A DNA stretch of 32,000 nt, taken from NCBI RefSeq assembly GCF_020885515.1, contig NZ_AP024987.1, positions 150,001-182,000 of the forward strand, written 5' to 3'. The DNA is from a cyanobacterium endosymbiont of Braarudosphaera bigelowii (GTDB lineage Bacteria; Cyanobacteriota; Cyanobacteriia; Cyanobacteriales; Microcystaceae). Under the pieces are notes generated by a model. That model did not search any database. It saw only the letters and a program-made list of their open reading frames with translations, and was not told where the DNA came from. The translations under genes and the position numbers were made by a program. This document shows, in pieces, positions 1-32,000 of this stretch. Every line of letters begins with the position of its first letter. The stretch's first letter is position 1.

Positions 1-528
1 TATGTGACTTTTAGTTTCTTATTATTTATATATCTCTGTTGGAAAAATTATAATTTAGAATCGCAGGTGGCTTTATCTACTATGGGTTTAATGACCATAG
101 TGACGCCTCTATTCCCTCAATCATATGAGCTAAGATACTATATGTATTGGATGATAGTTCTAGTGAGTTTAAATTCTTTTTTAACTTGCCAGTTAGTACA
201 AAAATCATCTAAAAAAACTGTTAATCCCAAAAATATTGCTCTAATTTCTACGATCTTTGTAATAGCTTTTATAGTTAAAACTAAATTTTTTTTTACTATT
301 CCTGAATTTGCATCTTTTGACAAACAAATTATAAGAGAGGATATTGTAGATCAAGATATAATGCGCAATATTAATAATGGAGATAATGTTTGTATTGTTA
401 ATAAAGCGCCTCATACCTTTCTATACAGTTCTTATTTTCATTTACCTAATCAATATTCTGTAAAAGCCGAGTTTAATATAGATTTAAACGAAGAAGAGTG
501 TAAAGGTAGAAAGATTTTAAAAAATTAA
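1..528 (+). CDS. Hypothetical membrane protein, C-terminal part (reading frame is open to the left window edge)
   Basis: ORF 4..528, with codon 1-3 also open. Hydrophobic segments are followed by a soluble tail. No family recognised. It lies 38 nt upstream of a GT39/ArnT-like gene on the same strand. Confidence 0.4.
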   Translation, partial: YVTFSFLLFIYLCWKNYNLESQVALSTMGLMTIVTPLFPQSYELRYYMYWMIVLVSLNSFLTCQLVQKSSKKTVNPKNIALISTIFVIAFIVKTKFFFTIPEFASFDKQIIREDIVDQDIMRNINNGDNVCIVNKAPHTFLYSSYFHLPNQYSVKAEFNIDLNEEECKGRKILKN

Positions 529-566
529 CACAATAATATCTAAAGTTTGAAATACTAGTTTTTCTG

Positions 567-2126
567 ATGCTAAAAATTCAACAACATTCTAAGATCTACC
601 TTGCTATTATTCTTATTTTTGCTTTTATATTGAGAGTAATATATCTAAATGAAATCCCAAATGGTTTTTTTACAGATGAAGCATCTAATGCTTATGATGC
701 CTATTCGGTCCTTCACACTTTAAAGGATCAATATGGAAAATTTTTGCCATGGTATTTTAAGTCAGCAAATGATTATCGTGAGGGATTATATATATATATT
801 ATGTTTCCTTTTATTAAAATTTTTGGCTTAAATCCACTTGGGGCAAGAATTATTTCATCTATTATTGGCACTCTAACAGTTTTAGTAACCTACTACCTGT
901 CTAAAGAAATTTTTAACCAGAAAGTTGGATTATTATCTTCTCTTTTTTTGGCGATAATCCCTTGGCATATTCATTTTAGTCGTGTAACTTTTCGGGCAAT
1001 TTTGGTTCCATTTTTATTTTGTTTAGGTTTATTATTTTTTATAAAAAGTTTTAAGTATCCTAAATATTTGATAGTATCTAGTTTTACATTTGCTGTAAGT
1101 ATTTATACTTATAACTCTGCAAGGCTTTTTATACCATTATTTTTAATTGGATTGGTGACCGTATATTGGAAACATCTTTGGGTCAATAAAAACCTTACAA
1201 TTATATCTTTTATAATTTTTCTTACAATATTTTTTCCTCAACTTATCCACCAATTATCTCCTGAAGGTATGGCTAGGGCCAATACAGTAGGAATTAAAAC
1301 AGATATAAGTATAGTATTTCGTAATTATTTATCTTACTTCAATCCTAAATTTTTGTTTTTTGAAGGTGATCCAAGTCCGCGTCACACGGTCAATAAGGTG
1401 GCTGGATTATTTGTATTCCAATTACCTTTGTTGATACTAGGTATAGTAAGTTTAACTAGGGAAATTAATCCTTATAAATCAGTTATTTTACTTTGGCTAG
1501 TATTATATCCAATTCCTGCTGCTTTTATCTCAGCAGATAGTGCTGTGAGAACATTAGTCGTCACACCTCTTTTTTCAATTATCTCAGCTTACACAATTTT
1601 TAAAATAATTGATATTTTTAATAAAAAATATCAATATATTGTTACGTGTTTAATGATTTCTATTCTTGTTTCTAATATAGCAATTTTTTGTAAACGATAT
1701 TTTATTGAATATCCAGGATGGCATACTGATGTTTGGCTATCTACCCTAGGAGAAACAATAAGTTATGCTAATCAAACTTCCTATGAATGTATTGTTTATA
1801 GTAATAATGCTTACGGAAATTATGCATATATACTCATCCCATTTTTTACACAAATACTTCCTGATGAATATCATAAATTTAATGTGGATGTTTCGGTAAA
1901 CCGGTTAGATATGGGTAGATGGAATATAAAAGAATTGGAGACTTCTGAAGATTTAAATACTAGCTGTCTTTATCTTCTAAGTGGTGATCCCAATGCTAAT
2001 AATCCGAAAGGACAGGATGGACAAACATTAAAAGCTAAAGGCTATGAAGAAAAATTTATTTATTCAATAAAAGATATTAAGAATCGTGAGTTTTTCCGCC
2101 TAGTAGAGATTAAAAAATCTTTATAA
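567..2126 (+). CDS. ArnT/PMT-like (GT39/GT83-type) polytopic membrane glycosyltransferase
   Basis: 519 aa with many TM helices. The N-terminal 'NGFFTDEASNAYDAYS' loop after TM1 resembles the D/E-containing first periplasmic loop of ArnT/PMT_2 family enzymes. Confidence 0.7.
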   Translation: MLKIQQHSKIYLAIILIFAFILRVIYLNEIPNGFFTDEASNAYDAYSVLHTLKDQYGKFLPWYFKSANDYREGLYIYIMFPFIKIFGLNPLGARIISSIIGTLTVLVTYYLSKEIFNQKVGLLSSLFLAIIPWHIHFSRVTFRAILVPFLFCLGLLFFIKSFKYPKYLIVSSFTFAVSIYTYNSARLFIPLFLIGLVTVYWKHLWVNKNLTIISFIIFLTIFFPQLIHQLSPEGMARANTVGIKTDISIVFRNYLSYFNPKFLFFEGDPSPRHTVNKVAGLFVFQLPLLILGIVSLTREINPYKSVILLWLVLYPIPAAFISADSAVRTLVVTPLFSIISAYTIFKIIDIFNKKYQYIVTCLMISILVSNIAIFCKRYFIEYPGWHTDVWLSTLGETISYANQTSYECIVYSNNAYGNYAYILIPFFTQILPDEYHKFNVDVSVNRLDMGRWNIKELETSEDLNTSCLYLLSGDPNANNPKGQDGQTLKAKGYEEKFIYSIKDIKNREFFRLVEIKKSL

Positions 2127-2309
2127 ACTAAACATCGCAATATAGACAGTGAATTAAATAAGGGAAGAAAATAATTAATATAGATTTACATCTTAAAATC
2201 CTATATTTTGAAAGGATAACAGTATTATTTAATTTTAAAAAAGAGATAACTAAACTAAAGTCTATAGAAATATTATAAAATTATTAAAAAATCAAGATTA
2301 TGGTTAATA

Positions 2310-3254
2310 ATGGCCAGTAACGTTAATTCTACTTTGTTTTCGACAATTCCAATTACACCTAAAAAATTTAAATCAGGATTTATAGGAATCATTGGTCGTC
2401 CTAATGTTGGTAAATCAACTATTATGAATCAGCTAGTAGGGCAAAAAATAGTAATTACCTCCAATGTTTCTCAAACTACTCGCAATCGCCTTAAGGGAAT
2501 TTTGACTACAGATACAGCACAGATGATTTTTGTTGATACTCCTGGGATCCACAAGCCTCACCATAATCTTGGCAAAATCATTGTCAAAAATGCAAAAATT
2601 ACAATTAATTCCGTAGATATTATTCTATTAGTTGTTGACAGTTCAACCTTATCTGGGGGAGGTGACCGTTATATTATTGATTTGTTAAAAAACAACAATA
2701 AACCAGTAATAGTAGGTCTTAATAAGAGTGATAAACAAACTTTTAATTATGAAGATCTTGATAAAAGTTACCTAAATTTGATAAAAACATATGAATGGCC
2801 AGTTGTTAAGTTCTCAGCTCTTACAAAAAAAGGCTTAAAAGACTTGCAGAATTTACTAACTAAAAACTTAGGCTATGGACCTTATTATTATCATCCTGAT
2901 TTAGTTACTGATCAACCGGAAAAATTCATTATTCAAGAGTTAATCAGAGAACAGGTTTTATGTTTAACCAGGCAAGAAATTCCTCATTCTGTGGCTATAG
3001 TCATTGAAAAGATAGAAGAAACATCTACTGTAACTAAAATTTTTGCTGCTATTAATGTAGAGAGAAATTCTCAAAAAGGTATTATCATAGGAAATAAGGG
3101 TAATATGCTCAAGTCGATTGGTGCTCAATCACGAATGCAAATCCAAAAACTTATTGCTGGAGAAGTATATTTAAAATTATTTGTTAAAGTTGAACCTAAC
3201 TGGAGATTCTCCAATACACGTTTAGCAGATTTTGGATATGGGTATGAAGAATAA
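2310..3254 (+). CDS. era: GTPase Era
   Basis: G1 'GRPNVGKST', G3 'DTPG', G4 'NKSD', and a C-terminal KH domain ('IIGNKGNMLKSIG'). Length of 314 aa is typical. Confidence 0.95.
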   Translation: MASNVNSTLFSTIPITPKKFKSGFIGIIGRPNVGKSTIMNQLVGQKIVITSNVSQTTRNRLKGILTTDTAQMIFVDTPGIHKPHHNLGKIIVKNAKITINSVDIILLVVDSSTLSGGGDRYIIDLLKNNNKPVIVGLNKSDKQTFNYEDLDKSYLNLIKTYEWPVVKFSALTKKGLKDLQNLLTKNLGYGPYYYHPDLVTDQPEKFIIQELIREQVLCLTRQEIPHSVAIVIEKIEETSTVTKIFAAINVERNSQKGIIIGNKGNMLKSIGAQSRMQIQKLIAGEVYLKLFVKVEPNWRFSNTRLADFGYGYEE

Positions 3255-3273
3255 TTAAAAAAAATTATAAGTA

Positions 3274-3303
3274 AAGTCGATTATTTAAAATAATCAACTT
3301 TTT
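3274..3303 (+). terminator. Weak AT-rich hairpin plus T-run downstream of era
   Basis: AAGT-C-GATTATT / TAA loop / AATAATC-A-ACTT, followed by TTT. It starts 20 nt after the era stop. The stem is almost all A/T. Confidence 0.35.
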
Positions 3304-3396
3304 GATGTTTAAAAGATTATTTGATAGAACTAGTTGTCGTAACAAAAAATAAGTTTGTACTCACTATAAAGACTTACAATTATCAATCTTTTAAGA

Positions 3397-3429
3397 AAAG
3401 TAGAGATGTTGTATCAACATCTCTACTTT
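3397..3429. terminator. 15-bp perfect hairpin, probable bidirectional terminator between convergent era and the EF-hand gene
   Basis: AAAGTAGAGATGTTG (3397-3411), loop TAT, CAACATCTCTACTTT (3415-3429). On the minus strand the stem runs into TTTTCTT, and on the plus strand into TTTG. Confidence 0.55.
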
Positions 3430-3491
3430 GAAATCAATTTTATGCTTTCTCGAAAAACCTGTACAAAGTGATTACTATAGCTAACTTTAAC

Positions 3492-5930
3492 TTAAAGATT
3501 AACTGTAGTTTTAAACTGTCCAAAGATTTTGCAGAATTCATCATAACTTAATTCATGATCACCACTAGTATCTGCTATCTTAAGCATTTGCTCAATTTGA
3601 CTATCTGATAGACCTGTATCAACATCTCTTAAGCATAATCTTAATTCTTCGAGACTGATATTTCCTGATCCATCCATATCGAAGAAACGAAAACGTTGCA
3701 ACATTGCTTCTTCTTGTGTGTTGGTTAAACTGCAATGCATAAGACTAGTAAATTCAGAAAAAGTCAGATCTTCACTACCACGACGACCAGTCATCATGTC
3801 CATGACTTCTTGAAGTCTTTCAGAAGAATAAGAACGACCTACTGCTCTTAATAAGGCATGTAATTCAGCCATTGATAGGGTGTTATTCCCATCTTTGTCA
3901 AATTTTTTGAATGCTTGTTGATAGAATACCATTTGTGTTTCATCAATTGGACCAACATTACAGGCTACTCCCTCTTTCCCTTGTGCAATAGCATCTATAT
4001 GCTCAATTGCGCTAAGAGTATATGCCATAGTTTTCCATAAATGATGAGGATTTGAATTAGTTAAAATATCTTGTTCTTCCTCAGGTGTGATGGAATATTC
4101 TTCCCGTATGTCTTCAACCATTTTCAACTCTTTGGCTGACAGTTTCGAAAGAACATCATTAAATGATTCAAATCCCTTTTTACCAATCATGATGTCATAA
4201 AGACTTAAAATAATTGCCTGATGAGGATGATCTTTAGAAGCTTCAACAATAGTGTCGAAAAGTGATTGACGATAACTTTCTTGTCTCAACCAATCTTCAC
4301 GATTTTTATCATCTCGTACTTCATGAATACTAGGATTCTCAACTTCAATTTCTGTTAACACTAAATCATGTTCCTTATCAGAAATATTAAGCTCTAGTCG
4401 AACCTGTTCAAACATTCCAAGGCTTGTTGCAGCATTAACATAACCTTCAGCTAATGTTTCTCTAACGATTCCTTTATAGGCTTGTAATCTCTTTTCTTTA
4501 TCAAATCCAGGAAGTATTTTAGCAAGAACATACACCTCATCAGCATGAAGATCGTCTAGTGATCTTCCTTCTAAGAATTGAGAAACATCAAGTTTTAATC
4601 TTCCTAATTGTTTACGAAGACGACCAGCTAAGCTTTCTCTTTGATATAGGTATGGGTTTCTAGGCCAGGTTCTGTATAGCCATAAAGAACTAACAATTGC
4701 CATTACTACAGGAAAAAGATATTCTAGTGATGCAGGCAATAGTCGAACTGCAGTACGACCACCAAAAACAAAGAAGAAGTTGTAAATTATAAATGTTCCT
4801 AATGCAAACATTCTGTGACGAACAATTTCATTATTGACCAACTTATGATGACGGAATAGATATGCTTTATAACGCTTCTCAATAAAACGTCCTAATAAAT
4901 AAGCTACTAAGCCAAATGCTGCAATAACTAGAGGGGCAGCAACTAATTTAGGGATGGGAATAGGAGTATTGAAAATATATAAACCAGGTCTAAATAAATC
5001 AGCTACCTGATCTTCATGAGTGTAAACACCAGCGAAATAATATTCCCAGTTACCTGCAAAAAGATAAAAATAAACAAAGAAACCGACAGTTAAACCAAAA
5101 TACCCATAATGGAGCCATTGTTGTTCAGGTTTTGTTATATTTTCCCAATATGTACGTTCTGCATCAATATCTATACAAGGAGTTTTACAAGCTACACAAG
5201 AACTAGTTTCTATACCCTCTGAATTAGTAGTACGACACATAGATTGTGTAACTAATTTTCGTTCTCCTTCGCCTTGATGAGCAGTACTATTAAGAAGTCC
5301 TCTAGGTTCTGCAAAAATTTTCTGTACAGGAGACATAGGACAAAAATACTGACACCAAGATTTTCCTCCAAATAAGAATCCTACTGATATTGCAGATAAA
5401 ATAGTTGCTACTAGGAAAAGTCCTAAGAGAAGACGATCTGAATTAACAAATAAAATACGGAGAGTAATTCCTATATAAAATAATACTAATTGCAGATATA
5501 AGTGATTACGACCTAACCAAGAGTTTTTATCAACTCTAGCTACTTCAACACGAGTCTTTCCTGTTATAACATCTACTCTTCTACGATGTCTTTGCCATCC
5601 TAAAGCACGAGGAATTTGAGATAGAAAAGACAAGGGGCAAATTCTTCTCCACAATTCATGACCACCTACCAATAAGGCCACTATACCTGTTGGAACAATC
5701 CAGCCCCAAAACAGGGCAGCTCCCATTGCATAAGGTTCTTCTTCTATGCAGTTTCCTTGAAGTTTTACACATACTGTATAGTCAAGAGCAAAAGGACTCC
5801 ATGTATTTTCTGGCTGTGTAAACCAAGGGGAAACTGGGTCCCAAAATAAGGAAAGAATGAGAACTAGCCAGCCAATAGCTAATACCCATCGCACATAGTG
5901 CATTTGTCGTTCAGGAATTCTCGCAAACAT
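3492..5930 (-). CDS. Polytopic membrane protein with NapH/FixG-like Cys motifs fused to four C-terminal EF-hand Ca2+-binding motifs
   Basis: 812 aa. The N-terminal ~440 aa has multiple TM helices with 'RRICPLSF', 'SWCQYFCPMSP' (CxxxCP) and 'C-x13-CVACKTPC'. The last 146 aa carry EF loops 'DKDGNNTLSMAE', a degenerate 'GRRGSEDLTFSE', 'DMDGSGNISLEE' and 'DTSGDHELSYDE'. Confidence 0.8.
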   Translation of the reverse strand: MFARIPERQMHYVRWVLAIGWLVLILSLFWDPVSPWFTQPENTWSPFALDYTVCVKLQGNCIEEEPYAMGAALFWGWIVPTGIVALLVGGHELWRRICPLSFLSQIPRALGWQRHRRRVDVITGKTRVEVARVDKNSWLGRNHLYLQLVLFYIGITLRILFVNSDRLLLGLFLVATILSAISVGFLFGGKSWCQYFCPMSPVQKIFAEPRGLLNSTAHQGEGERKLVTQSMCRTTNSEGIETSSCVACKTPCIDIDAERTYWENITKPEQQWLHYGYFGLTVGFFVYFYLFAGNWEYYFAGVYTHEDQVADLFRPGLYIFNTPIPIPKLVAAPLVIAAFGLVAYLLGRFIEKRYKAYLFRHHKLVNNEIVRHRMFALGTFIIYNFFFVFGGRTAVRLLPASLEYLFPVVMAIVSSLWLYRTWPRNPYLYQRESLAGRLRKQLGRLKLDVSQFLEGRSLDDLHADEVYVLAKILPGFDKEKRLQAYKGIVRETLAEGYVNAATSLGMFEQVRLELNISDKEHDLVLTEIEVENPSIHEVRDDKNREDWLRQESYRQSLFDTIVEASKDHPHQAIILSLYDIMIGKKGFESFNDVLSKLSAKELKMVEDIREEYSITPEEEQDILTNSNPHHLWKTMAYTLSAIEHIDAIAQGKEGVACNVGPIDETQMVFYQQAFKKFDKDGNNTLSMAELHALLRAVGRSYSSERLQEVMDMMTGRRGSEDLTFSEFTSLMHCSLTNTQEEAMLQRFRFFDMDGSGNISLEELRLCLRDVDTGLSDSQIEQMLKIADTSGDHELSYDEFCKIFGQFKTTVNL

Positions 5931-6180
5931 AAGCTGTGTTTTCCAACTCTATAGAGATAAAAAAGATTTCTCCAGGCTGATTTCACACTGGATAGTAAAT
6001 AGACTACACATTTTTATTATCCCTGATTTTACCCAGTTTTGGTAGAACTTCTTTATCTAGTAGAATAGATTGCTCATATACTAAAATCATATTGAGAAGC
6101 TACTTTAAATAAAAATTCTACAAATAGGTGCGATTAGTATAAGTACAGTCAACATTAATTCATCTAAAGTATAAAATCTA

Positions 6181-6208
6181 TAGGTATCCTTATAAAAAAG
6201 GATACCTA
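6181..6208 (-). terminator. Hairpin downstream of tRNA-Arg (possible terminator)
   Basis: TAGGTATCC (6181-6189) and GGATACCTA (6200-6208) form a 9-bp stem with a 10-nt A/T loop. It lies 166 nt downstream of the tRNA on the minus strand. There is no clean U-run. Confidence 0.3.
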
Positions 6209-6373
6209 CAGGTGATGTTCAGGAATGTCAAGCACAAATTGTTAGAATTAGGTTAAATGCTAAGTATCTGCAAATTTTCCTTTAAATTATTTGATCTACA
6301 ATTACATATTGAGATAAAAAATTAATCTTTTTAAACAAAAATATTGAAAATTTGCTCAAAAGTAGTTGGAAGA

Positions 6374-6446
6374 CGGGTGTGACAGGACTCGAACCTGTAG
6401 CCGACAGCTTAGAAGGCTGTTGCTCTATCCATTGAGCTACACACCC
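6374..6446 (-). tRNA. tRNA-Arg (anticodon UCU)
   Basis: The reverse complement folds as a cloverleaf. Acceptor GGGTGTG/CACACCC, D stem GCTC/GAGC, anticodon stem ACAGC/GCTGT with loop CT-TCT-AA, T stem ACAGG/CCTGT with loop TTCGAGT, discriminator G. CCA is not encoded. Confidence 0.93.
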
Positions 6447-6485
6447 ATAGAAGACATTGTAACGTTTTTTTAGATAAAGTACATC

Positions 6486-7163
6486 CTAAAATTCAAATTC
6501 ATTTAATCTTTTACGTAACATTTGTGGAAATCTAGCATAATACTGCTTATTAAGTGGTGAAGGATGAGGTAAAGGTAATAAATGAACTTTCCTTTCATAA
6601 TGTTTCCCGTGAAAATCTGTAGCTTTCAAAATTACAGTGAATTTAAGTTCATATCGGTCAGGACGCTTCCAAAACTCTTCAATTTTTCCAGCTTCGCAAT
6701 AAGGAGAAAACCACTTAAAAGCTTCTGTCCCCAAAGTAATAATTTGATTCCCTTGCCAATAAACCACTAACAACTGTTCAATAAATGGCCTAAATCTCTC
6801 TTTGACTTTATGTGAATATGCTTTATTTCCTGGAGGCTTATAAGGAACTGTGTTGGTTAAAAGAGCACGTCGACAAATTGATTGAACATCATCTTTTGTG
6901 ATAATTTCTCGAGAGTATAGTGTTCGATAAAACTCTTTACGAACTAACATACCTGAAGCGCCTATTAAAGGTTGTCCTTGGATAACTTCATCTCTACCCA
7001 AATCCCGGCCAAAAAAACAAATTTGAGTATTGAATTTTCCAGACGAAAGTATAGCTTCTGTAGGAATTTTCCCTGCAGATTTATATACAGAAATATCAAT
7101 GGGAAATTCTTGTCTTTCTGCTTCTTCACAAATTCTTCTTAAAAGAATTTCATAATCATTCAT
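6486..7163 (-). CDS. Uracil-DNA glycosylase superfamily protein (family 4/5-like, non-canonical motif A)
   Basis: 225 aa. C-terminal 'LLPLPHPSPLN' matches UDG motif B (HPS). The position of motif A (GEAPG in family 4) reads 'GRDLGRDE...GQPLIGASG'. Confidence 0.6.
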   Translation of the reverse strand: MNDYEILLRRICEEAERQEFPIDISVYKSAGKIPTEAILSSGKFNTQICFFGRDLGRDEVIQGQPLIGASGMLVRKEFYRTLYSREIITKDDVQSICRRALLTNTVPYKPPGNKAYSHKVKERFRPFIEQLLVVYWQGNQIITLGTEAFKWFSPYCEAGKIEEFWKRPDRYELKFTVILKATDFHGKHYERKVHLLPLPHPSPLNKQYYARFPQMLRKRLNEFEF

Positions 7164-7280
7164 TTGATAAAAATCATGAAATGTTTCTATTGTTTACAAC
7201 CTAATTGCGTAATAAAAAATTCATATTCTTTTTTACATACAACAATTAATTTAATTGAAATAGTATTCATTAAGCTTACT

Positions 7281-7296
7281 ACTTATAATTATAAGT
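7281..7296. promoter_or_regulatory. 16-nt perfect palindrome with a TATAAT hexamer on both strands, in a divergent promoter spacer
   Basis: ACTTATAATTATAAGT is its own reverse complement, so TATAAT reads in both directions. It lies about 120 nt from the UDG-like start (7163, minus) and about 80 nt from the plus ORF start at 7377. Confidence 0.3.
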
Positions 7297-7376
7297 TAAC
7301 ATACAATAATAAAAATAATAAATAAAATCATTATTTGATTTATTATTAAGAGTATAAATAAAATGATAATTATTAT

Positions 7377-7571
7377 ATGAATGGTAAAATAAAATTTATC
7401 TCTAAAATTACAATCTTTTCTTTTTTACTGTCTCTTGCTATAAAGCATCTAGCTCCTCTATACCCTGTTGAACCTAGTCAAACCAACATTTTGATAGGTA
7501 TCATAGTACTTCCCTTAATGGTTTTCCTTCTACTAGCATGGAAATATTGTGTTCAAACATACAAATTTTAA
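7377..7571 (+). CDS. Small hypothetical two-TM protein (doubtful)
   Basis: 64-aa ORF with two hydrophobic stretches, 50 nt upstream of the AI-2E transporter gene. No family recognised, and AT-rich DNA can produce such ORFs by chance. Confidence 0.3.
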   Translation: MNGKIKFISKITIFSFLLSLAIKHLAPLYPVEPSQTNILIGIIVLPLMVFLLLAWKYCVQTYKF

Positions 7572-7620
7572 ATTACATAATTTTTTATTTCTATCTTAAA
7601 CATCAAAATTGTAATTAATA

Positions 7621-8670
7621 ATGAATTTTGCTTATTGGACTGGTTTTGTTGTTTTATCATTTTCTTTTTATATTATATGGAAAGTTAGACAATTATTGAT
7701 CTTATTATTTACAGCAGTTGTTATTTCTAACTTTCTAAATCACGGAGTTCAAACTTTGCAAAGGTTTGGTATCAAACGTTTTTATTCAGTTCTGTTATTA
7801 ATTACGTTTTCACTAATAATATTATTAAAATTTTTTCTATATATTTTTTATCCATCTTCTGAACAATTTCCGGAACTTTTTCTGTTGGTTTCTCAAGGGA
7901 TTGATAGATTAACTTCTCCTATCCATGAGTTCACGATGCAGCTTGATCCAGACCTGACTAAGACATTTCCAAGTCTTGATAGAATTATCGAGCAACTGCA
8001 TCCATTATTCCAAAGAATCGCTGGACAGGGGCTGTCTGTATTCTATACAACTTTGGGAATTCCTTTAACTTTTTTATTGTTATTAATATTAAGTTTAATG
8101 TTGCTAGTTAATCCAACTGCATATCGACAAGGTTTTATTAGATTGTTTCCATTCTTTTATAGGTCAAGAATAGATTCAGCCCTAAGGAAATGTGATCTTT
8201 TCCTCAAAGGCGAATTACTAGCTTTATTGTTTAGGATGATAATAATTTTTGTCTTGGCTTTTACTGGATTATCAATATTAAAAATTCCTTTGAGTTTCAC
8301 TCAGGCACTTTTAATAATGATATTAAATTTATTTCCTAATATTGGACCAATCTTGAGCTTTATACCTCCAATGGCTATCGCTTCATTAGAAACTCCATTA
8401 AAATCTCTAATCGTTTTAGTGATCTTTATCCTTTTTTATTTAACTATTAGACAAATAGAAAATAGAATTATTACTCCTTTAATAATTAAAAGTAGAATAT
8501 CTTTACCTCCAGGGTTTATACTACTGTCCCAGGTTTTTTTCGCGACTTTTTTTGGAATCTTAGGATTTTTATTGGCTACACCTTTAACAATAATTATTTC
8601 AGTACTAGTAAAAGAAATTATAGTTGGAGATATTTTAGATAAATGGAATTCAAGCTATTTTTTAAAATAG
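7621..8670 (+). CDS. AI-2E family transporter (PerM/UPF0118)
   Basis: 349 aa with about 8 TM helices. The 'FPNIGPILSFIPP' region and overall layout are typical of the AI-2E/PerM family. Confidence 0.8.
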   Translation: MNFAYWTGFVVLSFSFYIIWKVRQLLILLFTAVVISNFLNHGVQTLQRFGIKRFYSVLLLITFSLIILLKFFLYIFYPSSEQFPELFLLVSQGIDRLTSPIHEFTMQLDPDLTKTFPSLDRIIEQLHPLFQRIAGQGLSVFYTTLGIPLTFLLLLILSLMLLVNPTAYRQGFIRLFPFFYRSRIDSALRKCDLFLKGELLALLFRMIIIFVLAFTGLSILKIPLSFTQALLIMILNLFPNIGPILSFIPPMAIASLETPLKSLIVLVIFILFYLTIRQIENRIITPLIIKSRISLPPGFILLSQVFFATFFGILGFLLATPLTIIISVLVKEIIVGDILDKWNSSYFLK

Positions 8671-8942
8671 AAATATATATCAAACAAAACTTCCCTGAAC
8701 AAAATTATAGAAGACTCTAAAAATAGAACTTCTCTAAAATATTACTATTAAAGCGAAAAGAGACAAAGATGAATCATTAAAATGAGTATCTATTAACGAT
8801 AAGAATCTTATCTTTACTTCATTTATTTTTTAAGGTGATCATTGATATAGGTATTTGATAATTTAACTAATAAGCCTGTTATTTATTAAATCGCATAAAA
8901 CCTTATATTTTAAGTATCTTCTTACGTCTAATTTCTAACTAT

Positions 8943-9734
8943 CTAAAATGATGTTGTTCCTTTTCCTTGGAACATTATCCATGATAAAAAAAAGTTAACA
9001 ACAAAGACGGCAAGTAAAGATGTGACGACTGCTGTCGTAGTAGATTGCCCTACTCCCTTAGCTCCTCCGCTAGTAGTTAATCCCCAACTACAACCAATAA
9101 CAGCAATTAACCCGCCAAAAGTAATAGCTTTAATAATGGAAGTCATCAAATCCCAAAATTCGAGAAAATTACGAACTGATGTAAGAAAAACATAAACAGA
9201 TATATCATATAAACCATTAGCAATCAGTAGTCCACCTGCCATACCAGTTATTAAGGAAAGAATGTTAAGTATGGGCAACATTAAGCAGCAAGCTAGAACT
9301 CGTGGAACAACTAGGTAATTGATAGGATCTGTTTTTAGCATATATAATGCATCGACTTGTTCCGTAACACGCATAGTTCCTATCTCAGCAGCAAAAGCTG
9401 ATCCAACACGACCAGCAACCACAACAGCGGTTAAAACAGGAGCTAATTCTCTGGTTAATGCTAATGCTAAAACTCCTCCAACTGTTGATACTGCTCCAAA
9501 ACTGATAAACTCTCTGGCTACTTGAATAGTAAAGACCATACCAACAAAAGCGGCAGTTATCATCGAGATTGTAAGTGATTCTGGACCTACAACACTCATT
9601 TGCTCTAATGTATTGCGCTTATGTATTTTAGCTTTTAGGATATGAAAAAAGACTTGTCCCCCTAGAAGAATAGCTGCTATTAACCTTTCAAACCAAATAC
9701 TTAGCCCTTTGCGAGAATGTGTAAGGTTTGTCAT
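8943..9734 (-). CDS. mlaE: MlaE-family ABC transporter permease (Ycf63/TGD1-like lipid transport permease)
   Basis: 263 aa. 'ELAPVLTAVVVAGRVGSAFAAEIGTMRVTEQVDAL' is the characteristic MlaE/Ttg2B signature region. Confidence 0.85.
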   Translation of the reverse strand: MTNLTHSRKGLSIWFERLIAAILLGGQVFFHILKAKIHKRNTLEQMSVVGPESLTISMITAAFVGMVFTIQVAREFISFGAVSTVGGVLALALTRELAPVLTAVVVAGRVGSAFAAEIGTMRVTEQVDALYMLKTDPINYLVVPRVLACCLMLPILNILSLITGMAGGLLIANGLYDISVYVFLTSVRNFLEFWDLMTSIIKAITFGGLIAVIGCSWGLTTSGGAKGVGQSTTTAVVTSLLAVFVVNFFLSWIMFQGKGTTSF

Positions 9735-9903
9735 TATTGTTCATCTCTATTTTCTTGTTTATTTTTATTGTAAATTTGTAATCGTGTTTGATCTAAGTAA
9801 GTATCTAACTACAATTCAGAACATATTACAAAGTCTTGATTATTAAGAATTAGTAATTACTTTTCTAATATACTAGCTTTAATTTATTGTTTTTGATGAC
9901 GGC

Positions 9904-10467
9904 CTAAATATTCCTTTTTAATTCTTCCATTTCATTATCTAGTTCCCAAAGTTGAAAATCAGCTTCTAAAGAATCAGAAGTTTTTTGAAAGTTGTTTTCT
10001 TTAATGTTTTGTTTTTCAGTATTAATAAAATAGTCAGAATTTGCTTCACTAGCTTTGAATTCTATTGTTTTAGCTTGAATTTCTTGTCTTCTTTTCATAA
10101 TTTGATTTAGTAAAGCTTTACCCTGAATAATTTTTTGTTTCGCCTTTTCCATCTCTTCCCATAATTGGTTTCCTTGTTGTATTAACAATATCTCTCTTTC
10201 TTGAGCAGCCTTTGATAAGTCTAAGCGTTTTGCTAGCTTTGCTTTTAATATTCTGCCATGCCATACTTTAACTTCTTCAGCTAAAGATATTATTTTAATT
10301 TCAAGATCTTTTTTTTCTTCATATTTTTCTGTAATTAGTTTAAGTGTTTTTTGTTCTTGTTCTCGTAATTGTTCTAAGAGATACTGTAATTCCAAGTTAG
10401 GGTTACTTTGGAGAAATTCTTCTAGACGGGTTTCTAAAAACTTTCCCAGGTCACTTAATAAATTCAT
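9904..10467 (-). CDS. Conserved cyanobacterial coiled-coil protein (resembles TIGR04376-type family, from memory)
   Basis: 187 aa. The N-terminal 'LGKFLETRLEEFLQSNPNLELQYLLEQLREQE' is followed by a long heptad-rich segment. Function unknown. Confidence 0.55.
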   Translation of the reverse strand: MNLLSDLGKFLETRLEEFLQSNPNLELQYLLEQLREQEQKTLKLITEKYEEKKDLEIKIISLAEEVKVWHGRILKAKLAKRLDLSKAAQEREILLIQQGNQLWEEMEKAKQKIIQGKALLNQIMKRRQEIQAKTIEFKASEANSDYFINTEKQNIKENNFQKTSDSLEADFQLWELDNEMEELKRNI

Positions 10468-10866
10468 GAGATATTTTAAATATATTCAAACTGCTTAATT
10501 GTAACAAAATGAAGATAAAAATTTACAAAGATCTAATTATAATAAGACATTAAGTTATTAAAATATTACAATAGAATAATATATCTAATTTTGAAAAAAT
10601 TACTGTGAATCAATAAACTATTAAAGTTTTTTATGATTAGATATATAGTTTCTAGCGTTTTTTACATAAACTATTTAAATTACTAATATAAATACTCACA
10701 AAAAAAACAATAGAGAATATTAAGTTAAACTAACTTGAACTTAAGTAAAAAAAATAGTCAAAAAAAGTAATAATCAACATTTAAAGATTTCTTTTTTTAT
10801 CAAGAGTTCAGATAATTTTACGCTCTCTAAATATTAATTAATGTCAAGTCAATCTATCATTTCTCC

Positions 10867-10910
10867 ATTTTCAAAGTACTATTTTTTATAATAAATAGTA
10901 CTTTGAAAAT
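10867..10910. promoter_or_regulatory. 16-bp perfect inverted repeat immediately upstream of the MoaD/ThiS-like gene
   Basis: ATTTTCAAAGTACTAT (10867-10882), a 12-nt loop, then ATAGTACTTTGAAAAT (10895-10910). It ends 26 nt before the ATG at 10937. No gene on either strand reads into it, so it is not a terminator of an annotated gene. Confidence 0.45.
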
Positions 10911-10936
10911 TATTCACACAACCAGACTATTTTCTT

Positions 10937-11212
10937 ATGAATGTAAAAATATTGATTCCTACTTCCCTTCAACGATATACAAATAACCAGGCTACTCTAG
11001 AATATAGCGTTGATACAATTGATAAGTTAATAAGCAGCATTGAAACAAATTTTCCCGAAATAAAAAGTCATTTAACTGATGATACTGGTAAACTTCATCG
11101 TTTTTTAAATTTTTACTTGAATAATGAAGATATACGATTTCTCGATAATACGAAAACTAAGTTAAAAGATGGAGACGAGGTAAGTATTATTTCGGCGATT
11201 GCTGGAGGTTAA
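10937..11212 (+). CDS. MoaD/ThiS-family ubiquitin-like sulfur-carrier protein (C-terminal GG)
   Basis: 91 aa ending '...DGDEVSIISAIAGG'. Size, the beta-grasp-like pattern and the terminal Gly-Gly fit the MoaD/ThiS/CysO family. Confidence 0.7.
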   Translation: MNVKILIPTSLQRYTNNQATLEYSVDTIDKLISSIETNFPEIKSHLTDDTGKLHRFLNFYLNNEDIRFLDNTKTKLKDGDEVSIISAIAGG

Positions 11213-11477
11213 AAGTCAAAATATGTGCACAATATAATTGTATCTACATTTAGGTATAGACCATATATATTAAAATTATAATATTCAAGTCATATATCAT
11301 AATTATTGAGTACTTAATATATAACTCTATAACGTTTTCTCAATATGATACTCTTGCTTATTTCATATAATATTCTGTGTAATGAAAAAATTGCTTCTAA
11401 CAAAAGAAATCATTATTCCTTTTAAAAGTCCTTAGTTTAGTGTAAAACTAAAAACTAGTATCAGGTTATTTATAGAT

Positions 11478-11521
11478 ATTAGTAGAGACATATTATGAAT
11501 TTGTAATATGTCTCTATTAAT
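11478..11521. repeat. Long hairpin (13 perfect bp, extendable to about 18) between the MoaD-like gene and recN
   Basis: TAGAGACATATTA (11483-11495), loop TGAATTTG, TAATATGTCTCTA (11504-11516), with flanking A/T and G-U pairs. There is no following U-run, so it is not a classical terminator. Confidence 0.4.
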
Positions 11522-11628
11522 TGAGCTCTTAATATAAAAATAGAAATTTTAATGTACTTTAAAGCTTGATTGATAGTTAATATATTTTAATTATCTTCTA
11601 GACTTTATGATTTAATACAATTTTATTC

Positions 11629-13389
11629 ATGCTTTCTTTATTGCAGATTAAAAACTTTGCCTTAATTGATAACTTAACTGTTGCATTCAACAGTGGTTTA
11701 AATGTTTTAACAGGAGAAACTGGTACTGGAAAATCTATAATTTTAGACGCAATTGATATTGTTTTGGGAGGAAGGATTAATCAACGTTTAATTCGCATAA
11801 AAACACAACATGTTTTTATAGAAGCGACATTTGAAACTAATAAATTGGTTTTGAGCTTATTACAAGAACACAAAATCAATTGTTACAAGGATAAAAAAAT
11901 AATATTTTCTAGAGAATTTTTTTTATATGGAAAAGCTATTAGATCACGTTTTCGTATTAATGGAACTTTAGTTAAATCACAGTTAATCAAGCAATTACGT
12001 CATCTTTTAATAGAAATAACTGCTCAGGATAGAACTTCACAGCTAATAGATTCTATTAGACAAAGAGAGTTACTAGATTTATATGGGCGTAACTTTATAT
12101 TGCGAGAAAAAGAATTAGTAAAATTTAATTATGAAAATGTTCAAGTTTTAGAAAAAAAACTCAATAAGAATAAGATTTTCCGAACAGAATATTTAAAACA
12201 TTTAACTTTATTAAAGAATCAATTTAAAGAACTAAAAGAAATTCAATTAGTTGATAAAGATGAATTGGAATCTCTACAGAAAGAGTATGATCGTCATTCC
12301 CATTCTGCAGAACTAAGAAAACTTAGTTATCAGATCTTTAAGTTGCTTTATCAAAGCGAGAATGAAATACCCGCAGTTATAGATTGTTTGAGTATAATAG
12401 AAGCTTTATTTTTGAAAATGATGGAGTATGATAAAAGTGTTCAGCCTTTAATAGAAATGTTAAGGTCTATATCAATTCAAGTTATTGATATAGGAGAAGA
12501 AATCAATAGATATGGATATAGGTTAGATACTGATCCTCAAGCTTTAGAAGAATTAGAAAATAAAATTCATCTCATGAAACAGTTTTGTCGAAAATATAAT
12601 ATAAGTTCTACTGATCTTATTGATCACCATAAAAAAATTACTTTAGAACTAAATAACTTAGAAAATTATGATAGATCTATAGAACATTTGGAAAAAGAAC
12701 TGCTTCTTTCTAAAAAACAGTTATTAGATAGTTGCCAAAAATTAACCATGCTTCGTAAAAAAGCTGCAAAAAAATTAGAAAAAAAGCTAATTGAAGAATT
12801 AAAGTCTTTGTCAATGGAAAAAGTAGTTTTCATATGTAAAGTAAGTCCTTCTTTTATTAGTATTCATGGAAATGATCAAGTAGATTTTTACTTTAGTCCT
12901 AATGAAGGAGAAAAAATACAACTTTTATCCCGCACTGCATCAGGTGGTGAAATGAGCCGCTTTTCATTAGCATTAAAGGCTTGTTTTATGAAATCTGAAG
13001 AATCTACAAAGTCATTAATATTTGATGAAATAGATACTGGCGTGTCTGGGAGAATAGCACAAGTAATTGCTGAAAAACTTTATAATTTAAGTACTAATCA
13101 TCAGGTTCTATGTGTTACTCATCAACCACTAGTTGCAGCAATGGCTATAAGTCATTTGCATGTAGAAAAATATATTATTCAAGAAGAGTTAATAACTAAA
13201 AATCAAGATAGCACGATATCAAAAGTATTAGAGCCTAGAACGGTTGTAAGAATTAGAAACCTGAATAATATTCATGATAGAAAACAGGAATTAGCTAAAT
13301 TAACAGGAGGTAATTCTTCAGAAGATGCAATGGAATTTATTGAATCATTACTAATACAAGCTAATTTTTATCGTTCTAGTAAACAATAA
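11629..13389 (+). CDS. recN: DNA repair protein RecN
   Basis: 586 aa. N-terminal 'IKNFALIDNLTVAFNSGLNVLTGETGTGKSIILDAI' (Walker A), a long central coiled coil, C-terminal 'ASGGEMSRFSLAL' (signature) and 'LIFDEIDTGVSG' (Walker B). Confidence 0.93.
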   Translation: MLSLLQIKNFALIDNLTVAFNSGLNVLTGETGTGKSIILDAIDIVLGGRINQRLIRIKTQHVFIEATFETNKLVLSLLQEHKINCYKDKKIIFSREFFLYGKAIRSRFRINGTLVKSQLIKQLRHLLIEITAQDRTSQLIDSIRQRELLDLYGRNFILREKELVKFNYENVQVLEKKLNKNKIFRTEYLKHLTLLKNQFKELKEIQLVDKDELESLQKEYDRHSHSAELRKLSYQIFKLLYQSENEIPAVIDCLSIIEALFLKMMEYDKSVQPLIEMLRSISIQVIDIGEEINRYGYRLDTDPQALEELENKIHLMKQFCRKYNISSTDLIDHHKKITLELNNLENYDRSIEHLEKELLLSKKQLLDSCQKLTMLRKKAAKKLEKKLIEELKSLSMEKVVFICKVSPSFISIHGNDQVDFYFSPNEGEKIQLLSRTASGGEMSRFSLALKACFMKSEESTKSLIFDEIDTGVSGRIAQVIAEKLYNLSTNHQVLCVTHQPLVAAMAISHLHVEKYIIQEELITKNQDSTISKVLEPRTVVRIRNLNNIHDRKQELAKLTGGNSSEDAMEFIESLLIQANFYRSSKQ

Positions 13390-13505
13390 ATTTTAATTAA
13401 TTTGTAGTATTTTAGCTAAAAGGGATTATCATAGCTATGTTTATATCAATTATTTCGAACATATTCTTACTTTAAATATACAAAATTAATACATTAAGCC
13501 ATAAA

Positions 13506-14636
13506 ATGGTCAATGAAAATATAGACTATTCTGATCATCCTCTAGCAGAATATATTTATCGTTTAGAAAATAACGATACTCTCCTTAACGATTCACCATT
13601 GAATGTTATTGAAGTTGTGGGAATACTAAAAAGTTACGGAATTATCCTAGACTCGTATTCTCGAAATTTAAACTATATTGCACATCATGAGTTTTTAAAT
13701 TTTTTTCCACTCTTTAAATATTTTAATGGGGAAATATCTATTAAAAAAATATTTAGACATTTAAAGCATCAGCGCATTAATTACGAATATGCAGAGTACT
13801 GCGTAAGAACTATGATGTGGCATGGTGGTGGGAATTTAGAAACTTATTTAGATGGTGAAGAGTTTACAAAAAATATAAATAATTTAATCTCAACTAAATT
13901 TAAATATAATTTATTAATTAAAATTGTTCATAAAATTTTTCCTGAATTTTTAATGGAACAAATGAGAATGATGGCCTATTACAGATGTTTAGGCCAATTC
14001 TGGAAAGAAATGTCTCACATTTTTTCATGTCTTTCAGACCGTTATGATAAATGTGAAATCCAAACTATTCCTGATATTGTTGAACATATTCTAGATAGTC
14101 TAAAGAAAAAAGCACATGAATCTATTTTTTATGAAGTTGAAGAAAGAAAACAAAAGTTCAAAATCATACCCAAGCTAGTACGTTTGGAATTGTTTCAGGA
14201 TGTTGTTATTCCTTATGCAGAATCTATTTTCTTTCGAGGAACACCATTTCCAGGTATTGTTTCTTATAATGCTCAAGAATATCAAATTCCTTCAGATAAA
14301 TCTTCTTTTACATATGGAATATTATATGCAGATCCTCTTCCAACAGGTGGAGCAGGAATTCCTCCAACTTTATTGATGAAAGATATTAGTTATTATATTC
14401 CCGAATATCTCCATAGCATCTATGCTCAAACTATTCGCCAAGAGGATGATCTGTTAGTACAAATCTGTAAAAGTTTTCAAAAATCTATGTTTTGTGTAAC
14501 GACAGCCGCAATTAAGGGCTTGGCACCGTATTCGTTGAATACAACTAATTTTGAAGAAAAGAAACAAAATCGAATTCACCTAAAAAAATGGATGAATCGT
14601 TTTCAATATTCACAGATTTCAATTATTAATGATTAG
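13506..14636 (+). CDS. cupB: CO2 hydration protein of NDH-1 CO2-uptake complexes (ChpX/CupB-type by length)
   Basis: 376 aa. 'HPLAEYIYRLE...VIEVVGILKSYGIILDSYSRNL...FFPLFKYFNGEIS...INYEYAEYCVRTMMWHGGG' matches the ChpX/ChpY (CupA/CupB) family as I remember it. Confidence 0.8.
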   Translation: MVNENIDYSDHPLAEYIYRLENNDTLLNDSPLNVIEVVGILKSYGIILDSYSRNLNYIAHHEFLNFFPLFKYFNGEISIKKIFRHLKHQRINYEYAEYCVRTMMWHGGGNLETYLDGEEFTKNINNLISTKFKYNLLIKIVHKIFPEFLMEQMRMMAYYRCLGQFWKEMSHIFSCLSDRYDKCEIQTIPDIVEHILDSLKKKAHESIFYEVEERKQKFKIIPKLVRLELFQDVVIPYAESIFFRGTPFPGIVSYNAQEYQIPSDKSSFTYGILYADPLPTGGAGIPPTLLMKDISYYIPEYLHSIYAQTIRQEDDLLVQICKSFQKSMFCVTTAAIKGLAPYSLNTTNFEEKKQNRIHLKKWMNRFQYSQISIIND

Positions 14637-14804
14637 TAAAATGATTATTTCATATTTATTTTAAAAAACAAGATGATTTTGATTATATTTTTACGTATTC
14701 AATCAAAAACTTCACATTTTAATAAAAATAATTAAAATTAAGGCTTTATTATTTGAAGCAAAACATTTAATATAGAAAGTAGAGTTACTACAAAATTTGT
14801 CATT

Positions 14805-15059
14805 ATGAATATTGCAAATATTATCAGCGCATTTTCTTGGGATACACTTTTAGCAGCGTTAACTTATTTAACTTTGAGCATTTCATATCTTTTAATAGTG
14901 CCAGGCTTAATTTATATTTACCTTAAGAGTCGCTGGTATGTAGCAAGCTCAATTGAAAGGACCTTTATGTATTCTTTAATGTTTTTCTTTTTCCCAGGTG
15001 TACTTCTCTTAAGTCCTTTCTTAAACTTTCGTCCAAAACGTCGCCAATTAAATGTATAA
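14805..15059 (+). CDS. ndhL: NAD(P)H-quinone oxidoreductase subunit L (NdhL)
   Basis: 84 aa with two TM helices. 'YLLIVPGLIYIYLKSRWYVASSIERTFMY' matches the conserved NdhL/IctA core. Confidence 0.8.
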   Translation: MNIANIISAFSWDTLLAALTYLTLSISYLLIVPGLIYIYLKSRWYVASSIERTFMYSLMFFFFPGVLLLSPFLNFRPKRRQLNV

Positions 15060-15088
15060 AGTTAAGAGCACATATATTTTAAATTACT

Positions 15089-15376
15089 ATGAAACGAATT
15101 GATGTGATTATTATTAGCCTGTGTATTTTTGCTGGAGGAGGCTTTATTTACATTGCTTTTAGATTAATAGGTCTTGATCATTTATCTGCCGGAATATGGA
15201 GTCAAGTGCTTTTTATCTTAGGTCTATTAGGTTGGACATCAACCTACTTGTTTAGGGTAGCTAATAAAAACATGACTTATAATCAGCAATTAAAAAACTA
15301 TGAAGATGCTGTGCTTCAAAAATATATCGAAGAAATGACCCCTGAAGAGCTTAAGGAATTAGAAAGAGAAATTTAA
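15089..15376 (+). CDS. DUF3007-family small membrane protein
   Basis: 95 aa. 'GIWSQVLFILGLLGWTSTYLFRVANKNMTYNQQLKNYEDAVLQK' matches the conserved cyanobacterial/plastid-lineage DUF3007 core. It starts 29 nt after ndhL on the same strand. Confidence 0.75.
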   Translation: MKRIDVIIISLCIFAGGGFIYIAFRLIGLDHLSAGIWSQVLFILGLLGWTSTYLFRVANKNMTYNQQLKNYEDAVLQKYIEEMTPEELKELEREI

Positions 15377-15377
15377 A

Positions 15378-15569
15378 ATGAGTAAATTTTTTTCAAGGAA
15401 TCCTAGAGTTAGGGCGTTTAATTTTTTTGATATTAAAGATTACAATATTATACGAAAGTTAAAATTTTATATTTTCAATAGACACAATTATAGATTTATT
15501 ATCGATAACACTCATATGAGAAGAATATTGAGAAGCCTAGATGTTAGAATACATAGATTTAGATTATAA
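15378..15569 (+). CDS. 63-aa highly basic ORF, probably not a gene
   Basis: The ATG is 1 nt after the DUF3007 stop. The composition (R/K/N/I/F-rich) is what AT-rich non-coding DNA yields. No family recognised. Confidence 0.15.
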   Translation: MSKFFSRNPRVRAFNFFDIKDYNIIRKLKFYIFNRHNYRFIIDNTHMRRILRSLDVRIHRFRL

Positions 15570-15994
15570 TTTCGTCTCTTACTGAAAGTTAAGTTTGTAA
15601 GTATTTTGAAAACTATAGAAGTTTATCTTTTAATCTTATCTAAACTATCTTCTTTATAACAAAATAGTTTTGTTCTCTTAGTAATTAATTACTTTAATTT
15701 TAAAGTCTTATTAAGAATATTTGCATGTTACTACAATATTCTTGAGTTACTCAAAACATATCATAATAAAGATTTTAAAATGTATTTATATAATTTATTT
15801 AAGACTGTATACTCCACACATAAAAATTATTATATTAATTGCAATATTAATATATCATTAGTTTTATAATATATTTTTTAAAGTTATCTATAATATTTTC
15901 TAATTAACCAGATATCAATTAGTGAAGAAATTATAATTTAACAAACAATAGTTTCACTGTTAAAACGAAATACATAATAATATTTTAGAAATAA

Positions 15995-16948
15995 ATGGAT
16001 TATAAAGATTACTATAGAATTCTTGAGGTCAGTAAAAGTGCGAATGAGAATGAAATTAAAAAAGCTTTCCGTAAACTGGCTGTAAAGTACCATCCTGACA
16101 GGAATCCTGGTAATAAAAAAGCTGAAGAACATTTTAAAGAAATTAGCGAAGCTTATGAAGTATTGTCCGATACTGAACAACGGAAACAATATGATCAATC
16201 CAATAAATCTTATACACATACAAATTATTCTTACAATCAAAATAATATCAAGAATAATAAAAAATGTACTAATACTAATAACTTTGACTTAAGTAAATAT
16301 AGGAGTTTTGAAGAGTTTATAAGCGATTTATTCGGTTATACCTCAACTCATAAAACTTCTAAAACTGAATTTAACAATCGATCTTCAGGTAATGTTGAAT
16401 ATGAAGGTACCTCATCAAAACAAGAGACAACATTACATCTGACATATTCGGAGGGTTTTTACGGTACACAAAAACGAGTTAATTTAGGTAACAAAATTAT
16501 TAATGTCCGTATTCCTTCAGGCGCCAAAAATGGTAGCCGCATCAAAGTTAGGCAAAAAAGTATTAATAACCCTCAGAATAAACATGAAGAAGATTTTTAT
16601 CTTAATATTAAGCTAACTCCTCATCCTTTTTTTAGCTTTGAATCAGACAGTCTTACTTGTGAAATACCTATTACTTTTGATGAAGCTATACTAGGCACGA
16701 ATATAGATGTACCGACACCAGATGGGATAGTAACTGTTAAAGTTCCTGCTGGTATTCGAAATGGTACATTCATGAGACTTCGTGGGAAAGGTTGGATTCA
16801 CCCCAAAAACAATAGAGGAGATCAATTGGTAAAAATAACAATTGATACTCCTCAAAATGTAAATAATGTTGAGAAGGACTATTATAAAAAGATCTTTGAT
16901 AATAGAAATTATGACCCTAGAGATGATATAAAAAATATCAAATTATAA
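15995..16948 (+). CDS. DnaJ-domain co-chaperone lacking the zinc finger (CbpA/class II-like)
   Basis: J domain '[55 protein letters not shown]' with HPD. There is no CxxCxGxG repeat. An Asn-rich linker replaces the G/F region. The C-terminal DnaJ_C beta domains are present ('[10 protein letters not shown]', 'LRGKGW'). Confidence 0.85.
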
Positions 16949-16982
16949 ATATTACTAAAGTATATTCTCATGATTTATTATC

Positions 16983-17019
16983 TAGTTTTTAGAAAAACTA
17001 TATATTTAAAGTTTTTCTA
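16983..17019. terminator. Overlapping alternative hairpins between convergent dnaJ-like and tRNA-fMet genes
   Basis: TAGAAAAACT (16990-16999) pairs with AGTTTTTCTA (17010-17019). Alternatively TAGTTTTT (16983-16990) pairs with AAAAACTA (16993-17000). There are no clean U-runs. Confidence 0.3.
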
Positions 17020-17051
17020 AAAGCTAAATAATATTTGATTGTACCTATCTA

Positions 17052-17125
<74 letters not shown>

Positions 17126-17176
17126 TCGCATTTATAATGATAACACTAAACTGTGTAAAATAGCAATTTTTTTTAA

Positions 17177-18130
17177 TTAAACCATTGTCAACTCTCCAAT
17201 AACCTCCAAACGCTTATATTTAGTTAAAAGAGTGAATGTTTCTGATAATATCTCAGCTACAGCTGGATTAATCCATCCCATCTGTCGTAACAAATGAATA
17301 GCGACTGTGTATTTAGCTCTTTCGGATCCATCAAGAGCTTTAATAGCAAGTCCCATACCTTGTCCCACTTGCCCAACACATTGAATGCCTTCTGCACCTG
17401 TTTTACTAACTAATTGTCCTTCTGTTAAATGCATCAGTTCTGTATCAAAGCTTTTAGATCCAGCTACCATAGCAGGGTAATAGGTCATAGCTCTTAGAAT
17501 TCTTTCTAAATCAAGATTATTACCTGAAGTTAATTGAGCATATAAATGGGCCATTTGTGATAATTTCATGGAATAGGTGGGAACTCCACAGTCATCATGA
17601 GCACCAATTAATTCCTCCCCTGGTATTTTTAATAGTTCCCCAATTTTTTTTAAAATTAATTGTTGTATAGGAGATGTTCGTTTTAAATAAGTGTTTAGTG
17701 ACCAATTCCTTTGCTTACAAACAGCTAGCATGCCTGCATGTTTTCCTGAGCAATTATGATATAAAGAGCTACTGCGCCCTTCAGGTATTGGACATTGTAA
17801 ACAAATAGGATCAATATCTGTTTGCCATAGTATATTAAATACTTGCCGTACTTGCTCAATTCTACCTTGGTGAGAACTGCAAATAATAGCTAAATCCTTA
17901 TCTTTTAGTCGGTATCTTTCCAGTGTTCCTGTTCCCATTACTGCCATAGCTTGAAATGGTTGAAGTGAAGAGCGAACGAAAGCTGTAGTTTCTGCATTAC
18001 CAGCGACTAAAAGAGTACGTCCACGGTCATCACAAACAGTAGCTTCTACAAAATGAGTAGATTCAATTATTCCTTCTCGAAGTAAATTAACTTCTATCTT
18101 GGGCGCTGAATATCTTTTTGCTCTAGTCAT
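17177..18130 (-). CDS. Asparaginase II family protein (PF06089-like)
   Basis: 317 aa. 'SSLQPFQA', 'CSSHQG', 'HNCSGKHAGMLA', 'DDCGVPT' and 'KTGAEG' are the conserved blocks of the Rhizobium-type L-asparaginase II family. Confidence 0.8.
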   Translation of the reverse strand: MTRAKRYSAPKIEVNLLREGIIESTHFVEATVCDDRGRTLLVAGNAETTAFVRSSLQPFQAMAVMGTGTLERYRLKDKDLAIICSSHQGRIEQVRQVFNILWQTDIDPICLQCPIPEGRSSSLYHNCSGKHAGMLAVCKQRNWSLNTYLKRTSPIQQLILKKIGELLKIPGEELIGAHDDCGVPTYSMKLSQMAHLYAQLTSGNNLDLERILRAMTYYPAMVAGSKSFDTELMHLTEGQLVSKTGAEGIQCVGQVGQGMGLAIKALDGSERAKYTVAIHLLRQMGWINPAVAEILSETFTLLTKYKRLEVIGELTMV

Positions 18131-18329
18131 GAGAAATTAAATGTACAAAGCAAGAACTATAGTATTTTTTAGAGTATCTACAACAATTAATTATACTTAG
18201 AAAATGTTGGTATTTTTATAGAAGCTAATTTCAATAATTTGTATAAAGTTCGTACTTTTAGCAGTCTATGTTAATGTCCTCTATCGTAAAAATATAACGT
18301 TTCTATAGGTAGTATCTTTAAGCTATTTT

Positions 18330-18839
18330 CTAAGCTGTTGAAAAATAAAGCCATATCATGGTGTGAACAAACATTACAAGGCTTAATAGACTAATTGTAT
18401 TAATCAGTCTATTTACTATAGGGTTGACTTGATAAGACATTATTAAACGATCACGTATAACCATTTCTGAAGGTTTTATCCAAGTTTGTCCATCATACCA
18501 TCCTGATTCTTCATAAAAAATCGTTTTCTTTTTCAGGCGTCCTTTAATATGATACCAACCAGAAGTTAACTGCAATAAAATTAAAATCAGAAGAACTCCT
18601 GCTCCTAAGTCACTTGATACTACAAATAATAGTAAAGACTGATCAGGAGGAAAACTAGCTGCGGCAAGGGGACTAGAAAGAAGCCATCCAATACTCCATA
18701 TAATAATAATATTGCGTAAGAATAAATATTTTTCAGAAGTCGCCAAACAAAAGAACCAAGATGTCTTTAACTCTTCATACTCATTAATGGGCTGCTGCTC
18801 AGATGGAACAGGACAAACCTTGATAAATTGTCTTCTCAT
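18330..18839 (-). CDS. ycf36: Ycf36/DUF1230 (CGLD27-like) membrane protein
   Basis: 169 aa. The N-terminal 'CPVPSEQQPINEYEELKTSWFF' is the DUF1230 signature, followed by TM helices. Its ATG overlaps the rsfS stop (ATGA). Confidence 0.7.
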   Translation of the reverse strand: MRRQFIKVCPVPSEQQPINEYEELKTSWFFCLATSEKYLFLRNIIIIWSIGWLLSSPLAAASFPPDQSLLLFVVSSDLGAGVLLILILLQLTSGWYHIKGRLKKKTIFYEESGWYDGQTWIKPSEMVIRDRLIMSYQVNPIVNRLINTISLLSLVMFVHTMIWLYFSTA

Positions 18840-19222
18840 GGTTCAATGATTCCCAAGGATGAAAGTTCTAATTTTTTAGCATTGTTCCAAAAAGCTTCTA
18901 AATTATAAAATTCTCGCTCCTCAGGTAAGAAAATGTGAGTAATTACATCTCCAAAATCCTGCAAAATCCAATTACTGTTTTTTTTCCCTTCTGAGTGTCT
19001 AGGAGCTTGACTATATTCTTGATAGACTTTTTCTTCGATTGTTTGAGCTATAGCTTTTAGTTGAGTGGTTGAAAAACCCGTTACAATAACGAAATAATCG
19101 GCTAGGTAGCATATTTCTGTAACTTCTAAGATTAGAATATCACTCGCTTTCCTATCGCTAGCGGCTAGTGCTACGGTCTTTGCAAGTTTTTGGTTTAGAT
19201 AGCTTTTTGTGTCTTCAATCAC
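18836..19222 (-). CDS. rsfS: Ribosome silencing factor RsfS (iojap family)
   Basis: 128 aa. 'ASDRKASDILILEV...ADYFVIVTGFSTTQLKAIA', 'DFGDVITHIF' and 'REFYNLEAFW' are typical of RsfS. Confidence 0.9.
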   Translation of the reverse strand: MIEDTKSYLNQKLAKTVALAASDRKASDILILEVTEICYLADYFVIVTGFSTTQLKAIAQTIEEKVYQEYSQAPRHSEGKKNSNWILQDFGDVITHIFLPEEREFYNLEAFWNNAKKLELSSLGIIEP

Positions 19223-19615
19223 TGTTAAACCATTAAATAATTTTCGATAATGTTATTAGAGCTAATTACCTATCACGCATAAATTATATTGTACAGATTT
19301 TTGTAAAAAATAACTAATTCAATATAAACTAATTTTATATCGATAATACAAAGTTTTATACAATAAAATCAAATACAACTCATATCTATCCATAATGCAT
19401 ATTTCATTTTTTATTTTATGTTTAGAACCATGTCCATTATTGTTTATAATTCTTAAAATATACACTAAGCATAAAGTAACTGTGTTTTAGTAACTCTCTA
19501 AAATTCTACAATATAAAGCTATTTTTCTATATTCATGATTACTTTTCTAACTAAATGATTTATTTTCAAGAAAATCTATAAATTAGAAAAAATATTAGTT
19601 ATGAATCTTTTAGAT

Positions 19616-22600
19616 TTACATGAAATTTAAACTTAATTGAATATAGTTAGACAACTGTCCTTTTAATTTATCTTGTAATTTAAATGAACAATATTCTTCA
19701 AACCACCATTCAGAGTTACCAGACAGTTTTTGATCTTTCAGAAGCCATTTTTCAAAGACCTGCTCTCTATTATCATTAGGAGGAACTACTTGATAAACAC
19801 GGAATCTTTTTTTACCAATTTTCTGACTTCCACAGCTATTGATACCGAAACCTATTTTGTCTAGTAATTTCCTTATAATCGTAATTGGGCTTGCATTATT
19901 TGCAATACCGATTCCTATTATAGATTTAATGTCTTGTCTATTACTTATCGCTAGATGTAACATTTTTACTAAATCAGGATCAATATTAATTATTTTTCTA
20001 TTTATATTATGCAATAAAGTATGAATCCCTAAGACTTCTAATATTCCTATAGTCGCCCCTAATTGAGAACTATTAAAATCAGGTAAAAATATACTTCCTT
20101 CACCTTTCTCTATCATTTTTTGTGCGACTTTTGCATCTCTTTCTGCTAAATGAATACGACCTTTCGTTAAAAAGTAATGAATTCTTAACTTCTGATACCA
20201 TCCATGATCATCTAACATGACTAGCTCTGGTGTAATAGGTATAGAATAAAGCAATTTCAAGTCATATTTTCGTAATCTCCTTCGTTCTACAGCAGTCTTA
20301 ACCAAAGATCTTTTTAGAATTTTATATTCTTCCTGAGTTAAGTCTTCAGCTCGACTGATATTTTCAGATTCTAGTTTATAGTTGTTTTCCCTAATTTCTT
20401 CGATAGCTTCTATTAAACTATTCTTTTTTGGAGAAGCATATAATTTATTACCTTGAGATTTTCTTTTGTGAAAATTTTTATTTTCATTAGAGAATTCGAC
20501 TTTATGATTAGCTCTTTGAATAAAACTAATTATTGTTTCTCGATATGTGATCATTTTTGCATTCATACGTACTGACATCTTTCCCCAGCATAGTAAAGAC
20601 TCTCCCTGAAAACCTATATCTAAGTCATCTAAAGACTCTAAATCAGACTGTTGCAAAAATCTAATATTTAAGTTTGTTAATCGATGACCTGAAGTGAGTA
20701 ACCCTGGGATTGATACTGAACCATTGCCTACTTTGTTGAATCCGTAAGATGCTAGCCAAAGATAACGAGGAATATTTTCCCTGACTCTGCCTAATGATTG
20801 AATAACAGATGTAGGATTTTGAATCCCTTGAGCTAGACACCAAACAGAACTAAAATGTCCCTTTATGTCAATACTAATCCCTGTCTCAAGAACAGGACTA
20901 GTAATGACAATATCATATATAGTTAATATTGAGTCTAACTGATTAATACATTCATAAGCATTATGATTTGGGTCTTTTAAAGATTCAGAATCAATACGAA
21001 GAATTTTAGTATTAGGAAATTGTTGTTGTAAGTATAATTCTAAAGTTTGTGTACCCCATTTGCTAGTTAATTTTTGGGCAGATAAGCAAATATAAGGTTT
21101 ACCTCCTTGTTGAATATGTTCCACTAAATCTTTTAAAAATTTTCTGGGAGTATTTTCTACATAGTTGTATGCTTTCCACGTACTTGAAGATTTAGGTATC
21201 CAATTATTCCTGACTATGTAAGGTTCTATCGGATATCCGGATAGGGCAATTAAATATTCTATAGAAATATTACTAAGATCTGCGTCAGCAATGAACATTC
21301 TACCTTCTCCGTTCATAACTGCCTGAACTAAACTTTTCAAGCACTTTAAAATGGAGACTCGATTACTAGAACAGGTATCAGAATTTAGACCATGCCAAAG
21401 TACTTGTTCAACCTCATCAATAATAATGAGAGCATCTTGCCAATCATGTGGATTAAAATTTGCTTGTGATTTCTCATGTAAAGAGTCAATACATAGACCA
21501 TATCCTAAGTATTCTTCAGAACTATTATCCTGATATTCCTTAATATATGAAAGTCCAAAACGTTGACATAACTGTTCAACTAATTTGATACGATGTCCAA
21601 TCACGAGAATTTTCTGTTTTTTCGTAATTGCCTTCTGAACAATTTTAGATAAAAATTTAGTTTTTCCTGTACCGATACCAGATTTAATAGCAACTAGTTT
21701 TTTTGTTTCAGGTATTGATAAATTCGGGATATAAGGAGTGTTGACTTCTAGATCAGAATCAAGTGTTAAATGATTTAATTCTCTTGCTTTCCAAGTTTCA
21801 ATAGGAAGAGCTTTCTCATAGCATTCATCAAAAGCATTATTTCCAGAATTTAATAAAAAGTCATCTACTCCTTTTCCATGTTTTGAGTCCCAGGTAGGAA
21901 TTTTAACTTGACATCCTAGAGAATTCATTAGAAATCCTAATTTTCTTATCGCTTTATTTACAGCTTTAAAAGTATTAGGTTTACTATCTTGATCAAAAGC
22001 AATATAAACACTTCTTCCTGTTGCTACTAATTTGTGTAATTGGGGAATTAAATAAGATTTTCCAATACGACGACCGATCTCATTTTTTGGTGTACGATAA
22101 CCATTATTGATACCAGGAAGAGCAATTGAAACATAGCCTGCAGTTAGTAGTGCGCCAGCTTTCTTTGCACCTTCTGTTATACAAAGCGGAATGGATTTAT
22201 TATCGATTACCCATTGCCAAAATCCAAAGTCTGACTGCGATCTATCAACTATTTCTGATTTAAATTCAATATTGTATCTGTGAGCTATCCTCCGCCATAA
22301 ATGTAATGGTACTCTTAAAGCAAAAATACCTGTTGGTGTTTTTGGGGGATGTTCATATCTGATTATTTTGTTTTCATCATAGTTAAAGCGTGGTTTATCT
22401 GGTTTAAAACACCCCCAAAGATCGTTAGTTCCTGTCATAATATCGATACCAGAACACCACCAGCCTCCTTTCTCCACGTGCTCATAACGCTTTAATATGG
22501 AATTGCTAATCCTGCCATCGTTCCTTCTCGTAAGCTCATCAGAGTATAGTAGATACTCTGATGGAGAAGTTCCTTTCAAAGTTTTTACGTTTAATTCAAT

Positions 22601-22648
22601 CAATTGCCTATCAACGCAACTGTTTAACCATTCTTGTTCATGTCCCAC
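19616..22648 (-). CDS. Toprim/DUF3854 primase-like plus P-loop helicase protein, with the architecture of cyanobacterial plasmid replication initiators (CyRepA family)
   Basis: 1010 aa with a GTG start. Toprim-like Glu in 'CITEGAKKAG' (aa ~159) and DxD in 'YIAFDQDSK' (aa ~219-221). Walker A 'SGIGTGKTK' (aa ~323-331, nt ~21656-21682). Walker B 'LIIIDEVE' (aa ~407-414). A long C-terminal region follows with no motif I recognise. Confidence 0.75.
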   Translation of the reverse strand: MGHEQEWLNSCVDRQLIELNVKTLKGTSPSEYLLYSDELTRRNDGRISNSILKRYEHVEKGGWWCSGIDIMTGTNDLWGCFKPDKPRFNYDENKIIRYEHPPKTPTGIFALRVPLHLWRRIAHRYNIEFKSEIVDRSQSDFGFWQWVIDNKSIPLCITEGAKKAGALLTAGYVSIALPGINNGYRTPKNEIGRRIGKSYLIPQLHKLVATGRSVYIAFDQDSKPNTFKAVNKAIRKLGFLMNSLGCQVKIPTWDSKHGKGVDDFLLNSGNNAFDECYEKALPIETWKARELNHLTLDSDLEVNTPYIPNLSIPETKKLVAIKSGIGTGKTKFLSKIVQKAITKKQKILVIGHRIKLVEQLCQRFGLSYIKEYQDNSSEEYLGYGLCIDSLHEKSQANFNPHDWQDALIIIDEVEQVLWHGLNSDTCSSNRVSILKCLKSLVQAVMNGEGRMFIADADLSNISIEYLIALSGYPIEPYIVRNNWIPKSSSTWKAYNYVENTPRKFLKDLVEHIQQGGKPYICLSAQKLTSKWGTQTLELYLQQQFPNTKILRIDSESLKDPNHNAYECINQLDSILTIYDIVITSPVLETGISIDIKGHFSSVWCLAQGIQNPTSVIQSLGRVRENIPRYLWLASYGFNKVGNGSVSIPGLLTSGHRLTNLNIRFLQQSDLESLDDLDIGFQGESLLCWGKMSVRMNAKMITYRETIISFIQRANHKVEFSNENKNFHKRKSQGNKLYASPKKNSLIEAIEEIRENNYKLESENISRAEDLTQEEYKILKRSLVKTAVERRRLRKYDLKLLYSIPITPELVMLDDHGWYQKLRIHYFLTKGRIHLAERDAKVAQKMIEKGEGSIFLPDFNSSQLGATIGILEVLGIHTLLHNINRKIINIDPDLVKMLHLAISNRQDIKSIIGIGIANNASPITIIRKLLDKIGFGINSCGSQKIGKKRFRVYQVVPPNDNREQVFEKWLLKDQKLSGNSEWWFEEYCSFKLQDKLKGQLSNYIQLSLNFM

Positions 22649-22769
22649 GCTTTTTTCTCGACTTTTAATGCCACAAAAGCACTATCTATAGTATTAAGAT
22701 CTAAATCCTAAGGAAAAAAAACTAAATATGGAAGATACAAATAAACTACTATGTTAAAAGAATAATTTA

Positions 22770-22808
22770 AATATCTCAACGATAAGTTTAACTTATCGTT
22801 GAGATATT
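22770..22808. repeat. 17-bp perfect palindromic hairpin in the divergent spacer upstream of the Rep-like gene
   Basis: AATATCTCAACGATAAG (22770-22786), centre TTTAA, CTTATCGTTGAGATATT (22792-22808). It lies about 120 nt upstream of the GTG at 22648. Both flanking genes transcribe away from it. Confidence 0.6.
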
Positions 22809-23140
22809 ATTTCTGAATCATAAAAATTCAAGGCGAACTGGTAAATATATAAATATAGTTTTTTATCCAGATTCTCCTAAAGGTTAGGATAGGATTACTA
22901 TCCAATAACTCATGCAGAAAAATATTAGAGTTAACATATTCATAATTTGGAGTTAAGATGCATAATGTATTTTTTGAATTGTTTAACTTTTTCTTGAAAA
23001 TACATAGTCGTGCTATCTTAAAGTTATTTATCTAGTAATAAAACTTTAATAATAAAGAGCAACATTTCCTCTAGGATCAATGGCAGCATTTTCATAAAAT
23101 TTTAAAAAATCTCTAAACAATTGATTTTAGAAAAAAATCT

Positions 23141-23266
23141 ATGATTATAGTCATGAAAGGTAACTCTCCAATTAATGAAACTGAACGTGTTAGTACAGAA
23201 ATTGAAAATTGGGGATTAACTCCTAAAAAAATATTGGTAAACACAAAGCTATTATTGAGTCAATAG
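23141..23266 (+). pseudogene. Detached N-terminal ferredoxin-like/ACT-like regulatory domain fragment of DAHP synthase (frame 2, stops at 23264-23266)
   Basis: ATG at 23141 encodes 'MIIVMKGNSPINETERVSTEIENWGLTPKK', which is the typical start of cyanobacterial type I-beta DAHP synthases. After the A7 run (23225-23231) this frame gives 'ILVNTKLLLSQ*'. The homologous sequence continues in frame 1. Confidence 0.7.
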
Positions 23267-23328
23267 GAGAAATTGTTTCTCCTATTGACTCAATAAGTAA
23301 AGAAATTAACCCATGGATTGAAAGTGTT

Positions 23329-24177
23329 TTGTTAGTAGAACATCCTTTTAAGCGCGCAAGTCTAGAATATGTCGGCGGAAAATATAGTGAAGTTATTATC
23401 AGCACTCCTAATGGAATTGTGCCAATTGGTAGAAATCATCCTATAGTAGTTGTAGCTGGTCCCTGTTCGGTCGAGAGTAAAACTATGATTGTTGAGACTG
23501 CTCAGCAAGTCAAAGCGTCAGGAGCTAAGTTTTTAAGAGGTGGTGCTTACAAACCTCGTACTTCTCCATATGCCTTCCAAGGTTATGGAGAAAGTGCTCT
23601 AGAGTTATTATCTATTGCTAAGGAAGAAACTGGCCTGGGTATCATAACAGAAGTTATGGATGCTAGTGATTTGGATAAGATTAAAGAAGTCGCTGATGTT
23701 ATTCAAGTAGGAGCTAGAAATATGCAAAATTTTTCTTTACTTAAGAAAGTTGGCTCTCAAGAAAAGCCTATTCTTCTTAAACGAGGAATAGCGGCTACTA
23801 TTAATGAATGGTTAATGGCTGCTGAATATATATTGGCTGCCGGAAATCCAAATGTTATTCTCTGTGAGAGAGGAATTAGAACTTTTGACACTAAATATAC
23901 TCGTAATACTTTAGATTTATCTGTAATACCGGTTTTACGCTCTCTAACTCATTTGCCAATCATGGTTGATCCTAGTCATGGTACTGGAAGAGCAGACTAT
24001 GTTCCTTCTATGGCTGCAGCAGCAGTAGTAGCAGGTACAGATTCACTGATGATTGAAGTACATCCGAATCCTGCAAAGGCACTATCAGACGGAATTCAAT
24101 CATTAACTCCAGTAAAATTTGATAATCTTATGCATAAGATATTAATTATTTCTCAAACAGTTCATAGATTAGTATGA
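23329..24177 (+). CDS. aroF: 3-deoxy-7-phosphoheptulonate (DAHP) synthase, type I-beta catalytic barrel (ORF-track start is TTG)
   Basis: 'VVAGPCSVES', 'GAKFLRGGAYKPRTSPY.FQG', 'GARNMQNF', 'KRG' and 'DPSHGTG' are conserved blocks of the DAHPS/KDO8PS I-beta family. The same frame stays open and homologous back to 23227. Confidence 0.88.
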   Translation: MLVEHPFKRASLEYVGGKYSEVIISTPNGIVPIGRNHPIVVVAGPCSVESKTMIVETAQQVKASGAKFLRGGAYKPRTSPYAFQGYGESALELLSIAKEETGLGIITEVMDASDLDKIKEVADVIQVGARNMQNFSLLKKVGSQEKPILLKRGIAATINEWLMAAEYILAAGNPNVILCERGIRTFDTKYTRNTLDLSVIPVLRSLTHLPIMVDPSHGTGRADYVPSMAAAAVVAGTDSLMIEVHPNPAKALSDGIQSLTPVKFDNLMHKILIISQTVHRLV

Positions 24178-24254
24178 TCAAATGCTTTCTTAATAAATTT
24201 ATGTATCAGTATTTGCTACAATCTCTTCATCTTCATTATTTTATTATTAACTAA

Positions 24255-25073
24255 ATGATTTGGCCATTTAAACCTAGAACTAGTAAACAAATTGCTCGCA
24301 TTGAAATTAAAGGAGTAATAAATTCTGAAACCCGTAAGTTTTTACTGGAAGCTTTAGAAACAGTTAGAGAAAAAAAATTTCCTGCTTTATTATTGCGTAT
24401 TGATTCTCCAGGAGGAACAGTTGGTGACTCTCAAGAAATTTATGAAGCTCTCAAAAAATTACAGAAAAAGGTTAAGATTGTAGCAACTTTTGGTAATATT
24501 TCAGCTTCTGGAGGGGTATACATAAGCATGGGAGCGCCACATATAATGTCTAACCCTGGAACTATTACTGGAAGCATTGGAGTTATTTTAAGAGGTAACA
24601 ATTTTAAAGAACTATTAGATAGAGTTGGAGTCTCTTTCCAAGTTGTTAAATCTGGACCTTACAAAGATATTTTATCTTTTGACCGAAAATTAACTACTGA
24701 AGAGGAAAAAATTCTTCAAGAAATGATTGATACTAGTTATCAACAGTTTGTAACAACTATATCTAAGGAACGTAATTTAGATATAAATAAGACAAAAAGC
24801 TTTGCTGATGGTCGTATTTTTACAGGACAACAAGCGCTAGAATTAGGAATGGTAGATCGTTTAGGAACTGAGGAAGATGCTCGATGCTGGGCTGCAGAAC
24901 TTGTTGGGTTAGATCCCGAAAAAACTAAGTGCTTCACCATTGAAGAACCAAAACCATTTTTGAACCGTATATTCTTTAAGAACAAAAATCAGTCAAGATT
25001 TCTATTATTTAGTGATCGTATAGAGTTCGAACTTAAGACTAGTGGACAACTTTTATGGCTATATCATCCATAA
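24255..25073 (+). CDS. sppA: Signal peptide peptidase SppA, 36K type
   Basis: 272 aa. 'LLLRIDSPGGTV', 'ASGGVYIS' (catalytic Ser region) and 'GSIGV...KSGPYKD' are typical S49 peptidase motifs. Confidence 0.88.
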   Translation: MIWPFKPRTSKQIARIEIKGVINSETRKFLLEALETVREKKFPALLLRIDSPGGTVGDSQEIYEALKKLQKKVKIVATFGNISASGGVYISMGAPHIMSNPGTITGSIGVILRGNNFKELLDRVGVSFQVVKSGPYKDILSFDRKLTTEEEKILQEMIDTSYQQFVTTISKERNLDINKTKSFADGRIFTGQQALELGMVDRLGTEEDARCWAAELVGLDPEKTKCFTIEEPKPFLNRIFFKNKNQSRFLLFSDRIEFELKTSGQLLWLYHP

Positions 25074-26107
25074 CTGGTATTGTAATTAAAATTATAAGAT
25101 GTTTAATTCTGAAAGTTTGTAAAAGAGCCGATTCATACTATGTTTTTAAGAAAATAACAAAAATTAAAAGAAATATAAAAATAGTATACGTAAGAGGCTA
25201 AAATAAATTTACTGAATGCTATAGAAGAAAGTAAGTTAAATTCTAATAATACTACTAATATTGTTCTTATCACTATCAATAAACAATTCAATATAAATCA
25301 TTAGGTTGCTGTTATCATAACACTTACTATATATTTAAGATTAAATACATAGTAAGTGTAAGCTATAGACATAGTTAAATAATATGAGAATTATTTTCTA
25401 TATCAATAATTTAAGTTTAAAATATTTATTTTAGTTAGCAAAATATTAATTAGAAACTAATATTAATACACTTAATCATTAAATTCACTGGTTAAGTGCA
25501 TTGTTCATAATAGAATAAATAATATTCTCTATGAATAAAAAACAAAATTATCATATAATTTACTCAATTAGAGTATCCTGAATTAACTATAGTTCTCAAC
25601 ACAAATTGATTAACTAATATTTGTATTTACATGAAAATATTGTTTTTCCACTTTTAAAATAACTTTATTATCATAAGAAAAGTTATTAATATATTTCTTT
25701 ATAAAACTCTTTTAAAATATTAAAAGCATAAAATAATACTTAACTTATAATATTAAACTTTATGAATAATCTACTTATCTCTAGAATGAAATTTGAACTT
25801 AATAAAAAAGAAAAGATCTTGTTTCTTTAAAGTAATTAATAATTATTTATTTGTTACCTTCTCTAAAACTATTCATATATTAAAAAAAGTATATTCTACC
25901 TAATCTGCGAATTTAAGTATGTGATTGTAGTCAAATATTATGTCTAAAATTTTAACTAATATCTATTGAAGTTATTATAGCTTATTGATTTAATTAGTAA
26001 ATGATTTAAGAGATGGGATATCATCTTTTGCACGTAATTTTATTACTATAGCTAAAATTTAACTTCTTCTTAAAAAAGTTAACAACTAAGTTAAAATCGA
26101 TATTAGC

Positions 26108-26641
26108 TTATTGGGAATTAGAAGTAGAAGATAAAACATTCTTAACTTCTACTTCATTATTCATATCATCAGCAAAATTGCTAACCTTAAAACAATTAGG
26201 CGTGAATAGAAAAATACTTTCACCAATACGTTCTTGATATCCTTCGATAGCGTATGTTCCTCCTGCAACAAAATCTACTGCTCTTTGTCCTTCTTCTGAC
26301 TCCATTGAGTTCAAATTAAGAACAACAGATTTCTGCTCTCGTAAAACTTGTATAACTTTAGGCATTTCGTCAAATGATTTAGGTTCAACTACAACCACTT
26401 CGGCAATATTATTGATTCTAGGCATTGAAACAACATTGTCTTGATGATTTTGAAAATTTTTTTTAGCGTTAACACGAGATTCCTTTGATTTTAACCAAGG
26501 ATGTAGTTCATTTTCGCTGGAAATATCTTTTTTATCTGATTCTTTTAACTCAAGATTAGAGTTTTCATTAACTTCCATATAGTCGGAATCATCATCAAAA
26601 CATTCTGCCATAGACCAACGTTTTAATCTTTCTAAAATCAT
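26108..26641 (-). CDS. sepF: Cell division protein SepF
   Basis: The C-terminal domain '[67 protein letters not shown]' is the SepF/YlmF core. I prefer the internal ATG at 26641 ('MILERLKRW...') over the ORF-track start at 26692. Confidence 0.85.
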
Positions 26642-27062
26642 TGTATATCTCACTAGTTTGCAAGTATTTACGGAAAAGTGATTAAACACCAAAACGCTAT
26701 TTAGTATCTTCTAAATCCAAAGAAAAATTCTCTCAACTGCTAGAACTTTTATACGATATTCTAAAATTTCTTTTTGATCTAGAATAAAAAACTATAGATT
26801 ATGGTATCTAAAAGATCTTTTATGATTGTCGTCATGACACTCTAATATGTTCCCGTTGTATCACAAGAATCATGCTTGATTTTTTATAAGGATTAATTTA
26901 TTTCTTTCTACAATTTATTAATTTTTTACCTATCACTTATGCAGATAAGAAATATAGGATAGCAATATGAAAATCTTTTCTATTTTGTCATCTAATGAAA
27001 ATTAGAATTAGACTTGTACTAAAAATAAGAGCTTAAATGTGGTGAACTATTGAAATTTTTAT

Positions 27063-28712
27063 TTATTTCAAACGTCCTGAACGCAAAATACTAATAATAA
27101 GCCATACTCCTAATATGCTTGCTGAAGCAAATAAAACACTGCTTATAATAGATAATTGTTGCGTTGAAGAACCAACAGAGATAATTGCAGCTCCCATTAT
27201 TAAAGATCCTAAAACTATACTAAACGAAAGTCTATTTGCTGAGGCATCTATACTACGTCGTAAAGGTTCTAATTCCCGTAATCTTATATTCCAGTTGAAA
27301 GTTTCTGATGATAATCTATCTAATAAGGTTTCTATTCGTCGTGGGGTCTTTAGATAAATAGACTTTAAATCTAAAATTGTTCTTAATCCAGTTTGCAGAG
27401 GTGTATCTCCTACTAATTGACGATAAAATAAATTAGTCATTAGCGGATTTATTTCGTCAAAGAGATTAATAGATGGATTAAATTGTCTTGCTGTACCTTC
27501 TAAATTTCCTAAACATTTCGCGTACAGTCCTAAATTTCCCGGAATTTTTAATTTATTTTTACGTGCAATTTGTAATATTTCATATACAACCTCACTAAAA
27601 TTAAATTGAGAAAGATTTAAGTTATGGTACTTTTTTAAAATTTTCTCGTAATCACTCTTTAATCTTGATAAGTTATCTACCTTATCTGATTCTGATAACT
27701 TAAATGTTAATTGAGCACATCCTTGAGCATCTAAATCAAAAATTGCTAATAATAATTCTATTAATATTTTTTGAGTGTGCGAATCAATTTTTCCTACCAT
27801 TCCACAATCAATAATAGCTACTCTACCATTGTTTAAATAGAATAGATTACCAGGATGAGGATCTGCATGAAAAAATCCATCAACATAGATTTGCTGAAAA
27901 AAAGCTCTAAATAGTAAAGTAGTAATCTCTTTTCTTCTTTCTTCAGTAGACTTAAGAGATTTAGGTATACTTAGATCAGCTTCTAATATAGGTTTTCCAT
28001 GCAACCATTCTAAAACTAAAATTTTTTCTGTTGTTATGTCCCAATATACTTTAGGTGTTGCTATTTCATTAGCATCAAACCAGATACTTGATGATAAATT
28101 ATTACGGATAGTATCTGTATAACTTGCTTCCTTTGTAAAGTCTAATTCAGACTCAATAGCTTCACAAAATTCATCAGCAAGTTTTGGAATATCGAAATTT
28201 TTGCCAAATTCTGTTAATGAAACTAATTCAGCAATACCTTTGATTAAGGTAATATCTTGCTGTACTATCTTGTCAATATTTGGACGTTGAATCTTAATAG
28301 CTACTTCTTCTCCATTAAGAAGAATTCCACGATGAATCTGTCCAATAGAACCAGCCGCAATAGGTTTTTTTTCAATATTACTAAATATAGCTTTTATAGG
28401 TTTTGATAATTGTCTATTTAAAACTATTTCGATTTCTTTCCAGGGAACTGAAGAAACATTAGATTGTAAGGCAGTTAAGGCCTGAATATAGTTGGGAGAA
28501 AGAATATCAGGACGTGTACTTAAAAGTTGTCCTAGTTTTACATAAAAAGGACCCAGTTCTATTAATATATTTCGTAATACTTCCGGAGTAGGAATCTGAG
28601 GATTTTCTGTTTTACCAGCTGTTAATAATCCTCTCATATATTCCCAGCCATTACTAAGTACAACTTCAATAATTTCTCGTTGACGAGCACTAGTTTGAGT
28701 CAAAGAAAACAT
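27063..28712 (-). CDS. ABC1/UbiB (AarF) atypical kinase family protein
   Basis: 549 aa. 'GPFYVKLGQLLSTRPD', 'PIAAGSIGQIHRG', 'VAIKIQRP', 'GFFHADPHPGNL' and 'IDCGMVG', followed by C-terminal TM helices. Confidence 0.88.
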   Translation of the reverse strand: MFSLTQTSARQREIIEVVLSNGWEYMRGLLTAGKTENPQIPTPEVLRNILIELGPFYVKLGQLLSTRPDILSPNYIQALTALQSNVSSVPWKEIEIVLNRQLSKPIKAIFSNIEKKPIAAGSIGQIHRGILLNGEEVAIKIQRPNIDKIVQQDITLIKGIAELVSLTEFGKNFDIPKLADEFCEAIESELDFTKEASYTDTIRNNLSSSIWFDANEIATPKVYWDITTEKILVLEWLHGKPILEADLSIPKSLKSTEERRKEITTLLFRAFFQQIYVDGFFHADPHPGNLFYLNNGRVAIIDCGMVGKIDSHTQKILIELLLAIFDLDAQGCAQLTFKLSESDKVDNLSRLKSDYEKILKKYHNLNLSQFNFSEVVYEILQIARKNKLKIPGNLGLYAKCLGNLEGTARQFNPSINLFDEINPLMTNLFYRQLVGDTPLQTGLRTILDLKSIYLKTPRRIETLLDRLSSETFNWNIRLRELEPLRRSIDASANRLSFSIVLGSLIMGAAIISVGSSTQQLSIISSVLFASASILGVWLIISILRSGRLK

Positions 28713-28825
28713 AAAATACTTATATAACTTTTTTATAGAAACAAAAAATTGAACATAGGAAGTTTATATTGACTTAGTTAAAATTTTGCTTAATTTAGTT
28801 TATTAAAACAATAACATTGAAATAT

Positions 28826-29887
28826 TTATAAGAAATCTTGGGATTCAGGACAGTTAGCTATTTGTTTTAGTATTTGCTTAATATCTTGAGTGCGATTTTT
28901 ATCAACTATAAGAGTAACATTTTTATCACGAACAATAACTAAATTTTCTATACCAATAGTAGCAATTAACTCATTTTTTTCACTTGCATAGATAATAGAA
29001 CCTGTTGTGTCGAGACCTATATGATTACAATGCTCTATATTGATAGTTGTTTTATCAGTTAATCGTTCTAAAGAATTCCAATCTCCTAAATCATCCCAGC
29101 CAAAATTAGCACTTAATATATAGGTGAATTGAGTTTTTTCCATCAAAGCATAATCAATACTGATCTTTTCGAAGTCCTTGTAAGCGTCTTTACCTTTCTT
29201 CCGCAAAGAATTTAAAAGCTGAGGAGTATATTTTTCTAATTCTTGCAACATGATATTTGCACGAAAGATTAATATTCCACTATTCCAACTATACTTACCA
29301 TTTGCAATTAGTAATTCTGCAGTTTTTTGACTAGGTTTTTCCATAAAACGATTAACCTGGTATGCAGGAAGATTGCCAATGTAGTTAATCAGTTTTCCCT
29401 GTTCGATATATCCATAACCTGTAGAAGGATATGTTGGTTGAACTCCTAATGTCACTATTGCATTCCCTGGAGAAGCTAATTGAAAAGCAGAATCTAAAGT
29501 GATTAAAAAATCTTCTTCATTTTTTATCCAGTGATCTGCAGGGAAAAATCCTATGATCACATCATTTCCATATCGTTTAACAATTTCTAACGTTGCCCAT
29601 GCGACTGCAGGGGCAGTATCTTTTCCCTCAGGTTCAATTAGTATATTAGAATCCACTAGATGTGGTAGATGTTTTTTAACGTTTTTGATGATGGAAGCAG
29701 TAGTAACAAGCCAAAGATTGTTCCAATTTTTAGCTATAGGTAACAAGCGATTAGCTGTAGACTGTAATAGACTATCTCCGCTGTTGTCTAAGGATAGGAA
29801 CTGTTTGGGATGGTGACGGCGAGAAAGAGGCCAAAATCGTTCGCCTTTTCCACCAGCAAGAATTACAGGTATAAAAGATTGGACCAT
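28826..29887 (-). CDS. Mannose-1-phosphate guanylyltransferase (NTP-transferase domain)
   Basis: 353 aa. The N-terminal 'PVILAGGKGERFWPLSRRHHPKQFL' sugar-nucleotidyltransferase signature, plus 'GYGYIE' and 'FMEKP' blocks. Confidence 0.85.
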   Translation of the reverse strand: MVQSFIPVILAGGKGERFWPLSRRHHPKQFLSLDNSGDSLLQSTANRLLPIAKNWNNLWLVTTASIIKNVKKHLPHLVDSNILIEPEGKDTAPAVAWATLEIVKRYGNDVIIGFFPADHWIKNEEDFLITLDSAFQLASPGNAIVTLGVQPTYPSTGYGYIEQGKLINYIGNLPAYQVNRFMEKPSQKTAELLIANGKYSWNSGILIFRANIMLQELEKYTPQLLNSLRKKGKDAYKDFEKISIDYALMEKTQFTYILSANFGWDDLGDWNSLERLTDKTTINIEHCNHIGLDTTGSIIYASEKNELIATIGIENLVIVRDKNVTLIVDKNRTQDIKQILKQIANCPESQDFL

Positions 29888-30289
29888 TTTGTCTATATCA
29901 TTCAGTATTTGACATGATTGTATCTCTAAATAACAAATTAGTTTAACTTTTAGCTAATAAGCCATAATATTGAACTCTGACAAAAATCAATGAAAATTTT
30001 ATAAAAAATATTTAAGATAAATATCTTACAGAATTTTAAAATTTTTTGAATAGTTAGCACTATATAAATATAAAGAAGAATAGATTCTATTCTTTAGTCT
30101 TTGCATGAATTCTAGATTTTATCCATACTTATATTTTTATATATTGAATATTTTGTATATTTCATTATGTATTGTTTTAATAGTATTTAGTAATAAATAA
30201 ACTTCTATTATTGTCATATAAGTTTACAAGTTTTTATTATTTCTGTGAATTATGCATAACATTGCTATAGATATCAAATCAGAAAACTT

Positions 30290-31192
30290 ATGTTAGGATT
30301 TATTGGTTTAAACAAACCTTCGGGATTAACATCTCATGATTGTATTAATAAATTAAGAAAGCTATTAGATATTAAAAAAATAGGTCATGGAGGTACTCTT
30401 GACCCTACTGCTACAGGTGTATTGCCTATAGCAGTAGGTAAGGCAACACGTTTATTACCTTTTCTACCGAAAAACAAAGCTTACAACGCTACTATAATTT
30501 TTGGCTTACAGACACAAACAGACGACTTAGAAGGAGAAATTATTAAGGTAAAATCTGGAATTAATCTTGTTCTACAGGATATTGAGCCTTTGTTAAAAAA
30601 ATTTTTGGGAAATATTAAACAAATTCCACCTTTATATAGCGCTATCCAAAAGAATGGTAAGCGTTTATACTTTTCTGCAAGGAAAGGAGAAAAAGTAGAT
30701 ATACCAGTAAGAACAGTTAGAATCGATATGATCAAAATACTAAATTGGAGTCCTGGTGAATTTCCAGCATTAACAATTAATATTCAATGTGGTTCAGGAA
30801 CTTATATTAGGTCATTAGCTAGAGATTTAGGGCAGGCACTAGGTATTGGTGGAACTTTGGCTAAGCTCGTTAGAACAGAAAGTTGTGGCATTTTGTTACC
30901 ACATACATTAACCTTGGAAAGAATCAATAAACAATTAAAATACGACAAATTTTCCTTAATTGAGCCAGAATCTTTATTAAAAGAACTTCCAATTTTGAAC
31001 CTATCTTCAGCAGATGGTATACGTTGGTGTCAAGGACAAAAAGTGTTTACTGATATCTTGAATGTAGAATTATTTCCTAAGTTTGTCCGAATTAACAATG
31101 AGAAGGAACATTTCCTAGGAATAGGTAGTTATATGTATGATGGTAAAAATAATTTTCTTAAACCTAAAGTTGTTGTCAGAGAAAATTTGTAA
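30290..31192 (+). CDS. truB: tRNA pseudouridine(55) synthase TruB
   Basis: 300 aa. 'GFIGLNKPSGLTSHD', 'GHGGTLDPTATGVLPIAVGKATR' (catalytic Asp), 'QIPPLYSA' and 'CGSGTYIRSLARDLG'. Confidence 0.92.
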   Translation: MLGFIGLNKPSGLTSHDCINKLRKLLDIKKIGHGGTLDPTATGVLPIAVGKATRLLPFLPKNKAYNATIIFGLQTQTDDLEGEIIKVKSGINLVLQDIEPLLKKFLGNIKQIPPLYSAIQKNGKRLYFSARKGEKVDIPVRTVRIDMIKILNWSPGEFPALTINIQCGSGTYIRSLARDLGQALGIGGTLAKLVRTESCGILLPHTLTLERINKQLKYDKFSLIEPESLLKELPILNLSSADGIRWCQGQKVFTDILNVELFPKFVRINNEKEHFLGIGSYMYDGKNNFLKPKVVVRENL

Positions 31193-31234
31193 CTTCATGT
31201 CTAAAATATAATTATGATTTTGATGAATAAACTA

Positions 31235-31930
31235 CTAAGAAAATAATATATTCCCACAATTTTTGTTAATAGGAATTGCTTGTTTTATTTTAGAAGGTTG
31301 AGATAGCTTAATTTTACTCATGAGATTGATAAATTCTTTACGCTCTACTCCTGTAAAGCGAGGATTATTTTTTCTTTCCTCTCCAATAGTTGATACAGTA
31401 AATCCTTGATAATCATGTCCTGGATACACTAGGATTTCGTCAGGTAAATTGAAGAGCTTCATAGTTACAGAATCATAAAGAATTCCTGCATCACCACTTT
31501 GAAAATCTGTCCTTCCACATCCCCTAATTAACAAAGCATCTCCAGTCAGGACTAAAGTTTGATTTATTAAATATGAACAATGGCTATCTGTATGTCCAGG
31601 AGTATACATAGCTTCAATTATTGTATTACCTAATAATAGAGTTTCTTTATCATCAATGAAACGATCTGCACATTTAATAACTTCATTTTTTGGTATGATT
31701 CCTAGACATCGAGTTAATTCCCTCAACTTTCCTGTACCTGTTATATGATCAGCATGAATATGAGTTTCTAAGCAGTATTTTAAAATTAAATTTAATTCTT
31801 TAATAAGTTTAATATCTCTTGCAACGTTCTCAAATACTGGATCAACTAAAATCGCTTCTCTTGTATGGGGATCGGCTACTAGATAGGTATACGTTGATGA
31901 TTCTTTATCAAATAACTGACGAAAAAGCAT
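31235..31930 (-). CDS. MBL-fold metallo-hydrolase, ETHE1/persulfide-dioxygenase-like (glyoxalase II superfamily)
   Basis: 231 aa. 'ETHIHADHITG' (HxHxDH), 'TPGHTDS' and 'GDALLIRGCGRTDFQSGD' resemble the ETHE1-like subgroup more than canonical GloB. Confidence 0.78.
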   Translation of the reverse strand: MLFRQLFDKESSTYTYLVADPHTREAILVDPVFENVARDIKLIKELNLILKYCLETHIHADHITGTGKLRELTRCLGIIPKNEVIKCADRFIDDKETLLLGNTIIEAMYTPGHTDSHCSYLINQTLVLTGDALLIRGCGRTDFQSGDAGILYDSVTMKLFNLPDEILVYPGHDYQGFTVSTIGEERKNNPRFTGVERKEFINLMSKIKLSQPSKIKQAIPINKNCGNILFS

Positions 31931-32000
31931 AAAATAATGTAATAATTTTGTTATTTATCATACAGCAGTTAAAGGACTTTTTTTTAAACTTTCCAAGAAG

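Follow-up and report, generated by a model that had tools for sequence, protein, structure and literature searches.

A chromosomal CyRepA-family primase-helicase and its conserved upstream inverted-box element: a candidate DnaA-independent replication initiator in UCYN-A

The 32-kb stretch of DNA analysed here (the window) is part of a genome of UCYN-A, an endosymbiont that fixes nitrogen, and encodes a 1010-residue protein of the CyRepA1 family, preceded by a conserved inverted-box element. That this protein is a functional chromosomal family member and the best candidate for a DnaA-independent chromosomal initiator in UCYN-A is a reading to which we give a little less than an even chance. 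The preliminary description of this DNA had noted that some cyanobacterial lineages lack dnaA, and this applies here, as UCYN-A is reported to be without the gene (PMC6315102). In Sakamaki 2024 Suppl. Data 1, UCYN-A1 is entered with one chromosome of 1.44 Mb and without plasmids. The chromosome is thus the sole replicon available to CyRepA, which makes the protein the best initiator candidate.

The CyRepA gene (19616..22648, minus strand) starts with GTG, and an in-frame TAA six codons 5' of this codon means that the start can lie no further upstream. Orthologs are UCYN_11190 in UCYN-A1, cce_1866 in C. subtropica and ETSB_0960 in EtSB. The family assignment proposed earlier was borne out by HMM searches: NCBIfam NF042913 ('plasmid replication protein, CyRepA1 family') matches residues 315-938 with 591.5 bits (cutoff 200), covering profile positions 1-594 of 595, and Pfam DUF3854 (PF12965) matches residues 143-271 with E=3.7e-51. 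The helicase part is matched by Pfam ResIII and by PHROG families annotated as 'replication' and 'replication origin binding', while Pfam Herpes_ori_bp (PF02399) scores 26.4 bits (cutoff 20) over residues 286-426 only. The motifs picked out in the preliminary description are real, and the key residues are invariant in 60 CyRepA homologs: Toprim E159 and D219/D221, Walker A G326-T330, D411-E412, and motif VI Q617/R621/R623. A defence-system role was ruled out, as PADLOC defence models gave 0 families at E<=0.01. No DnaG CHC2 zinc-finger or DnaB-binding domain could be recognised in the protein by HMM, and no dnaG-like zinc-finger motif was found in the UCYN-A loci compared.

Structure models were used to place the individual domains. 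The AF2 model of the N-terminal 300 residues (pLDDT 84) has the DnaG catalytic cores 2au3, 1eqn, 5guj and 3b39 as its closest PDB folds (E 4e-6 to 3e-5), superposing with a TM of about 0.5 at 13-15% identity and with the acidic Toprim residues conserved; unlike DnaG, the CyRepA primase is fused to its own helicase. For the full-length model, the top PDB match is HSV-1 UL9 bound to OriS (PDB 9hgi, 9hgj; Foldseek E 7e-15), spanning about 800 columns and well ahead of other SF2 helicases, with a TM of only 0.33-0.41 and a sequence identity of 13%. A sequence search of the PDB gave only a marginal UL9 match, and a fold search was needed to see the likeness. In both proteins an SF2 helicase is joined to a DNA-binding region at the C-terminus, putative in the case of CyRepA, and the Herpes_ori_bp match is a further point of likeness; UL9, in contrast, has no primase domain. 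As judged from the models, the likeness of the DNA-binding part is a resemblance rather than proven homology. The C-terminal winged-helix-like module, which includes the helix SPITIIRKLLDKIG, is a putative sequence-specific DNA-binding domain. Members of the chromosomal clade described below share 58% identity in this module, and chromosomal proteins share 32% with plasmid ones, the steepest drop of all CyRepA domains if the poorly conserved C-terminal tail is excepted.

Table 1. Features of the CyRepA locus, in window coordinates
Feature	Position	Strand	Remarks
Primase core, DnaG-type RNA-polymerase and Toprim subdomain	21749..22648	-	N-terminal 300 aa; E159, D219, D221 invariant
SF2 helicase core	20729..21721	-	aa ~310-640; Walker A GIGTGKT, Walker B DEVE, motif VI QSLGRVR
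Winged-helix-like C-terminal module	19769..20008	-	aa ~881-960; three helices and a beta hairpin (model secondary structure)
Conserved ~60-nt non-coding element	22678..22736	-	30-90 nt 5' of the CyRepA start codon
Left box CCATATTTAGTTT	22719-22731	-	part of the ~60-nt element
-10-like hexamer TAGGAT	22705-22710	-	between the boxes of the ~60-nt element
Right box ACTATAGATAGTG	22680-22692	-	part of the ~60-nt element
UCYN-A-specific hairpin/palindrome	22770..22808	-	perfect 19-nt arms around a 1-nt loop; a conserved T-rich tract follows
Downstream spacer, rep stop to rsfS	19223..19615	.	conserved only over the ~230 nt nearest rsfS

The gene lies in a chromosomal housekeeping context, as had been claimed, with era, recN-like, ChpXY, NdhL, DnaJ, tRNA-Met, asparaginase II, CGLD27/ycf36, RsfS, DAHP synthase, S49 peptidase, SepF, ABC1 and TruB around it; unlike CyRepA1, it is not encoded on a plasmid that it replicates. 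The assignment to UCYN-A rests on 91% identity and complete synteny with a UCYN-A4 MAG, and the gene order around CyRepA is the same in three UCYN-A sublineages. Across lineages the neighbourhoods differ, and no neighbouring gene is conserved beside CyRepA. In agreement with the preliminary description, searches of the 32-kb window revealed no genes for an integrase, a transposase, a partition system or a toxin and no repeats flanking CyRepA, and the composition of the gene is native (GC 0.325, compared with 0.327 ± 0.03 in the other window genes).

When 25 chromosomal CyRepA sequences were placed in a neighbour-joining tree with 7 from plasmids, the two groups separated with a bootstrap of 100/100. 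The window protein falls in the chromosomal clade, which extends from Crocosphaera to Moorena and Stigonema with 55-69% identity and roughly tracks the species tree, Crocosphaera being sister to UCYN-A. Plasmid Reps are 39-48% identical to it (best plasmid homolog 47.6%). The tree is unrooted, so that a direction from plasmid Rep to domesticated gene is not readable from it. CyRepA is under strong purifying selection, with a dN/dS of 0.069 as against 0.05-0.24 in 13 neighbouring genes. The long residence that had been suggested from composition is therefore far older than was guessed: CyRepA is vertically inherited in a chromosomal clade spanning several cyanobacterial orders. The family name and the plasmid relatives could suggest instead that a plasmid or other mobile element integrated recently and that the gene is its decaying or selfish remnant; pSYSA indeed integrates into the chromosome upon deletion of slr7037 (PMC9978351). 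We regard such a remnant as extremely improbable, given the lack of mobile genes and flanking repeats, the native composition, the shared synteny of the three sublineages, the low dN/dS, the chromosomal clade with its distance from plasmid Reps, and the intact catalytic residues; synteny, composition, phylogeny and dN/dS rule out a recent insertion.

Conserved non-coding sequence was found immediately upstream of the gene. The ~60-nt element is nearly invariant across the three UCYN-A sublineages, and the window copy scores E=1.6e-8 against an iterated nhmmer profile. The family consensus is TTCCATATnTAGYGT - N25-26 - ACRCTAnATATAG, or TAGYGT-N25-26-ACRCTANATATAG in short form. Of 78 chromosomal loci, 66 have a single copy of the element 5' of CyRepA; all 7 plasmid loci lack it. 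The right box occurs inside the element in 28 loci and just once elsewhere in 1.56 Mb, and 31 of 36 loci have the inverted boxes 25-26 nt apart. By sequence, this inverted-box element is new here; it is specific to the gene and to the clade, with a fixed box spacing. There is no second copy in the 32-kb window, where box copies outside the element are not above chance. An RNA structure was ruled out, as RNAalifold returned no consensus pairs from 49 sequences, and so was a coding N-terminal extension, in view of the upstream in-frame stop and of non-triplet indels in the alignments. In OriS, the boxes bound by HSV-1 UL9 are likewise inverted and enclose an A+T-rich stretch, an arrangement similar to that of the element described here, where CyRepA would be the putative ligand of the boxes. 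The element could also be no more than a promoter and operator for another regulator.

Alternatively, CyRepA might mainly regulate through DNA binding or play a structural part in chromosome maintenance, its enzymatic domains being vestigial; the operator-like site at the CyRepA promoter and the conservation of the winged-helix-like C-terminus would suit such a role. We consider this very improbable, since the catalytic residues of primase and helicase are invariant among the 60 homologs and these two domains are the best-conserved parts of the protein; it also seems unlikely that a 1010-aa enzyme would be kept in a reduced 1.4-Mb genome for binding alone.

About 35 nt upstream of the element lies a UCYN-A-specific hairpin with a predicted RNA fold of -26.3 kcal/mol (z = -6.8), which is kept in UCYN-A4 and the third sublineage through changes in both arms (G:C to T:A to T:G). 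From its sequence, the hairpin with its T-tract could be the end of a small transcript. Scans for sigma-70 promoters and terminators gave no excess over shuffled expectation, and an Rfam scan of the window detected two tRNAs and nothing else. No ORF of at least 40 aa is present on the rep strand in the upstream spacer 22649-23112; the nearest (23113..23244, 43 aa) starts within the DAHP synthase fragment. The control locus of pSYSA, with the small ORF ssr7036 and an antisense RNA, thus has no counterpart upstream of the window gene, and the ~60-nt element is in turn absent at the pSYSA locus.

The two AT-rich spacers that flank CyRepA had been singled out earlier. Their lengths (393 and 492 bp) are as given, but they are not distinctive, as spacers of 370-1034 bp with a GC of 0.19-0.27 are numerous in the window. 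A search of both flanking spacers for iterons or direct repeats yielded nothing but short matches in two copies, as expected by chance, and the downstream spacer contains no repeats above chance. Conservation of the latter is confined to the rsfS side, so it is probably the promoter or 5' region of rsfS. We found no exact DnaA box and no cluster of boxes near CyRepA, and local skews follow gene orientation or are noise, 32 kb being too short for an origin signal. The 1034-bp AT-rich gap at 25074-26107 was ruled out as an origin, as it is without repeats and poorly conserved with respect to UCYN-A4.

The distribution of chromosomal CyRepA genes bears on a role in replication. According to Sakamaki 2024 Suppl. 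Data 1, a single chromosomal copy is present in each of four listed dnaA-less symbionts (UCYN-A, EtSB, RgSB and 'Nostoc azollae') and, with PMC7198777, in each of the three species for which dnaA was shown to be dispensable (slr0554, SYNPCC7002_A0214, alr3925). The same table lists no copy on the chromosome of DnaA-dependent S. elongatus, none in Prochlorococcus, most marine Synechococcus and Thermosynechococcus, plasmid copies only for Geminocystis, and no CyRepA at all for the free-living, dnaA-less Cyanobacterium aponinum, C. stanieri and HL-69. CyRepA is hence not a general answer to the loss of DnaA. Chromosomal homologs, including the UCYN-A1 gene, were thus already in a published supplementary table (PMC10899382). 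All spheroid bodies lack dnaA, with the other replication machinery largely intact (bioRxiv 10.64898/2026.03.19.712447), and we found the CyRepA ortholog intact in five complete diatom spheroid-body chromosomes. The UCYN-A1 ortholog is transcribed, with a day level above that at night. In C. watsonii WH8501, which has dnaA, a nonsense codon stands at the invariant Q610 of the ortholog, consistent with redundancy of CyRepA where DnaA is present.

Experimental work on relatives is also informative. Slr7037 is needed for autonomous replication of pSYSA, and a fragment with ssr7036 and slr7037 is able to replicate in a heterologous host (PMC9978351). When dnaA is deleted from S. elongatus, the cells survive by replicating from the origin of an integrated episomal plasmid (PMC7198777); a CyRepA gene is present on pANL, the large plasmid of this species (Sakamaki 2024 Suppl. 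Data 1). The window protein shares with Slr7037 a DUF3854/Toprim primase, a DEXDc SF2 helicase and a long C-terminal region, aligning over the full length. It differs in being only 39% identical, chromosomal, vertically inherited and slowly evolving, with a diverged C-terminal DNA-binding-like domain (32% identity) and with the inverted-box element in place of the ssr7036/asRNA1 locus. The chromosomal slr0554 evidently does not rescue pSYSA after deletion of slr7037.

It is possible, if somewhat doubtful in our view, that CyRepA is not an initiator and serves instead as a conserved accessory replication or repair factor, either as a primase-helicase independent of sequence, in restart and re-priming of stalled forks, or in copy-number tuning in polyploid cells. 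The element would then be a promoter or operator, which the -10-like hexamer suits, and UCYN-A would initiate by transcription or R-loop priming, by PriA recombination-dependent replication or through imported host proteins. CRISPRi of slr0554 in Synechocystis costs about -0.9 to -1.1 fitness units under four high-CO2 conditions, a modest effect compared with -2.9 to -4 for dnaB, and this favours an accessory role, as does the ability of dnaA-less Cyanobacterium species to cope without any CyRepA. Replication in Synechocystis and in dnaA-less free-living species apparently starts at many sites, asynchronously (PMC7198777), which likewise fits an accessory factor and speaks against one initiator with one site. 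Two further points speak against an initiator role. The DnaA-independent origin of Synechococcus 7002 maps near position 1 (PMC7198777), whereas gene numbering suggests that SYNPCC7002_A0214 lies some 0.2 Mb from this point, and the window has a single copy of the element, with neither iterons nor clustered DnaA boxes. UCYN-A1 retains DnaB and PriA, and the presence of PriA favours another route of initiation; yet restart is already covered by PriA, and a general gap in primase or helicase is not evident in spheroid bodies, where replication and repair genes are otherwise largely intact. Furthermore, the closest characterised relatives, Slr7037 and, by fold, UL9, are initiators, and a clade-specific DNA-binding-like C-terminus with co-conserved inverted boxes would be unexpected for a structure-specific restart factor. 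The authors of the symbiont studies prefer host control of initiation (PMC6315102; bioRxiv 10.64898/2026.03.19.712447); in the literature that we searched, host control is mostly invoked and no candidate initiator protein is named. Retention in two independent dnaA-less endosymbiont lineages, the cis element, the UL9-like fold and the precedent of the S. elongatus dnaA-deletion suppressor speak for an initiator role of CyRepA, which is plausible.

As an initiator, CyRepA would unite three functions in one polypeptide: priming by the DnaG-like core, unwinding by the UL9-like SF2 helicase, and DNA recognition by the clade-specific, winged-helix-like C-terminus. The last would recognise the inverted boxes on both sides of the A+T-rich, promoter-like spacer 5' of the CyRepA gene, and perhaps additional genomic sites. 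The helicase would open the DNA and the primase lay a primer, after which the retained DnaB and PriA would assemble the replisome. Binding at its own promoter may also provide autoregulation, as in many plasmid Rep systems. In the alpha protein of phage P4, a Toprim primase and a helicase are joined to an origin-binding domain at the C-terminus of the same polypeptide, and the repeats that it recognises lie beside its own gene. CyRepA would resemble such fused primase-helicase initiators of phages and plasmids in its single-polypeptide design, a likeness by description, with an SF2 helicase in place of the SF3 helicase of P4 alpha. With respect to DnaA and oriC, CyRepA would fill the same slot, initiating chromosome replication and having its cognate site close to the gene that encodes it. 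The two are unrelated in fold and mechanism: DnaA recruits helicase and primase, whereas CyRepA carries both.

The findings bear on how chromosome replication starts in DnaA-independent cyanobacteria, and in dnaA-less endosymbionts now seen as nascent organelles. The present analysis turns the "chromosomal CyRepA homolog" of a supplementary table (PMC10899382) into a concrete and testable pair, a primase-helicase and a 60-bp site, with orthologs in tractable species (slr0554, SYNPCC7002_A0214, alr3925, cce_1866). We think it unlikely that the chromosomal clade and its element form the DnaA-independent initiator and origin of many cyanobacteria, redundant with DnaA in free-living species and acting alone in UCYN-A and spheroid bodies. 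If this were true, CyRepA would be the sole initiator in UCYN-A (the 'nitroplast') and in the spheroid bodies of diatoms. Should the initiator idea be wrong, a very widespread and strongly conserved gene annotated as a "plasmid replication protein" would still be a core chromosomal gene with a control element of its own.

The open reading frame recognised in the preliminary description was borne out as a gene of 1010 aa on the minus strand (19616-22648) with a GTG start. Pfam matched DUF3854 at aa 143-271 (E=3.7e-51), and the proposed CyRepA affiliation was upheld by the NCBIfam model NF042913, "plasmid replication protein, CyRepA1 family", with 591.5 bits (cutoff 200) over aa 315-938. Past aa 286, weaker SF2 helicase families were found in the Pfam scan, Herpes_ori_bp among these above cutoff. 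The primase and P-loop motifs first read by eye are real: E159, D219/D221, GTGKT (326-330) and DE (411-412) are invariant across 60 aligned homologs, as are Q617, R621 and R623 of motif VI. The N-terminal residues H57, C65, C80 and H100 are invariant too (GGWWCSG...WGCFKP...YEHPP; aa 57-100, nt ~22349-22480), and could form a candidate metal-binding site in place of the DnaG zinc finger.

A model of aa 1-300 (pLDDT 84) superposes on the DnaG primase catalytic cores 2au3, 1eqn, 5guj and 3b39 (E 4e-6 to 3e-5, TM about 0.5). The top match of the full-length model (pLDDT 76) is the OriS-bound HSV-1 origin-binding protein UL9 (E 7e-15, ~800 columns), with ordinary SF2 helicases ranking behind it (E>=6e-9); a PHROG match is to a family named "replication origin binding". 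Residues ~881-960 are modelled as three helices and a beta hairpin, a winged-helix-like arrangement. This C-terminal module is 58% conserved inside the chromosomal clade and 32% between chromosomal and plasmid proteins, in contrast to ~50% between the two groups for the catalytic domains. A specificity domain would be expected to show this pattern.

Multi-megabase chromosomes or long contigs of Crocosphaera, Gloeothece, Microcystis, Snowella, Pleurocapsales, Moorena, Lyngbya and Stigonema carry full-length homologs of 55-69% identity, as do 5 complete genomes of diatom spheroid bodies. The top plasmid homolog among 266 plasmid records is 47.6% identical, and Slr7037 of the Synechocystis plasmid pSYSA 39%. 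In a neighbour-joining tree, 25 chromosomal sequences were separated from 7 plasmid sequences in 100/100 bootstraps, and branching within the chromosomal group resembles the species tree, with UCYN-A beside Crocosphaera and the spheroid bodies beside the free-living isolate SU2. Neighbouring genes are not conserved across the genera compared, indicating that there is no shared island. In the spheroid-body chromosome EtSB (NZ_AP012549.1; 2,794,318 bp), the ortholog lies at about 1,396,597-1,399,635 and contains the antipode of the record's position 1 (1,397,159; chance about 0.1%); in RgSB and EcSB the gene is at 47% of the chromosome.

An identical protein is encoded on a 20-kb Logan contig. 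The closest species-representative genome, the "Candidatus Atelocyanobacterium thalassae" UCYN-A4 MAG, encodes a 91% identical protein with all genes syntenic across >20 kb, and local gene order is unchanged in a third UCYN-A-like contig (88% identity). The UCYN-A1 ortholog, UCYN_11190 (1009 aa, annotated hypothetical), lies near UCYN_11210, which encodes DAHP synthase, and has cce_1866 as its best match in Crocosphaera subtropica (67%). The transcript of this ortholog is detected in field populations, at higher levels in daytime and at its lowest during the night. Against UCYN-A4, dN/dS is 0.069 (dS 0.64), level with DAHP synthase, ABC1 and asparaginase II and below truB, the recN-like gene, rsfS and ycf36.

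The housekeeping surroundings described earlier were recovered (era, recN-like, ChpXY, NdhL, DnaJ, tRNA-Met, asparaginase II, CGLD27/ycf36, RsfS, DAHP synthase, S49 peptidase, SepF, ABC1 and TruB), and at 0.325 the gene has the same GC as the other genes do on average (0.327). The AT-rich spacers do measure 393 and 492 bp but are not distinctive, stretches of 370-1034 bp at GC 0.19-0.27 being common in the window. Judged by sequence comparison, the gene is a core chromosomal gene and not a recent plasmid insertion. Chromosomal CyRepA homologs have been listed in 80/145 cyanobacteria, including UCYN_11190, ETSB_0960, RGRSB_0911, slr0554, SYNPCC7002_A0214 and alr3925, with no function given (Sakamaki et al. 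2024). The family is known, as are its domain architecture and chromosomal copies as such; in the searchable literature we found no earlier report of a distinct, vertically inherited chromosomal clade or its inverted-box element, of the UL9-like and DnaG-like folds, or of an explicit tie to dnaA-less endosymbionts.

Several other features of the window were observed. DAHP synthase is split, a 41-aa ferredoxin-like FXD-domain fragment (23141-23266) lying apart from the catalytic ORF (23329-24177), with a perfect 21-nt inverted repeat (23252-23272 / 23276-23296) at the junction that UCYN-A4 lacks; this looks like lineage-specific decay of a regulatory domain. The window also retains ChpXY, which is a CO2-hydration protein (E=2e-171), together with NdhL (13506-15059), in a genome of UCYN-A, a lineage described as lacking carbon fixation. 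An 812-aa protein (3492-5930, minus strand; GC ~0.35 vs window mean 0.30) has C-terminal EF-hand pairs and otherwise no Pfam match. The S49 peptidase gene is separated from sepF by the longest spacer (25074-26107; 1034 bp, GC 0.19), which contains no iterons or Rfam match, shares only ~77% identity with UCYN-A4 and shows many indels in that comparison.

The 125 nt 5' of the start codon are near-invariant in three UCYN-A sublineages, despite synonymous divergence (dS about 0.6). Iterative nhmmer searches with a profile built from these nucleotides located a ~60-nt core upstream of the gene in 66/78 chromosomal loci from many genera, one copy per locus and none elsewhere in 1.57 Mb; it is absent from 7/7 plasmid CyRepA1 loci, pSYSA included. 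The consensus runs from TTCCATATnTAGYGT through a T-rich segment containing a -10-like TAnAAT to ACRCTAnATATAG. The left and right boxes are inverted relative to each other; the palindrome CTAnATATAG lies in the right box, which is in-element in 28 loci with one occurrence elsewhere. Spacing between the boxes is 25-26 nt in 31/36 loci; distance to the start codon varies (12-103 nt). In Synechocystis, the boxes fall within the published CRISPRi guides slr0554|8 and slr0554|24 (supplements of PMC7125299, PMC10615215; reverse complement CCTACAATGAGACTCCCCGCACACTAGATATGGAGTC), placing the element at slr0554 as well. RNAalifold gave no consensus structure, and a coding sequence was rejected, the region being non-coding. 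We infer a putative protein-binding site overlapping the promoter, for which the most economical candidate binder would be the protein's own clade-specific C-terminal domain. The UCYN-A-specific hairpin is maintained through changes on both arms. A second highly conserved non-coding block (22990-23100; identity about 95% vs UCYN-A4, about 75% vs the third sublineage) lies in the divergent promoter region beside the DAHP synthase start, and may be a DAHP synthase promoter/leader or a small transcript heading toward the hairpin.

Positions of the upstream features and of the Crocosphaera watsonii nonsense codon (L011, a comparison locus)
Feature	Position	Location
Conserved element	window 22678-22736	upstream of gene
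Hairpin, UCYN-A-specific	window 22770-22808	just upstream of element; T-rich tract after
C. watsonii WH 8501 nonsense codon	L011:11828-11830	chromosome

The preliminary description had proposed a plasmid-type Rep as a replacement chromosomal initiator. Against this, free-living dnaA-less Cyanobacterium species have zero CyRepA and Geminocystis copies are plasmid-borne only (Sakamaki et al. 2024). Initiation in Synechocystis is apparently multi-site, and the DnaA-independent origin of Synechococcus 7002 is near position 1, not obviously at A0214 (PMC7198777). The window contains no iterons, second box copy or DnaA-box cluster; skew over 32 kb is too short for locating an origin. Under four high-CO2 conditions, CRISPRi knock-down of slr0554 carries a modest but significant cost of ~1 fitness unit (padj 0.005-0.0125); the scores are about 0 for dnaA and -2.9 to -4 for dnaB (PMC7125299, PMC10615215). 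An accessory role in replication or repair is conceivable, if somewhat doubtful.

In favour of an initiator, UCYN-A is reported to lack dnaA (PMC6315102), which was lost independently there and in the spheroid bodies, the large CyRepA gene staying intact in both; the remaining spheroid-body replication set is reported largely intact (bioRxiv 10.64898/2026.03.19.712447). Exactly one chromosomal copy is tabulated for each of the four dnaA-less symbionts listed (Sakamaki et al. 2024), and one also for the three species with proven DnaA-dispensable replication (Sakamaki et al. 2024; PMC7198777). Chromosomal CyRepA is absent from DnaA-dependent S. elongatus, Prochlorococcus, most marine Synechococcus and Thermosynechococcus (Sakamaki et al. 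2024). UCYN-A has no plasmid that the protein could serve. The plasmid integrated in S. elongatus dnaA deletions is reportedly pANL. Such deletions survive via an integrated episomal plasmid, firing from the plasmid origin (PMC7198777), and the large plasmid pANL carries a CyRepA gene (Sakamaki et al. 2024). A CAA-to-TAA nonsense change interrupts the ortholog of dnaA-positive C. watsonii WH8501 at invariant Q610, just ahead of helicase motif VI; an older draft shows the gene as two ORFs, CwatDRAFT_2429/2430 (Sakamaki et al. 2024). That the protein is the principal initiator seems unlikely; that it acts as a chromosomal replication initiator at all is a serious possibility, a little short of even.

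Follow-up and report, generated by a model that had tools for sequence, protein, structure and literature searches.

A type I-beta DAHP synthase gene separated from its regulatory domain by a one-base frameshift in a UCYN-A2-type genome

Type I-beta DAHP synthases are described both with and without an N-terminal regulatory domain. The Thermotoga maritima enzyme carries an FL/FXD domain (1rzm, 3pg9), and without its FL domain it reportedly stays active and is insensitive to Tyr and Phe, according to work by Cross et al. in JBC in 2011. The unadorned enzymes of Pyrococcus furiosus and Aeropyrum pernix show no inhibition by aromatic amino acids (PMC6362186, Table 1). Cyanobacteria have an FXD-bearing family (NF009933; 352 aa in Crocosphaera), which has historically been mis-named 'carboxysome formation protein CcmA'. 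In the AT-rich endosymbionts Buchnera and Blochmannia, frameshifts in poly(A) runs of biosynthetic genes are rescued by polymerase slippage; the documented rescue runs are about 9 or longer. Here we describe a DAHP synthase locus in a 32-kb stretch of DNA (hereafter the window; all features below lie on its + strand). The window comes from a UCYN-A2-type genome, that of Candidatus Atelocyanobacterium thalassa, the nitroplast of Braarudosphaera bigelowii.

The split at the A7 run

The A7 run occupies positions 23225-23231, as previously described. A frame-2 ORF of 41 codons (23141..23266) crosses it and translates to MIIVMKGNSPINETERVSTEIENWGLTPKKILVNTKLLLSQ followed by a stop. The N-terminal half of the FXD (ferredoxin-like) regulatory domain is encoded by its codons 1-30, after which come 11 out-of-frame codons and a TAG. 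From 23227 onwards frame 1 is uninterrupted and translates to KNIGKHKAIIESIGEIVSPIDSISKEINPWIESVLLVEHPFKRAS...; it holds the second half of the FXD domain (23227..23297), which has no canonical start codon and evolves like non-coding sequence. The preliminary description found neither ATG nor GTG in frame 1 ahead of the TTG at 23329. This is confirmed, and TTG is absent from that segment as well; the TTG at 23329 opens a 282-codon ORF that ends at 24177. When one base is added, a 345-aa protein results. Its match to NCBIfam NF009933 is full-length (617 bits, cutoff 486; positions 1-343 of 352); the protein also contains Pfam PF18152 (FXD) over residues 1-66 together with PF00793, and aligns with T. 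maritima DAHPS 1rzm over residues 1-333 (E = 4e-85). The PF18152 match (36 bits) appears solely after this artificial addition. As it stands, the FXD domain is neither contiguous nor in frame with the barrel, being divided between two frames at 23231/23232. The ORFs and domain matches bear out the earlier proposal that a 1-base frameshift at the A run has cut a type I-beta DAHP synthase off from the regulatory domain at its N-terminus. One gene has truly been split, and a chance pattern is ruled out. The remnant ORF is now an upstream ORF within the leader; the UCYN-A2 record SIO64986 annotates it as 'hypothetical protein ucyna2_00469'. A split-protein model, in which two polypeptides reassemble, was rejected: no more than about 30 residues of the 41-aa product are native, and the domain's second half is without a start codon.

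The frameshift site, comprising the A7 run and the next T (23225..23232), has one base fewer than all relatives. At this place the window reads CCT AAA AAA A-T ATT. The codon after the Lys codons is ATT (Ile) in Crocosphaera, UCYN-A4 and the P0033 lineage, and ATC (Ile) in UCYN-A1. Because relatives carry Ile at this position, loss of a T is preferred over loss of an A. Most parsimoniously, the lost base was probably the T of the ATT codon directly 3' of the run, and the restored protein would read ...PKKIIGKHK. The lesion had been described as an A8 run shortened to A7; comparison with relatives upholds the absence of a base in the A2 type but corrects its probable identity from A to T. The run is unremarkable in itself: of the window's 45 A or T runs of at least 7 bases, 31 lie within intact ORFs, among them A8, T8 and T9 runs.

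The frameshift site is invariant in all 10 independent UCYN-A2-type assemblies examined (Tara, ENA, Logan and NCBI JPSP01; Illumina-era), which share an identical CCTAAAAAAATATTGG. These assemblies are colinear with the window over 3.6 kb and are 32-40 SNPs apart from it. The remnant is present as a 41-aa or 51-aa ORF in 24 contigs. No intact A2-type protein was found among about 15 billion sequences; the sole full-length UCYN-A-like protein among the matches is that of UCYN-A4 (87% identical), and the 90% cluster of the window protein has 282-aa and 71-aa members only. A scan of JGI metagenomes for alleles of the A2 site (A7, A8 or T-restored) gave zero matches of any allele, and a looser pattern recovered a single contig there, which is A1-type and carries the A1 lesions. 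In a scan of genome contigs, UCYN-A4 was the only close relative among the loci returned, the window's own genome being absent from these.

Decay of the regulatory domain and conservation of the core

The FXD domain is not under purifying selection and decays neutrally. The dN/dS of the frame-restored N-terminal part is 0.91 versus UCYN-A4 and 0.43-0.94 between UCYN-A sublineages (57-62 codons only). The 188-bp remnant (23141-23328) contains 6 SNPs in the population, and each of them either replaces an amino acid or creates a stop. At 6/188 (3.2%), SNPs are denser here than in the core (5/849, 0.59%; Fisher test, p = 0.007) and as dense as in the flanking non-coding DNA (p = 0.42). Both G and T occur at position 23266, where the T variant makes a TGA in frame 1. 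This restored-frame stop, 12 codons downstream of the A run, is found in 5/11 A2-type sequences but not in the window's own haplotype, whose restored frame runs uninterrupted into the barrel.

The same segment contains a perfect 21-bp inverted repeat with a 3-nt loop (23252..23296), which is specific to the A2 lineage and has a predicted RNA hairpin energy of -29.4 kcal/mol (z = -8.6). The palindrome overwrote approximately 7 codons of the domain (codons about 46-53). Relatives have just an 8-9 bp core of the inverted repeat, and half of the A2 population has one hairpin mismatch together with the in-frame TGA. We rejected a mobile repeat as its source. Templated quasi-palindrome correction appears to fit better, since there is no second copy in the window and the replacement relative to A4 is base for base.

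In contrast to the domain, the catalytic (beta/alpha)8 core (23329..24177; 282 codons with a putative TTG start) is kept by strong purifying selection, with dN/dS of 0.078-0.102 between sublineages at dS of 0.46-0.61. It belongs to the type I-beta DAHP synthases by its matches to PF00793 (286 bits, cutoff 25.5; E = 2e-85) and TIGR01361 (393 bits, cutoff 268). The metal ligands C46, H217, E243 and D254, aligned to T. maritima residues, are invariant in a 25-sequence alignment, as are the KPRTSP and GARN substrate motifs (K75-P80, A129-N131). The AF2 model of the 282-aa ORF (pLDDT 80, pTM 0.83) contains a confident barrel and a hairpin (E22-33). By alignment offset, the N-terminus of the ORF lies 9 residues before the first residue of the crystallised truncated T. 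maritima chain 3pg8, about 15 before that of 1zco, and level with 1vs1. The predicted product, with its putative N-terminus at the TTG, is thus barrel-only (unadorned), consisting of the barrel and an N-terminal hairpin with no regulatory domain. Microarray probes with values are listed for ucyna2_00468, the core ORF, and for UCYN_11210 (PMC10153697 supplement).

Other UCYN-A lineages have different lesions in the domain. In UCYN-A1 the domain is broken by 2 stops, a single-base deletion and two single-base insertions, and CP001842, a 454 genome, agrees with 5 further assemblies on all of these. In the A4-related P0033 lineage it contains 3 stops and insertions of 6 bp and of 1 base. No lesion is common to A1, A2 and P0033, and the domain is intact in UCYN-A4 (345 aa). 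In a single-gene tree A4 is sister to P0033 (200/200 bootstraps), and this pair groups with A2 (165/200). Comparison of these sequences indicates that the domain was lost independently in A2, in A1 and in the A4-related lineage, that is, at least three times.

Translation start and alternative readings

A conserved non-coding block lies upstream of the old start codon (22965..23083). Its identity to UCYN-A4 is 0.76-0.93 in 45-nt windows, and it is more A4-like than the coding remnant downstream. This block is probably a promoter or 5' UTR that still drives the gene. A loose pattern scan for sigma-70 promoters and terminators gave consensus-level matches only, no better than shuffles. A second block, of 31 nt, is found directly upstream of the TTG (23298..23328; 98% identity to UCYN-A4). 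Sliding-window identity to A4 is 0.62-0.74 for windows starting at 23231-23268, 0.84 for the start at 23283 and 0.98 for the start at 23298. The 31-nt block is as conserved as coding sequence, though it is without a canonical start in A2. It is probably a translation-initiation region, or else it may be translated from a non-canonical start. The codon at 23329 is TTG in all UCYN-A lineages (CTA in Crocosphaera), and it is the only canonical start that retains Cys46 in A2, P0033 and the A1-like variant P0125. By eye, no convincing Shine-Dalgarno sequence precedes it. We infer that the core is probably translated from this conserved TTG. One of the possibilities raised in the preliminary description, a real lesion leaving a TTG-initiated core without its regulatory domain, gains support from the dN/dS of the core versus the remnant, the SNP pattern and the coverage of 3pg8, with the TTG as the probable start.

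Translation of the core might instead begin before 23329, with ATA 23293 or ATT 23305 as a non-canonical start, which would keep the KEINPWIESV strand. Such an earlier start is conceivable because the 31 nt ahead of the TTG are conserved like coding sequence, and in A1 an upstream TTG permits translation of the segment (P0121, MIAQELNLWIESV...). However, the block is interrupted by a TAG and a frameshift in the P0033 lineage, and a 1-base deletion in the A1-like P0125 shifts the block out of frame; in both, the core from the shared TTG is intact. On balance we regard the upstream start as unlikely. The expected N-terminal peptide is (f)MLVEHPFK with the TTG start, and the upstream peptides EINPWIESVLLVEHPFK would be expected with an earlier one.

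Two routes by which the full-length frame might be rescued had also been put forward, transcriptional slippage and a -1 ribosomal slip, and both are disfavoured for the window haplotype. In the first, slippage on the A7 run would add an A to some mRNAs and give a full-length regulated enzyme (...PKKNIGK...). The genome is AT-rich, RNA polymerase insertions do occur in A or T runs (PMC5574713), and the restored frame of the window haplotype is open to the barrel. Yet the slippage rate climbs exponentially with run length, A7 is short and falls below the lengths documented for slippage rescue, and no reading frame was seen restored by transcription error in the same study (PMC5574713). Moreover, the domain evolves neutrally and its segment is scrambled by the palindrome, the TGA 12 codons on would end the restored frame in 5/11 A2 sequences, the restored protein would carry Asn in place of the Ile of relatives, and A1 and P0033 are beyond any such rescue. 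Slippage is therefore a very improbable source of regulated enzyme, though in the window's own haplotype, with its restored frame open, it might still yield a little full-length protein.

Little can be said for the idea that the gene as a whole, with the barrel, is a pseudogene in the course of being lost and that its core ORF has merely been spared so far. The UCYN-A genome is reduced and is without the aromatic amino-acid end branches, and the TTG is a weak start with no clear ribosome-binding site. Against this, the core has a dN/dS of 0.08-0.10 at dS of about 0.5, while the adjacent 188 bp gained many lesions in the same time; none of the four degraded lineage types has a broken core ORF; and the remaining shikimate trunk and men genes are kept. 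We find this reading hard to credit.

It would take a long shot for the window-type haplotype, with no TGA and a perfect hairpin, to represent an evolved recoding or re-initiation cassette composed of the old start codon, the A7 run, the 41-codon uORF ending in the hairpin and the 31-nt block. Such a cassette would set the level of the barrel-only enzyme, perhaps with a trace of full-length feedback-sensitive enzyme, and translational control would then replace allosteric control in a nascent organelle.

The ribosomal route, a programmed -1 frameshift of tRNA-Lys on the A run stimulated by the hairpin, is highly improbable as a source of full-length enzyme. The needed shift is indeed -1, the Lys codon AAA is slippery, and the run is followed by a very stable hairpin and preceded, 9 nt upstream, by a GGGGA motif. 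However, the zero frame reads CCT AAA AAA ATA with no canonical X XXY YYZ heptamer, and the candidates T AAA AAA and A AAA AAT are non-canonical. Frameshift stimulators are typically located about 5-9 nt from the slippery site, whereas this hairpin begins at 23252, 20 nt past the run. The GGGGA motif is ancestral Trp-Gly coding sequence, also present in Crocosphaera. Finally, the two frames are not both conserved, as half of the population has the hairpin mismatch and the TGA (5/11), and the domain segment downstream is not under selection.

A homopolymer sequencing or assembly error in a genome that really holds an intact 345-codon gene, also suggested earlier, is refuted with next to no room for doubt: although the lesion adjoins an A7 run, a classic error site, and UCYN-A1 was first sequenced by 454, the lesion is identical in 10/10 assemblies from different samples and pipelines amid surrounding SNP diversity, the remnant ORF recurs in 24 contigs with no intact A2-type protein in the collection, 31 other runs of at least 7 bases sit inside intact ORFs of the window, and other lineages have different, non-homopolymer lesions such as stop codons.

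Pathway context and comparison with known systems

The locus is best explained, and in our view quite probably, by a real fixed deletion, a decaying domain, a selected core with a predicted TTG start and a predicted feedback-insensitive enzyme, and host-supplied end products. A 1-base deletion at the A7-T junction (23231/23232) in the single DAHP synthase gene has become fixed in the population and has severed the catalytic barrel from the ferredoxin-like allosteric domain at the N-terminus. The 188 bp cut off in this way are a decaying pseudo-domain, now just an mRNA leader with a short upstream ORF. The 282-codon barrel is kept by selection and, translated from the TTG at 23329, would give a constitutively active, Phe/Tyr-insensitive enzyme. 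UCYN-A presumably keeps the shikimate trunk for chorismate-derived cofactors, e.g. phylloquinone, and is without the Phe, Tyr and Trp branches, so that these amino acids or their keto-acids would come from the host. The entries listed for UCYN-A1 and/or UCYN-A2 in a published supplement include aroB, aroQ, aroE, aroK, aroC, menA and menB, with no prephenate or anthranilate entries among those listed. In a metabolic model, UCYN-A is without a route to phenylpyruvate and must import Phe/Tyr or keto-acids, and Trp (PMC8143392). With the Phe, Tyr and Trp branches lost, end-product feedback would no longer report the pathway's own output; since the trunk is kept for cofactors, the domain may have become dispensable or harmful. 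The best reading is that allosteric control was lost in parallel in an endosymbiont that has ceased to make Phe, Tyr and Trp, and this loss may be adaptive or may be merely neutral.

UCYN-A is the best-studied bacterium becoming a nitrogen-fixing organelle, and the locus points to a specific step in this process: allosteric end-product control at shikimate entry is discarded and catalysis kept, at least three times, with A4 still intact. This suggests that self-regulation comes under relaxed or reversed selection once the host supplies end products. In public annotation the remnant is a 'hypothetical protein' of its own (ucyna2_00469) and the core is entered like any other DAHP synthase, and the split is therefore hidden from pathway reconstructions. 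The split gene is unmentioned in the UCYN-A papers searched: the terms DAHPS, shikimate and aromatic amino acids are absent from the UCYN-A1/A2 comparative genomics and B. bigelowii endosymbiont genome papers, and likewise from the nitroplast diel preprint, the BMC Genomics 2026 endosymbiont-genome paper and the protein-import review.

Compared with known systems, the frame-restored window protein aligns end to end with the FXD-bearing T. maritima enzyme, and the 282-aa ORF aligns with the engineered T. maritima truncation 3pg8 over residues 29-271. Unlike that truncation, the one in the window was made by a natural frameshift, with the domain DNA persisting as a decaying leader; predicted from sequence, it is a natural counterpart to the engineered feedback-insensitive DAHP synthases of metabolic engineering. 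The enzymes of P. furiosus (1zco, E = 1e-79) and A. pernix (1vs1, E = 2e-78) have the same barrel-only architecture as the 282-aa ORF. The window enzyme differs in being secondarily unadorned, rather than of archaeal-lineage descent, because its nearest relatives (Crocosphaera and UCYN-A4, 75-92% identical) are FXD-bearing cyanobacterial enzymes. The cyanobacterial FXD-DAHPS family is the direct ancestor family of the window gene, which departs from it in that its domains are not contiguous. The poly(A) frameshifts of Buchnera and Blochmannia likewise concern an A run in a biosynthetic gene of an AT-rich endosymbiont, but here the run has no more than seven A residues, it was probably the neighbouring T that was lost, and there are second-site lesions and neutral evolution. 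Decaying pseudogene remnants in the spacers of reduced genomes (Buchnera, PMC3164680) are also ex-coding, fast-evolving DNA beside a conserved gene. The present case differs from them in that one domain has been pseudogenised while the rest of the gene is selected, and this has come about three times in parallel.

The split DAHP synthase gene

The type I-beta DAHP synthase (DAHPS) gene of the window (GC content ~30%) lies in two frames around an A7 run at 23225–23231, as the preliminary description had read it. On the forward strand, a remnant ORF opens at ATG 23141; after MIIVMKGNSPINETERVSTEIENWGLTPKK come 11 residues that are out of frame, and the ORF ends at TAG 23264–23266. A second frame, open from 23227, is continuous with the DAHP synthase barrel. 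In this frame TTG 23329 is the first canonical start, from which a core ORF of 282 codons extends to 24177 (forward strand). Addition of one base gives a 345-aa product that matches NF009933 at positions 1–343 of 352 (617 bits), carries PF18152 (the ferredoxin-like regulatory domain, FXD) at residues 1–66 together with PF00793, and aligns to T. maritima DAHPS over the full length. Since the restored product matches DAHPS models end to end, this is one gene split by a 1-base frameshift.

The closest genome match to the window is a MAG of the UCYN-A4 sublineage (87% amino-acid identity), where the gene is intact at 345 codons. An identical database entry exists for the 282-aa ORF, which shares a 90% cluster with KFF41596.1 of the UCYN-A2 genome SIO64986. 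These matches identify the window as part of a genome of UCYN-A2 type (the nitroplast). In public annotation the core is labelled an ordinary DAHP synthase and the split is unflagged, masked by the label 'hypothetical protein' on the FXD remnant KFF41597.1 (ucyna2_00469; 51 aa versus 41 aa in the window genome, 23141–23266).

As to the missing base, the preliminary description had placed it inside the A run. One base is indeed missing, but it is likelier a T than an A. The codon after the Lys codons is ATT in Crocosphaera (GAG AAA ATT GTC), UCYN-A4 (AGA AAA ATT ATT) and the A4-related lineage represented by P0033 (GAG AAA ATT ATT), and ATC in UCYN-A1 (AAA AAG ATC ATT); Ile likewise holds this position in the wider cyanobacterial consensus EKIVGKHK. 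The window reads AAA AAA A-T ATT. On this comparison, loss of T from ATT is more parsimonious than A8 becoming A7, so that the lesion would adjoin the A7 run rather than lie inside it.

The gene neighbours are unremarkable cyanobacterial housekeeping genes (Era, ChpXY, NdhL, DnaJ, asparaginase II, RsfS, a DUF3854 helicase-like protein, SppA, SepF, an ABC1 kinase, TruB and two tRNAs). ChpXY, the CO2-hydration protein, is full length (13506–15059; PF10216, E = 2e–171) and NdhL is also kept, despite the reported loss of carbon fixation; the role of an NDH-1/Chp module in the nitroplast is worth asking about. The DUF3854 protein (19616–22648, reverse strand, GTG start, 1010 aa; ResIII and Herpes_ori_bp-like) adjoins DAHPS in both A1 and A2 and is unusually large for a 1.5-Mb genome. 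In an 812-aa ORF at 3492–5930 (reverse strand), the only Pfam hits are EF-hand calcium-binding motifs towards the C-terminus (~residues 670–803), and its first ~660 residues match no family. About 1 kb of ~20% GC at 25074–26107, with a 19-bp inverted repeat at 25320–25359, holds no ORF of at least 80 aa, no tRNA and no Rfam match, and may be a fully eroded gene.

The catalytic core and its probable start codon

Across A2, A1, A4 and the P0033 lineage, the 282 core codons give a Nei-Gojobori dN/dS of 0.078–0.102 (dS 0.46–0.61), and the metal ligands (4/4) and substrate motifs are invariant in the alignment. These comparisons indicate that the catalytic core is maintained. Its AlphaFold2 model (mean pLDDT 80, pTM 0.83) shows a barrel and an N-terminal hairpin, with low confidence only for the first residues and the loop segments 75–86 and 185–192. 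Residue 20 of 3pg8, the crystallised truncated T. maritima enzyme (272 aa), aligns to window residue 29; hence, by alignment offset, the predicted window product starts 9 residues before the 3pg8 chain. Microarray data contain probes with values for ucyna2_00468 and UCYN_11210, with one DAHPS per genome listed (PMC10153697 supplement).

Translation of the core probably begins at TTG 23329. This codon is TTG in every UCYN-A lineage (CTA in Crocosphaera), and in A2, P0033 and the A1-like variant P0125 it is the sole canonical start that keeps the metal-binding Cys. The P0125 type, a UCYN-A1-type subpopulation found on 5 contigs of up to 352 kb, carries an extra 1-base deletion (L101:1460–1501, equivalent to window 23322–23329) that turns GTGTTTTG into GTGTTTG. 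The deletion shifts the upstream TTG of A1 out of frame, so that the TTG common to A1 and A2 is the only one left; P0125 is thus a natural experiment on which start codon is enough.

Identity to UCYN-A4 in sliding segments is 0.62–0.74, then 0.84 (segment from 23283), then 0.98 (segment from 23298), just 3' of the end of a palindrome at 23296. The 31-nt block at 23298–23328, directly upstream of the TTG and 98% identical to UCYN-A4, is thus constrained, although A2 has no canonical start from which the block could be translated; it may be a translation-initiation region. Its conservation would also suit translation from a non-canonical ATA 23293 or ATT 23305; we nevertheless consider such a start unlikely, because lesions of P0033 and P0125 fall inside the block and argue against a need for its translation. 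With TTG 23329 as the start, the remnant would form a leader of ~190 nt, the old promoter probably still driving the gene. The 492-bp spacer that separates the DUF3854 gene from the former DAHPS start contains a conserved non-coding block at 22965–23083 (~60–175 nt upstream of the old ATG). At 76–93%, the identity of this block to UCYN-A4 exceeds that of the remnant, and the block is probably a promoter or 5' UTR, or else some other element. The same spacer holds a perfect inverted repeat at 22770–22808 (19-bp arms, 1 nt between).

Decay of the remnant and reality of the lesion

With the frame restored, the 63 codons of the FXD remnant give a dN/dS of 0.91 versus A4 (dN 0.23) and of 0.43–0.94 between UCYN-A sublineages. 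Six sites of the 188-bp remnant (3.2%) segregate in the A2 population, 6/6 of them replacement or nonsense once the frame is restored. Fewer segregate in the core, 5 in 849 bp (0.59%; Fisher test, P-value = 0.007), while remnant SNP density does not differ significantly from that of flanking non-coding DNA (P-value = 0.42). One of the changes, G to T at 23266, occurs in 5/11 sequences, SIO64986 among them, and creates TGA in the restored frame 12 codons 3' of the A run; hence no slip at the run could yield a full-length enzyme in those genomes.

Inside the remnant lies a perfect inverted repeat with 21-bp arms and a 3-nt loop (23252–23272/23276–23296; as RNA, –29.4 kcal/mol, z = –8.6). Only the A2 lineage has it: the same place has just an 8–9 bp core in A4 and P0033 and none in Crocosphaera. 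The repeat substituted the ancestral sequence base for base, at the same length as in UCYN-A4, and changed the restored residues from the SLRPSVI type to SPIDSIS. In the window type the upstream ORF stops within the left arm of the repeat; in the SIO type, as in SIO64986, it stops where the right arm ends. The repeat resembles a product of quasi-palindrome correction by template switching, on DNA that has ceased to be read as protein.

Two forms of rescue had been proposed. Transcriptional slippage restoring the full-length enzyme at A7 is very improbable: insertion rate climbs exponentially with run length, A7 is short, and a genome-wide study found no frame restored by transcription error (PMC5574713). 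The residue restored would, moreover, be Asn where Ile is conserved. Still harder to credit is a –1 ribosomal slip of tRNA-Lys on the A run. The zero-frame phasing CCT AAA AAA ATA is no canonical heptamer, the GGGGA upstream of the run stems from ancestral Trp-Gly codons, and the hairpin lies 20 nt downstream, versus the ~5–9 nt usual for stimulatory structures. A trace of full-length protein by either route is conceivable in the window's own haplotype, but the TGA polymorphism and the neutral evolution of the segment to be rescued count against both.

We compared 10 loci from independent assemblies (Tara Oceans, other ENA metagenomes, a Logan SRA assembly and NCBI JPSP01). Each is colinear with the window across 3.6 kb, at a distance of 32–40 SNPs. 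The frameshift site reads CCTAAAAAAATATTGG in 10/10 of these A2-type loci, and 24 contigs carry the short ORF that depends on the frameshift, in six different versions. Among database matches there is no intact A2-type protein, the sole full-length UCYN-A-like one being that of A4, and the 90% cluster of the window contains members of 282 aa and 71 aa only. The window has 45 A or T runs of at least 7 bases, 31 of them within intact ORFs (including A8, T8 and T9), so there is no general homopolymer problem in the assembly. A homopolymer artefact hiding an intact gene, also raised in the preliminary description, can on these grounds be dismissed with near certainty. The lesion is real and fixed, as the comparison across assemblies bears out. 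Overall, the frameshift is no artefact and most probably not a recoding signal either.

Parallel loss of the regulatory domain

Judging from alignments, the same FXD domain is lost INDEPENDENTLY elsewhere in UCYN-A. In UCYN-A1 (CP001842 and five other assemblies) it is interrupted by TAA at codon 6 and again at codon 22, and a single base has been lost at one place and gained at two; the P0033-represented lineage carries 3 stop codons together with insertions of 6 bp and of 1 base. No lesion is common to any of A1, A2 and P0033. The domain is intact, yet fast-evolving, in UCYN-A4, and all free-living Crocosphaera relatives have the intact 352-aa form. A neighbour-joining tree built on the catalytic core of this one gene (200 bootstraps) gave (A1,(A2,(A4,P0033))), with support of 200/200 for A4+P0033 and 165/200 for A2+A4+P0033. 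Together, this topology, the lack of a common lesion and the intact A4 domain imply three independent erosions.

Available gene lists of UCYN-A name aroB, aroQ, aroE, shikimate kinase, aroC, menA and menB as present, and prephenate or anthranilate enzymes are absent among the entries listed. A genome-scale model gives UCYN-A no route to phenylpyruvate, with Phe/Tyr or keto-acids, and Trp, imported (PMC8143392), and in T. maritima the FXD domain classically responds to Phe and Tyr (PMC5526877). The output of the shikimate pathway thus appears to be chorismate-derived cofactors now; with Phe and Tyr host-derived, feedback from these amino acids would tell the pathway nothing useful and could even do harm, which would explain why the domain became dispensable. 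Since the nitroplast imports >350 host proteins (PMC12176269), the host may have taken over control.

Overall, what has become a pseudogene here, in the course of organelle-like genome reduction, is a single domain, an allosteric module. Sequence comparison points to an I-beta DAHP synthase that was once FXD-regulated and is now secondarily unadorned, a conversion seen in parallel in three UCYN-A lineages. Both the domain loss and its parallelism appear undescribed in the UCYN-A literature searched; the kind of event is already known from endosymbiont gene erosion and from barrel-only DAHPS enzymes. The window ORF is at least equal in length to the enzymes of P. furiosus and A. pernix, which are unregulated (Table 1 of PMC6362186).
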